From the NCBI RefSeq assembly GCF_002113885.1, contig NW_018405900.1, forward strand, positions 1,349,392 to 1,413,391: 64,000 nt of DNA, in the 5' to 3' direction. Below are positions 1-64,000 of this stretch, one piece after another. Origin of the DNA: Mizuhopecten yessoensis. Its lineage: Eukaryota. A model generated the notes under the pieces. The model worked only from the letters and a program-made list of their open reading frames with translations, was not told the DNA's origin and searched no databases. Position 1 is the stretch's first letter; the number at the start of each line of letters is the position of its first letter. The position numbers and the translations under genes are program-made.

Positions 1-198
1 TAGATTTTCATTTCGAGGGTCTACTTGGCTGGTATTTGCAGTGTGTAAATGTATGAATACATAGTCTGATAACTTCTTCTACGTTTGGTTTTTATGCTTA
101 ACGTTCTATTAACAGCTAAGGTCTGGTAAGGACGTGCCTCCATGTATGTTGTGAATGCGCGCCGGAGGCACGGTATGTTGTTGTAGTTGTCTCCTTNT

Positions 199-332
199 GT
201 ATGCTGTCGCTAAGGTATAGTCTGTCCTTGTACATGTATGCTGTCGCTAAGGTGTAGTTTGTCCGTGTATGCTGTCGCTAAGGTATAGTCTGTCCTTGTA
301 CATGTATGCTGTCGCTAAGGTATAGTTTGTCC
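199..332. repeat. Short tandem repeat, 4 copies of about 29-37 bp (gtatgctgtcgctaaggtatagtctgtcc...)
   Basis: Directly visible; adjacent to a SINE tail fragment (about 85-195). Confidence 0.8.
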
Positions 333-648
333 AGGTGTGATGATGCTTTATTATATACGGTATATTTTGTCGTTGTATGTTGATGCTTTGGTAAACGTCC
401 TTGTATTTTGACCCAATGGTATATTTTGTTCTTGTTTGTTATCATTGTGGTAAATTTTCGTCTTCTGTATTTTCGCCGTTTCTATTTTGTTCTTTTGTTT
501 TGTGATTCTGGTATATGCATATTTTGTCTGTATATTATCCTGTTGTATGCATTTTTTTGCTTAAACAAGAATCAACTATTTACTTCATATGTTCGAAGTA
601 AACAACCTTTAACCATTTTTGAATTAAAATGCACCTTATCATAGATAC

Positions 649-824
649 CTTGTACGGTTTGCCGTCTAAGCCTTGTTGTTCCATTTCTTTGTCGAAAGAG
701 AATTTATATGTGTTCACCACATTGCCATTAACACTGACGATGCCGGTCCATGAGTCATCGTTTTGAGTATATTCCAATGAGGTCTTTATTTCTTTGTACT
801 TTGCTACCATTGCTGGATCAATGC
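649..824 (-). CDS. FABP/iLBP-like gene 1, coding exon 2 (GIDPAMVAKYKEIKTSLEYTQNDDSWTGIVSVNGNVVNTYKFSFDKEMEQQGLDGKPYK); exons 3-4 presumably left of the window
   Basis: Acceptor taacag|, donor AAG|GTATCT; 176 nt, phase 1 to 0; F-x-x-x-x-E...DG motif typical of FABP exon 2. Confidence 0.88.
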
Positions 825-1256
825 CTGTTACCAGTGAGAATTGTTTTATATGTTTTAGAAAGTAAAATAAAAGAAAGAAAAAAAAATATTTTCAGGAGTT
901 ATTTTAAAATCAATAAACAGGAAAGGAACATCAGTCCGTTCCTATAATATACATATAATATATATATAATACAATATCCTGTAATATTATTTATTTACAT
1001 TGTAATATTGTTCATTACACTTATATATTTTATACTATCCTTTTATTTATCTAGTTTTTGTTGTGTTATTGATAATCTCTGTTAGAAGTTGTGATATGTA
1101 AATGATCAAGTTTCTGTCTTAAAAAAAAGGTCGGATCGTCCTAAATATTTGGTCACCAGAGCAGATTTACTTGTGCATAACACAGAAAAGAGATTCTTTG
1201 AGCTTTTATGTATCTTTGCTAATGGAAAATTAAGTTGCAGGAAGGTATTAACGTAC

Positions 1257-1341
1257 CTAATGCTGCGTGGAAAGCGTCAAAGCCCTCTAATTCGCCATAT
1301 GTTTTTTCAGGAATCCATTTCCCTATAAACTTCCTTGCCAT
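1257..1341 (-). CDS. FABP/iLBP-like gene 1, coding exon 1 (MARKFIGKWIPEKTYGELEGFDAFHAAL-G)
   Basis: ATG at 1341; FABP N-terminal F-x-G-x-W motif; 85 nt ending in phase 1 at donor G|GTACGT; same length as gene 2 exon 1. Confidence 0.88.
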
Positions 1342-1414
1342 GATTGGAAATGTCGAATTTGTAGCTGGTGGTATGATGTATATACTGTGATAGAATTTTA
1401 CATAGTTGTGAAAG

Positions 1415-1421
1415 CTTATAT
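1415..1421 (-). promoter_or_regulatory. Candidate TATA-like element (ATATAAG) of FABP gene 1
   Basis: About 75 nt upstream of the ATG, similar in position to the TATATAAA of gene 2. Confidence 0.35.
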
Positions 1422-2162
1422 GTTTGTTAACCCTTGACGTGAGCAATCTGGTATTAATATGCAGATAAGCTTGATCTTGAATAAATACTCATACCGTTGT
1501 ACTTTGGTCATACCTTTGTATACTCTGTGGTTGAGAAAATGTATGCACTTTCTTTACTTATATATATATATATATATATAAATATATGTGTGTGTATATG
1601 TTAATGAGAGGTTTAACTTAATTGCTACCATAGCTAGGTACTCGACTGGAGAGGGTAAACGGATACCGAAATGTAAACAAAGCTGTAACTTGAACTCAAA
1701 ATCGATGACAAAAGGACAAAGTATGAGAAAAGAAAGATTAATAAGGAACATGGTAGCATTGTTGCCATTAGTAGATGTTATCTCCTGTTTGGTTTGATTC
1801 TCTTTGTTCTATTGCAAGGTTCTCCGTGTAAATCTTATCTTTGTTCAACTTTTCGTTGAATGTTGAGTTCAAATTACGGTTTTGTTACAATTTAGAGTAA
1901 CTTTATAGACGGTTTGACTTAACAAGAAGTTTTTAAAGTTACCCTCTTCTAACAATCCCAACAACACCAGTGCTATTGCTTTCTTTGTAAATACCTTAGT
2001 CCTCCGATGTTTGCCGTAACTGTTTTGGTCACAGTTCTCTGTTTGAGTAGTGGCAGGATTCATAATATGTACACTTTACTCATTGATATATAAAAAAAAA
2101 AAACAATACTTTCTGAATAACCAAATTCATATGATGAAGGGTTTGTATGCACCTTCTATTGT

Positions 2163-2243
2163 GCCAATATGGATTCCTACTACTTTCGGCCCCTAGTATC
2201 ACCGATGAGCTCAAGAAGGACGAAACAGCTGTAAGGTTCAGTG
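2163..2243 (+). ncRNA. Degenerate minimal type-I hammerhead ribozyme motif, dispersed family copy 1
   Basis: ggcccctagtatca-CCGATGA-GCTC-aagaa-GGAC-GAAA-C-AGCT-G-TA-aggttc; homologous copies at about 44942-45020 (-) and 54380-54430 (-). Confidence 0.55.
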
Positions 2244-2539
2244 TAATCTAATTTTAGCACATTGTATCAATTAACAAAATGGATAGGTGCAATCACACGT
2301 GTCCTACGATCATCATTGATCAGGGTTTAACGTCACAGTGATGAATGAATTTGTTCGTTAGGTCATTTCTTGATTGAAAACGGTTTCTAGGTAATTAAAT
2401 GCATCATTAGCATCAATGAAATCAAATGTATCATTAGCATAAATTAAGATCTTGAATTACTTTGATATACTATGAAGAAGTTTTTGAAATACACTGTTTT
2501 AAAAACATGTTTTAACGATGTCACTAGTAAAATATATTC

Positions 2540-2930
2540 TAGCTGTTGGTTGTACATGGTCTAACGTCCTAACAACAGCTAAGGTCATTTCAGAACGCCT
2601 CTGTGTATGCGTTCCGGAGACGGGTTTGTTAGTGTATATGCCTCCTGGTGAAAGCGCGGATCTGACGTCAATTTTATAATGCTATTTCACTTATATACCA
2701 TGCCGAAGGCACCCAGTACAGCATTCCGACCGGTCACATTATACCTGAAACGGGTGAACCAGAATTAGCATTACCTTAAATGCCAAGCTTTAAGCACGGA
2801 ACAACAAATACCATTTTCATGGACCTTGTTATGTCCGGCTTTCGGACACAACCTATTGCCTTCCTCACCTGGCGACTGTTAAACATGAAGTTAAATGCAC
2901 GGTTTTACCTAGCAAGGCACTAGACCAAAG
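2540..2930 (-). mobile_element. tRNA-derived SINE family A (Meta/MESC-like central domain), degenerate copy
   Basis: Shares the tail aacgtcct..aacagctaaggtcattt and the body gcgcggatctga..ccgaaggcaccc..gaccggtcacattatac with the copies at 17.7 kb and 51.1 kb. Confidence 0.7.
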
Positions 2931-3531
2931 GTAGCTAGAAGTAGAGAGAAGATTTTAGATCCTGAATATTGAAATGTCCCAGGTTTTACAATGGCTATGT
3001 ATCTAAGGAGCAAACTCTGTGTTAATGCTATTTCGCGATACGATTGGGTACCTGTCTTCTTTCCAATGTAACTGTATATATACTAACTTATTTCTGAAAA
3101 CAATATTTGGTAAAGTGACACCAGTCAAGGGAAGTAACTCAATAGCCATAATGAAATCACTTTAAGTACGAAACATCAGTAAAGACAGCAAGTATTTTAC
3201 ATTGTGGCGCCAAAACAAGGATCATATATAGAATTTCAATGAAAAGATATTTTGAAATGTTCCCTGAATTTGTTAGTCAGTGTCTGTCTCTGCGCTCAGT
3301 GCTGGGCCCACCTCAACATAATAAATATCTAACGGGATTAGGGACGGTTATTATTCCTATATACATTAATACGAGGTGTGGGTTAGGGTAAGTAATACAA
3401 AGATTAGTTATGAGAGAGCGGAAAAATGTGTAAGACAATCAATGAACCTCACTTCGAGATGGCGCCGCTTGCTAAAAAAGGAAGGGAACATGATGTCTAT
3501 ACGCGACGGCACCAATAGTCACCGAAGGAGG

Positions 3532-3574
3532 TTTCCCCTGATGAACCTCAAAAGAGGTGAAACTAATAGGGAGG
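3532..3574 (+). ncRNA. Minimal type-I hammerhead ribozyme, tandem copy A (near-canonical)
   Basis: Stem I TTTCCC/GGGAGG; core CTGATGA (3538-3544); perfect stem II ACCTC-AAAA-GAGGT; GAAA; short CTAA loop; TA cleavage site (after 3568). Confidence 0.75.
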
Positions 3575-3861
3575 TACTAAGAAACTCTTGTCACACACAC
3601 ACACACACACACACATGTATCTATATACTATAAAAAACAAAACAAATCCCAACAACATGTCATTAGCGTTTTTATCTCATCAAAGATATTCTTCTGACTG
3701 GTTATTTCGAGACGAAATGACAAGGTCATAAACTACGACGTCACCTAATAGTTCGCTTTAGCGACAATGATATGTTGTTGAGATTGTTTCCTTTTTATAG
3801 TATATGTATTTGTGTGTGTGTGAATGAGAAAAATATCGATGCCAGTCTACACCGAAGGAAG

Positions 3862-3904
3862 TTTCCCCCGATGAACATCAAAGGAAGTGAAAGTACTAGG
3901 GAGG
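3862..3904 (+). ncRNA. Minimal type-I hammerhead ribozyme, tandem copy B (330 nt downstream of A)
   Basis: TTTCCC-CCGATGA-ACATC-AAAG-GAAGT-GAAA-GTAC-TA-GGGAGG; U4C variant, one stem II mismatch, palindromic GTAC loop. Confidence 0.62.
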
Positions 3905-4081
3905 TACGAAGTGACACTTGTCATTTTTTTTTTATATATTTAACCATCACAAGTATTTTGGATATTTTTCTCATTTACACACATCCATAAATATACTATA
4001 AAAAGAAATTACAAAGTCATAAAATATGACGTCACATTATACTTTGCTATCGTTATAGATAGATATAAATCATTTCACCAT

Positions 4082-4500
4082 GATGAATCCGGTAAATACG
4101 TCATTTTAGATCACAAAACTCAAGAAAAGAATCATCAGGGTGGTGTAAAATCCATGTCCATAAATGTCCAGCTACTGAGAAACGCATGTATGCCACAGGC
4201 ACATCCAGTTGTCCCGTCGAAATGTTGAGGCGATTGATAAACAAAACTGACCCAAATGCAGTTAATTTATTCAATCAGAACACCAAAGAATCTGTCCTCT
4301 ATCAAACTCATGCCCAAATCTGGTTCACTGCTTAACCGTTGAAAAAATGCAGGGCAGCGTCTATTGAAACAAAATACACACCACACTGTCTCCGAGCAAC
4401 ATCTATCCATTTTTTAAACGACAAATGTTACAAAACCAGCCATATAATGTGTATGAGTGGTCATAAAAGTGAAGCGTCACTGAGGGCAATAGGAACATGT
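4082..4500 (+). pseudogene. Decayed Crypton-type (DUF3504-like) tyrosine recombinase, C-terminal catalytic region
   Basis: Translation across a frameshift and a stop gives KNHQGG...KRMYATGTSSCPV...WFTA*P...KYTPHCLRATSI...IMCMSGHKSEASLR. This has the H-x-x-R and GH motifs of tyrosine recombinases in the Crypton/ZMYM arrangement. Confidence 0.75.
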
Positions 4501-5575
4501 CTACAACTCGAAATAAATCATAAAGTACGACACTATCGTAAGCATTTACAGTCTAACCGCGCACTTCCCTCTAAATCACAGTCGACCATTATTCAGTAGC
4601 ACGTCGTTCGTTGATGATAATGGCCGCGACAGTCACGCAGTAGCTGAATCAGCTCGATATTCCATCTAGGAACACACAGCACAAGCAGGCACAACCACAC
4701 AAATGAATCCTCAATCAACCAACAATATTACACCGGGATTCTTTGGAAATTCGACATTTACCGGCTGTAGTTTCTCTTTTAATCACATATAAAAACCTCC
4801 CGCCTGAAACCAATTTCAACTGCTTTTCCACAGGTGCAACTAACTACCGGATCGCTTCATCGTATTCCCCTCCTCACTAGCAAGCTTATATAAGCAAAAT
4901 AACCACTACCATCCAAAAATATTTTCCGTATTATGTAAGAATATTATATTATGTGAATTGCATATGTTTACTGATTAAATCGTATCGATATTTTTGTGTT
5001 TATTTCCACAAACTATTTTTTTACAGTGAAAGTCTTGACTACATTTGGAGAGCAATTCCATGAACTGTTCTACTTATTTAACAAACGCCGCGAAATGGGA
5101 ATTTAAGAGTGCGTTTTGAACTTGGAAATGCATATATTTGCATTTTGTATTGTTTTACGGCCCACCGACAATTTGAGTCTTTTAGGGCCAAACAACAATG
5201 TAAAAAATAGACATTCACAAAAAAATGAATACATAAAATCCCGAAACAAGAGGTTAAAATGTCTAAAAGTTGTCAAAATATCTCAATAGCAAACGAATTG
5301 CTTATAAAATATTTCATATCATACTAGAGAGATTAATTGAATGTAAAGAATCATCGATTGATTGCACAGAAACTGTGACGAATAAACTTTTCATTGAAGG
5401 TACACAATCTGTCACGTATTTGTTTGATATCAGCGCAGTCAATCATAAAGTGTTTGACTGTAATTGGTTGATCGCACGCATGACAATAAGGTTGTTCTTC
5501 CATTTGTAAAATGTAGCTATGTGTGATGTAGGTTTTGCCTATGCGTGATCGCGAGAGGACAATTTCCTCTCTGCG

Positions 5576-5770
5576 GTTTGGTTTGGTTAAATTTTGTTTT
5601 ACGTCCTATTAACGGCTAAAGTCATTTAAGGACTTGCTTTCGTGTGTGTTGTGTATGCAAGCTTGCGTGTGTGCATGCAGGACACAGGGTATGTTTGGGT
5701 GCTTGCCTCCTTGTGATAGCGCGGATCTGATGCCGACTTTATATTGCTATCTCACTGAAATACTATGCGA
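5576..5770 (-). mobile_element. SINE family A, 3' fragment
   Basis: (GGTTT)n tail plus acgtcctattaacggctaaagtcatttaaggac...gcgcggatctgatgccgactttat. Confidence 0.7.
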
Positions 5771-6432
5771 ATTATCAAGCAGTGGATTCTGGTAAGGGAC
5801 TCAGTATGTCCAAGACAACTCTTTCAATGGGAGCTCCCAACAATGTATTGTGCCATATATCTTTGACATCCTTTCTGTGTTACCTAACGTTGTTGACAAT
5901 AAACGACAATTCATACATCGCTCTGTAAAGCTTGTCAAATAAAACCGTCATTGAACGCGTTCCAAAATTCTGTCCCGACTCTGGAAAATCATTTAGAGCT
6001 CTAGCACTTCTCGGTGCATCGAGCATAGACAATACTGCTCCGATTGGACAATACTGTAGCATTTACGGGGGTCGCATATTTCTAATATTCACTGAAGCGT
6101 TACAGTTATTATGAGTTCGTTACTGGGAGGAAGAAATATTTAGCTTCTTCGTCCCAGGTCGTCCCGACTCGGTTGATAAATAGAAAATATCTAAAATAAA
6201 GGCAAGATATGTTTACAAAGTTAGAAGAACTGATATAAAGTCAATAAATAAAGAATGGTATTTACAATGATAAAACAGATATGCCGTATCGCCCACTGGT
6301 CGGTCTAATATTGGACCTAAAACTCAGGCCAAGTTACTCCGAGACTGGGGCTTTCCCTAAGGATGTATCTGGGGAAAACCCCGCACGATGTCACCCAGAC
6401 GTTCAGGGAATTAAATTGGGGAAAAATTCGGG

Positions 6433-6542
6433 GTTTGATTTGGTTTGGTTTGGTTTAGTATTGTTAAACGTCCTATCAACAGCTATGGTCATTTAAAGAC
6501 GGTCTCCCCTGTGTACAAGATGCATGCATATAGTGTATGCGT
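6433..6542 (-). mobile_element. SINE family A tail, left half of the copy split by the AcademH insertion (continues 15482-15635)
   Basis: Joining 6542 to 15491 restores the SINE sequence seen in uninterrupted copies. Confidence 0.8.
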
Positions 6543-6744
6543 CAATCTAATTAAAATCAGATCTCTCATTACACTACATTATGGAGATCTGACGGAGCCC
6601 CATTGAAAACAGCGTTTCAGTGACCCGGGGTCAAATCATATTCAACCAATCAAATCACCGCTGCCAGGTTTCTGGATGTTTCCGCAAAAAGTGATAATAG
6701 AAAGCGATCGAGGGATATCGAAAGAACGTAACGAAGAAAAACAA

Positions 6745-9700
6745 ATGGCAGCGTCCATGTTGCAAAAGTCAACACCACGAAAAAAATGTTTCTCAGGTAA
6801 CTTATGTATAATATGCGGTTTCAATTTGACAAAAACAGAACCTTTAGAAGACGGGAGTAATATCAGTATTAAAGTTTTTGACAAAAAAAAGTAAAATTAA
6901 CTTCAGAAAGATGTTCAATAATTGAACAGGTGGTCGGAAAAAGTGTTTGGTCACTCCTGAGTACATTATAGAAGCAGCTGCTACACTTGTTTGCAAAGAA
7001 TGCAAGGCTTTGTGTAAACGCGGTTCATGATGTGTTTTGCGAGACAGAAGTTGTGATGGGACATGTGGGTTTACTTGGGACAAGCTTCATAAGAAATGTC
7101 AGGACCGATCACCCTATGCATTAAAACTTGAGTCATCCATGCTTGGCAGCACCAATTCAGAATCTGGAACTGTAAATTATTTACACAGCTTGGAAACAAT
7201 TAGTTCAGCACTTCATGGTAGAAATCCAGATATATCCTCCTTACAATACCAGATTGGGTTCATCCTGACATATGGAGGATGTAAGCAAAGGGTAAATGCA
7301 CATCCAATTTAGTAAGATTAGATCTGTCATTACTATATATACTGGTACATTTATGTATATTTACTGGGTGTGAAGAGGCAAATACACTTCAAGAGTTGTC
7401 TTGGGGTCATAAGGTTTTCAATATGGCAGACGGTGGCCATCTTGGATTCTGACTTTTGACGATTTCGCTACTTCTTAGTAACTAGGGATCTTGTCGGATT
7501 TTGACAGTTAAGACTTGTTATGCTACATCTCAGAAAGCACTGCTTGGATTGTTTTCTTCAAATTTGACATATTCCCCTTTTTCCAGTTTTGCTTGTTCAA
7601 TGTTGGCACTGATCGATGAGAAGAATATTCAGTGGCTATAAAGTTTGTTATTGCTGTTATTACAGTACTGTACTACACATTTTACATGTACGTTATCCAT
7701 GATCCGTAGTTGACTCTTTAATATTTGTGACCTTGCCTGTGACCACTTATAATATATGGGATATCTCTTTTAAACTGTAATGAGTAACATGAAACTGTAA
7801 TGTGTGAGCAATACAGGCAGCCTTGTTTATTTCTAAAGGATATTGAAAGACTTTCTAAGATGGGACTCTGCACTTCACCAAAGTCTATCCAGACCAAATT
7901 ACTTTCATGTGAAATGTTTCTGGATGCGGAAGTGTTGAAAATCAAGGAAGACTGGAATGAGGATGGATCAATAAAATCCCAGCTAATTGGTGACAACTGG
8001 GACAAAAACATCATTTCATCATAGCGAACATCTCAGGACAAGACAATTTCACTACATCTTTTTAACATGTATGCTTTGGTGGATAGGATCATTTCCATCA
8101 CCACTGCTGATGTGCATGAAACTGCGATGAAGTCAGTGGATGTCATTCCACCTGTTGAAGAGCAGGTCCTTCTTGGAAAGGAATTGACATTTGTTGTGGC
8201 TTCATCAGTCATTAGAAGCATAGAACAAATTCAGAAAGTGTTTGGATAAATTTACCCGACGCATCTACAGCACAAGTACAGCCAGCCAGGTCTAAAAACC
8301 AAGCAGGTATAGATTCTATTTTCTGTGTATGAGATATGAATTATTTATAATGGTGGACATAAGGATGCAATTTCATGTCAATAACCAAGGGGAGATAATT
8401 ATGAAGAGTTATGTCCCTTAGATGTAATCTCACTTGGGTACTGATATTGGGTTTTCCCACATGGTTTAAATGTACTGAGGTGGAAATTGTAATATGGAGT
8501 TATTGTTTTACTATGCAAGACCATCATTTTAGTATGAAGGTGAATTTTTATTATGGAGAAGCATCCATAGCAAAACAGGATTAATTATGCATTGTATAAA
8601 CTATGTTTGTAGGCGATCGATTGACAAGTGAAAGAATACAAGGAGCACAGCAGGCAATGTCAAATGCTGCTACAGGACTGAAGAGACTTCAAAGCTTCAT
8701 TTCAAATATTGAAGATTGGCATCGCATGATGAATATCATAATACATGTCTGTCCGTAGAAAAGTCTTGTCCGGACACACTCCTAAACTAGTGACCAATTT
8801 TAATGAAACTACACAGGAATGTTAGGGAACAAGTGTAGATGTGCATGTTGTTGTTTTTTGGTTTTTGTTTTGTTTTTTTAATTTGTTTTCCATGGTAACC
8901 AGGTTGGTGTACAAAAGTGTTTGTGTTAAATATTGTCCCGTCAAATCCTCCTAAACTAGTGAACCAATTTTAATGAAACTACACAGGAATGTTAGATGTG
9001 AACGCGGCTTTTTGGTTGTTTTTTTTGGCCATGGGGGTGTTATTTTACTAACTACTTACTAGTTGGCTAACTGCTATCGACTTAGTTCTAGTTCAGGCTT
9101 GTCCTAAAGCATATACTCAAGTCATATCATTGTTTGTTTTTATTTTGCTACTATCTACTCAAGATCTGGCATACCGATTGAGATTTATTTTGTTTTTATT
9201 ACCAAAGATGCCAACACATTTTGAGTAGCAGAGTTTCAGATTAAAACCTCAATAAACCATTACTTTTCCTGGCAATAGCCAAGCAGACATATGACACCAC
9301 ATCTGCAGCTGACAGGGGGACACCTTGCTTTCTTCGGCACCTCCTAAATTTACGCAGTGTTAAAGGACAAGTGAAAAATTCATTCAGAGCTTACAAGCAT
9401 CTATATTACACCATATTTGATGGCATTTGTTGGTTGCTCTTTCTAAGGGAAATTAATAAAACCAATCTTGATGACCAAATTGAATTTCCAGAGAAATTTG
9501 AAGAGAAAAATGACAGTGAGAAGAATGCATGGCTTGATGAAGTGTGTGAAAATGTGGTTAGAAATTGGTTTTTTGGCGACGGCAATGATATTGTGGACGA
9601 GGTGAGGAAAGTGTGTGAGGATCCAAACCACCCAAAAACTATTGGGTAGCAAATATTCAAGATGGCCAATTCCATTTCTGTGGAAAAACCTATGCCTGTG

Positions 9701-10087
9701 AAGAAACATTGAAAGCCCATGAGAAGATAAAGCATCATTATTTTGTCCATACCAGGAAGCCCAAGAAGTCAAAGAGCAATAAAGATGAATTGTACAACTA
9801 TATATTGTTATTGTTTAAGCTAACCGCTCTACTTCGAAACTTAGACACTGCTATTGACATGGCGGATGGAGAAAGAGTTGTACGGTCAGCGAAATATGAA
9901 CTCCCTATCTTCAACAAAACAAGAAAAACTAAGTATGCCATCGGATGTGTTCACCTAACTGCAATGGCTGAAGAAATATTGTTGCCGGAACAACGGCCTA
10001 TCGATGTGTGAATCTTCAAGGTGGCAAGAACAATGATGTTGCATTAGATGAATACCTTGAAATGCTGAACAGAGACAGTAAGGAAAT
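6745..10087 (+). pseudogene. AcademH transposase (DUF6589-like), multi-exon, with stops and frameshifts
   Basis: Fragments LQYQIGFILTYGGC, IERLSKMGLCTS, LIGDNWDKNI...LHLFN, GDRLTSERIQGAQ...IEDWHRMMNI, a C2H2-like CGKTY...H, ADGERVVRSAKYELPIF..TRKTKYAIGC and DVALDEYLEMLNR; GT-AG boundaries such as CAAAGG|GTAAAT and AAGCAG|GTATAG. Confidence 0.75.
8745..9005 (+). repeat. Dispersed repeat fragment with an internal duplicated block (ctcctaaactagtgaccaattttaatgaaactacacaggaatgttag x2), Helentron/HINE-core-like
   Basis: Direct duplication at about 8779 and 8949, interrupting the transposase. Confidence 0.5.
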
Positions 10088-11761
10088 AGATCATTTTCAC
10101 AATCGCTGTTCGTGATTGTCTCCCCTGCCACTGTAATATTCAAAACAAGGCGCGGGATGTAAGGCTGATTTCCGGTGGCAAACACGTGAAGACCAGGCTA
10201 AAATGGCATAGCGCATCAACAATATGTAGACGAAATCTCACATTGACATCGATGCCAATCATGACCACTTGTTTCGGTAAGTACATATTGTAAATGAATT
10301 CAAGTAAAGAGGTGTGATATTATGACCGTATCAATGATATCACGCTGTTTACCTGGGAGCACACGTTTCACAGAGCACAGCCACAGACGTGCACATAGCT
10401 ACTTCAAAGTGTTGTAAATAAGTCATTTCCGTAGCCGGCAATATCACCTACTTGGAAATTCGTACTATTACCGGTATATGACGGCAGTTAAATATATCTA
10501 CCTGTCCTTTAAGTCAGATGATAATTAATCACATGCGATCGCCTGCAGTGCCCCGGTCTCTGCATGTAATCGGTCTTACCTGTAAACATGTAAACTTGAA
10601 CATCGCTACTCGTAATCGCAGCCAAACTACTTAAGTCTTTGTCGACATTCATTCCATGGTCTTAGATATATGATTATTAATTCAATACGTCACTTGGATT
10701 GGCAAGATTATTTATTTGCATTATCATCAAATTATGGCCATTGGCATATTGAAAAAAAAAATGAGCTGAATGGATCCATTTTCTCTCTCATTTCTCCGAT
10801 AATGTTTTTTGTTTGGTCTTATATCACACAACATTGTGAGATTTACCAATACTATGTGGATTGCAATAAGACTTTTAGTCTGTTTATATTGTTCATATGT
10901 CAAAGGTGCCTCCAATATACTGACATAGTCTAACACGCGTGTATCTGTGACATGTGTATTGTACAACACACATACATTTTTGTATCAAGTGTCATGAATT
11001 TGCCAGTCAAGCGAAATACATTAGACGTATCCAGAATATGAAAGGGATTTTTCTAAATTTCAGATGACGTATGAAATAAAACAAAAATCTAACATGTAAT
11101 GTGAATAATTTCACTTACATGGCAAATATAGAAACAAAATTCTTAAATAATTTTGATTTGATTAGGTAATTCATACGTTGTATGAAATAATCAAATCATA
11201 AATAAATAGGCTAGTGCATGTATATAAGCCATATATGACATATTTTTATATATCGGATGAGTTGTTTAATAATAAATTCCACTTGCGTTAAATTTAAGTA
11301 AATTAAAATGAGTATATATACATTGTACAATGTAAATATATCCCAATCAGATTAACATGTGAAATCCGACATCCTGTGGGACACATATTTCTGGTCAGAT
11401 GAACCTGTCTTATCCAACACCCTGTGGGACACAACAGATTATTGTATTAGATGCTGTATCAATCACAGCTGCAGGGGTCTATTTCCTATGATAATGGGGT
11501 AATTGATGCATAAAGTCAAAACAAACATATTTTAGGACTTGTCAAATCTTTAGGTTAAAGTGTATGTGCAAGAGTTGAAATTCAATAAACATAACATTTG
11601 ATGTTTCACAGTTTGTACTGGGGTTTTTTAATTTTTATATTTATCATTTTCATATAAAAACCTTTTAAATACAATAAAGTTAAAACAAATGAAAATTATC
11701 AATCAGAGAGCTAGGGATATTATTTCTAATATGATATATTTCTTATATTTACAGATGGATC

Positions 11762-12449
11762 TAGTCCGAATTATTCTGACGTTTTAACGACTTTTTTCAT
11801 ATCGGTCTGTCGTCGATTAACGTCAGAACTCCGGCCCTCTATAATATGCGGGAAATATGCGACCCGGAGCGCACTTCAAACTGATATTTTAGAAACAAAT
11901 CGTCACTTTCACACACATGTCGCATATGGATCGAAAGATCTATTCTTTATGCACTAGGTGGTATCAATAACATCTTTCAAAGATCATTACGAAAAGCATT
12001 TTCCAACGTTTTCTATACCAACCCATGTTTTTTATGGAAATTAGGCCATGAGAAATGTCACATGACTTGACGAGATCACGCGTTACCGAAGGTATTTCCC
12101 AACGTTATGACGTAGGCCGGCGAGATTTTAGTCACGTGGCTTTGGAAGGCGGGGCTATCAAAAACCTAGAGTAAAACAGAGTAAGTTTGAAAAAATATGT
12201 TTTTAGTGATTGTATTAGTTGTTTGAGGCATGTTATGTATGTGTATCTTGTGCATAAAGAATAGATCTTTCGATCCATGTGCGACATGTTTGTGAAAGTG
12301 ACGATTTGTTTCTAAAATATCAGTTTGAAGTGCGCTCCGGGCGCGGGTCGCATATTTCCCGCATATTATATAGAGGGCCGGAGTTCTGACGTTAATCGAC
12401 GACAGACCGATATAAAAAAGTCGATAAAACGTCAGAATAATTCGGACTA
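11762..12449. mobile_element. Non-autonomous MITE (688 bp) with about 195-bp TIRs and 9-bp TSD; Academ-like TAG...CTA termini
   Basis: TAGTCCGAATTATTCTGACG... / ...CGTCAGAATAATTCGGACTA; TSD AGATGGATC at 11753-11761 and 12450-12458. Confidence 0.9.
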
Positions 12450-12451
12450 AG

Positions 12452-13308
12452 ATGGATCCAACAAGGCCTAAACCTTTACGAGGGAAGCAGTGCTGTGTTT
12501 TTGGGTGTATGCATTTTTATTTTTTTTTGCCAGCGGGATTAGAGACAAAGCATTTTTTTTCAATATAACCAAGTCTGTGCTTGAATCAAAAAACAAAAAA
12601 GGACAGATGGTGTACTTTGATAAAAAGACAGGATGGCAGGGATGGATTTTCATTTTACAAGAAAACAGTCATCTGCGAGGACCATTTCTGCCCAGATCAG
12701 ATTCATGTTTCTCTGGTTACCAGAAAATGGACCCTGAAATCAGGTGAGGAGCCATCTGAATTTTAATGGAAAACTTAAGCTGTTCCCCGAAAAGAACCAA
12801 AGGAAATGGAATGAATTTAGGTCACCTTTAGGAAATAAAGCTGTCAACGACCAGATAAGGGATTGTGCAGGTAATTGGAATGAGACACATGTACCTCAGA
12901 CATTCAAAGAGGTGGGAACACAGACAGACCTAGACATTATTTCCCCTATGGATCCACCAGTTGTTGAAGACAATGAACATAGCTACAATGAAAACATTGT
13001 AGAGATCATGTTGCAACTAATATTGTATCTCATTTAAAAGATACAATTGACAGTCTCACTCGACAGGTTGACAAGCTACACATGAAGCAAAAAACAATGT
13101 CAAATACCATCACTGACCTTCATAATCAATGGGCCTTCTTTGAATCCAACAGATTTGAAATAGACAAAGTTAAAGAGGATAAAAACGCTATGCTTTTTTT
13201 ACGGGATTTCAAAACTATGGTGTTTCAGGTCTGTCTTTGAATATTTGGAACCAAAAGCCAAAAATCTACAGTACTGGCGTGGTACAGGAGAAACAGGTGA
13301 ACCAAAAC
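12452..13308 (+). pseudogene. THAP-domain transposase N-terminus (ISL2EU/Harbinger-like), frameshifted and truncated before the DDE domain
   Basis: MDPTRPKPLRGKQCCVFGC...DRWCTLIKR...VICEDHF...LKSGEEPSEF (THAP C2CH), then a coiled coil and TGFQNY..VFEYLEPKAKNLQYWRG. Confidence 0.75.
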
Positions 13309-13735
13309 TCAAATGGTAATCAAAGCTATTTTGCCATTCTTAGATATTTTTAAATAAAATTTTGGATCCCGGCAGGCTTCTTCTACAGTATAACCCAATT
13401 TGCTGAATGGGCATTTGCATTCCAGTCCACCATTTTGGTTTTCCACAGTTGGGTCGTATACACGACCATCCAAACGTGCACCAATCCCAGACCTGTCTTT
13501 CGATATAACTAGACCTGCTGCAGAGACAAACACATCACATCCCTCTTTCTGTTTTTCCTTCACATACGCTGCAATAGCATTTACCTCATTATCTTTCCCA
13601 AAGTCGATAGAACGTGTAGATGGATTTCAATACAATACTGATTGTAAAATACCATCTGGATTTTTACAACATTTTGAAAAATTTCCAAAATTAGATGATG
13701 TCATTTTGTGTTTATGTAAAAGTTTCCAATATTGA
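13309..13735 (-). pseudogene. YqaJ/lambda-exonuclease-like nuclease fragment (ISL2EU partner ORF)
   Basis: YWKLLHKHKMTSSNFG...FGKDNEVNAIAAY...GLVISKDRSGIGARLDGRV...GLECKCPF: YqaJ motifs including PD-(D/E)xK; one internal stop. Confidence 0.8.
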
Positions 13736-15006
13736 CAAGATAGCAGGATTGAGATATATTTTATTTGAATTTAACTGTTATATAAATATATACATATATG
13801 GTTTACATATATGATAGCATATGATACTGTAAATCTGTAAAACAATGGGGGAAAAAATAGATGAAATAGTAACGTTTTGTTAACTTTCAAGTGCAAGTGG
13901 ATTAGAAAAGTTAGATTGTCAAGAACTGAACAGGCCAAAGCGGGACTGAAGACAAAGTTTGCTGCTATCTAAAATCTGTTTAAATTTTGAATAAGTAAAA
14001 TAATTACGAAGAAGCAATAGTATGGAATCAAATCGAAATTTGCTGAAACTGCTGTCTCCAATGAACATCTCCTAATAAGGATTCGGGTTATGCAAAGATG
14101 AGGTCTACATCACCATTTCTGATGCAATTATTTTTCTGTCGCTCACTATACCTATATGTTAATCATCATCGTACGTAGACACCCATTTATTATTCTGATT
14201 TGTTCCTCCCTGTCCCCCAACTTCTTTCCTACATACAATGCATACAATTCAGGAAGCAATATGGGGAGCAATATGCAGATGAGAAGACTCCCTACTATTT
14301 TTATATATAATTAAAAATGGAAATCCAATGCATAACAAATCTATCATTTCTATCTTGCAGACTAATATAAAATTGAATACATGAACACCACCAAGAAGTA
14401 GTTGCCTCTTCACAAGACGACCAGTCTTTCAACGAGGCCAATACCTGCGAATTACCAATCAACTTATTCGGGGCCGTAGCTCATTGTCCGATTATATCAC
14501 TTTATCATCAGATGATGTGATAGCAAATGTTCGGTTTCGGGTATTTACCAAAATGGACCGGAGTTGAATTACCGAAATGGAGGGAAATGGGCTTTAAATT
14601 GGCATTATTGCAATAGAATGGGCCCTAATATGCATTCTTCGTCACCAACTGGAGTCATACGTAGAAAATTGGGCGTTAATTTTGTTTACATCTATTTTAA
14701 ATTAATTTTTCAAAATAACGCAATTCACGGTACGATCTTCGTTACCGAAATGGAGGGCACTGGGCCTTAAATTGGCATTATTTCTAGAGAATGGACCCAT
14801 ATAGGCATTTTTTATAACCCAAGAGAGCTAGATGTAACATATAGGTAGTTAAATTTGACTGGAAATAATTTTAATAGCTGTTTAAACGTAATAATATTGT
14901 TTGACTTTCAAGGTCACAGGGGTCAATTCAACTCCATCTCGGTAAATACCCTCTATAACCAACACCCCAAATGATATTTTGAAACATCTATACATATATA
15001 TATACC

Positions 15007-15318
15007 TTTATATTCAGCTGTTAGCCCTTCGATATTTTTTAACTTGGACACCTGGTCCTCCATCAGTCCCACCAACGGCGAACAGATCAAAACTTTGCAT
15101 AAATCGAGCTCCTGTCCAACTGTTATCTCGCGCTTCACCGAAGGCAACATCTGGTACGGTAAAGATTTACCGAAATCAGTCAGTAAAATTGCCATGCAGT
15201 CTCTCCCATTCAACAGACAGTCCAGTATTCCTCTTTGTTCCTTCTTCAGATTTTCTATTTTGAACCTGTTCACGATCTTTCTAAATGCAGAATCTATTAC
15301 ATCGTCCTTTGTCACCAT
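15007..15318 (-). pseudogene. RecQ-like SF2 helicase N-terminal exon of AcademH (remainder deleted)
   Basis: LKKEQ (motif 0), GRDCMAILLTDFGKSLPYQ (degenerate Walker A), ICSPLVGLMEDQV (motif Ia); ends at a donor AAAG|GTATAT; starts about 80 nt inside the right TIR. Confidence 0.85.
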
Positions 15319-15677
15319 CTTGTTTACGAACAATCCAAGCGTCTGAGAGAAAATCAATCTCATTGGATGATAATGGATGACCTATGCTTATTAGAAAATG
15401 TCACTGGAACGCTGTTTCCAATGGGGCTCCGTCAGATCTCCATAACGTAGTGTAATGAGAGATCTGATTTTAATTAGATTGTGTATGCGTGTGTGTTTTG
15501 GGAGGTGCGATATGTTCTTGTTTGTCTCCTTGTGATAGCGCGGAACTGATGCCGACTTTATAATGCTATCTCACTGAAACAAACTGTCGAAGACACCCAG
15601 CAGGACACATTATACTGACAACGGTGAACCAGTCAACAATAGTGACAACTATGAAAAAATTAATAAATATATATACT

Positions 15678-16172
15678 TCATTTAAGGACGTGTGTGTTAT
15701 GTATGCGCTTATGTGTGTCGGAGGGTATAATGGTGTATTTGCCTCCTGGTCATAGCACGGATCTGATGCCGACTTTATAGTGCTATCTCACTGAAATACT
15801 ATGCCGAAGGCACCAAGCACAGCAGAACATTAAGCAGGGAATAGCAAGTACCATTTTTAAGGACTTTGGTATGTCCCGGCCTGGGAACATAACCCTTTGC
15901 CTTTCCCACCTGGGCGGAGGCTCATCACGAAAGCCAAAATTGAGGTTTTGCCAAGCAAGAGTCTAGGAAATGAAAGGTAGTTTAGAAAGACATATACAGA
16001 TCCAAAATATTTCGGAGAGTGTACATATGTAGCAGATTTATTTTGGGCGCTTTTGTATCCCCAAGTGGAGGACACAAAAACAAAATCCCAATGCTGCAGG
16101 GTGTCGCATATTAGTCGCCTCTTCCAATACATGCTTAGGGTTACAGCTTTACTCAATCCCCCGACCTGCAGG
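15678..16172 (-). mobile_element. SINE family A copy including the 5' accessory module
   Basis: Reverse complement of the 17.7 kb and 51.1 kb copies (ggactttggtatgtcccggcctggg, ttagtcgcct, cccgacctgcagggg). Confidence 0.7.
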
Positions 16173-16299
16173 GGTGACCTGGGCTGTAAATAGTTGTCAG
16201 CGTGCGAGTGTAGAATTAAACGATCTTAAGTTATAAAAACATCTTCATGTTAAATCATATCCTGCATAATTGAGGCTGGCGTGTGTGCCCTCTTACTTG

Positions 16300-16880
16300 A
16301 ACTTTCGCCCAAGCGAGGACGGAACCTGTACAGGTTCGGGGAAAGTATGATCGTAAGAGGTGACTAATGAGGGGCGCCTGCAGAATTGGGGGTGGTTTCT
16401 TCCTTGTCGTCTAAGGAAACCAAACTCGATCTGCTGCAGGTTGGGGATTTAGAACAGAATACACCCACTTCATTGGTATCTTAAAAGGCGACTAATGAGC
16501 GAATCCCATGCAGAATGAGGCATTTACTAAAACGATCTGCTGCACCCATTGCAATATTTGAGATCTTCATATTTTGTTTTGATTTCTGACTACCTTTTAT
16601 TTTCTATAGACTTATGCTTGACAACACCTTACTTTTGGCTTTAATGCTGAACGATTACCCAGGCCGGGTCATGCCAAAGTTATGAAATGGTAGTCGTTAT
16701 TTCCCCGCACAACGTTCAGCATTTTAACTAGTGACAACAATTGGTTATCCCGTTGCTGTGCTGGGTGCATTCGGCAAGTTATTTCAATTGGGCCGGCATC
16801 AGAACCGCGCTTTCCTAAGGAAGCATGCACATATATTATACACATGGAGGCACGTCCTTACATGACCATAGCTAAACCAC
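16300..16880 (+). mobile_element. SINE family A, degenerate copy with a duplicated 5' module
   Basis: Two tcgtaagaggtgactaa / tcttaaaaggcgactaa + ctgcagaat units, then ccaggccgggtcatgccaaag and the tail. Confidence 0.6.
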
Positions 16881-17719
16881 TCCAATCTTCCGATGGCCGG
16901 GTATATCAGTTGGTTAGAGCGATAGTATAACAATCTGATGTCTATTTCTCGTTTACACACTGTTGCTGATATTGGTTTGTTCATTTCATCATTTTTTTCT
17001 CTCGCAAAAGTCACGCATGTTATGCTTTTCTTTACAGAAATAATTTATCAAAGCGATTGTGAAGCCGGAAAAACATTTTTGGCAGTAGTACGGATCCATA
17101 TGGAATTTACCATTGCAAGCTGTTCAATCAAATTGAGACAAAACCGGCACAGGTATTTAACTACAGGAAAATTGCAACAATATATAAAGGTTTTTTTATT
17201 TTTAGCTCCAGGAATCTCTTGTGACTCTGCGTATATCGGCATTTGCAACGAAACTGTGCCCACTGTCCAAAGGGAGGTAATCCTAATCGCGTGTGCTATG
17301 TAAACAATTGATATCGATAAATCTTATATGTGTATCTTATGCGTCGCTTTTCAGTTACACAATATTGGTATTTCATATCACATAAAAATAATATGGTATA
17401 TTGTTTAAATTACAAGCGCATCCATTTGGAATTTATCGACATGTGTTTTCGTAACCGGCATCGTGGTATAAATACATTTCACATCTGTACTGCGTTAAGT
17501 GCGTTAGTTGTGTTTTGTTATTTCTCACTTCCGGTCTTAAACCAGTAGAAGTTAAAAAGAGGTTACAGGTCACGGAACGGAGGAGGTTGAAGCGAGCTAT
17601 GAGATCTGTCCCCATGCCGGGACATACAAAAGTCGTAAAAAATGATATTTGTTAGTTGTTATTCCCTACAGTGTACTTAACCTTCCACAATTAGGACAAC
17701 TGGTTTACCACAAGACGCA

Positions 17720-18256
17720 CCCCTGTTTGAACTCCCTGCAGAATTGGGGATTTCTATTTGAGGACACAAAACGACCAAAAAAAACCTGCTTCACCCATTG
17801 CAATTTTGAGGGATCTTCATCTTTCTTTCTGCTTCTACATGTAACTACCTTTTATTTCCTAACGCCTTGCTTGGCAGCACCTCTTTTTTGACGTTCGCCC
17901 AGGTGAGGAAGGCAATGGGTTCTGTCCCCAGGCCGGGACATGCCAAAGTCCTTAAACATGGTAGTTGTAATTCCCTGCTTAACGTTCAGCATTTAGGGGA
18001 ATGGCAACTACTGGTTCACCCGTTGTCAGGACTTACCAGACGGAATGCTGTTCTGGTTGCCTTCGGCATGATATTTCAGTAAGATAGCACTATAAAGTCG
18101 GCATCAGATCCGCGCTATTACAAGTAGGCAAGTACACTAACATATCCCGTCTCCAGCACACATACACGCATGCTTACACAACATACACGGAGGCACGTCC
18201 TTAATTACATTAGGTGTTACTATGACGGTAAACAAAATAAACCAAACCAAACCAAA
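17720..18256 (+). mobile_element. SINE family A, near full-length (tRNA-like head, Meta/MESC-like domain, (AAACC)n tail)
   Basis: gttcgcccaggtgaggaaggcaatgggttctgtccccaggccgggacatgccaaagtc..atggtagttg..ccctgcttaacgttcagcatt; ends aaaccaaaccaaacc. Confidence 0.75.
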
Positions 18257-18712
18257 TCTTAGCTATCTTTTCGAAATACTATTCATTACGATTATTTCTA
18301 TGTATTGTAAGCTAAAGTTATAATAAATTTATAAATATTTACCAATAACTGTTTATAACCTTTCAAAATATTTGACCCGTCATCCTCGATTTCGTTGATA
18401 TTGTGACGTCATTGTTTGAAGTAATTACTTTACTCGACATCAATAATTATAACTACCAACCACCAATTACATCTATTTGAAAAGTGATTGTTAACATCAA
18501 GCAAAAATGGAATATCAAGGTTTTAGCATTATTTTTTGTTGTTTTGTTTGTATCTCTTTAGATTAAACAAGCAAATAGAAGAAAGGACATACATTCTCTG
18601 TCTGATTACATTGAGGAAATCAAGAATACACGTGTTGTGTCCCACTACATATCGTAAAAGGCGACTAATGTGGGGCTGCAGAATCGGGAGTTCTCTTCTG
18701 TGTCCTCTACAA

Positions 18713-21465
18713 AGGGGACATAGAAGGGGACATGGAAGGGGACATAGAAGGGGACATAGAAAGGGACATAGAAAGGGACATGGAAGGGGACATAGAAGGG
18801 GACATAGAAGGGGACATAGAAGGGGACATAGAAAGGGTCATGGAAGGGGACATGGAAGGAAGGGGACATAGAAGGGGGCATAGAAGAGGACATGGAAAGG
18901 GACATAGAAAGGGATATGGAAGGGGACATAGAAGAGGCCATGGAAGGGGACATAGAAGAGGACATGGAAGGGGGCATAGAAGAGGATATGGAAGGGGACA
19001 TAGAAGAGGATATGGAAGGGGACATAGAAGGGGACATGGAAGGGGGCATAGAAGAGGACATGGAAAGGGACATAGAAAGGGACATAGAAAGGGTCATGGA
19101 AGGGGACATGGAAGGGGACAAGGAAGGGGACATAGAAAGAGACACGGAAGGGGGCATAGAAGAGGACATGGAAAGGTACATAGAAAGGGACATAGGAAGG
19201 GACATAGAAAGGGACATGGAATGGGACATAGAAGGGGACATAGAAGGGGACATAGAAGGGGGCATAGAAGAGGACATGGAAGGGGGCATAGAAGAGGACA
19301 TGGAAAGGTACATAGAAAGGGACATAGGAAGGGACATAGAAAGGGACATAGATAGGGACATGGAAGGGGACATGGAAGAGGCCATGGAAGGGGACATAGA
19401 AGAGGACATGGAAAGGGACATAAAAAGGGACATAGAAAGGGACATAGATAGGGACATGGAAGGGGACATGGAAGAGGACATGGAAGGGCACATAGAAGAG
19501 GATATGGAAGGGGACATAGAAGGGGACCTGGAAGGGGGCATAGAAGAGGACATGGACATAGAAGGGGACATGGAAGGGGACATAGACGGGGACATGGAAG
19601 GGGACATGGATAGAAAGGGACATAGAAAGGGATATGGAAGGGGACATGGAAGGGGAGATAGAAAGGGACATTGAAGGGGACATAGAAGAGGACATGGACA
19701 GAGACATAGAAAGGGACATAGAAAGAGACATGGAAGGGGACATGGAAGGAAGGGGACATAGAAGGGGACATGGAAAGGGACATGGAAGGGGACATGGACG
19801 GGGACATAGAAAGGGACATGGAATGGGACATAGAAGGGGACATAGAAAAGGACATGGAAAGGGACATAGAAAGGGGCATAGAAAGGGACATGGAAGGGGC
19901 CATGGAAGGGGACATAGAAGAGGGCATGGAAGGGGACATGGAAGGGGACATATAAAGGGACATGGAAGGGGACATAGAATGGGACATAGAAAGGGACATA
20001 GAAGGGGACATGGAAGGGGACATAGACGGGGACATGGAAGGGGACATGGAAGAGGACATAGAAGAGGACATGGAAAGCGACATAGAAAGGGACATGGAAG
20101 GACATAGAAAGGGACATGGAAGAGGACATAGAAGAGGACAATGGAGTGGGACATGGAAGGGGACATAGAATGGGACATAGAAAGGGACATGGAATGGGAC
20201 ATAGAAGGGGACATAGAAGGGGACATAGAAGGGGGCATAGAAGAGGACATGGAAGGGGGCATAGAAGAGGACATGGAAAGGTACATAGAAAGGGACATAG
20301 GAAGGGACATAGAAAGGGACATGGAAGAGGACATAGAAGAGGACAATGGAATGGGACATGGAAGGCGACATAGAAGAGGACATGGAAGGGGGCATAGAAG
20401 TGGACATGGAAGGGGACATAGAAAAGGACATGGAAAGGGACATAGAAGGGGACATGGAAGGGGACATCGAAGGGGACATGGAAGGGGACATAGACGGGGA
20501 CATGGAAGGGGACATGGATAGAAAGGGACATAGAAAGGGATATGGAAGGGGACATGGAAGGGGACAAGGAAGGGGACATAGAAAGAGACACGGAAGGGGG
20601 CATAGAAGAGGACATGTAAAGGGACATAGAAAGGGACATATAAAGGGACATGGAAGGGGACATAGAATGGGACATAGAAAGGGACATAGAAGGGGACATA
20701 GAAGGGGTCATGGAAGGGGACATAGAAAGGGACATGGGGGACATAGAAAGGGACATGGAATGGGACATAGAAGGGGACATAGAAAAGGACATGGAAAGGG
20801 ACATAGAAGGGGACATAGAAGAGGACATGGACAGAGACATAGAAAGGGACATAGAAAGGAACATGGAAGGGGACATGGAAGGGACCTAGAAGAGGACATG
20901 GAAAGGGACATAGAAAGGGGCATAGAAAGGGACATGGAAGGGGGCATAGAAGAGGACATGGACATAGAAGGGGACATGGAAGGGGACATAGAGGAGGACA
21001 TGGAAGGGGACATGGAAGGTGAGATAGAAAGGGACATGGAAGGGGACAGGGAAGGGGACATAGAAAGGGACATCGAAGGGGACATGGAAGGGGACATCGA
21101 AGGGGACATGGAAGGGGACATAGAACGGGACATGGAAGGCGACATAGAAGAGGACATGGAAGGGGGCATAGAAGAGGAGATGGAAAGGGACATAGAAAGG
21201 GACTTAGAAAGGGACATAGAAAGGGACATAGAAAGGGATATGGAAGGGGACATGGAAGGGGACATAGACGGGGACATGGAAGGGGACATGGAAGAGGACA
21301 TAGAAGAGGACAATGGAGTGGGACATGGAAGGGGACATAGAATGGGACATAGAAAGGGACATAGAAAGAGACATGGAAGGGGACATAGAAAGGGACATGG
21401 AAGGGGACATAGAAGAGGACATGGAAGGGGACATAGAAGGGGACATGGAAGGGGACATAGAAGAG
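18713..21465 (+). repeat. About 2.75-kb purine-rich 12-bp minisatellite (GGGGACATAGAA/GGGGACATGGAA variants)
   Basis: Directly visible; produces the spurious MEGDIE/GHRR/MSPS/VPFY/CPL ORFs. Confidence 0.97.
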
Positions 21466-22442
21466 ACCAAAATGGATCGCCTCCCCCCTTGAGATCCTTT
21501 CCGGTTCCTGTTTACTGCCTTTTTTTCTAACTGCATTCTGTTTCAGACGGTGTCTCCCAAGGCACCGTCCTCTTGTGACCTTGGATGATGCAAGGACGCT
21601 AAACCGCAAAAAAACACTTCCTGAACCCATGAACACATACTTATCATGCTTCGACTTTGATTTTGTGCTCAACTTGTCAAGCGTAAACATAACATAGAAT
21701 ACTGCATTCAGCTTATAGTCTCTCTAAATTCTTTAGAATCATTGACAATATGTGATTTTATGTAATTTATCAGGAAAAGAATAAAGACCTGAACAAATCA
21801 TTTTGCGTTGCTAGTTCAACGGTTTCAACCAGCTAATGCTGAAAGGAGAACGGCAGGCTCAGATATGAACCGAGAGTGACATCTAGAAAATTTGACACAT
21901 GTTCATCGACGGGGCGAGACGTGCCTGACCGAAATTAAAATGCTGAAAATCACTAGTTTACATTTTTTCCTCTTGTAAAACACGGTCGATTCACCTGTAT
22001 ATCTTACGACATCATCTAAAATCAAGTTTCAACAGAGATATTCAAAAGTGATCAAAGTTTGAGCATGAGGAGGTGTTCATTAATACCGGGCCAAGAGTTT
22101 TTTTGTATCTAATGTCATTTTGGAACTTCATAATAATAGACAAAAACAAATGCATTTCCGAATTTTATTTCATTGAAAGCCATGTGAACGAAAGCGTTGG
22201 AGCAAAACTGACGAAATTTAAACATTTAATGAATCCGTTCCATATCCCCTCATTATTTCATTTCACGGCCCGATGACTGCATCGTTTGTCGTACAGTTTC
22301 CTACTCGGGTGTTCATTGAATATTCTTTGAATAATTTCACTTTCAGTTTCCTTATTTGTGGCCGACATCTAATCGCTAGTCACAGCGATAGATCTTCTGC
22401 TTGCCGAGCTTCTTCAATATTTTTCTTTTGCTCATAGCATTT

Positions 22443-22502
22443 CTACTTCCTTTTCATTGTAGATAGCATGAAAACTGTCTCATCGTCAGCCTTCCATGAT
22501 TT
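22443..22502 (-). CDS. FABP/iLBP-like gene 2, exon 4 (KSWKADDETVFMLSTMKRK*)
   Basis: Acceptor ttttcag|, phase 0, TAG at 22445-22443; candidate AATAAA at 22169-22164. Confidence 0.8.
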   Translation of the reverse strand, partial: KSWKADDETVFMLSTMKRK

Positions 22503-23466
22503 CTGAAAACAAAATTAATTTTCATTAAGAAAATATATACCATCTTATAATATAACAATGTCATGTAATTTCCAAATCACTTTATTTATTTATTTTCCAA
22601 TCGAATTAGACCATAGTAAAATGAAACCAGCAGTATGTTGTTAGTGTAGTTGAATAGATAACGTTTGATTACCTGATGGATTTTCGTCATTTAATTTTTC
22701 ATAACTTTTTTTTTCTTTTCATAAACATGCTTAAACTCAAAAAGACGTGCATAGTCGTTCAACCATTATAACCAACCATCGCGAAAACAACAGCAGCATC
22801 AACAAAAGTGTATACTATCTTGTTGTGGCTATTTTACACTATTCAATCGATCGGCATTTGCCATTATGTGCCCCTTGCTGGAAAAAAACCCTTATTGGAT
22901 TTGTATATCTGATGATCATATATATATACCTTCACTAGTACTGTATAGACAGGCACAATGTAGAACATTTCAGTATAACTGATTTAATTGAAAGCATACA
23001 GATTTGACCGAGTTGGGTGTCGTCAAAGAAAAATGACGTCACAACCAACAAAAACTCTGATTTCTTTTGTCATATGATTTCTCCCGCCCTGCCTAAAATT
23101 AGTTTGACAACCCTAGTGGAATATATCCTCGTACAGAATAATATGCGCTAAATTGTGACGTCATTAAAACGTGAATGGCGATATGGATACGCCACACGTG
23201 CTTTTGTTTACAAATATGCCAGACTACTATCGAAGGTGTTGTGACTGATATATATATATATATATATATATAGTGTGACGGGAAAAAATAATCAACCCCT
23301 TACTAAAGGTGCAACAGAAAATCTACAACCCTCGAGGTAATAATTTGGTAGTCAAACCCTCGGCAGATTCTCGGGCTAGGCAAGTAAAATATTTACTCTC
23401 CGGGTTGCAGATTTTTCCGTCGAATTCTCAAGTTAAAGGAATATGCTATTCATCTGAATCACTTAC

Positions 23467-23577
23467 GACAGTCATGATGTCATCCTTTATAGATCGTTTT
23501 GTCTTTGTCCCCGGACTGCTACCGTCTGTTGGGACTGCTGATTCTTCCGACTCGCAACCATTCATCGTTGTTTCGCA
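23467..23577 (-). CDS. FABP/iLBP-like gene 2, exon 3 (CETTMNGCESEESAVPTDGSSPGTKTKRSIKDDIMTV)
   Basis: Polypyrimidine tract + aag| acceptor, GTC|GTAAGT donor; 111 nt; T-x-R-x-I-x-D-x-x-M motif of FABP exon 3. Confidence 0.85.
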
Positions 23578-23844
23578 CTTGAACAAAAAGGAGAGAGTTC
23601 TGAAGATTCATATTCTAGGTTAAAAACGAGCAACATACAAAGGTTAAAAAGTCTATGGAGGCCCTTTCAAAAATACCAGGATAAAAAGAGCAGATGTTCC
23701 ATAAACGTAAGAGTCTTCTGTTTCATTGACGACATCCGTTATGTAAATCTTGGTCAAATCCAAATAAAGTCACGTCCTCAAAGCGAGAATCAGAGTGGCC
23801 ACACAAAAATAAAAAGTTGAACTAATGAGAGTAAAAAAAGCATC

Positions 23845-24775
23845 GACCTTTATTTCAATGAAATTTTGCAGAAACCTTCCATGGCCAAAGGTCAACAAAA
23901 ATAGTGGCTGATTTGGTCCCCAGCCCCCAGGGGCCTGAGGGGCGGGGCCAAAAAGGGTCAAATTGACTAAAATTTCAAAAATCTTCTTCTCAAGACCCAG
24001 ATATGGTATAATCAAATACTCTTCATAGATGGAAGGGTCTTTAGGTGCTTTAACAAAATTGTGAATTTCATGACCCTGGGGTCTCACGTTTCGCCCTGGG
24101 GAGGGGGTAAATTTTACTTTAGTTTATATAGGGAAATCACATTTTGGACCAACATTTGTTTCCATTGGAAGTAATTCAATTTGGGTTAGCATTATCAGTA
24201 TTGGATAGCAGTTTGATGTTATGCACATATCAGCCCTGATTGACCTCCAGGGGCTGATGGGTGGGGCCAAAAAGGGTCGAATTGACTGAAATGTAAAAAA
24301 TCTTCTTCTCAAAGACCCAGATATAGTAGAATCAAATACTCTTCATAGACGGAAGGGTCTTAAGGTTTATGACCCTAGGGTCTCACGTTTACCCCCTGAT
24401 GAAGGAGGGGGGGGGCAAAATGTATTATGGATTATAATAGCAAATGATACTTTGAATATTACATGTTAATAACTTGCTTGGAATTATAACCCTGAGTTGA
24501 CAGTTTGATACTTTGAAAATTTTGAGTGACCCCCAAGGGCTGTAGAGTGGGTCCTAAAGGAGTCAGTGTGCTAAAATTTCTTCATTTTCCTTGTTTATAA
24601 TCAGAGGTGCTAGTTTCAAATACTTTTCAGTCTTAAATCTGTATGCGATATATTGAATAAGGTGCTTTTATTGTTTTTTTATCACTTTGAAAAATAGTTC
24701 TGTTCATGTTAAAAGCAAAATCAACTCTCTGTATAAATATATCAGGTGACCGTTAAGGCCCATGGGCCTCTTGTT
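23845..24775 (+). mobile_element. 5'-truncated Helentron-associated non-autonomous element (HINE/DINE-like) in intron 2 of gene 2
   Basis: Internal about 320-bp tandem core (ggggccaaaaagggtc...aaatcttcttctcaagacccagata x2); 3' end tcaggtgaccgttaaGGCCCATGGGCCtcttgtt with a palindromic hairpin. Confidence 0.7.
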
Positions 24776-24950
24776 AATGAAATGTGTCCCAACGCTTTCA
24801 TTCAAACTGGCCAAAGATGAATTGCAACAATTGCATATCTGATTGTAGAAATGTAGAAAAAGTTTTGTTTCATTACAAATAGATTATATGCGTTTAGACT
24901 TAGCCATTAAAAACCCGATAACACAGATCGTTAGTAACGTAAATTCTCAC

Positions 24951-25132
24951 CTTATATACTTTTCCATCCAAACCTTTTGTTTCAAACTCTTTTCCCAACT
25001 CAAATTCAGTCGATTTTATAACATCTCCTTTGACTAATACAGACACTGTCCATTTCCCTGTTGCTTTATCTACCGCGTATTTGATTCCCATGGTGACCTT
25101 GCTATATTCATCGATGAGTTTCTGCTCAGTTT
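24951..25132 (-). CDS. FABP/iLBP-like gene 2, exon 2 (KTEQKLIDEYSKVTMGIKYAVDKATGKWTVSVLVKGDVIKSTEFELGKEFETKGLDGKVYK)
   Basis: Acceptor ttttcag|, donor AAG|GTGAGA; 182 nt, phase 1 to 0; FABP signature FELGKEFE..GLDG. Confidence 0.92.
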
Positions 25133-26628
25133 CTGAAAAAAAAAAACAGTTCAGTACAAGGAATGAAACTGAAGTTGTACATTTGATAGATATATATATA
25201 TAAAGAAGATATTCTCAACAATAAGGCTTGAGTACTTTCATCTCTTCAAGGAGATAGTATACTAAAGACTCGTAGTTGAGATTTTTCTTTTTATATTATT
25301 TCTTCGTCTGTCAGGATCATTTTTCTGCTTTTACAATATACATATATTTATTTATAGTATATGTAACCTGATATATTTATAGTATATATGTAACCTGTTC
25401 CGGTTATATTGCGCACTAATACCTGAACACATAGTAGCCTTGCTGAAGTCCGAAGTTGTTGAAATTTTAACAGCAACAGGGGTCAATCGGTTCAATTGCA
25501 TTGTACCTTCTACACACTAACAACATGTTATCAGCCTGAACTTATAGTGAACAATGTATCATCCGATCTAAAACATGCAAAAATATGAGGGGGATATAAC
25601 ATCACATTCTGGTCACCACAGGGGTAGGTCTTTTTGGTTATTCACTAGATCATTGTATTCATTAAGTGCGCAATATTACCCACCAGCAGTGGACATTTAA
25701 ACGGTATGATGCAATTACTATTTCCAGGGGAAATGTGGCGTTATAAAGAAGTTTTATAATAGATCATATAGATAGGAACAGGCCAGACTACAGTCGCAGA
25801 CACTGCCTAGTATACCAGGTCTATATAGGGTCACTGTGGAACATGTCAGACTACAGTCGCAGACACTACCCAGTACACCAGGTCTATATAGGGTCTCTGT
25901 AGAACATGTCAGACTACAGTCTCACACACTAGCTAGTATACCAGGTCCATATAGGGTCACTGTAGAACATGTCAGACTACAGTCTCACACACTATCTAGT
26001 ATGCCAGGTCTATATAGGGTCACTGTAGAACATGTCAGACTACAGTCTCACACACTACCTAGTATACCAGGTCTATATAGGGTCACTGTCGAACATGTCA
26101 GACTACAGTCGCAGACACTACCCAGTATACCAGGTCTATATAGGGTCACTGTGGAACATGTCAGACTACAGTCGCAGACACTACCCAGTATACCTGGTCT
26201 ATATAGGGTCACTGTAGAACATGTCAGACTACAGTCGCACACACTACCTAGTATACCAGGTCTATATAGGGTCACTGTGGAACATGTCAGACTACAGTCG
26301 CAGCCACTACCCAGTATACCAGGTCTATATAGGGTCACTGTGGAACAGGTCAGACTACAGTCGCAGACACTACCTAGTATACCAGGTCTATATAGGGTCA
26401 CTGTAGAACATGTCAGACTACAGTCTCACACACTACCTAGTATACCAGGTCTATATAGGGTTACTGTGGAACATGTCAGACTACAGTCTCGCACACTACC
26501 TAGTATACCAGGTCTACACATGGTCACTATGGAACATGTCAGACAACAGTCTCACACACTACCTAGTATACCAGGTCTACACATGGTCACTATGGAACAT
26601 GTCAGACAACAGTCTCAGACATTACCTA

Positions 26629-26899
26629 TTGTCATACTGCAAAGAAAAATGTCGCACGGTGATTGGTCGAATTGCCAAGGTACCTGAAGCTATGTTAGTA
26701 TCCTTGCCGGGGTACATAAGAGCACGCGCGCCTGTTGTAAGGGAGATAACTCGCAGATTCGAATCGAACACACCGGAGAACGTTCGTCTGCTAATGTCAA
26801 CAATGAACAAAATGGCGAAACGGTTTGCAAGCCACACGGAGAGTGAAATTGAGACAAAACGGGCGTCACTTATACCTACAAACACAAAGAAAAGTAACA
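26629..26899 (+). mobile_element. 5' end of a probable Crypton element inserted in the 63-bp array (ORF start MAKRFASHTESEIETKRASLIPTNTKKS runs into the gap)
   Basis: The RF-x(4)-E-x-E-I...P-x-NT-KK pattern resembles the N-terminus of Crypton/DUF3504 recombinases. Confidence 0.5.
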
Positions 26900-27781
26900 N
26901 NNNNNNNNNNNNNNNNNNNNNNNNNNNNNNNNNNNNNNNNNNNNNNNNNNNNNNNNNNNNNNNNNNNNNNNNNNNNNNNNNNNNNNNNNNNNNNNNNNNN
27001 NNNNNNNNNNNNNNNNNNNNNNNNNNNNNNNNNNNNNNNNNNNNNNNNNNNNNNNNNNNNNNNNNNNNNNNNNNNNNNNNNNNNNNNNNNNNNNNNNNNN
27101 NNNNNNNNNNNNNNNNNNNNNNNNNNNNNNNNNNNNNNNNNNNNNNNNNNNNNNNNNNNNNNNNNNNNNNNNNNNNNNNNNNNNNNNNNNNNNNNNNNNN
27201 NNNNNNNNNNNNNNNNNNNNNNNNNNNNNNNNNNNNNNNNNNNNNNNNNNNNNNNNNNNNNNNNNNNNNNNNNNNNNNNNNNNNNNNNNNNNNNNNNNNN
27301 NNNNNNNNNNNNNNNNNNNNNNNNNNNNNNNNNNNNNNNNNNNNNNNNNNNNNNNNNNNNNNNNNNNNNNNNNNNNNNNNNNNNNNNNNNNNNNNNNNNN
27401 NNNNNNNNNNNNNNNNNNNNNNNNNNNNNNNNNNNNNNNNNNNNNNNNNNNNNNNNNNNNNNNNNNNNNNNNNNNNNNNNNNNNNNNNNNNNNNNNNNNN
27501 NNNNNNNNNNNNNNNNNNNNNNNNNNNNNNNNNNNNNNNNNNNNNNNNNNNNNNNNNNNNNNNNNNNNNNNNNNNNNNNNNNNNNNNNNNNNNNNNNNNN
27601 NNNNNNNNNNNNNNNNNNNNNNNNNNNNNNNNNNNNNNNNNNNNNNNNNNNNNNNNNNNNNNNNNNNNNNNNNNNNNNNNNNNNNNNNNNNNNNNNNNNN
27701 NNNNNNNNNNNNNNNNNNNNNNNNNNNNNNNNNNNNNNNNNNNNNNNNNNNNNNNNNNNNNNNNNNNNNNNNNNNNNNNNN
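26900..27781. other. Assembly gap (882 N)
   Basis: Run of n. Confidence 1.
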
Positions 27782-28199
27782 ACCTAGTATACCAGGTCTA
27801 TATAGGGTCACTATGGAACATGTCAGACTACAGTCTCAGACATTACCTAGTATACCAGGTCTATATAGGGTCACTATGGAACATGTCAGACTACAGTCTC
27901 ACACACTACCTAGTATACCAGGTCTAAAAAACGGAACAAGAGATACATATTAATGTATATATTGGCGGCAAGCCAGGTGTTTGTTTATGGCTGAACGTAC
28001 TCGAACAGCCGTTTCAGAACGAGTACCTAAAGAAACACAACCGGAAAGAGAGAGAAAATAAGAAAGAGAGAAAGCATAAAGGGATGATAGGAAGCGAAAA
28101 TATCTGGGGTGTTGCAATTAACAGCAAATCAATCTTGGTCTTTTCCATGTACAGTTCTTTGAATATAAAGATGGAGGGGATTCGCCGTTTACTATACAA

Positions 28200-28553
28200 C
28201 TGCAGTGGTACAGCAGGTGATATGCCGGGCTCGTGACCGAAGGGTTGCGAGTTCGAGTTACGGCACTGTGTTGTATCTTTGAGCAAGATACTTTACTCCG
28301 CTTGTTCCAGTCCATTCAGCTGTAAATGAGTACGTGATTGTACAGTGATAGAATTATAGAATGCTAGCTGTGTGCGCCGAAATGGCAGCACCGACTGTAT
28401 GCTCCCCAGGGAGTTGAGAGAGGTATTGGCTTGTTGCAAATGCCCTATTACCACGGATAATAATTTGTGAACCGCTTTGAGACGACCTACAAACTAGGTT
28501 ATGATTAAGCGGTATATAAGAGCCTCGAACTTTTTGTATTATTATTATTATTG
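28200..28553 (+). mobile_element. tRNA-derived SINE with CORE-like and Deu/Nin-like segments and an L2-like (ATT)n tail
   Basis: Head with gagttcgag B-box; tgttgtatctttgagcaagatacttta..cagctgtaaatgagtac; gtatgctccccagggagttgag; aagcggtatataag..tattattattatt. Confidence 0.7.
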
Positions 28554-30591
28554 GTTTCTTCAATATCCCCTAAACAGACGACAGAGGTGAAACCATCAGC
28601 CGAGTCTGCAGTAGGGGCGGGTGGGTTAGGATAATGCTACATTATTCGCCACCTGCGACAAGCTTATTATTTCCTCTAAATTGAACAGGTCTTAGCTAGG
28701 TGGAAAGGTGTTTTATCAAGAGTTTTTCGACAACCTCGCAAATAGGGTTGTCAATCGACAAGACATTTTCCCTCTACGTCACATGTAAAACACATACAGG
28801 ACACGGGCATCCAATCCGGAACTCAAAGCAGAGATTCTGTTTACGTGTATCATCTTTGATTGTCGAATGTAACGAAAGCAGACTTTAAAAAAAAAATACA
28901 ATGCCCTCGTGACGAATCATAAATAGTATATGCAGGTTTTTGTTAATTGCTTCACAATGAGGTTTCTAAAAAAATTGACTAACGTTTTTTGATACGAACG
29001 AACGGTCGCGCATTACAACATGGCAACGGACAAGCTGCATTTATTACATCATTAAACATGTCCATCGTTATCTTATGCAAGACGTTGATCACAACGATTA
29101 TTTTGAATTTAGTTGTCATAAAATTAGCAACAATGTCAAATATGTATTTGACATTGCACGAGATTTGGATAGGCGGGGGTTATAATCGAAACTACGAGTT
29201 ACCTTCCTTCGAATGATATGTTCTGCTGTGATTAGGCCCTATTGATTTCTTTACCTTGAATTGCTATTTCAGTCTTATCCCTCCAAATACATTTATATAA
29301 AATATCTGCCGTTTATCTTTAAAAAGAAATCCATTCAAATTATACGAAACACAAAAAAATAATAAGACAATGTTTCGAATTCACAGTGAAGAGATGTGTC
29401 CGTCGAATGGTCTAGGCCAGTGTAACCTTATCTATATCGCCTTTAACAGGGTATACAGGTATCTCCCTTCACGTCTATACACTTCGTCATCGTCAGACAA
29501 AAAAGTCAGAAAGAACGCGGTTCAGATTTCAGATATAATCTAAATTAATCTATTTTTGTCGTACTTCGTGATTGGTCTCTTCCTTGTACACCGAACTCTC
29601 GTCGGTATCTTGCCCATATTGTAATGCAAGTAGGGCTATATTTGTCACCACTTAACTGACAATGCAGTACTTGTTAGCGCTAATCTACATATTGACTTGA
29701 CAATTGGCTATTTAGTTAGTCATTTTTTTTCTGTCGTAGTCCATTTTCGTTGCCCTTGACAACAAACAAAATAGCAATGCTTATAACAAAGAGGACTAAA
29801 ATGTGCACGAGGAAGGATTGGTAATGCTAATGACAAAATAAAAAATAAAAAATAAACCCATCCAAAACATCAAATCAAATCAAAAACATAAAAAGCTGAC
29901 AATGCTTATGGCAATGAAGAATGACGACGTAGATTGATATTTTATAAAACAAATTAACTTTGATACATATATATAACACATCCGGTACTTCTTCGATATC
30001 TTCAAAAGAAAAACAAATCGTCGCGATCAAATACTTAGCACTACTAAGTTAATAACAACGCATACAAAATGGAAGACACTCATTTGGTACTCCGTACCGA
30101 CCATCTCTCATAACGGAGTAAGAAATGCGATACATATTTCAAATATTTATAAGTTCGAAAATAAACACGGACTGTTTGTATCCAGATCTATTCGTTCTCC
30201 GACAAACATTATTCCGGAAACATCAGTTTTCGAACGACAATTATTTCAGACCTGAATCCATTTTAAGAGGCAGTTGCTGTATCAATAATCTGGGACACTG
30301 TTAAGCCAAAGTTTTCGTATTGTTCTACCTAAAACTTCGATATAGTGCCATCCTTTTTTGTCATCTCGCTTACCGCCAATGTAGTTCAAGGTCAATTTGT
30401 TTAGGGTTTTTTGTTTACAATGCTTTTATAGATTTCCCTCGATATATTGACTAACTAGACATTACGTCAAATTTGACTTGACAAATACTGTCAGTATAAC
30501 GAAATGTAAGCGCATATTTCTAAATAAAAGAAGTTATCAAAATTTCTTATAATAACAAATCAATTATAAGTTTCATTGGTATAAAACATAC

Positions 30592-30676
30592 TCATCGCTT
30601 TGCAGAAATTAGCAAATCCTTCGCCTTCTCCAATGGGTTGTGTTCCTTCCCATGTTCCTTCAAATACAGACGCCAT
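30592..30676 (-). CDS. FABP/iLBP-like gene 2, exon 1 (MASVFEGTWEGTQPIGEGEGFANFCKAM); full CDS 85+182+111+60 nt = 145 aa
   Basis: ATG at 30676, F-E-G-T-W motif, phase-1 donor A|GTATGT; frame joins exon 2 cleanly. Confidence 0.88.
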
Positions 30677-30758
30677 ATTGTTAATTTAGATGTACTTCTT
30701 CCGTGTACCACGTTGCTTGGTCTGTCGGGGAATGAGAGGTTGAGTCCGTGCTCGTCTG

Positions 30759-30766
30759 TTTATATA
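30759..30766 (-). promoter_or_regulatory. TATA box (TATATAAA) of FABP gene 2
   Basis: Canonical TATA-type sequence about 83 nt upstream of the ATG. Confidence 0.6.
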
Positions 30767-31829
30767 GAAGAACACGTGACTCATTGGTAGAGTCATTATT
30801 ATACGGCAGCCCAGGAGGGGCGATACGTTTAATTTAAATCAACCTGGAATGTTTTACAACGATTGTGCAACCAATGTTTATTTTTATATAAACTATTGTT
30901 AGAAAGATTGATTGCATATTACATATACGTATTGTACATTGTATTTTATTTTTGTTTATTCATTTTTTTTAATTTTTTTTTTTTACACCCAAACAATATA
31001 TATTGTTTGTTTAATCCATTTTAAACCGTTATTTTAATCCGATATACCAAATTCTGTTCCTCTGCAATTGTACATGTATTTAAAATTAATTTCCTCGACC
31101 TCCTTGTGTTTCAACTACTTTTGGATTGGTATTCTAGTTTATTTATATGATAGCTTTATCTTGTGATGCGAAGATTCTGTTGCAACTTGAGTTTTTACTA
31201 GCGACATTGAACAGAACTAATAACCGGATTTTTGCAACAGTATAATCACGATACAATGACACAAAGATCGAAACACAATGGGGTTTGGTTTAAACGGTAT
31301 TTAACTCAATAATTAGGCAATGTTATTATATACATGCAATTTCAGAGGGATTGACAAACAAGCTTAGAAAATATACGTACATATGTAGATGTATTTATTC
31401 GTGTGACTGATTATATTAGTCATATGTACCCCAGATGAATTCATTCACTGACCTCCATGTCACAAGTGTTTTGTGTCAGTTTAAGTGATTTTTTAAATCA
31501 GGGTTAAACATTCTCGCCAACAGCTAAATGGGCCAGGTCACTTCCGTTTTATCGGTTACAGCGAGTGTATAACAATCTGAAGTGACCAGTGATCGATTCC
31601 TGGTCTAGCCCCTTTGAAAGTATGTCCCTTTCATAAAACTATTATTGATTAAGAAACAGTTTCCAACACATAGTTACTGTATTTGGTAGTGGTACGGGGA
31701 TACCTCAAGGGATGACAAAAATAAAGGATAAAGTAGCAATTGCTACAAAAAGTTTATATCGCTCTGATACACTGATTGTTAATCTACGGATGTCACTGGC
31801 CAATTCTGTAACTATGTATTGAACTCCCT

Positions 31830-32006
31830 CGCCCCACTACCCCTCCACTACCCCTCCACCAGTACCCCCACTACCCCTCCACCACTACCCCCCCAACTAC
31901 CCCTCCACTACCCCTCCACTACCCCTCCACCACCCATCCACTACCCCTCCACCACAACCCCCACTACCCCTCCACTACCCCTCCACTACCCACACACCCA
32001 CCCCAC
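31830..32006. repeat. C-rich simple repeat (ccactacccct)n; G-quadruplex/i-motif potential
   Basis: Directly visible; about 1.2 kb upstream of gene 2. Confidence 0.85.
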
Positions 32007-32064
32007 TGTTACGACTTCTGACTATTACTTTCATAATTTAATTTCTTAAAAAAAAAAGAAAACA

Positions 32065-32880
32065 TACACAAAAATATCAACTGGGTTTTTCAGGGTAAAA
32101 ATGCGAATGGACCTGACAAGGATTCGAACCCTGGACCTCAAATTATTATACCACCGATATATATACATATATACATAACCTGAGTTATCTGGTCACTGAT
32201 ATATATATACAATAAAAACATTTTTTTCAGATCGTCCGCTAGGCCTTTCTGCCTTCTAGGGCTTCTTCAGGCGGATTGATGTTTATTTATCACCGTTGGT
32301 TACATGACGTCATCAATATTTGTATAGTCAACAATTTTAGTGACGTCATAAATAAACAAATAAATGGTACGTGTATATATGTAACAGAGGAAAAATTTAG
32401 TATATATATTATTATACCACCGATATATATACATATATACATAACCTGAGTTATCTGGTCACCGATATATATATATATATATATACATGTATACATATAT
32501 CTAAATTAATATATATGTACATAATATAACCGGAGTTATCTGGTCACTGATATATATATATATATATATATATTTATAACCTGAGTTATATGGTCACCGA
32601 TTTATATACATATATATATATAACCTGAGTTATCTGGTCCACGTTATTGCATTGACCCAGTCGCGCTGCACTAAACCGAAATTAAGGGGAGATTACTCTA
32701 TGTACAAACAACTACATTGGAATTTTACTAATGTTATCCCCACAGTGGGACAGGGGCGTTGACTTACGTCATGTTTACGTACCCTAATTACACTGGTGTG
32801 GCGGTAACATACGTCACGTGTAAGTGTTTGCGTTGTGTTGTTTTTCCTCTGTTACATATATACACGTACCATTTATCTCT
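32065..32880 (-). mobile_element. Composite repeat: tRNA-like head fragments, repeated (aacctgagttatctggtcac+(AT)n) units and a hammerhead
   Basis: ggattcgaaccctggacc (B-box) at about 32120; a related head at 63628-63725; inverted duplicate of about 32360-32395 at about 32842-32876. Confidence 0.45.
32235..32275 (-). ncRNA. Minimal type-I hammerhead ribozyme motif (near-intact)
   Basis: Minus strand TCCGC-CTGAAGA-AGCC-ctagaa-GGCA-GAAA-GGCC-TA-GCGGA; perfect 5-bp stem I, palindromic GGCC loop, one mismatch at the stem II closing pair. Confidence 0.65.
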
Positions 32881-33859
32881 TACTTAACACTATATACATA
32901 TATATAGTACAACACTACGTATATATTACGAATGTGTTTAATGTAGATAAACTAGCGTGCGGAAATGTATGACATTTTACGGATAAGTGCAAACAAGTAC
33001 ACACGGATACAACGTTATTAAATTAAAGTGTAAAGAAATTATACACATATGTAATGATTATTACAAAAATGCCGCTGCGGTTAAGATGCCAGGTTTTCTC
33101 AGCCTAGAGGGTATAAGCCCTTTCTATTTCCACTGTTAACTGATGTAACAACCCACGTAGACATTGCCTGTTTCTTGTGAGCGTGTATTGAGTAACCAAA
33201 TAAAAGATGTAATGATTTAAAATTCATAAAACTAAAGAGATTAAGATGGCGCATTGATGGGATAAAAACGATCATTATTTTAGTTACGAGCTAAATTCAA
33301 GTACCTGTGATTGCTTGTCAATGACTATGGTTGTCTATACCATAACAGTTTAATGCTATTACCATCATGTATATTAAGGCATGTACTGTAATTACTTATG
33401 TAATGGGTTGTTCAAGTATGCGTGCTATGTACATGGAGATTGAATGTGATTTGCACTTCTTTGAGCGTCATAAAGACCAAGTTATAGATAAACTGAAATC
33501 CAATCATCTAAAGTTACAGTGTTTTTTTTTTATTTTCCAAACTCTCCAATCCATTTGCGTGCTTGCTTTCGTAAATAGAAAAGAAATGTATACGTTATTT
33601 TGTACTTCAGTTTTCAAGGAGCTTTAATAGAGATACGCAACATAGAAATTTGCTGATCCGCTGTTTTTAATGAACTCAAGAATTAACGAGTTTGGCTGTA
33701 CTTTATTGGAACAATGTATCATGTCATAACGGAACGGATACAAATTTACAATATGTCGCATTTTTGAATTTTGCTTAGAGACGGACAGGTTGACAATATA
33801 GATTATTTTCGCTGTAAAGACAGAGTACACTCATGTGAAACATTATACTTGTGTGGCAC

Positions 33860-36800
33860 GTTACAACTGTTGTGACACATGACAATAGTGAAATAGTGTA
33901 CTGTTGTGACACATGACACAAGTGACATTACACTGTTGTCACACTTAACACCGTTGTGACACATTACACTGTTGTCACACTTAACACCGTTGTGACACAT
34001 TACACTGTTGTCACACATTACACAAGTGACATTACACTATTGTGACACATGACAATAGTGCCATTACACTGTTGTGACGCGTGACAATAGTGACATTACA
34101 CTATTGTGACACATGACAATAGTGAAATAGTGTACTGTTGTGACACATGACACAAGTGACATTACACTATTGTGACACATGACAATAGTTAAATAGTGTA
34201 CTGTTGTGACCCATTACACTAGTGACATTACATTGTTGTGACACATGACAATATTGTGACACATAACACTGTTGTGACACAAGACACTGTGACACATGAC
34301 AATAGTTAAATAGTGTACTGTTGTGACCCATTACACTAGTGACATTACATTGTTGTGACACATGACAATAGTTAAATAGTGTACTGTTGTGACCCATTAC
34401 ACTAGTGACATTACATTGTTGTGACACATGACAATAGTGAAATAGTGTACTGTTGTGACACATTACATAAGTGACATTACACTGTTGTGGCACATTACAC
34501 TAGTGACATTACATTGTTGTGACACATGACAATGGTGACATTACACTGTTGTGGCACATTACACTAGTGACATTACATTGTTGTGACACATGACAATAGC
34601 GACATTACACTGTTGTGGCACATGACAATAGTGACATGACACTGCTGTGACACATGACAATAGTGAAAAAGTGTACTGTTGTGACACATGACAATATTGT
34701 GACACATACCACTGTTACTGTTGTGACACATGACAATAGTGAAATAGTGCACTGTTGTGACACATTACTCTAGTGACATTACACTGTTTTGACACATTAC
34801 ACTAGTGACTGTACACTGTCGTGACACATGACAATAGTGAAATAGTGCACTGTTGTGACACATTACATAAGTGACATTACACTGTTGTCATGTGTCACAA
34901 CAGGGTAATGTCACTAGTGTAATGTGTCGCAACAGTGTAATGTCACTTGGGTAATGTGTCACAACAGTGCAATGTCACTATTGTCATGTATCACAACAGT
35001 GTAATGTCAATAGTGTAATGTGTCACAACAGCGTAATGTCACTATTGTCATATGTCACAACAGTGTAATGTAACTTGTGTAATGTGTCACAATAGTGTAA
35101 TGTCACTATTGTCACGCGTCACAACAGTGTAATGTCCCTATTGTCATGTGTCACAATAGTGTAATGTCACTTGTGTAACGTGTCACAACAGTGTAATGCC
35201 ACTATTGTCATGTGTCACGACAGTGTACAGTCACTAGTGTAATGTGTCACACCAGTGTAATGTCACTCTTGTCATGTGTCACAACAGGGTAATGTCACTA
35301 GTGTAATGGGTCACAACAGTACACTATTTAACTATTGTCATGTGTCACAGTGTCTTGTGTCACAACAGTGTTATGTGTCACAATATTGTCATGTGTCACA
35401 ACAGTTGTAACGTGCCATACAAGTATAATGTTTCACATGAGTTTGGCTGTACTTTATTGGAACAATGTATCATGTCATAACGGAACGGATACAAATTTAC
35501 CATATGTCGCATTTTTGAATTTTGCTTAGAGACGGACAGGTTGACAATATAGATTATTTTCGCTGTAAAGACAGAGTACACTCATGTGAAACATTATACT
35601 TGTGTGGCACATTACAACTGTTGTGACACATGACACTGTTGTGACACATGACACTGTTGAGAACATGACAATAGTGACATAACACTGTTGTGACACAAGA
35701 CACTGTGACACATGACAATAGTGACATTGCACTGTTGTGACACATTACTCTAGTGACATTACACTGTTGCGACACATGACAATAGTGACATGACACTGCT
35801 GTGACACATGACAATAGTTAAATAGTGTACTGTTGTGACACATTACAAAAGTGACATTACACAGTTGTGACGCATGACAATAGTCACATTACACTGTTGT
35901 GACATATGACAATAGTGACATTACGCTGTTGTGACACATTACACAAGTGACATTACCCTGTTGTGACACATGACAATAGTTAAATAGTGTACTGTTGTGA
36001 CCCATTACACTAGTGACATTACATTGTTGTGACACATGACAATAGTGCCATAACACTGTTGTGACACATACCACTGTTACTGTTGTGACACATGACACAA
36101 GTGACATTACACTATTGTGACACATGACAATAGTGTCATTACACTGTTGTGACACGTGACAATAGTGACATTACACTATTGTGACACATTACACAAGTTA
36201 CATTACACTGTTGTGACGCATGTCAATAGTGGCATTACACTGTTGTGACACAGGACAATAGTGAAATAGTGTACTGTTGTGGCACATTACACAAGTGACA
36301 TTACACTATTGTGACACATGACAATAGTGCCATAACACTGTTGTGACACATACCACTGTTGTGACACATACCACTGTTGTGACACATACCAGTGACATTA
36401 CACTGTTGTGGCACATGACAATAGTGACATTACACTATTGTGACACATTACACAAGTGACGTTACACTGCTGTGACACATGACAATAGTGAAAAAGTGTA
36501 CTGTTGTGACACATGACACTGTTGTGACACACCACCCTGTTGTGTAGCATAGCTACGATGGCCGATAGCGGCCGACAAAACACTTAGATTGGTAAAAAGT
36601 GTTCTGTTTTACAGTTTGTCAAATTATAAGTGGGCATTTTACACATTTTATAAAAAGTGTAAACTGTCATGACACTCTGTCAATTCATACATGGCAGTTT
36701 ACTGATTTTACTTTCACAAAATAAACATTGGGGGAGGAGGGAGAGATGGAAGTAGGGTCGCTTTCCAATGGCTGAGCAGAACAGAGTATGCTATTTCCAT

Positions 36801-38915
36801 GAAATTACTTTACTTTTAGCATAAATCACAAGGATTAGACGGTATTTTTAACTGTTCATCGTGTACACTGGGATCAAGTTGGAGTTCCATCTATGAAGTA
36901 CGTAAATCTATGCTGTTTAAAAAGTATTTATATTATAAATACTTTTATAAGGATTTATTGACGATGACAAGTTCAATACTGAAGGTAGCCCTAAACTCTA
37001 CTTGCGGCAAGATAACCTTTCTTTGTCATGTTACACAACGTGTGCTTGGTTTGAAGGTTACAAAGAGGAGGCTAATATACAATTATGGACTTCAGGTGAG
37101 GTCTTTCCCTGATTTACGGACCTGGACTGAACAATATTCACAGAAGCCGACGCATGACAATATTTTGACACATAACACTGCTTTGACATGTTACCCTGTT
37201 GTGATACATAACACTGTTGTGACACATAACACTGTTGTGACACAAGACACTATTGTGGCACGTGACACATTACACCGTTGTAACACATTACACTGTTGTG
37301 TCATATAAGCCTGTTGGTACACATGACACTGTTGTGTCACATAACACTGTTGTGACACATGACAATATTATGACACATAACACTGTTGTGACACAAGACA
37401 CTATTGTGGCACGTGACACATTACACCGTTTTAACACATTACACTGTTGTGTCATATAAGCCTGTTGCTACACATGACACTGTTGTGTCACATAACACTG
37501 TTGTGACACATTACACTGTTGTGACACATTACACTGTTGTGACACACGACACTATTGTGGCACGTGACACGTTACACCGTTGTGACACATTACACTGTTG
37601 GGACACATGACACTATTGTGGCACATGACACGTTACACCGTTGTGACACATTACACTGTTGTCACACGTAACACCGTTGTGACACATTGCACTGTTGTCA
37701 CACGTAACACTATTGTGTCACATAATGCTGTTTTGTCCCATTAGACTGTGACACGTTACACGGGTGTAACACATGTCACTGTATATAGTGACGCGTTACA
37801 CTGTTGTGACACGTGACACTGTTCTGTCCCATAATACTGTCGTGACACGTTAAACTCTTGTAACACATGTCACTGTATATAGTGATACGTTATACTGTTG
37901 TGACACGTGACACTGTTCTGTCCCATAATACTGTCGTGACACGTTACACTGTTGGAACACATGTCACTGTATATAGTGACACGTTATACTGTTGTGACAC
38001 GCGACACTGTTATGTCACATAATACTGTCGTGACACGTTACACTGTTGGAACACATGTCACTGTATATAGTGACGCGTTACACTGTTGTGACACGTGACA
38101 CTGTTCTGTCCCATAATACTGTCGTGACACGTTACACTGTTGTAACACGTTTCAATGTATATAGTGACACGTTATACTGTTGTGACACATGACACTGTTG
38201 AGACACATAACCCTGTTGTGACACATACCACTGTTGTGACCCATAACACTGTTGTGACACATGACAATATTGTGACACATTCCACTGTTGTGACACATAA
38301 CACTGTTGTGACCCATTACACTGTTGTCAGACGTATTACCGTTGTGTCATATAAGCCTGTTGGTACACATGTCACTGTTGTATCACATGACAATATTGTG
38401 ACACATAACACTGTTGTGACCCATGACACTATTGTACCACGTTACACCGTTGTGACACATTACACTGTTGTGACACATTACACTGTTGTGAAACATTACA
38501 CTGTTGTGACATATGACACTGTTGTGGCACGTAACACCGTTGTGACACATTGCACTGTTGTCACACGTAACACTATTGTGTCACATAATGCTGTTTTGTC
38601 ACATTAGACTGTGACACGTTACACTGTTGTAACACGTTTCAATGTATATAGTGACACGTTATACTGTTGTGACACGTGACTCTGTTATGTCACATAATAC
38701 TGTCGTGACACGTTACACTGTTGGAACACATGTCACTGTATATAGTGATACGTTATACTGTTGTGACACGTGACTCTGTTATGTCACATAATACTGTCGT
38801 GACACGTTACACTGTTGTAACGCATGTCACTGTATATAGTGACACGTTATACTGTTGTGACACGTGACACTGTTATGTCACATTACACAGTAGTGACACG
38901 TTTCACTGTTGTGAA
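33860..38915. repeat. Complex satellite built on an about 18-bp (actgttgtgacacatgac) motif, with an inverted block (about 34889-35441) and a unique spacer (about 36545-37150)
   Basis: Directly visible; polarity switches at ...actgttgtca|tgtgtcacaacag... Confidence 0.95.
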
Positions 38916-40654
38916 AAGAAATAACTGTTGAGACAAAGAACACTTCTATGTCATTTCTTTTTCAAGACATCTTTTTATTAACCAGATTGTTTATTTTCTG
39001 TGTAATTGTTAGAATAAAAAACAAAATGACAAAGATTGTTTTCTTTGTCAATTTTGAGACAAACACCGTTTAGTTTACGCTGTGGCTTATTTCAGTCTCG
39101 TATATTTGAAACAGTGACACGTGTTGCAAACGAAACAAACTTATTTTTGCACTGTTGCTTAAAATCCTTTTTTCAAATGTTCAGAGAGAAAGTACACCCT
39201 CATGAATATGTATGTCGAGCCCCTTTGAGCTTTCGTACATAACCAGTACAATTATACCTCCATTGTAATATCAGATCATGGGGATCCATAAGTTCGGTGA
39301 CATTAAATGCAGTGACGGCTTCGGTAAATTTCCACCGACCTTGACCTTGTTAACTGACCGGGGTGTGTTTACATTTCAAGTGTGGACATTGACGAAACTG
39401 TTTGCAGAGACTGAGTACTAGCCATACACTCTAAGGCTTAAAAGTCAACAAAGGCCTTGGATATAATGTGATGTTTAGAAAAACATATATCAATAATTAG
39501 TAATCAATAAATGGTACTGTATCGATACAACTAAGTGTACAAAATTCAATGTGTTTATAACTGTTTACCGGAAGCTCGATTATCCGGAATATTCAGGCTT
39601 GTTTGCAATTTCGGAATAACGAAGTCATGATAAATAAATAATCAAATATAATGTCATTTCATCGTCAGGAAAGAATATTTTTATAATAGAGAAACAAATG
39701 TATTAAAAACAACAACTGTGAGTCAAAGATTTAACCTTAATCATTCTTGTAAGCCAGAATGTAAGCGTGCAGGGGAAGGGTCTAAATGAGGAGGAAACAG
39801 GAGAACCAGGAGGCGAAGGGCGAGTGCGTTGCCTAACCGACCACCGATGATAGTCGTGGCTCATCACTGTACAGTACAATCATTAATTGCATTTGGGAGG
39901 AAAGCAAAAGACTTTGATCATGGAAATAAAAAAGTTTTTCAGATAAATGGATTCAAGACAAGGTGATTCATCTGCCCAATTTTAAAAGTATTAAAAATAC
40001 AATCAGTCCCTCAGCCTATAATGACAACTACATAAACCTGTTTATGTGTTTGTAAATGTAGATGCCGACATTCACATTGCCCTCCTATATCTCTCTTTGC
40101 TCAGTTAATTTCTACCGTTGTATCTCCAAAATGTAGAAATCGGATCACTTGGCATCTTACATTGGTACATGTCCCTGTCCACCTTTCCAGTAAGTCTGAA
40201 TATGGTCATAACTGTCACAGGTCACGCGTGCAAACATTTTCTTTCGACCAACCTCTGAATACGACGCCCTGACACAAGTACTTGCCACCATACTTGGGTA
40301 ATTGTCTTGGACAAATAAAACTATTAGCACAATCCTAATCTAGCGCAATATCTAAAGAGCAAAAGGCGCTAAAATAAGAATACCACTAAAAAAGAATACC
40401 GCTAAAATATGTACTTTTACAGCATCTAAACGAAACAGTGTTGCAATTGTGCATTATGCAGTTTTTTTGAAGTCGAGTAAACCAAATAACATGTACGAAA
40501 TGTACAAGTGTATTAGAATAAGCAATTAACTGACAATCCTAAAGATCCCCGTACCGCTGCCAAAAACTGTATCTGAGTATGGTGAACTTTTTTTTTTTTT
40601 ACTAGAATAACTATAGTTTATAATGTAATAGAGATGTGTTCAACTGCTTATCCA

Positions 40655-40885
40655 CCCGTTGTCATTATAGTGTGACCGGGCGAAATGCTGTGCTGGTTGT
40701 CTTCGGCACGGTATTTCAGTGAGGTACATGTAGCACTATAAAGTCGGCATCAGATCTGCGTTATCACAAGAAGGCAAGTACACCAACATACCCTGTTCCG
40801 GCACTCATACACACATGTACGCATACACAACACACATGAAGGCACGTCATTAAACGACCTTAGCTGTTAATAGGACATTAACTAA
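40655..40885 (+). mobile_element. SINE family A, 3' half
   Basis: cccgttgtcattatagtgtgaccgg...aagtcggcatcagatc...agctgttaataggac..aaacaaaac. Confidence 0.72.
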
Positions 40886-42703
40886 ATAAAACAAAACAAA
40901 ACCAACTGCCTATCGATTGCCTTACATAGTCACTCGATCTTTTACTGAATAGCGTATGCATGTACAGTTTTTGTGAATCCAAATTACTTCAGTTTCACTG
41001 ACGATGACTCAATATTGTCGACATAGTCTGTTTCAAGGATAGTAGTTAGGTTCATAAAGTAGAATATACCTACAACGAATCAATCCATACATTATTTATA
41101 ATTACGGAATTCAATGGGTTTAAAGTCCTATTATTGGCTAGGCCTATACCGTTCAATTTCGTTTCAAAGGCCTTCAGACGCAGGTTTGCACTACACGAGA
41201 ATGCAAACAGATCGAGTTAAAGGCGCATTGTCTGCTGTTCTTGTGACGCCAAACTGTAGCATTTACATGAAGATTTCTTTATGGATTATTTTTAATATCG
41301 AATTTAAACACGAATTAAATGTCTGACTCATATATGTCTCATAAATATGGTTTTTATTTCAACAAAATCAAATGTATTTCAACACAATGAACAGGAACAA
41401 CCAAAACAGCGAAGGGAATACATAACACATCTACATCGTCGTCTAATAACATATATTTACATTCCCTCTGCAAGTCCTTTCGCAAACACTATTTAAACAA
41501 ATTGAGTTCATTATATGTATGTTATAACACAAATTGATCCGAGTCACTTTCTATGACTGCATTTGGCTCATTTTCATTTTTCTCGAATAACGTTAAATCA
41601 TCGTAAGAATCAGACATCCGGTGACGTAAGGCTGCTCCAATCATATAGTCTGCCGGTGACGTAAGGCTGCTCCAATCATATAGTCTGAATTACGATGCAT
41701 ACAATTTAATACTTCAAACAGCAACATTTTTTTTTATTATTTGGTATATCATCATGACGATATGAACAGAAATCGGTTACATCTATTAATTCCTATATAA
41801 TTCTAACGTGAACTTAATATATTACATTTTACAGGAACATATGCTGCAAAATGATTAGTGATAAAACTACATCACCATGCCTTGTAATATTCGTGTATGT
41901 ACGTAATACTTGATACCCGATAGCAGGTCTTACAATGCTACATACATATTGAACATTTAATGTCACCACGTCAATGTATGTTAGGTACTGTATTACATTG
42001 TACCATGTTTGAACTTTAGGCCTTGTGATTGGCCAATTAAGAATCTCCCTCTCGGGTAAAGATCCTCATATCCACGTACAACGGGATGAAAGAATATTTT
42101 TAACCAGCAAAAGTTTTTTAACTGACTCTTTAATCCGGAATTGAATCAACAAATACTTCATTTTACGAAACCTTCGTTATCCGTACTTTTTATCGGACTT
42201 ACTAGTCCGGATTAATAAGGTTCCTCTCTTAGTTCCGACATTGTTTCGGGTGGAACGTTTGAGTGGTTTTATATAATTTGGTTTCTATTTATGTTTACGT
42301 TAATGATATTCTACATGCACAACCTAACATTGTACATTAATGATGTCTTACTGTGCGGTACTTTCGTTTGATTTAACTCTGTTTTGAGAATTTTAAACAA
42401 TATAATGACTACTGTCGTTCTTTTCCTCACATATACATGTAACAGTTTACAAGTAAACACTATATACAACGTAATACAATACAATAGAAAGCGATACAAT
42501 ACATTACAGTTCATTGAATGTAATGCGTAACAATCGAACGGAAATATACATATTGCAAATAAATAACGTATATTCATGTTCACACTCAAATATCCTTACA
42601 CACATTTGACAACGGGTTCGGACAGGTCGGATAACAGAGTAAATGTACGAAACGTAAAACTTAAAACTTCAGAGCGATAATTTGTTTCACCATAATTGGT
42701 TAT

Positions 42704-42760
42704 TTACAGTCTTAGCATCCTAAATGACATCGAGGCTCCTTGTCCAAGGATGGTCACGTT
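42704..42760 (-). CDS. FABP/iLBP-like gene 3, exon 4 (NVTILGQGASMSFRMLRL*)
   Basis: Acceptor ttcatttcag|, phase 0, TAA at 42706-42704. Confidence 0.75.
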   Translation of the reverse strand, partial: NVTILGQGASMSFRMLRL

Positions 42761-43240
42761 CTGAAATGAAGATAATGAGAAGGCGTTATTGCCTAGGATG
42801 AACACTGTAGCGCTGGCTGTGAGTAGCGAATGCATCATACTCAACAATTGTCGGTAAATCAGACGATAGCGATAAATCATTAAGGGTCCACGTACCACTG
42901 CCCACATCTATAACTAAGGATTGGAAACTAGCGACATGAAGTTTACTTTGATAAATCAAATCTTAAAAGAAAACCACATCTCGCGGGACTTTGATGGGAA
43001 TTGACAACTTAATATGAATTAAACAAAAAATACATTCAACGATAGTGTTCCGAGTTTCAGCTATTAGCTACCTGGTCGACGGAAGTGTCCTGGTCCAATT
43101 GTGCAATCCAGTGCTTAAAGCGGTGACAGATGATATAAAAATGTTCAAGATATCTTCGGATGGAAATCGAGGATGTCTGTATTATCTATACTTGGAACAA
43201 GGGTGGCTAGACTACCGGAAACAAGGGTGGCCGAGAGGAA

Positions 43241-43795
43241 GATGACTACAGTACTGGGAGTGAGGCTGGCTGGAATGTATACAGGAGACGAGGATGACTA
43301 CAGTACTGGGAGTGAGACTGGCTGGAATGTATACTGGAGACGAGGATGACTACAGGACTGGGAGTGAGACTGGCTGGAAAGTATACTGGAGACGAGGATG
43401 ACTACAGGACTGGGAGTGAGACTGGCTGGGATGTATACTGGGGACGAGGATGACTACAGTACTGGGAGTGAGACTGGCTGGAAAGTATACTGGAGACGAG
43501 GATGACTACAGGACTGGGAGTGAGACTGGCTGGAAGGTATACTGGAGACGAGGATGACTACAGGACTGGGAGTGAGACTGGCTGGAATGTATACTGGAGA
43601 CGAGGATGACTACAATACTGGTAGTGAGGCTGGCTGGAATGTATACTGGAGACGAAGATGACTACAGTACTGGGAGTGAGGCTGGCTGGAATGTATACTG
43701 GAGACGAGGATGACTACTGAGATCGAGGCTGGCTGGATTGTACAATGTAAACTGGAGACGAGGATAAGTTCAGTACTGAGAGCGAGGCTGACTGG
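43241..43795. repeat. 52-bp minisatellite (gatgactacagtactgggagtgagactggctggaatgtatactggagacgag), about 10 copies, in intron 3 of gene 3
   Basis: Period of 52 measured at 43241/43293/43345; decayed flanking units to about 44030. Confidence 0.93.
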
Positions 43796-44264
43796 ATTGT
43801 ATACTTCAGATGGATATGACTACACTTCAAGGAGTGAGGATGACTGAAATATCTACTCGGAAAGGATGGGTAGACAACCAGGAAAATGATGGCTGGATTA
43901 TATACTGGGAAGGATGACTAGACCACTCGAGCGACGGAGGCTGGGTTATATACGGTGAATAAGGATAACGAGGAGGGCTGGACTCTCTGCCGGGAACATG
44001 GATGACTAGGCTACTAGGAACGAGAGTGGTTGCTGATTATCAAGACTCTGACGCATTACTTTAATTCAACTATCTGACATTTAACTATAATCCGATGAAA
44101 ACCCCCTTTACGTTTCTGCACACATAGGATTCCAATAACAAAACATCCCGATTAACCAGTATCGATTTGTGATCAGAGCAGAAAACGTCCTGACCAACGG
44201 GGTTCCGCTGTATTCATGCACCTACAAAAGTGTCGAACACGCAACGATATGATCAAATACTTAC

Positions 44265-44378
44265 TACGTCCATCACATCCCCACTGACTGTCCGCTTGGT
44301 CAGAGTCGAATTTCCACTCGGGTCGGATACTGGCTTGATTTCCTCTATCCACGTATCTCCTTCAATGGTATTCGTGAA
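44265..44378 (-). CDS. FABP/iLBP-like gene 3, exon 3 (FTNTIEGDTWIEEIKPVSDPSGNSTLTKRTVSGDVMDV)
   Basis: Acceptor tttttcag|, donor GTA|GTAAGT; 114 nt; T-x-R-x-V-x-GD-x-M motif. Confidence 0.88.
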
Positions 44379-44635
44379 CTGAAAAATATAGAAAAGCGTA
44401 CAATTGTACACATGACCCCTTCCCCCGGCACGTACAATGTAGCATTTGTAAGGATTTTAAAATAAATAGCATTTAGACATCATCACAAACAAGCCACTTC
44501 CGTTGTCGCGCGCATCATTTTAATACAAGCTAACGTTTCTACAAATTGTAGTTTCTAGCAATCGGCATGACAGACTACGGTAACAACGGCTACGAAAAAT
44601 CAATTGTCTTTTATCAGTTACCAAGACGTACTTAC

Positions 44636-44811
44636 ATTCTGAATTGTGCCGTCAATTCTTTCCGATTCAACTTCTTGCCCTAGTTGGAATTCATGGATCC
44701 TCACAGGCATTCCCTCTAGACTGGACTTCGACATCCACGTATTCCCTTGTCGAGATAGTTCTAGTATGGCGAATTTACCCTTTACCATCTCTTGAACGTT
44801 GACCGGTACAT
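44636..44811 (-). CDS. FABP/iLBP-like gene 3, exon 2 (DVPVNVQEMVKGKFAILELSRQGNTWMSKSSLEGMPVRIHEFQLGQEVESERIDGTIQN)
   Basis: Acceptor tttcag|, donor AAT|GTAAGT; 176 nt, phase 1 to 0; FQLGQE..DG signature. Confidence 0.9.
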
Positions 44812-44941
44812 CTGAAAGTAGACACGTCTCAATATTAATTATAAGGCATAGTTTGGAAGATGAGCCTACGACACACACACGTTTTACTAGACATTTAAAA
44901 TTTGATACATTTAATAGATAAAATTAACCAAAAATGAATAA

Positions 44942-45020
44942 CACTTCACCATACAACTGCTTTGTCCTTCTGGGACTCATAGTGATGCTAGGGGCCAAAA
45001 AGGCGGAATTCCCAATTGGT
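44942..45020 (-). ncRNA. Degenerate hammerhead motif, dispersed family copy 2 (intron 1 of gene 3, sense to the gene)
   Basis: ggcccctagcatca-CT.ATGA-GTCC-cagaa-GGAC-.AAAGCAGTTG-TA-tggtg; single-base losses in both core boxes. Confidence 0.5.
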
Positions 45021-45804
45021 TTAAAGTACTGCTGAAACAGAAGGGGATGGCGTAAAAAACCTTAAGTACTTGAATGTCAAACACTGAAGTAGTACTTTAT
45101 AGCTGATATATTTGTGAGACGGTATTCATAACATTTGGAGATTTACGAACTCCGTCTTAATGTCCCCTAAAGGACCCCTGTATCACTGCCTATAACTGTA
45201 AATATGCATTGAAAACTGCATTTTCCGGCATGGATATATCTTTGATAAAATCGTTTATGAAAAAAGAACCATATCTTTAAAATAAATTGCGGACATGCAT
45301 ATAAACGTTCGTCATCTATCATTTAGCATTATATGATATGATCAAAACTGTTTTTAGCAATAATTACGAACGACTACAACAATATGGCACAATCACAGGT
45401 CTTCTGGAAGAAGAGCATTTTCCCTAGCGCAAAGGTGTTCGCAACCTTGAATAACATCAAAAACTGACCAATCGCTAGGTGGATATCTGTCCTTTGAACA
45501 CACCATCAATATCAAAGCCGGTCAAATTTACAATTGCGCTTTCCATGTCATTCTTTTTATTTAAGCATCTTAAACTTCGACGACATAGTTTCTAGACTAA
45601 TCAACACGCATACGTATCATCCGCAAGATGGCCCGATACGAGCCTTCGATTTCGTCATAACATCTTTCACGGGTGAAGATATAGAGCGGAACCCTTTTAT
45701 TTCGACGATGACTAAAATGAAATAGGATATTAAAAATAATAAGCCATCACCATAATTAAAACGTTTAAATATAATAACAAAGTGAGTTGGTGGTAAGTAT
45801 TGTT

Positions 45805-46180
45805 GATACAATGTAACGATTCTTGTAATTAAATGAGTTTCCATTTCATATGAGATTTAGGAAATTCGTGACGAGTTTCATATATTTCATATGAAATGAA
45901 AACAAGTGTAAGATCCTTTTTATCACATAATCAAGATTTGTGGCATTTATTCGTGTAAAACGACATTTTTTTTGCAACCTTGAAATGTAAAAAACCGCCA
46001 TTTAAACTCGTTTGCATAAGTCAGTAACGTCATGTGCTTGTCCTAGGCGTGACGTCATAATTGAAACAATTGAAACTTACAACCAACCACAGGGCTGATA
46101 GGTCATATTACGTGGGTTAATACGCAAACAAATATGACGCGGGTACATCCACTGGATAACACAGTACATTATGTGATAAA
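45805..46180. mobile_element. Probable non-autonomous element with palindromic boxes (atttcatatgaaat; ttatcacataa...ttatgtgataa), Crypton-MITE-like
   Basis: Inverted boxes are visible; the family assignment is from recollection only. Confidence 0.35.
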
Positions 46181-46392
46181 TTGTATTATTAATTAAACAT
46201 TCGAGGTCAAAATTTAGAAAATACATCAAAAATTACGAAATAACTTTACAACCACAAAAAGGTGCGATCCCCTTCCCCTCTTAAAAGTGTTAGATGCAGC
46301 AGTCGTGACATGTTTAAACAGGAGTAAACTTAATTCTCAGCTCCATGGGGTTCGTTAAAATGTGTTTCACATATTTAAGATTCGTATCTTAC

Positions 46393-46474
46393 CCGAAACA
46401 GCAATAAATTCAGCGTAACCTCGGACCTGACCAGACACTTCTTCCGCTCTCCATCTACCGACGAATTGAGACAT
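46393..46474 (-). CDS. FABP/iLBP-like gene 3, exon 1 (MSQFVGRWRAEEVSGQVRGYAEFIAVS); full CDS 82+176+114+57 nt = 142 aa
   Basis: ATG at 46474, F-V-G-R-W motif, phase-1 donor G|GTAAGA. Confidence 0.9.
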
Positions 46475-46849
46475 GTTTTACTTCACCGTAAAATAAACAC
46501 CAAATACCGATGTATTTTGCTTTTAAGGCTACAAAACACAGGAAGGTGTGACAATATGTGTCTTAAAAAGTACCAGTTTCAACTCGCAAATATTTCCTTC
46601 ACCTGATGTCGTGTTGGTGAATACTTATGATACAATTCTAAACGGATGTGCATACGGGATAGTCATTTACATCCTTCTGTTCAGGAATAAATAAATAAGT
46701 AAGTGTATTATATAATTTATTATTTATTATATTCAAAACACGCACGTGTCATCTTGATTGGTGTTCCGAGTAGTATTTGACTACGTAATTATAAGTCCAT
46801 GCCTGTTTAGAAAGACTGTATCGCTATACATTGTTTCAGCATAAGACGA

Positions 46850-47020
46850 GTTTGTTTGTATTTTACGTCCTATTAACAAATATGGTCATTTAAAAACGTG
46901 CCAGGTTTTGATAGAAGAGAAAAACCGTAGTTCCCGGAGAAAAAACACCGACCTGCGGCGAGTACCTGGTGCCAGCTTCACGTATAGGTCTCGAACCCTT
47001 GACCCAGTGGTGGAGGGCTG
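46850..47020 (-). mobile_element. V-domain-like tRNA SINE sharing the family A tail
   Basis: Reverse complement gggttcgagacc...gcaggtcggtgttttttctccgggaactacggttt...aaatgacc..gttaataggacgtaaaa. Confidence 0.65.
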
Positions 47021-50000
47021 GTGATGTTTTAGTTTCCATAATATTTTCACCTGTCGATAATATGCATTTCCTTATACCTACTGCTATGAACAACCATGCT
47101 ACTTTGAATACTGATAGTTTTCTAGAATTAATTACTTTTCAAATCTCACCAGCCCCTGTCTTTCACTACCTGTATCCTTTATCGTCTGTTGAGATATATA
47201 TATATTGATTTATTGTCCTGACGAGCAACGGAAATAGGGTATGCAAGTATCAAGTCCACTTTACAGACGTTGAGAGTAAAGTTATCAATCGGCTATGTAT
47301 GATTTTGTAACTAGACACACGTAACGTCTATGGCAATTTTGTAAACACACCTTTTGCCATGACGTAGCCTCCCTGCTAAGTCTGTGTGTTTCTCCTTTGC
47401 TCTTTGCAGTATCTCTCTTGGCGCCCGTTGTCATATTGCCATTACTATTAAATTTTACGTCACGACGTCACAATATTGAATAACTTGAATAAAAATAAAA
47501 CGAATCATGCGACAGTTGCCCGTTGAGAAAAAAAATGCAAAATAATCACCAAAACATGTTTACACTAATAGTTGACCCTCTATATCAGAGATTTACTATC
47601 GTAATGCAGTAAACAAAAGGAAATAAACATTTATATCACCGAAATGGAGGTAGAAATAAGTGTATTAAAAGGCACTTGATCAATCTGGTCTCATGAGAGT
47701 AAAATCAGCAGATAATGAAACAGCTTGTAACAAAAACACAACGATGATGCTCGCCATAGAAATCTAGGTCAAATACAAGTAATGTTAAGTCCTCAAAGAG
47801 AGAATCGGGACATTGTCAACAAATCAGTAAGGCAGACTGAATGTGGAATTAAAGGTCTTTGAAAGGTTTTTGTTATCAGTCCTGATAACTTATTTAATAA
47901 ATTCAGACCCTATGGAGACAAGTTTATCCTCAGGTCATTCCATCTTGACTTTTGTCGTGTTTTTCACAAATACGACCTAAAATAGTTCAAAACCGCATAT
48001 CAATATTTCCGTCCACCTTCCATGAAAAGGTAATATCCCTATATAAGAGAAGTCTGCATCCCTATGAAGGTATGGTAGTATAATTAATTTAAAAATCATT
48101 ATTGATCAAAAGACCTCTTTAGTTCTTCAAAATCTAAATTCCATAGATAAATTCAGCTTCTGGATTATACATTGTCGAAATAGGAACGTAAGCATGATTA
48201 AACGGTCAGATCAAACAACACGACGGTTTTTGTAAGGATTGTTGTAGTGTTTCGGAATATAATACAAACGAAGCATTATATTTATAAAATGATATTTTTA
48301 GGAACGACTGTAACGCAGAAGCAGAACCAATATTTTGTCCTCGGGAAAATTTGAAAATTAAATTCATTCTATTTGCAAGCAGGAGTTGTAATATTGTGGT
48401 TCGGACATCAGAATAAAGAATTACAATGGTCAGTTAACCCACTCCGGAAGTACACACATTCAGCCTACTCTTGTTTCGCACCTCGTCAAGCGTAGTCTTT
48501 CACATAGTTCATCAGTTTCTTGAAATCTATTATCCAATTCATAGCTGTAGTCTCTCGATAGTTTTGACCCTTCATAAATAGAGCATATCAACTTTGTATG
48601 ATCTAATTATATTAGACAAACCTTGATTCATGCAAAAGATGGAATCACACTAAACAAATCCAGAAAATGATGTCTTATGATTCCTATCTAGAGTTGTGAG
48701 TCATCATGATTGTTTTCTGCAAAACGAAATTGAAAAAATATATATACCTATTGATCATCACTAAATATTTCTGCCACGATCTCGAGGACATACTGTATGC
48801 TTTTTAAGATTATACAATTAACATGAAAACTCACTCTGAAGGACAAAACCTATATTTGGGCATGTTTAAACACCAACGCAGGTAGTGGTGTTTTCCTATT
48901 AGGTGAAGCGGCTGCATGTATTTCGCAATATGTGTTTAATTGCACAATATACATAAGGGTCAGAAATTAGAACGGTGATGTCACAAACGCTCTCACATAC
49001 CATCATACCCACAGCTATCACACTGAACAAACAAATTGACCTACATTCATACAGATAACGTACATGCCAGTTTTAAAACAGAAAGATATAGAGCACAATG
49101 TCAGAAAGACACAAAGACGCTAATGATTATTAATACTTTATGCATATAAAAAAACCTTCTTTTTTTTTCATTTTCTGATATTTTTTCATACCGATTTTTA
49201 TTTGGGCATTTAACTGCTAGCGAAATTCATTGAATTTGCCTTTTTCCAGTTGGAATTCATATTGCCTATGAATACAAACTGATATCAGTTCAGTACTTAT
49301 ATTTACCATTTTTTGGAATCTGTTCATCTCATAGGAAGTTATATTCCACTTATTATTATTCAGCATTTAGTTTAAATAATGTATGAATCGTGTATGCTTG
49401 TTCAATTAATAGAACAGCCATCGCCCAGGGAGGGTCAGTGGTATCCAACGTAACATTATGATGTCATTATAATGATGACGTCAACGAAAAGTCAATGGTA
49501 TTCATAGTCTATATGAATGCCAACTGAATTTGGCAGGGTTATATAGTCTCAAAATATTTTAGCCCATTGATTGACGTAGTCTTATACATAATCTATCAGT
49601 TTCCTGAGCAGAACATTTTTGATTACTTCATGTAAAGCTGTATGTCGTATGGAACACTATGTAGATCACCAGTTATAACATGTCTAGCAGGGTCATTGCG
49701 GTATGGAGATGCAGAATAAGAAGATACTGAAGGAGTATTTAATTCTGAGGTCATCTGAGTTCAGCTGTTGTAGCGTTGGATTATTGCTGGAAAGTGTGAG
49801 AGCAATGGGTTTTAAATAACTGTAAAATGATTGGTTTACGTTTATATAGATCTATGTGAACGAATCTATTAACAACTTAAAGCAAAACGTTTTTGTTTTT
49901 TTTTAAAAAAAAAATGCTCATATCGTTTAGAAAAATACTTTTAAAGAAGAATAGGTCGCTTCTAACGAATCTATATTGTGTTAGCATATTAATATTTATG

Positions 50001-51128
50001 TATCTGTAGTAAATATGATGTTTTATGTGTGAACATATTTGTAATTTCATCAAACATACAAGGGGACTATGCAAAAGTTATCCAATGTATATCAAGCCTG
50101 TTTTATACGACACGAAATTTAAAATAATAAAGTTTCTCATCAATGAATGAAGTCGCCAGGATCTCAATTATTTCAATCCAGCAAACAAAACATTTTTAAA
50201 ATTATTCAAATTCATTTTGGAGGACAAAGCATGTATTTGCCGCGGTATACACACCAATCACATAATAACACATACGTGTACTAGTGTGAGTGATTCACAA
50301 TATACTTTAAATTACTCATTATATACAATATTTCACGCTAAAAAATTAGACCGATGATGTCACAATTATGAAGATATACGCCCTCACACTTTTATGAGTT
50401 GATGTGTCACACTGAGCACACACGTAGGTCTGCAGTCATACGGCCAGTAAAACTACAGATGACAAGAATCACATGTCAGAGAGAAAATAAAAATGTTTTA
50501 ATGAAAACTCATTGCGAGATAGTGATGACCTTGTTCGATTGTCCATTGTTGTTCGTTAACACTGTGTCGACGGTTCACCATTGAATGTAGGAATGTTTAC
50601 GAGATGGACGTAACACACACACAGGTGACTGTAACTTGTAAATCTGGTGATAGATGTTGTATACCAAAAATGAACTACACTTCATCGTCTGCAGTTGGGT
50701 TTTAAATCCCTATATTTTATCTGATGGCGATGATTTTATTCATTTTGAAACTATCAGTCACTAATAATACTTTTGCGACGAAAGACCTAAGATGATTTAT
50801 TTGAAGAAATTCAATTTTCGCAAACATGTGATTCAATTCAGCCAATACAAATTGCTGTTACATTTCTATTTAAGGAGATACTTTGACACAAATGACCTAC
50901 CTCTTCCTTGACAGTGCCAAACTCTGGGTCCAACGCCTTGAATGAGTACCTATATAGTTGCCTGGTCTGTCGTAAATGGCTTTAAACTCTTTAGAGTGAT
51001 CTCCCCTATAGCTGACTGCTTTAGCTGCATATTATCATTAAGTGTGGCATGTGTAGCAAAATGACCTTCTGCAATAGCACTCGGACAATATATACTAGCG
51101 GAATTACTCAATGAAAGACAGAACTATC

Positions 51129-52245
51129 ACACCCCTGCAGGTGGGGGATAGGGAAAATAATACACCTGCTGTTACCCACTGCATGTACATGTATCTTAGG
51201 AGGCGATTAATGTGGGACACACACACCCCCTGCAGAATTGGGAATTTGCTTTGGTGTCCTCTATTAAGGGGGACACAAAAGCGACCAAAATAAATTTGCT
51301 GCGCCCATTGCAATATTTGGGATCTTTATCTTTCTTTCTTCTTCTAACTACCTTTTATTTCCTAGCGCCTTGTCAATATTTCCTAGCGCCTTGCTTGGCA
51401 ACACCTCACTTTTGGCTTGATGGTTGAGCGTTCGCCCAGGTGAGGAAGGTAATGGGTTCTGTCCCCAGGCCGGGACATACCAAAGTCCATATGGTAGTTG
51501 TTATTCCCTGCTTAACGTTCAACATTAAGGGGAATGGCAACAACTGGTAAACCCGTTGGCGGATTGGTTGAGTGGTTAACACTTGGGATTTCCACGCAGG
51601 CGGCCGGGGTTCGATCCCCGAAGTCGTCGCACGCATAGAATATCAGAGAAAGTGGCTTTCTCCTGCCCACACAACTCCAACAACCCAGGTGGAGTATACA
51701 ATGGTCTGGGGTGGATGTTGCGGTATCTGTGATGTAGCATTCAAGTATAAACGATGCCGTTGGAAGCACGGTCCCACTACAAACAGAACACAACTAAATC
51801 CAGCACACACGCAGGCATACACACACAGGGAGATATTAGCCAGGTGGCATAGGACTAGTAGTTAGCGCCTTATAAGGCAGCTCCTGCGAATTCCTCAAAA
51901 ATTGTATATTCTGATTGTATTAATTGTATATCTATGTACTGCTAAGCGCTTAAGAGTGGCTTATGTTAGCTAGATAGGGCGCTGTATCAAATGCTGTATA
52001 TTACTATTATTATTATTATAATGTGACCGGTCAGAATGCTGTGATGGGTGCCTTCGGCATGGTATTTCAGTGACATAACACTATATAAAGTCGGCATCAG
52101 ATCCGCGTATCACAAGGAGGCAAGTACACCAACATAGCCTGTTTCCTGCATACACACACGCAAGCACGCATACAATACACACATGGAGGTAAGTCCTTAA
52201 ATGACCTTAGCTGTTAATAGGAAGTTAAACAAAATAAAACCAAAC
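51129..52245 (+). mobile_element. SINE family A, full-length with 5' module, interrupted by a second SINE
   Basis: 5' module, head ggcttgatggttgagcgttcgccc..gggttctgtcccc, Meta-like domain, body resumes at ataatgtgaccgg (about 52017), tail aaacaaaataaaacc. Confidence 0.8.
51558..52016 (+). mobile_element. tRNA(Gly)-like headed SINE with an L2-like (ATT)n tail, nested in SINE A
   Basis: ggcggattggttgagtggttaacac..ttccacgc..ccggggttcgatccccg (A and B boxes, TCC-like loop); tail aagcgctt..ggcgctgtatcaaatgc..tattattattatt. Confidence 0.75.
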
Positions 52246-52962
52246 AGAACGATCACCCCCTGTGGTGAACACATCCTTGCATATGGCTATTGGTGTGGGA
52301 AGCTTGTATCGTGTGTTTTATCAGCTTTATCAGTCTCCTTAACCCGAGTATCGTGAGAGGACTGACGAGTACAAACATTGGTCGGAAACAAAATGCTAAT
52401 TACAGATACATATAGCGAATTGTGTATCGTCAGCGCAAAGGTCAAGATCTCAAAGCATGCTGAGACATTTTAGTGGAACATTTGAAGTCCCACACATAAC
52501 GTAATTCTTAACAAGACAATCTTTCCACCACTATGTCTTTACTGTAAAGCATTGTGGGAAGAGATTGTAGTCTGTTGATACATGTACTAGATTATGTTTG
52601 AACTTCCAGAGATTGCGTTCACTTACATTCTCTATATTTAAAATATTAAAAAAGTATTATATAAATGTTCTGTTTTTTCCATAAACTGACTTAGGAAATT
52701 GTATGTATAACCAACTGACTTGTATAAATCAGTATCCCTAAATGAGGTATACTACATTATATCGACATGAATCATATTTACAACAGAGTTCCTCGAGACA
52801 GAGACCTATAAAATAACTTCATAAATCCTAAATGTGTGTGTTGTTATTTCTTTTCTTTTAAACTTATAAATAAATGAAGTTAAGGCGGTATATGTTTGAA
52901 AGTTACACTGGAATGTATACATTTTAACATTCGTTTAATTCTGAATTATCAGAAAATGTTTA

Positions 52963-52967
<5 letters not shown>

Positions 52968-53006
<39 letters not shown>
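52968..53006. repeat. (GA)n microsatellite followed by a about 55-bp direct duplication (53004-53060 / 53137-53192)
   Basis: Directly visible. Confidence 0.85.
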
Positions 53007-53010
<4 letters not shown>

Positions 53011-54379
53011 CACAGATGCGAGGTATACGGTGTAATGAAGAGTATACCGTTAACATAAAGCGTTATTATCGAGAAGAAAAGTTACACTTGAATAATATTA
53101 TTATATACTATCAGAAATATTTATTTCAAGATATATAGATTTGCACAGATGCGAGGTATACGGTGTAATGAAGAGTATACCGTTAACATAAAGGGTACCG
53201 CAGTATCAGTTATTTTCGAAGAGAAAAGTTACGCTTGACATTTTACCTGGTGGAGTTCTCTCCCCTCTACATACAAAGACGATGATGCACATACATTTTG
53301 ATGCTGTGCATTTATGATTCACAGGCGTTAATATTGGTATAGTGAAGGCTTCTTTTCGTACATGTATTTCTATGTTGAAACGTGTAAAATGCATCCATCG
53401 AAAGCTTCAGACATGCCATCGTTTTACAGGACGTGTCGGGACTCCTCCACCACTTCTAAATGCTTTACAGGTTTTTAACTTTTTAAACTGCAAATAAAGG
53501 TTTTTAGCTGTTCGCCCACCCAGCTGGAGTCTTAACACTCTACTGTGAGTTCACTACATTCGGTAAGAAGAAGAAGGATGCTATTTTTATTGATACATAG
53601 TACTTTGTTTGAAAAGGACTTCAACGAATATATTTCACAATAGTAATAATATAATTTTAAACGTATTATTGTATTTTACCGTACATATATTTCTCGGTCG
53701 TTAGTCGGCTGCCATAGTGTCTTTTTTAAATAATAAAAAAAGTATACGAACAACGTGCCTGTTTTCGACTCATCCACTTGACCCTATACAAGGTCGGATA
53801 CTAGTCAAGACGTTATCGAGCGGAAACTCCTCCTCGTGTGTTTTATTTGGTCTCATCCTAAAGTAAATGACATGTTAAATAGCCGGCAGAGTGCGTTTAA
53901 TCAGACAGGTGAGGGTCGGTTGATTTCTGTACGAACGTGTTTGACCGGATGTTTAGACACGAACGGTGTGGAGCGGACACAAGAATTTCGAAGTTAACAT
54001 ATTTGTGGAGAGTCGGATTATGTTTTACCACGGACTTATCTAATTCCGTGGTTTTACATATGAAAGAAGGGTACTTTTTTACACTGTTATCGGTGCTTGA
54101 AGGTTGTAGTTATCTCCTAAACTAAGGGCAAAAATCAGACTCAGTCTAGACTTTAATTAGTTATTAAAAGAATCTTCGAATTGCAATAATACCTCTCCAT
54201 ATTAATAACAATACCTCGACTTATAGTCTCCTTGTACTTTTGTTGCTGTCTCCATGAAAGTCGTTCCTTTGTTAATATTTACTTGTTTTATCGATATTAA
54301 AGATGAACGTAAACATACAAACAGGTGAAAACATCTTGAACATTTGTAAATATATACAGTATGCCAAAAACGACTTACT

Positions 54380-54430
54380 CTGGACCATACAACTGTTTCG
54401 TCCTTCGTCATCGGTAATGCTAAGGGCCAG
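54380..54430 (-). ncRNA. Degenerate hammerhead motif, dispersed family copy 3
   Basis: ggcccttagcatta-CCGATGA-cgaaGGAC-GAAA-C-AGTT-G-TA-tggtcc; 5' arm of stem II deleted. Confidence 0.5.
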
Positions 54431-54587
54431 ACAGTTAGATATTAAAGTTGTTTGAGCTCGGAGTACTGTTTTTGATAACATTTTTTGTGTTTTTTATATT
54501 TCTGTTTACGTTCATTATAAAAGTGTATTTTTAGTTTGTACAACAGGTTAGAAGTACAATGAGAGCAGGCGGTTTCGACTCGTTCAT

Positions 54588-56092
54588 TTGATAAACGTTA
54601 GTGTACTATGATGAATAACGTTGGTGTACATGTACTATGATAAATAACGTTAGTATACTATGATAAATAACGTTAGTGTACTATGAGAAATAATATAATT
54701 GTACTATGATAAATAACGTTAATGTACAATGATAAATAACGTTAATGTACAATGATAAATAACGTTAGTGTACTATGATAAATAACGTTAGTGTACTATG
54801 ATAAATAACGTTAGTGTACTATGATAAATAACGTTAGTGTACTATGATAAATAACGTTAGTGTACTATGAGAAATAACGTTAGTGTACTATGATAAATAA
54901 CGTTAGTGTACTACGATAAATAACGTTAGCGTACTATGATAAACGTTAATGTACTACGATAAATAACGTTAGTGTACTATGATAAATAACGTTAGTGCAC
55001 TATGATAAATAACGTTAGTGTACTATGATGAACGTTAGTGTACTATGTGAAATAACGTAAGTGTACTGTGATAAATAACGTTAGTGTACTATGAGAAATA
55101 ACGTTAGTGTACTATGATGAACGTTAGTGTACTATGTGAAATAACGTTAGTGTACTATGATAAACACCGTTAGTGTTCTATCATAAATAACGTTAGTGTA
55201 CTACGATGAACGTTAGTGTACTATGTGAAATAACGTTAGTGTACTATGATAAACACCGTTAGTGTTCTATCATAAATAACGTTAGTGTACTACGATAATG
55301 TTAGCGTACTATGATAAACGTTAATGTACTACGATAAATAACGTTAGTGTACTATGTGAAATAACGTAAGTGTACTGTGATAAATAACGTTAGGGTACTA
55401 TGAGAAATAACGTTAGTGTTCTATGATAAATAACGTTGGTGTACTATGATAAATAACGTTAGCGTATTATGATAAATAACATTGGTGTACTATGATAAAT
55501 AACGTTAGTGTACTATGATAAATAACGTTAGTGTACTATGATAAATAACGTTAGTGTACTATGATAAATAACGTTTGTGTACTATGATAAATAACGTTAG
55601 CGTATTATGATAAATAACATTGGTGTACTGTGATAAATAACGTTGGTGTACTATGATAAATAACGTTAGTGTACTACGATAATGTTAGCGTACTATGATA
55701 AATAACATTAGTGTACTTTGAGAAATAACGTTAGTGTACTATGATAAATAACGTTAGTGTACTACGATAAATAACGTTAGCGTACTATGATAAACGTTAA
55801 TGTACTACGATAAATAACGTTAGTGTACTATGATAAATAACGTTAGTGCACTATGATAAATAACGTTAGTGTACTATGATGAACGTTAGTGTACTATGTG
55901 AAATAACGTAAGTGTACTGTGATAAATAACGTTAGTGTACTATGAGAAATAACGTTAGTGTACTATGAGAAATAACGGTAGTGTACAACGATAACGTTAG
56001 CGTACTATGATAAACAACGTTAGTGTACTATGATAAATAACATTAGTAACGTTAGTGTACTATGAGAAATAACGTTAGTGTACTATGAGATA
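54588..56092. repeat. 23-bp minisatellite (gataaataacgttagtgtactat), about 1.5 kb
   Basis: Period of 23 measured at 54781/54804; each unit carries the palindrome TAACGTTA. Confidence 0.96.
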
Positions 56093-59000
56093 TAGCTGTT
56101 TTATCTGCTGCTAATATGAAAAGTACATACATGCTTCCTAATCAAGGAACCATATTTAGAAAAGTTGTTGCATAATTGTTATTAATTAAATGAAGTTTAT
56201 CAAAAGAAGGAGATATTTAGTTATATCAACGGGTACAAAACGAAAGATTCTTTGAATATAATATTTTGGTCGCTATTTTGTCATAGCTTGTTAGCCATTA
56301 TTGTCATATTGTTAGTTCATGAAAAATATCTTGATAAATGTTTGTTTGGTCTGCTTTCAACGTCCCCAGAACAGCTAGGGTCATATGAAGATGGGTGCCT
56401 AGGTAAACAACGCCGAAAAAAGTAAGCAAGTGATAACATAAAAGATATAGATCCGGAATGTTGCAATGAGGGTAGCAGATTTATTTTTCGTTGTCAACTT
56501 ATCAAGAAAAAGAAAAAAGATTTCTAGAGAGCCTCACATTAGTCGCCTCATCCGAGAACAAATCTCTGCAAGTATCCCTTAGTATAAAATAAATGTACGA
56601 TCAATCTCGATGTGAATGTTTATAATCTCTTGATTCAACAAGTAATTATTTTGACCATCGTTCCTTTCATATACATTGATCATTTTAGGAGCGCATGTGT
56701 GCTCCCGTCCACGCCAACAGGAGAGATTAATATCATTTGAAAATGTTTGTTCCATAATTGATGAAAAGTAAATAAAGTGTGTATTTATCGTTAAAAAAAA
56801 CGGGGACAGATGGACCCACTTGCATTCATCATGAAAGATAATTGGTGAGTAGGAAATCGATAGGAGAGAGAAAAATGTAACAAGACGAGGAAATAAAACA
56901 ATACAAATAGCCTAGCCCCACAGACTTGAGCCGACACGTAGTGATCCAGAAAAAAGGTTATCTACAATGACAATACTAGTACTGGCAAGGTACATGTAGT
57001 ATTCTATCAGGACAATCATTAACAAACCATAATCATATTGTGAAACTCTTGTACTTGGCAATATATATAATTATCCTTCGCGATATGTAGCTATTCCCAG
57101 GTTTTTACCTACAGTGTATATCACATGTTGATTGCAATAACGAACCCTTTCTTGCATGTTTCTGTGATGATTTCCAATTGCTGTTAATATGAAATTAATA
57201 TATTATTTTCATCCTTTTTTTTTTGGCACATATGAGGCGATTTATGAGTAGCCCTGCAGTCTAAGGGGGTTTTCTTCTGATTTTTCTGTTTAAAAGACTA
57301 TGTTAAGGCCAAAATAGATCTGCTGGGCTAATTGCAATAGCTTGGATATATGTATTAAATGTTTTTCCCTATTCTACAACTTTTGTACATCTGTGCCTTT
57401 CTTCATACATCTACATCCACTTACCGATTTCTTACCGTGTGTCGATGGATTAGTACAATAAATCATATCTCACCATTTGATTAAAGTGCAACTGCGATGA
57501 AAAATATAGCCCGTTGTCAGTAAAGGAAGGGAAACAACTCCAACTGACTTAGCGAGTTAACAAACCTACGTTGTACGAATGTGTTATGGTTTGTTTAAAG
57601 TTTATCTTATAAACTCTCCATCAAACAGTCAAGCAACACGGAAACTGTCTGTCATCTTAGTTTATTTTATAATACTATTTATATATAATAAGCACAGTAT
57701 TTGATAAAAACGCAACTTAGGAACCTTTTGGACGCATACACGTATTTTACTATATCAACTTGTCAAGAAATAACAATATATCACATATACAGTTATCAGT
57801 TTTTACCTCCGTCTACTTTTTCTACCCTCTGCTCTATCGAAGTCCTCATTCCATTCATCATTTAATAAATGAAATCATTTTTTTTTTCAATTTTTAAATA
57901 AAATGGTGTTTTTATTTTGTTTATTAAAATATACTATCACATTTTAAAAAAATCAAGGTAACTACGTGCAGCATTGGCCTGCTCTGCCCCACTGTACGGT
58001 TGCATGCGGCGATAAATGTGTGAGCGTTCAAAGCTGTGTTCTATGTTTTTTACTGAAGAGAGGAACTACTATAAGCTAATTACTAGTGACTTTGTTTGTC
58101 TATCCTCTATAACACGTGTAAGCTATGTGTATGTAATGTTTAAATAATGGAAATAAGTTGATATATTGTTACATTTTAATTAAACAAATATATTATTTTC
58201 CGTTATTCCGAAAACGTTATTGGTTTTAACTTTCAGAAGAGCATATGCCTGAGTAGTGCGGGTCTTTGGAACCACCGTAAAGATTTAATTCCTAAACCTG
58301 CCAGGCATTGAATGATGACCCTATCGAATCGATGGCATACATTATCGCGTCTCTCTGAGGAAGTTCCTGTACGTTTTCGCGCAGAATTGCAAATCACTAC
58401 CATGCTAAAAGTCTCATCAATTGTCGCGAGCATTTGCTCTTGATCTATGATCCCGCCACAGCCAATCCTAAGGGTCTCTTCTCTTAGATTCCGTGTCTGC
58501 TGAACTCTAGCTAGCTAGCATGATGAACCATTTACGTATGTCGTGTGGATCAGTGATGTTAGTCTGTGGATAGGCGTCCGGATTTCTAGCTACCATTCAT
58601 GGTCTCTTCCGGATCGTTAACTTTGACGTCAGAGCTGTCATTCATTTAACTGGAATACAACTGATCAGAGGTCATTGTTGTCCATTTCTAAATTGACGAA
58701 CAATAGGACATTCTTCATATGGTCATTAATGGGAAAATTAGGTACGTCGAAGACCTTAACAATGATAGTTGGCAACTGTATAGTAAGTCAACCTAGTGTC
58801 GAACTTTAAAAGGGGTAGGACAAAACACTATTATATGATATCATACATGGACAAACCAATGTTTCAGGATACCTTGTTTTATTTAACAACGAGTTCGGAT
58901 AAATGATGTTGTTCAGCAGCATGCGAATATATTACATAGTGAAACGGCGGTTCACCTTGATTGTAACTAGGAAAAATGCAATGCTATGAATGTATAACAT

Positions 59001-59617
59001 AGCGTGGATAACAAGGTTGATAAGTTATAAGTAATCATGTAAATATAGCTATTCTCTATCATATGATACAGTGCTGGAATGAGTCCTTATTAGGACGATA
59101 TCAAAACACTTCATACAATTTCCCCATTACCCCCTACAGCATTCATATCGCCTACGACGGACACCTTAATGCCGCTCGATAATTAACTGACGGACTACTG
59201 GGCGCACTGTGTGCAATCTGCAGTGAAAATGAAATTAAACAAGTGTTTGTAATTCTTTGTCTAATTCAATATTACGGGGATATCTTTCATCTATAGCGCG
59301 TTTTAAAAGAAAGAGAAACAAAGCACTACAATATGTATCCAATCAGACCAAGTAATTGATTTTTGAAAGCGAGTGATTCTGCTATGCTATCGGCGGATGA
59401 ATAGTCTATGGAGACCGGAAGATCTTGCTGTTGGCTTGAGTTCATTTGTAGGACATGGACAATACGTACCCGTTCCTCCTGTGAACATCAGCACAATTTA
59501 TAAGGTCAAGTCCCAAGTGGACGGGTTTAAATCAAAGTAATTAATAAACAGAATGGAAAGCGACGGTCAAACAGGATGGCATCTTCATAACGTATATAAC
59601 CTGTCCACCAAGATTCA

Positions 59618-59830
59618 GGGGCCGAGCGGTGGACGAGTGGTTAAGGGGTCTGACTGTCTGTGACAACAAGCTCTTCCTCACCGATTCGCGGTTTCGAGGC
59701 CCACGCCAGATACATTGTACCCATTGCAGGTCGGTGATTTTTCCCCAGGTACTCCGGTATCACTCCACCAAACCCTGTCCTTAAATGACCGTTGTTATTA
59801 TTAGTACGTAAAAAAACCACCAAACTGAAT
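59618..59830 (+). mobile_element. V-domain-like tRNA SINE, complete short copy
   Basis: ggggccgagcggtggacgagtggttaagg head; gcaggtcggtgattttt.ccaggtactccggt; tail gtccttaaatgacc. Confidence 0.7.
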
Positions 59831-62039
59831 CAACCAAAATTCAACGTGATTCTTAGCACAAAGTTAGAAAGGATAAAAGGTTACTTACTGTTGTGAAAGC
59901 ATTAGTTTTCGCTTCTTTTTTCAAAACATAAGCGATATTTTCTGATGAATATTATCGAAGGTATTCTTTAAGTTTCTACCATCTTTCAACATCATTGTTT
60001 TTTATTTCTCTCAGCTCAGTATACTTACCGTGTACCAGATTTTTCTTCCATGGTGAATTTGGTGTCGATTGGCCGGTAAGTCTACCGAGCAGCCCTTTAT
60101 AACTCAGACTTCCTTAATAATAGTACTTGTATTTATCAATATAATTCTAATATACTAACTATTTTGCGTCATATTTGAAAGTTGAGTCAGGAATTATTTT
60201 TTTTTATTTTATACAGCCCTAGTACAACTTAATAATATTTGCATTTACGTGAAAAAATATTGGTATTGGTATATTTTTATTTATTTATTTTTAAATAATT
60301 CCGGTCTGCTAGAGATTGCACGAATAGTTAGTTAACTTTATAATGGTTTGGTAAACAGGTACAGAAAAGTTCATTCATGCATGTTCAAATATGAGCTACA
60401 ATTCAATAAAAACCAATCACAGAAAGTGTGTAATTACATTTGGTATATTAGCCAGCATATACATTTGTAAACTTAATGCTGTGAAAATAACGATGTCCAT
60501 TTTGGAAGATATTTTTTTTGCGAAAGACATTTTTCTCATTCCATTGTTTAAAACATGTTAAATCAATTCCTTGATACTCATGATATCAATATACACCATA
60601 CAGTTACATGTATACCTCGATAAATCTCCTATTATCTGCAATCACGCTCACCACCTTCGTAGCTCGAAATGTCCACGTTTCCTCATTTTTCTAATAGTTC
60701 TTCTTTAGGTATCACTCGATATATTGCCAATCCATATTATAATGACAATAAATTGCCTAAACGGCAGTACAACGAGGTTTCATTTTATTAAAATCCAACA
60801 ATACGAACAGGAATTGGTTGTTTGCTTGGCGTCAAATGCATATAACTTCCGGAACGAAACAATAGCATGTTGATAAGCAAGATAATGCTTCTTCAAGAGA
60901 GACAAATATATCAATGGCAGTATAACGCGGGTCAACACTTGTTTGGGTTCTGGAATGAGTTAACGATGGGATCCAATCACACATAAGTTTATTATACATT
61001 TGTATATCGGTTTCTGCTAATTTGAGACCGACTGGTGCCTGCCCTTATCATTTACCAGCACTATGAATAGCATTAGCTTACCGTTAAGGCCCGTATTTGC
61101 ATTCTGAATGAGATGATAATTGACCATGTCTTGGGAACACCGGTTATGTTTATAGCTGTATAAGCTGTCTGTAAGCAGTAAATCCTATATAAGCAGACCT
61201 AAGGGGTCGGTTTGACAGAGGGTTTCCGGATCGGGAAAATACATTGATCGGAGATGTTTATTCCTTTGGGTGCTATTTCGTTCCAGTCTGCATGCAAATG
61301 GCATGCGAAATATAACACTATAATTGTTTTGACCTGGACGCACTACAGAGTTTTGTTTTTCGCCGATAATGCATTTAATAAAAATCAATATTAAAGATAT
61401 TAAGAACAGCTTTTAAATCATTCCATTTCTCACTATTTTGAAGGTTTTATTCATTTGTGATATGGAATCGGAGATATAATGACAGCCTCACAGGCGCCCT
61501 ACGGTACCTACGGTATCAGTTATAAAGTTTACGGTTTTGGACAAAATTATTTTAACGCTTGATCACACTCTGGCAATTCATTTTTTATACAAGTGCAGAC
61601 TGGTATAGAACATAACAAAATTAGGATTGAAATTCCCTATTTGCATTTTTGGTCAAGCTCCCTGAAGACTCCCCGAATGACAGAATAAATATATTAGCAT
61701 TTATGAATAGAAATATGTTTTGACCTTTCCTTTATATATTTTGTATGAGAGTAGACATTATCAATGACATTCGACATGAACCAGCTCCTCCAGGGTGCCA
61801 AGAATTCTGCGAACATCAAGTTCAATTAAAAATCATAACAGTGCAATGTGACGAGTGATTTAAGACCCCAATCTTGTAGCTGGATAGCTGTTCGAGATTT
61901 TCACCGTAATATTTCAGTAACATCGTCGGAGCCTCTAGGACAGAATTACTTGGCCGCTCCCTGCCATGTAGGATATTTAGAAAAGAGATTGTGTCAGATG
62001 TAACCCACCGCATGATTTGTAAAACATGACTTAGGCTGT

Positions 62040-62470
62040 AATCTACTTCAGATTTGAGGGTTTCCGTTTGTGTCCTCTACTTAAGGAAACAAAAGCGAAC
62101 AAAATAATTATTTTGCAATCATTGTAACATCTGGGTTATTTAATATCCGCTTAATATCTACTACGTATGTGTTTATGATTTATTTTGGAGAACGCAACTT
62201 TTGGCCTGTGTGTCGCGAGTACATTGAAGTCCAAGTGAGGAAATGTCAGGATTCTGTCACCTGACCGGGACAAGCCATAATCCTTTTTATTTATTTTTTT
62301 AGTTCCTACTCTCTGTTTGACGGTAAGCTTTTGATAGATGTACGAAGTGATAAGGACTGGTTAGCTTCTTTTCAGTATAATGTGACCGGTTGAAGTATCT
62401 TCAGTGTGATAGCGTTTTAAAGTTAAGTTTGAGGACGCAAACAAGTACAAGTAAACCTCTAACAAACAAA
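62040..62470 (+). mobile_element. Highly degenerate SINE family A copy
   Basis: tgtcctctacttaaggaaacaaaagcgaacaaaat; gtgaggaaatg..ctgtcacctgaccgggaca; cagtataatgtgaccgg. Confidence 0.5.
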
Positions 62471-63627
62471 CCCACGTGAAACAGCTCATGTATCAAAAGG
62501 ACGCATTCGTCCGAAACATTCTGATACTTGAAATAAGGTTTGGAGCTAAACATAAACTATAATACATCTGTACGCCATTTTCACATAAAAATTAAAGAAG
62601 GCTATATGATAACATCAATGAAAGGTAAAATAATATACAACTGTACATGTCGTGCGCAAAAAAACCAAACCCATAGGTTTCTTCAATTGTCTCTGGTTTC
62701 CATTATACCTAAACATTCACTTTGCTCTGGTTATCTCATGAACAGATTCTTAAGCTTAAAAATGTGTAAGTTGATTAGATATTTTAAACCAAGGGTCTTT
62801 CTCCTGAGTCCTCTGCTTGGGGATATCGAAAAAACCAGGACTGATATGCTGCCCCCATTGCAACGCTTGTGATCTGTTTCTTTCCCTTTTTTCGCATCCC
62901 TACTCATTCCATTCGACAGTCTCTGCCTAGGTATACCCTTCTTCATTGAATCTTAGCTGTTTCGAGGAAAATAAACTCATACAAACAAAGTTAGCCGCGA
63001 CAGTTCGACGTTGTTATTCATGTAAACCAGATTATTCAAGAAGACGATTTCGTTGAATTACATTATCTAACAGCCAATACGCACATCAAAAGATACCGAA
63101 GTGCCCTTCGTAAAAAGCATCTAATAACATTAACGGGTTAAAGTTTAAGAATTAATGCAAATCACAAGTTTCGAAATGCGAGTAATTTTAGCTTAATTTA
63201 GCAGCATGTTTTGTTTTAATAAGGTATCTTTTGGAATAATACTTGTTATTTTTTGTAAGTCGGACTACTTTAGAGAAAAGAGAACAATCTGTTTTTTTGC
63301 CGACGGGCATTTTTTCTGAACAAGGGCTTTTTAACCCCAGTCTCATGTAGCAAATAAATCTCAATGATATTCCTGTTTGCTCTACCTGCAAATGACTGAA
63401 ATCTTTGAATCTGGTAAGTATAAGTACAATCGGCTTGTCAGAAAATGATAAGTAAGCAATTTTTCATTATTTATTTAATTTATATTACAGCTTTATCGCT
63501 TTTAAGTTATTTCTGAAAAACATTCTTCATGGGACATTTTATGAAAAGTATAATACTTGTTATAAATATGAAATAGGCAAAATATAATTCACAACAGTAT
63601 GTGGAGTGTAAGATTCCAGCAGGGCAA

Positions 63628-63725
63628 GACTAGGATTCGAACCCTGTACCTTAGATTGTTATACTGCCGCTCTAACCAACTGAACTACCCGCTCAACGGA
63701 AGCCGTTTGACCCAACTGTGCTGCA
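63628..63725 (-). mobile_element. tRNA-derived repeat head (not a functional tRNA)
   Basis: Reverse complement ggtagttcagttggttagagcggcag...gggttcgaatcctagtc has A and B boxes but no clean acceptor stem; related to 32110-32150. Confidence 0.5.
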
Positions 63726-64000
63726 GTTACCTCTAAAACGGGATTTAGGGGAAGTTACTGTAAATACAAAAAAAAACCTGTTTTAATCTCGAATGTTTTG
63801 CTTGCGGTGGTACAGTGATCATTAAATTGACGATTCACTCTACAGGTCCGCTGACGTTAAACTTTTGGCCTGATGTATCCAATTGCGTCGTCGTAATTAT
63901 AAGGAACTCCAGGAGAATGAGGTTTTTTTCTCTATCATCATCTTGGTGACAAGGAGATTAAAACACCTTGCTCCATGTTACATTCTCTATTTTCAGGCTA

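What the first reader, a model, noticed from the sequence alone, without database searches (positions are those of the whole stretch)
3480..4055. Tandem hammerhead ribozymes exactly 330 nt apart: retrozyme-like unit able in principle to release a small (circular) RNA
Seen: two homologous motifs at 3532-3574 and 3862-3904, each with stem I (TTTCCC/GGGAGG), a CUGAUGA-type box, 5-bp stem II, GAAA, a 4-nt loop (CTAA, GTAC) and a UA cleavage site. Flanking sequence is also duplicated (tatactataaaaa..gtcataaa..gacgtcac), so the region is a diverged dimer. There is no coding capacity between them. Established: minimal type-I hammerheads with palindromic loops occur in tandem in Penelope-like terminal repeats and non-LTR retrozymes, and they cleave as dimers. 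Inference: double cleavage (after 3568 and 3898) would excise a 330-nt monomer, so this may be an undescribed retrozyme family.
Basis: partly seen in the sequence, partly recalled or inferred. Interest (0 to 1): 0.8.

Follow-up and report, generated by a model that had tools for sequence, protein, structure and literature searches.

The report
Decayed Penelope-element hammerhead pair, locally duplicated
The two hammerhead-ribozyme motifs are real, but they are worn-out tail ends of a common Penelope-like jumping gene, copied side by side within a nest of repeat fragments; they are not a new family of ribozyme-released small RNAs.

Summary
A 74-nt direct repeat (3520-3593 and 3850-3923, 85% identical, 330 nt apart) carries a minimal type-I hammerhead in each copy.

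The motif belongs to a genome-wide family: at least 309 core matches against 0 for the reversed-pattern control. This family forms the fixed 3' end of a 5'-truncated retroelement. Longer copies of that element encode a decayed GIY-YIG endonuclease just upstream, which marks it as a Penelope-like element (PLE). Minimal, dimer-dependent hammerheads in PLE terminal regions have been described since 2014.

The 330-nt "monomer" is not a repeat family. Its 12-nt leader plus core occurs only here and in a 97.4% identical segmental duplicate 16.6 kb upstream, where the spacing is 322 nt. The interval consists of an antisense and an inverted fragment of a second, very abundant short element with its own hammerhead-like relic. 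That explains the duplicated flanks and the long hairpin.

Both window copies are damaged. HHR1 has lost the self-complementary loop needed for dimer cleavage. HHR2 has C in place of U4 and an A.A mismatch in stem II.

The best reading is an old local duplication inside a nest of PLE 3'-end fragments, probably inert. Earlier first-stage notes of this scan flagged Penelope-type hammerheads elsewhere in this genome. This is an ordinary finding of low interest.

The parts
3520..3593 (+). Hammerhead unit A. It has a 12-nt locus-specific leader (3520-3531), HHR1 (3532-3574, cleavage site after 3568) and the start of the PLE 3' tail, which is cut off at the (CA)n tract.
   Evidence: custom covariance model, 79.7 bits. 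The leader plus core is found only here and in the duplicate.
3592..3615 (.). (CA)12 microsatellite directly after unit A. It replaces the 53-nt tail that unit B still has.
   Evidence: Its length differs in the duplicate locus, giving 322 rather than 330 nt spacing.
3613..3765 (-). 5'-truncated copy of a second abundant short element ('fam2'), antisense to the hammerheads. Its own hammerhead-like core (about 3650-3700 on the minus strand) is decayed.
   Evidence: 72-82% identity to many dispersed copies, 880 first-look candidates.
3766..3837 (+). Plus-oriented 3'-end fragment of fam2, joined head to head with the previous part. It forms the inverted repeats I1 and I2.
   Evidence: This junction explains the long hairpin of the 330-nt interval (z = -7.3).
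3850..3960 (+). Hammerhead unit B. It has the same 12-nt leader, HHR2 (3862-3904, site after 3898, U4 to C, A.A mismatch in stem II) and a longer PLE 3' tail.
   Evidence: 71.1 bits.
3961..4050 (-). Second antisense fam2 fragment, with an internal deletion. It is the counterpart of 3613-3765 in the duplicated unit.

Best explanation
The region is a nest of retrotransposon debris. Each hammerhead is the extreme 3'-terminal piece of a severely 5'-truncated Penelope-like element (PLE) with a C-terminal GIY-YIG endonuclease. These elements carry a minimal type-I hammerhead about 65-90 nt from their 3' end. One such fragment inserted next to fragments of a second short hammerhead-like element, which lie in antisense and head-to-head orientation at CA/TA microsatellites. 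A DNA-level tandem duplication of roughly 330 nt then copied the composite about 1.6 times. The two copies have since diverged by about 15%. Later, a segmental duplication of at least 3 kb copied the whole locus. In an active PLE the hammerhead is thought to act as a dimer: the self-complementary A-NNNN-U hexamers of two copies pair to build helix III, and the RNA of tandem or pseudo-LTR arrangements is cut after UA. Here that capacity is probably lost, because HHR1 lacks the self-complementary hexamer and HHR2 has a core change and a weakened stem II. What is shown: the family membership, the link to PLE, the composition of the spacer, and the uniqueness of the unit. What is inferred: the order of events and the loss of activity.
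For: The family is large: at least 72 matches to the 74-nt unit and 309 core matches against 0 for the control.

In most copies homology is confined to about 75-140 nt around the core, often with (TA)n flanks, and head-to-head pairs and short tandem arrays occur.

In loci L062-L080 the homology starts at variable upstream points and stops at a fixed 3' end just past the hammerhead, which is the pattern of 5' truncation.

Translations just upstream show a C-x4-C-x2-C linker and a VVY...YIGQT endonuclease remnant. One such copy overlaps a Pfam GIY-YIG match above cut-off, at C70816. The remnant matches many intact open frames of 800-1350 aa at 53-60% identity, E about 1e-25, at the same places as Pfam GIY-YIG matches. 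Its nearest Atlas clusters are eukaryotic GIY-YIG clusters.

The spacer is fam2 in antisense plus an inverted 3' piece. The leader plus core is unique to this locus and its duplicate. Fam2 lies near this hammerhead in only 2 of 45 other loci.

An undamaged family copy is predicted to form the domain-swapped double hammerhead as a homodimer; HHR1 and HHR2 are not.

The literature describes PLE pseudo-LTRs with minimal hammerheads, mostly seen as single truncated copies, inactive as monomers and weakly active as dimers (PMC4209133). It also describes hammerheads near PLE 3' ends, adjacent inverted 5'-truncated copies, and microsatellite targets (PMC8557442).
Against: No PLE coding sequence lies next to the hammerheads in the window itself, so the link rests on homologous copies elsewhere.

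There is no compensatory variation within the family: 91% of cells are paired, but the covariation score equals that of shuffles. The hammerhead fold therefore rests on the motif and on comparison with a second family.

Loss of activity is inferred from sequence and a thermodynamic prediction, not measured. HHR1's catalytic core is intact.

The duplicated unit contains two elements in opposite orientation. A transcribed composite copied through RNA would also produce that arrangement.
Confidence: 0.8

Rival explanations
1. One reading: a working retrozyme-like dimer. The locus is transcribed, both hammerheads cut (after 3568 and 3898), and a rod-like RNA of about 330 nt is released and possibly circularised.
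For: Two same-strand hammerhead motifs lie 330 nt apart, and HHR1 has an intact core. The excised segment folds into a very stable long hairpin (-93.9 kcal/mol, z = -7.3), as retrozyme RNAs do. Mussel retrozymes are 350-390 nt (PMC7229834), and animal retrozymes are thought to derive from PLE pseudo-LTRs (bioRxiv 10.64898/2026.07.22.740005). True tandem arrays of this same hammerhead exist elsewhere in the genome.
Against: The unit is not a family: it occurs at one locus plus its segmental duplicate. The hairpin is explained by inverted fam2 fragments. HHR2 has U4 changed to C and a stem II mismatch. HHR1's hexamer cannot self-pair, and it pairs with HHR2's at only 4 of 6 positions (sequence). 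PLE-type minimal hammerheads show no monomer activity and only low dimer activity even when intact (PMC4209133).
Confidence: 0.07
2. The tandem pair arose during PLE integration itself, as a pseudo-LTR-like partial tandem made by template switching. On this view it is not a later DNA-level duplication.
For: PLEs typically insert as partial tandems with adjacent inverted 5'-truncated copies and short 'tails' (PMC8557442). Head-to-head and tandem hammerhead fragments are common at other loci.
Against: The duplicated unit includes a 12-nt leader absent from every other family copy, together with an antisense fragment of a different element. This is what a duplication of already-inserted DNA would give. 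The sequence upstream of HHR2 does not match the PLE body.
Confidence: 0.12
3. The motifs are chance look-alikes and not hammerhead-derived at all.
For: Rfam finds nothing at gathering score. There is no covariation within the family.
Against: There are 309 copies against 0 in the control. All core positions are at least 90% conserved across 51 copies. A second family in the same window (32210-32286, minus strand) has the same architecture, with every helix and the loop palindrome changed in a paired way. The family is linked to PLE endonuclease remnants. Intact copies also escape the Rfam models.
Confidence: 0.01

Closest known systems
Minimal hammerheads of Penelope-like element pseudo-LTRs and 3' regions (Cervera & de la Pena 2014, PMC4209133; Craig et al. 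2021, PMC8557442)
   Same: They share the type-I topology with a short helix I (5-7 bp), a helix II of 4-5 bp with an A next to position 9, and a 1-bp helix III capped by a 4-nt loop that makes a 6-nt palindrome. They also share the position near the element's 3' end, the mostly solitary truncated copies, the inverted and tandem arrangements, the microsatellite flanks, and the GIY-YIG endonuclease upstream in longer copies.
   Different: The window copies lack any coding part, and each carries a damaging change. The 10.1-11.1 pair is A-U or A.A rather than the usual G-C. The specific family of this genome is, as far as my searches show, not described by name.
Metazoan non-LTR retrozymes, e.g. 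the mussel 350-390-nt repeats (Cervera & de la Pena 2020, PMC7229834)
   Same: Both have same-strand type-I hammerheads a few hundred nt apart, low GC content and a strongly folded interval.
   Different: Retrozymes are families of many tandem multimers with a conserved monomer and abundant circRNA. Here there is one locus (plus its duplicate), about 1.6 units, a spacer made of foreign element fragments, and decayed ribozymes.
Hammerhead-bearing satellites and SINE-like repeats (newt satellite 2, Schistosoma Sm-alpha; reviewed in PMC6155905)
   Same: Both are dispersed or tandem short repeats that carry a type-I hammerhead and depend on two copies for cleavage.
   Different: Those repeats are transcribed and cleave measurably. 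This locus has not been shown to do either.

Membership tests
Hammerhead ribozyme, type I, minimal (PLE type) | Conserved core: C3 U4 G5 A6 N7 G8 A9, then G12 A13 A14 A15.1, then U16.1 H17 at the cleavage site | tested here: inconclusive
   HHR1 has every core position. HHR2 has C at position 4. Across 51 family copies the core columns are at least 90% conserved.
Hammerhead ribozyme, type I, minimal (PLE type) | Helices I and II base-paired around the core, with open ends at helix I | tested here: met
   HHR1 has a stem I of 6-7 bp (with G.U pairs) and a stem II of 5 bp. HHR2's stem II has one A.A mismatch. Across the family 91% of cells are paired, against 38-55% for slid controls, but there is no compensatory change within the family. 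Paired changes are seen against the second family at 32210-32286.
Hammerhead ribozyme, type I, minimal (PLE type) | Self-complementary helix III and loop hexamer that allows the dimeric active form | tested here: inconclusive
   The family form AGCGCU and HHR2's AGUACU are palindromes. HHR1's ACUAAU is not. Across the family 86% of cells are paired, and 12 of 500 shuffles reach that value. The cofold prediction forms the double hammerhead only for the intact family copy.
Hammerhead ribozyme, type I, minimal (PLE type) | Match to a curated Rfam hammerhead model at gathering score | tested here: not met
   There is no hit at gathering score. The best match is Hammerhead_3 at 23.2 bits against a threshold of 48.5. 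An undamaged family copy also fails (HH9, 13.8 bits), so the models do not cover this minimal type.
Hammerhead ribozyme, type I, minimal (PLE type) | Self-cleavage at the UA site | not testable with these tools
   This needs in vitro transcription of monomer and dimer constructs.
Penelope-like element (C-terminal GIY-YIG EN+), 3' terminal region | Physical linkage of the motif to a PLE ORF (RT plus GIY-YIG endonuclease) | tested here: met
   This is met for the family but not for the window copies. Decayed endonuclease remnants lie about 200-250 nt upstream of the hammerhead in L062-L080. They overlap a Pfam GIY-YIG match above cut-off and match intact 800-1350-aa frames at E about 1e-25. Atlas GIY-YIG clusters are the nearest. 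The RT part was not examined.
Penelope-like element (C-terminal GIY-YIG EN+), 3' terminal region | Variable 5' truncation with a fixed 3' end; inverted and tandem complex insertions; microsatellite targets | tested here: met
   In the window: the head-to-head junction at 3765/3766 and the (CA)n/(TG)n flanks.
Non-LTR retrozyme | A conserved monomer (150-450 nt) present as tandem multimers at many loci | tested here: not met
   The whole unit occurs only at C2573:1352911 and in its duplicate at C2573:1336339, plus a 241-nt contig. TRF sees no 330-nt array.
Non-LTR retrozyme | Expression as linear and circular RNA of monomer length | not testable with these tools

The most novel reading that the evidence does not exclude
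A DNA-level duplication of a PLE 3'-end fragment plus an inverted pair of another element has created a new two-ribozyme unit. This unit is still transcribed and releases a rod-like RNA of 322-330 nt, which would make it a retrozyme caught at birth, before any amplification.
Probability: 0.04. Interest if true: 0.5.

Novelty: new member of a known kind. Interest (0 to 1): 0.15.

Why it matters
It matters little beyond annotation. It adds one more invertebrate genome in which Penelope-like elements scatter hundreds of minimal hammerheads, and it shows how such fragments pile up at microsatellites and can be mistaken for retrozyme dimers. The useful by-products lie outside the finding. The same hammerhead has formed genuine short satellites (41-, 51-, 91- and about 103-nt periods) elsewhere in this genome. 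An abundant short element also carries a collapsed hammerhead-like core. Together these could serve anyone studying how PLE terminal regions give rise to retrozymes.

Tried and rejected
- **Rfam.** I ran it at gathering score and at permissive thresholds. It is uninformative for this minimal type. The microRNA-precursor matches over 3580-3837 only reflect the inverted repeat.
- **Type-III reading.** The Rfam Hammerhead_3 alignment (3513-3568) was rejected because its helix III partner lies outside the conserved repeat and is absent from copy 2.
- **Covariation within the family.** There is none, as expected for neutral decay of a single family.
- **Full PLE near one long copy.** I found no ORF of 120 aa or more in 10 kb. 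The extended search was swamped by fam2.
- **Pfam on single decayed endonuclease translations.** The result was weak (GIY-YIG E = 0.062). The link was made instead through the genome-wide family and protein searches.
- **Fetching an intact PLE copy.** I did not try another route.
- **Pfam on the ORF pieces downstream of the finding.** This gave only a weak Phage_integrase hint.
- **One mistyped structure string and one over-long pattern** were corrected and re-sent.
- **Species identity.** The assembly size and contig count remind me of a scallop assembly, but that is memory only and was not tested.

Full report
**Observation**

The repeat finder reports a 74-nt direct repeat, 3520-3593 and 3850-3923, 85% identical, with a start-to-start spacing of 330 nt. 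It also reports two further duplicated blocks downstream of each copy: 3609-3636 with 3977-4004, and 3714-3757 with 4005-4048.

HHR1 reads as follows: stem I 3532-3537 pairing with 3569-3574, CUGAUGA, stem II ACCUC/GAGGU with an AAAA loop, GAAA, a CUAA loop, and UA with the scissile bond after 3568. HHR2 is in register 330 nt downstream. However, its box is CCGAUGA, its stem II has an A.A mismatch, and its loop is GUAC.

The Rfam result says little. Nothing reaches gathering score in the window. At a permissive threshold only a 23.2-bit Hammerhead_3 alignment appears, and it uses flanking bases that the second copy does not share. An undamaged relative from elsewhere in the genome also fails Rfam (13.8 bits), so these models do not cover this minimal type.

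**The motif is a large genomic family**

The window is part of a 988-Mb assembly of 82,659 contigs, clearly eukaryotic. The 74-nt unit finds at least 72 matches. A 35-nt core pattern with up to 3 mismatches finds 309 places, against 0 for the reversed control.

In 51 aligned copies all core positions are at least 90% conserved. The common form has a 5-bp stem I, CUGAUGA, A-CCUC/GAGG-U (or A), GAAA, and a GCGC loop followed by UA, so that A-GCGC-U is a 6-nt palindrome.

Within the family the helices are 91% paired, against 38-55% for slid controls, but there is no compensatory change. This is what neutral decay of one family would give.

Support for the fold comes from a second family found with my covariance model at 32210-32286 on the minus strand (29.5 bits, E = 6e-5). 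It has the same architecture with stem I UCCGC/GCGGA, stem II GCC/GGC and the palindrome AGGCCU, so every helix is changed in a paired way.

**The family is the 3' end of a Penelope-like element**

Around most copies homology is confined to about 75-140 nt, beginning a few bases before stem I. The flanks are often (TA)n, and head-to-head pairs occur.

A subset extends upstream. Searching with that extension recovered loci L062-L080. In these loci homology begins at variable points and ends at a fixed 3' end about 65-90 nt past the core, the signature of 5'-truncated retroposition.

Translations of the shared upstream part show a C-x4-C-x2-C linker followed by a VVY...C..C..YIGQT...H endonuclease remnant. 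Four results tie this remnant to the GIY-YIG family:
- One such copy coincides with a Pfam GIY-YIG match above cut-off, at C70816.
- The remnant matches more than 100 places at 53-60% identity, E about 1e-25.
- Many of those places lie in open frames of 800-1350 aa and coincide with Pfam GIY-YIG matches.
- Its nearest Atlas clusters are eukaryotic GIY-YIG clusters.

A C-terminal GIY-YIG endonuclease with that linker, a canonical hammerhead near the 3' end, inverted 5'-truncated neighbours and microsatellite flanks together match the published description of EN+ PLEs (PMC8557442). Minimal hammerheads in PLE pseudo-LTRs were described in 2014. They are mostly seen as single truncated copies, are inactive as monomers and are weakly active as dimers (PMC4209133).

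**What lies between and after the two hammerheads**

The interval 3613-3765 belongs to a different, very abundant short element that I call fam2 (880 first-look candidates). It lies antisense to the hammerheads.

In its own sense strand fam2 ends in (TA)n and carries, near its 3' end, a hammerhead-like core: CUGAAGA, stem II AUCUC/GAGAU, GAAA, GUAC, UA. Its stem I appears collapsed. The window copy of that core is decayed.

Segment 3766-3837 is a plus-oriented 3'-end piece of fam2, joined head to head with the antisense copy. Segment 3961-4050 is another antisense fam2 fragment.

This accounts for three features of the region:
- the inverted repeats I1 and I2;
- the very stable hairpin of the 330-nt segment (-93.9 kcal/mol, z = -7.3), together with the spurious microRNA-precursor matches.

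Fam2 is not a regular companion of this hammerhead. Only 2 of 45 other hammerhead loci have it within 1.5 kb. Similar mixed nests do occur, for example in L054.

**The 330-nt unit is not a repeat family**

The 12-nt leader that precedes both hammerheads, together with the core, occurs four times in the genome. Two are the window copies, and two lie in a duplicate of the locus 16.6 kb upstream.

That duplicate is 97.4% identical over at least 3 kb, and its two hammerheads are 322 nt apart because the (CA)n tract is shorter.

Searches with the interval and with the downstream block found the entire unit nowhere else, apart from a 241-nt contig. TRF sees no 330-nt array.

The two units are about 15% diverged and differ by indels. 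Unit A has (CA)n where unit B keeps a 53-nt PLE tail, and unit A has 77 nt of fam2 that unit B lacks.

The simplest history has three steps. PLE and fam2 fragments inserted at microsatellites. A tandem DNA duplication of about 1.6 units followed. Much later, a segmental duplication copied the locus.

**Likely activity**

For this class helix III is a single A-U pair. Cleavage depends on two copies pairing through the self-complementary hexamer (PMC4209133; PMC6155905).

An undamaged family copy is predicted to form exactly that domain-swapped double hammerhead as a homodimer. HHR1 is not, because ACUAAU cannot self-pair. HHR2 is not either, because its stem II is not formed in the minimum-energy fold. 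The two hexamers pair with each other at only 4 of 6 positions.

HHR2 also has C at position 4. From my own knowledge of hammerhead mutagenesis this position is sensitive to change; I did not test that here. I therefore consider double cleavage and release of a 330-nt RNA unlikely, but this remains an inference.

**Comparison and verdict**

The thing works like, and is a member of, the PLE minimal-hammerhead class. It fails the defining test for a retrozyme family, which is a conserved monomer present as multimers at many loci. Animal retrozymes are themselves thought to derive from PLE pseudo-LTRs (bioRxiv 10.64898/2026.07.22.740005), and mussel retrozymes are 350-390 nt (PMC7229834).

Two unchecked first-stage notes of this scan report Penelope-type hammerheads on other pieces of this genome. 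They agree with this reading but do not add support to it.

No consensus of the element beyond the aligner's automatic line for the 76-nt motif was built or used.

Noticed in passing
window 32210-32286 (-): A third PLE-type minimal hammerhead, from a different family: stem I UCCGC/GCGGA, CUGAAGA, stem II GCC/GGC, GAAA, and an AGGCCU palindrome followed by UA (29.5 bits with model R1, E = 6e-5). A 5'-truncated relative sits in L054.
   Followed up: partly
window 2194-2243 (+): A weaker hammerhead-like motif with a CCGAUGA box, GAAAC and an ACAGCUGU palindrome. Its stems pair poorly. It may be a decayed PLE hammerhead of yet another family.
   Followed up: no
L027 (G000:C5180:577571-580625), array about 1191-2971; core matches continue to C5180:584681: The same hammerhead has become a satellite with periods of 35, 51, 86 and 101-103 nt, so that each 51-nt unit is essentially one minimal hammerhead. 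Further arrays lie at C4995:1157938-1158136 (41-nt spacing) and in L022 at 1485-1745 (91 nt x 2.9).
   Followed up: partly
window 3613-3765, 3766-3837, 3961-4050; L086-L093: An abundant short element ('fam2', about 240-350 nt, 880 first-look candidates). It ends in (TA)n, contains TGACGTCA palindromes, often occurs as inverted pairs, and has a hammerhead-like core near its 3' end whose stem I seems collapsed. It may be a non-autonomous PLE-dependent element.
   Followed up: partly
window 2020-5093 versus G000:C2573:1334839-1337912 (L002): A segmental duplication of at least 3 kb at 97.4% identity, 16.6 kb apart on the same contig. Its full extent was not measured.
   Followed up: partly
window 4067-4599 (+): Decayed ORF pieces just downstream of the finding. 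One reads ..GKYVILDHKTQEKNHQGG.., and the 4339-4599 ORF has a weak Phage_integrase match (E = 0.033). This may be a relic of a tyrosine-recombinase (Crypton-like) element.
   Followed up: no
window 18645-21690: A strongly GC- and AT-skewed stretch (GC skew about +0.45) with overlapping long ORFs on both strands (up to 950 aa). It was not examined.
   Followed up: no

What the first reader, a model, noticed from the sequence alone, without database searches (positions are those of the whole stretch)
6534..15490. AcademH transposon with both ends and TSD intact, splitting a SINE
Seen: 82-bp TIRs, an exact 9-bp TSD, a DUF6589-like transposase reading inward from the left end and a RecQ-like helicase reading inward from the right end. 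Removing the element restores a SINE A copy. Established: transposase + RecQ-like SF2 helicase + about 9-bp TSD defines AcademH. The CAATC terminus differs from the TAG terminus of the nested MITE. The RecQ-like ORF should not be annotated as a host RecQ gene.
Basis: partly seen in the sequence, partly recalled or inferred. Interest (0 to 1): 0.7.

Follow-up and report, generated by a model that had tools for sequence, protein, structure and literature searches.

The report
Dead helicase-carrying transposon copy in scallop
This 8.9-kb stretch of the Yesso scallop genome is a real but long-dead copy of a known kind of jumping gene (transposase plus RecQ-like helicase, AcademH type): its ends are intact, both of its genes are wrecked, so it is an ordinary genomic fossil.

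Summary
The window has 82-nt terminal inverted repeats (6543-6624 / 15400-15481, 96%). An exact 9-bp target-site duplication, TGTATGCGT, flanks them. Removing the element rejoins a ~215-bp interspersed repeat.

The interpretation (AcademH-type DNA transposon) is supported in kind. The genome has 11 loci where a DUF6589-type transposase faces a RecQ-like helicase. Relatives also make 9-bp duplications.

The copy is not intact:
- The transposase gene has three in-frame stops and two frameshifts, and has lost its last ~110 codons.
- Only exon 1 of the helicase and a broken exon 2 remain; the Helicase_C half is gone.
- About 3.9 kb of unrelated DNA fills the centre: THAP and YqaJ fragments and a nested MITE.

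The nested MITE belongs to the same superfamily. It has its own 9-bp duplication, and its arm is the terminus of another transposase+helicase element. Its TAG terminus matches curated bivalve Academ consensus sequences. The outer element's CAATC terminus marks a sister lineage.

The "second copy" 15 kb upstream is a segmental duplication, not a new insertion. Academ elements are already known to be abundant in bivalves, and this scan noted the same kind elsewhere in this genome. Verdict: a new member of a known kind, of low interest.

The parts
6437..6542 (.). Left half of the interrupted ~215-bp interspersed repeat (SINE-like, class unverified). Its last 9 bases (6534-6542) are the left TSD copy TGTATGCGT.
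   Evidence: The empty-site reconstruction aligns across the junction with repeat copies at 5575-5760, 18053-18258, 40691-40905 and 52042-52245, and with L033 and L039.
6543..6624 (+). Left terminal inverted repeat, starting CAATCTAATTAAAATC.
   Evidence: 82 nt, 96%. The terminal ~44 nt recur at 90-98% (mostly 93-98%) in dozens of places, usually as back-to-back pairs that look like ~85-bp mini-MITEs.
6746..10112 (+). Transposase pseudogene (DUF6589 type). Mapped exons are ~6977-7282, 7833-8309, 8600-8752 and 9272-10112. In-frame stops at 7028, 8022 and 8247. Frameshifts at ~9631/9634 and ~9981/9993. The last ~110 codons are missing. The ATG at 6746 is my reading of the sequence and is not verified.
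   Evidence: tblastn with bivalve homologues P0030 and P0074; Pfam; paralogue ORFs. The stops are shared with the segmental duplicate L002 but absent in fragments L033 and L034.
10113..14030 (.). Foreign central DNA that replaces the 3' parts of both convergent genes. It is low-copy, with pieces collinear with C5376:573513-600145 and C1809:1231147-1231406.
   Evidence: No match to the paralogue transposase C-terminus or the Helicase_C exon. DNA matches.
11762..12449 (.). Nested palindromic MITE (TAGTCC...GGACTA) with its own exact 9-bp TSD AGATGGATC (11753-11761 / 12450-12458). It is a deletion derivative of another DUF6589+helicase family.
   Evidence: Its arm matches the terminus of the C76736 element (L079:1928-2274, 92.6%), next to that element's helicase ORF. 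23 of 27 other copies have perfect 9-bp TSDs.
12569..12763 (+). THAP-domain fragment, part of the foreign DNA.
   Evidence: Pfam THAP, E 6.6e-5.
13312..13626 (-). YqaJ-like exonuclease fragment, part of the foreign DNA. Its only close relative is a degraded copy at C5376.
   Evidence: Pfam YqaJ, E 4.2e-5. The own-genome search gave 5 matches, none beside a DUF6589 match.
14031..14147 (-). Remnant of helicase exon 2, interrupted by stop codons.
   Evidence: tblastx to paralogues C2904, L069, L070 and L071; stops seen.
14539..14951 (.). Another interspersed repeat (MITE-like, 29-nt imperfect inverted ends) sitting between helicase exons 1 and 2.
   Evidence: I6; many genomic copies at 85-92%.
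14995..15363 (-). Helicase exon 1: the N-terminal ~120 residues, covering roughly the first 70 of 167 positions of the Pfam DEAD profile. This is the only intact-looking coding piece.
   Evidence: Pfam DEAD; RecQ, BLM and WRN are the best solved-structure hits; 47-62% identity to paralogue exon 1.
15400..15481 (-). Right terminal inverted repeat, ending TTAATTAGATTG.
   Evidence: The same ...TTAATCAGATTG end is found in sister family B (C2904, C3823).
15482..15602 (.). Right TSD copy TGTATGCGT (15482-15490) followed by the right half of the interrupted interspersed repeat.

Best explanation
The stretch 6543-15481 is a decayed, non-autonomous copy of a two-gene cut-and-paste DNA transposon of the Yesso scallop. 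When intact, the family carries a DUF6589-type (presumed DDE) transposase gene reading in from one end. It carries a RecQ-like SF2 helicase gene reading in from the other end. This is the AcademH architecture.

Shown:
- The element inserted once into a short interspersed repeat, with a 9-bp staggered cut that gave the TSD TGTATGCGT.
- Afterwards the transposase gene picked up three stop codons and two frameshifts.
- The facing 3' parts of both genes were lost and about 3.9 kb of unrelated low-copy DNA took their place.
- A MITE from a sister family landed in that DNA, again with a 9-bp duplication.
- The left flank plus the first 2 kb of the element were copied about 15 kb upstream by a segmental duplication.

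Inferred:
- The transposase binds the conserved CAATCTNATTAAAAT termini and carries out cut-and-paste transposition.
- The helicase assists, in a role that is not known.
- This copy could move only if a related intact element supplied the proteins in trans. The many near-identical ~85-bp mini-MITEs with the same termini suggest such a source was active not long ago.
For: - TIRs and TSD.
- Empty-site restoration.
- A 150-bp derivative (L040) has the same termini and a 9-bp TSD, AGAGCTGTC.
- Gene remnants and lesions.
- Eleven loci pair DUF6589 with a helicase in convergent orientation: C2573, C3823, C2904, C76734, C4871, C5574, C3849, C1199, C76736, C5527 and C4968.
- Paralogue helicases carry DEAD and Helicase_C. 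RecQ-family proteins are among their best solved-structure matches, and for the TAG-lineage paralogue they fill the whole top of the list.
- The terminal motif is conserved in sister family B.
- A sister-family MITE made 9-bp TSDs in 23 of 27 copies.
- Literature: AcademH makes 9-10 bp TSDs and encodes a helicase (PMC10045372). Academ elements are expanded in bivalves (PMC10294476). Curated bivalve Academ consensus sequences start with TAG or TAGTCC, like the MITE and its DUF6589+helicase parent.
- The stops are shared with the duplicated segment.
Against: - No Repbase or Dfam AcademH sequence was available, so the equation of DUF6589 with the Academ transposase is indirect.
- The AlphaFold model of a full-length homologue was poor over the N-terminal catalytic half, and Foldseek found no DDE transposase. 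The DDE fold is therefore not shown here.
- None of 49 readable curated bivalve Academ consensus sequences begins with CA, so the outer element's terminus is atypical.
- No intact copy of this exact family was found in the assembly.
- The frameshifts could in principle be assembly errors. The three stops recur in the duplicate, however, and the missing exons cannot be explained that way.
Confidence: 0.82

Rival explanations
1. It is an intact, potentially autonomous AcademH element. The fragmentary ORFs are just exons separated by introns.
For: Both ends and the TSD are perfect. The transposase is indeed multi-exonic in relatives. The conserved motifs GDNWDKN, GDRLT and LDEY are still readable.
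Against: - Stops lie inside aligned exon sequence at 7028, 8022 and 8247.
- Two frame changes fall inside what is one continuous 405-417-aa exon in paralogues.
- There is no match at all to the last ~110 transposase residues or to the Helicase_C exon.
- Helicase exon 2 contains stops.
Confidence: 0.02
2. It is a Mutator-like (MULE) or other 9-bp-TSD transposon that merely picked up a helicase gene fragment. The helicase would then be cargo, not part of the machinery.
For: MULEs also make 9-10 bp TSDs and have long TIRs (established knowledge). In this copy the helicase is only a fragment, and other foreign gene fragments (THAP, YqaJ) are also inside.
Against: No MULE or Mutator Pfam family matched any piece or any full-length homologue; only DUF6589 did. 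The helicase partner recurs in the same position and orientation at ten other loci, across families only 35-55% identical. That is not what random capture gives.
Confidence: 0.08
3. It is not one element. Two independent copies of the abundant short MITE happen to flank ordinary host DNA in inverted orientation.
For: The terminal 44 nt of the TIR are common in the genome as mini-MITEs. The interior is a patchwork.
Against: The inverted repeat runs 82 nt, beyond the 44-nt mini-MITE arm. An exact 9-bp duplication flanks the outer ends only. Removing the whole 8939 bp restores a continuous repeat copy. The interior starts and ends with the two family genes in the expected orientation.
Confidence: 0.02
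4. It is a Kolobok-type element. KolobokH carries RecQ, KolobokE carries a lambda-exonuclease-like nuclease, and Kolobok transposases carry THAP.
For: RecQ-like, YqaJ-like and THAP pieces all occur inside the element. Kolobok lineages with such accessory genes are described in PMC9587614.
Against: The TSD is 9 bp and is not TTAA (the 4-bp TTAA target of Kolobok is from my own knowledge). The THAP and YqaJ pieces lie on opposite strands in the foreign central block. They do not recur beside DUF6589 or helicase matches elsewhere. KolobokH is reported from fungi only.
Confidence: 0.02

Closest known systems
AcademH lineage of the Academ superfamily (Kojima 2020, Mobile DNA 11:15; paper not held here, features cited through PMC10045372)
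   Same: - A transposase plus a separately encoded RecQ-like SF2 helicase.
- 9-bp TSDs: here, in a 150-bp derivative, and in 23 of 27 copies of a sister-family MITE.
- TIRs present.
- No XPG nuclease.
- Low copy number of long elements.
   Different: This copy is defective. Its CAATC terminus differs from the TA/TAG start of all 49 readable curated bivalve Academ consensus sequences. A direct sequence comparison with Repbase AcademH entries could not be made.
Curated bivalve Academ elements of Martelossi et al. 2023 (PMC10294476)
   Same: Same host group. That paper reports a bivalve-specific Academ expansion, 100 curated full-length consensus sequences and a mean length of 5.6 kb. The nested MITE and its parent at C76736 share their TAGTCC start.
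   Different: The outer element belongs to a lineage with other termini. At 8.9 kb it is inflated by foreign DNA. The held copy of the library is cut and shows no scallop entry.
AcademX (transposase fused to XPG nuclease, 3-4 bp TSD)
   Same: Presumably the same transposase superfamily.
   Different: The TSD is 9 bp, not 3-4 bp. No XPG_I match lies near any DUF6589 match in this genome.
Mutator-like elements (MuDR/MULE)
   Same: 9-10 bp TSDs, long TIRs, frequent internal gene fragments.
   Different: No MULE transposase domain. A conserved helicase partner gene.

Membership tests
AcademH | Transposase of the Academ (DDD/E) type | tested here: inconclusive
   - The transposase remnant and its full-length bivalve homologues match Pfam DUF6589 only.
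- No Repbase Academ protein was available.
- Indirect link: the TAGTCC-ended MITE arm is the terminus of a DUF6589+helicase element, and curated bivalve 'Academ' consensus sequences start with TAG or TAGTCC.
- The fold search gave nothing because the model was poor in the catalytic half.
AcademH | A helicase (RecQ-like SF2) encoded besides the transposase | tested here: met
   - Exon 1 here matches DEAD, and RecQ, BLM and WRN lead its solved-structure hits.
- Paralogues carry DEAD plus Helicase_C. One matches RecQ at E 2.7e-23.
- The pair recurs at 11 loci.
- In this copy only the N-terminal stub survives.
AcademH | Target-site duplication of 9 or 10 bp (PMC10045372) | tested here: met
   - Exact 9 bp here.
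- 9 bp in derivative L040.
- 9 bp for the nested MITE.
- Perfect 9 bp in 23 of 27 further MITE copies.
AcademH | Terminal inverted repeats | tested here: met
   82 nt, 96%. The terminal motif is conserved in sister family B.
AcademH | Phylogenetic placement of transposase and helicase within the published AcademH clade | not testable with these tools
   Repbase and Dfam sequences are not on hand, and the Kojima 2020 paper is not held.
AcademX | XPG nuclease fused to the transposase; 3-4 bp TSD | tested here: not met
   The TSD is 9 bp. No XPG_I match lies beside any DUF6589 match.
MuDR/MULE | MULE/Mutator transposase domain | tested here: not met
   Pfam scans of all pieces and of full-length homologues return DUF6589 only.
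Kolobok (KolobokH/E) | TTAA target-site duplication (from my own knowledge) | tested here: not met
   The TSD is TGTATGCGT, 9 bp.
Autonomous (intact) transposon | Open, complete transposase and helicase genes | tested here: not met
   Three stops, two frameshifts, a missing C-terminus and missing helicase exons.
SINE (for the interrupted host repeat) | tRNA-, 5S- or 7SL-derived head | tested here: inconclusive
   No Rfam or ARAGORN match in the window. Only the local, diverged copies were scanned.

The most novel reading that the evidence does not exclude
The CAATC-terminated elements (this family plus families B and C of the scallop, with relatives across bivalves) could be a distinct, not yet curated sublineage of AcademH. 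Its termini differ from the TAG start of all readable curated bivalve Academ consensus sequences. It has spawned ultra-short (~85-bp) mini-MITEs, and the 95-98% identity of most of them to this TIR points to recent mobility in a genome otherwise considered quiet.
Probability: 0.3. Interest if true: 0.4.

Novelty: new member of a known kind. Interest (0 to 1): 0.22.

Why it matters
The main value is for annotation.
- The helicase ORF (14953-15363) and the DUF6589 frames should be masked as transposon remnants. They should not be called host RecQ or C2H2 genes.
- NCBI currently lists paralogues only as 'uncharacterized protein'.

The locus also gives a clean, datable example:
- an insertion into a repeat;
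- a nested insertion by a sister family;
- a later segmental duplication.

The genome-wide pairing of DUF6589 with a RecQ-like helicase gives a functional context to a Pfam 'domain of unknown function'. None of this changes what is known about Academ transposons.

Tried and rejected
- Kojima's AcademH paper could not be read by DOI or PMC id.
- 'DUF6589' occurs in one held paper only, with no link to transposons.
- The supplements of two papers hold no DUF6589, RecQ or Academ-H term.
- AlphaFold2 on a 64-sequence alignment of homologues (P0030, 711 aa) gave pLDDT 69, with the N-terminal 300 residues under 50. Foldseek against PDB gave no hit below E 0.2. I drew no fold conclusion and ran no further fold searches.
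- I looked for XPG next to DUF6589 as a way to tie the domain to Academ. None was adjacent, so that link could not be made here; the absence is itself what AcademH predicts.
- The ESM Atlas returned only DUF6589 clusters.
The far ends of paralogues and the flanks of the mini-MITEs could therefore not be read.
- The big representative-protein search was not used, because the word search and family scans settled the protein family.
Pieces were searched separately by reference.
- The idea that YqaJ or THAP belongs to the element was rejected. They do not recur beside DUF6589 or helicase matches.
- The upstream 93% copy was first taken for a second insertion. It was rejected because 1.6 kb of left flank is duplicated with it.
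- A loose end in run X11 at 6513 resembles an empty site but differs in sequence. It most likely comes from another copy of the very abundant repeat.
Full report
**1. What is in the sequence**

The window comes from Mizuhopecten yessoensis. A paralogue's ORF is 100% identical to an NCBI protein of that species. The window is G000:C2573:1349392-1413391 in a 988-Mb assembly.

- An inverted repeat of 82 nt at 96% links 6543-6624 with 15400-15481.
- The nine bases before the left arm (6534-6542) and after the right arm (15482-15490) are both TGTATGCGT. The element starts CAATC and ends GATTG.
- I joined 6143-6542 to 15491-15890 in a script, which removes the element and one TSD copy. The result aligns without interruption across the junction. 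It aligns to four copies of a ~215-bp repeat elsewhere in the window (alignment shown). It also aligns to copies in loci L033 and L039, where the 9-mer occurs once.

So a single 8939-bp insertion into a pre-existing interspersed repeat is shown. The repeat is extremely abundant (depth table). It gave no tRNA or Rfam match, so 'SINE' remains a label.

**2. The two genes are remnants**

Pfam finds DUF6589 in + strand frames at 9245-10008. It finds DEAD in the - strand frame 14956-15381. Full-length bivalve homologues of the transposase (P0030, 711 aa; P0074, 726 aa) map to four blocks: ~6977-7282, 7833-8309, 8600-8752 and 9272-10112.

Lesions in the transposase gene:
- Inside aligned sequence there are stops at 7028, 8022 and 8247.
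- The last block changes frame twice, where paralogues have one open exon of 405-417 codons.
- Two residues of the C2H2-like motif are deleted.
- Nothing matches the last ~110 residues.

State of the helicase gene:
- Exon 1 (14995-15351; best solved-structure hits RecQ, BLM, WRN) is present.
- A 39-codon remnant of exon 2 (14031-14147) is present, and it contains stops.
- The Helicase_C exon of paralogues has no counterpart.

All pieces were searched apart.

**3. The centre is foreign**

Between 10113 and 14030 lie:
- DNA shared at 79-92% with C1809 and, collinearly but far more spread out, with C5376;
- a THAP fragment on the + strand;
- a YqaJ-like fragment on the - strand;
- a 688-bp palindromic MITE.

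YqaJ relatives are few and never lie beside DUF6589 matches. In sister family B the two genes end about 670 bp apart with nothing of this kind between them. The simplest reading is a deletion of both 3' halves together with the acquisition of filler DNA. A further repeat (14539-14951) sits between helicase exons 1 and 2.

**4. The family**

They do not. Searching the genome with the transposase piece, the helicase exon and the DUF6589 profile gives eleven loci. In each, a DUF6589 match and a helicase match lie 2-6 kb apart with their 3' ends facing. The loci are on C2573, C3823, C2904, C76734, C4871, C5574, C3849, C1199, C76736, C5527 and C4968. They span families whose helicases are only 35-55% identical.

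- Paralogue helicases have DEAD and Helicase_C.
- RecQ-family proteins are among their best solved-structure hits. One TAG-lineage paralogue matches RecQ at E 2.7e-23.
- Two copies of family B end, on the helicase side, with ...TTAATCAGATTG. This is nearly the window's ...TTAATTAGATTG, so the CAATC terminus is a conserved lineage feature.
- A 150-bp derivative (L040) has the same termini and a 9-bp TSD, AGAGCTGTC.
- The terminal ~44 nt occur in dozens of places at 90-98% (mostly 93-98%), mostly as back-to-back pairs. I read these as mini-MITEs. Their flanks could not be fetched.

**5. The nested MITE is kin**

- It has its own exact 9-bp TSD, AGATGGATC.
- Its 347-bp arm matches, at 92.6%, the terminus of the C76736 element. 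The match runs right up to that element's helicase ORF.
- Of 27 other copies, 23 have perfect 9-bp TSDs and the rest differ by 1-2 bases.

**6. Link to the literature**

- PMC10045372 states that AcademH makes 9-10 bp TSDs and AcademX 3-4 bp, and connects the difference to the encoded helicase versus nuclease.
- PMC10294476 reports a bivalve-specific expansion of Academ with 100 curated consensus sequences.
- In the held part of its library all 49 Academ entries start with TA, 45 with TAG, 13 with TAGTCC and none with CA.

The TAG lineage of DUF6589+helicase elements thus corresponds to published Academ. The outer element is a sister lineage with another terminus.

No XPG lies beside DUF6589 in this genome. 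A direct comparison with Repbase was impossible, and the fold prediction was uninformative.

**7. History**

- The 93% 'copy' 15 kb upstream shares 1.6 kb of left flank plus the element's first 2 kb. It carries the same three stops. It is therefore a segmental duplication made after insertion and after inactivation began.
- Independent fragments (L033, L034) have GGA at codon 7028.
- Runs from at least eight studies hold the junction region.
- Short contigs cross 6542|6543 without mismatch in three of four runs. They have only 23-28 nt on the element side, below the tool's 31-nt rule.

The insertion is probably old and widespread. That is not proven.

**8. Verdict**

The family call is probably right. 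The copy is a fossil. Other windows of this genome were already noted as AcademH-like by this scan. Those are unchecked AI notes, not independent evidence.

Noticed in passing
window 11762-12449; L003-L030; L079:1928-2274: The nested MITE family has at least 40 copies at 94-98% (all 40 scored candidates matched; one search gives lower bounds only). It is a two-arm deletion derivative of a DUF6589+RecQ-helicase element at C76736. 23 of 27 copies have perfect 9-bp TSDs.
   Followed up: yes
G000, e.g. C5572:1985832-1985919, C5544:81445-81525, C1925:308787-308873: There are dozens of ~85-bp structures made of two back-to-back ~44-nt copies of this element's TIR end, at 90-98% identity (mostly 93-98%). 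They are probably ultra-short MITEs of the CAATC lineage. Their flanks could not be fetched.
   Followed up: partly
G000:C2573:1337750-1341223 (L002), about 15 kb upstream of the element, outside the window: A segmental duplication at 92-93% covers window 4929-8552, that is the left flank plus the first 2 kb of the element. It includes the same three in-frame stops.
   Followed up: yes
window 10455-13738 versus G000:C5376:573513-600145: Five pieces of the central foreign DNA, including the YqaJ fragment, lie in the same order and orientation at C5376 but spread over 27 kb. The origin is unexplained (a gene or another element).
   Followed up: partly
L059+L068 (C2904:655295-661889) and L067+L058 (C3823:52748-58393): These are two 95-98% identical copies of sister family B, with an open 405-codon transposase exon in C2904 and DEAD plus Helicase_C helicase exons. 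The terminus ...TTAATCAGATTG is shared with the window element.
   Followed up: partly
window 11347-11440: This stretch resembles, at 78-85%, a ~48-bp unit that forms long tandem arrays elsewhere (for example C5347:451990-453599 and C76708:314039-318353). Tandem Repeats Finder reports no array at 11347-11440.
   Followed up: no
G000:C63140:86-557 (L032): A 557-bp contig is 100% identical to the left junction and the first 472 bp of the element. It is probably assembly redundancy.
   Followed up: no
window 5575-5760, 18053-18258, 40691-40905, 52042-52245, 15678-15824: These are further copies of the very abundant ~215-bp interspersed repeat that the element split. No tRNA-like head was detected.
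   Followed up: partly
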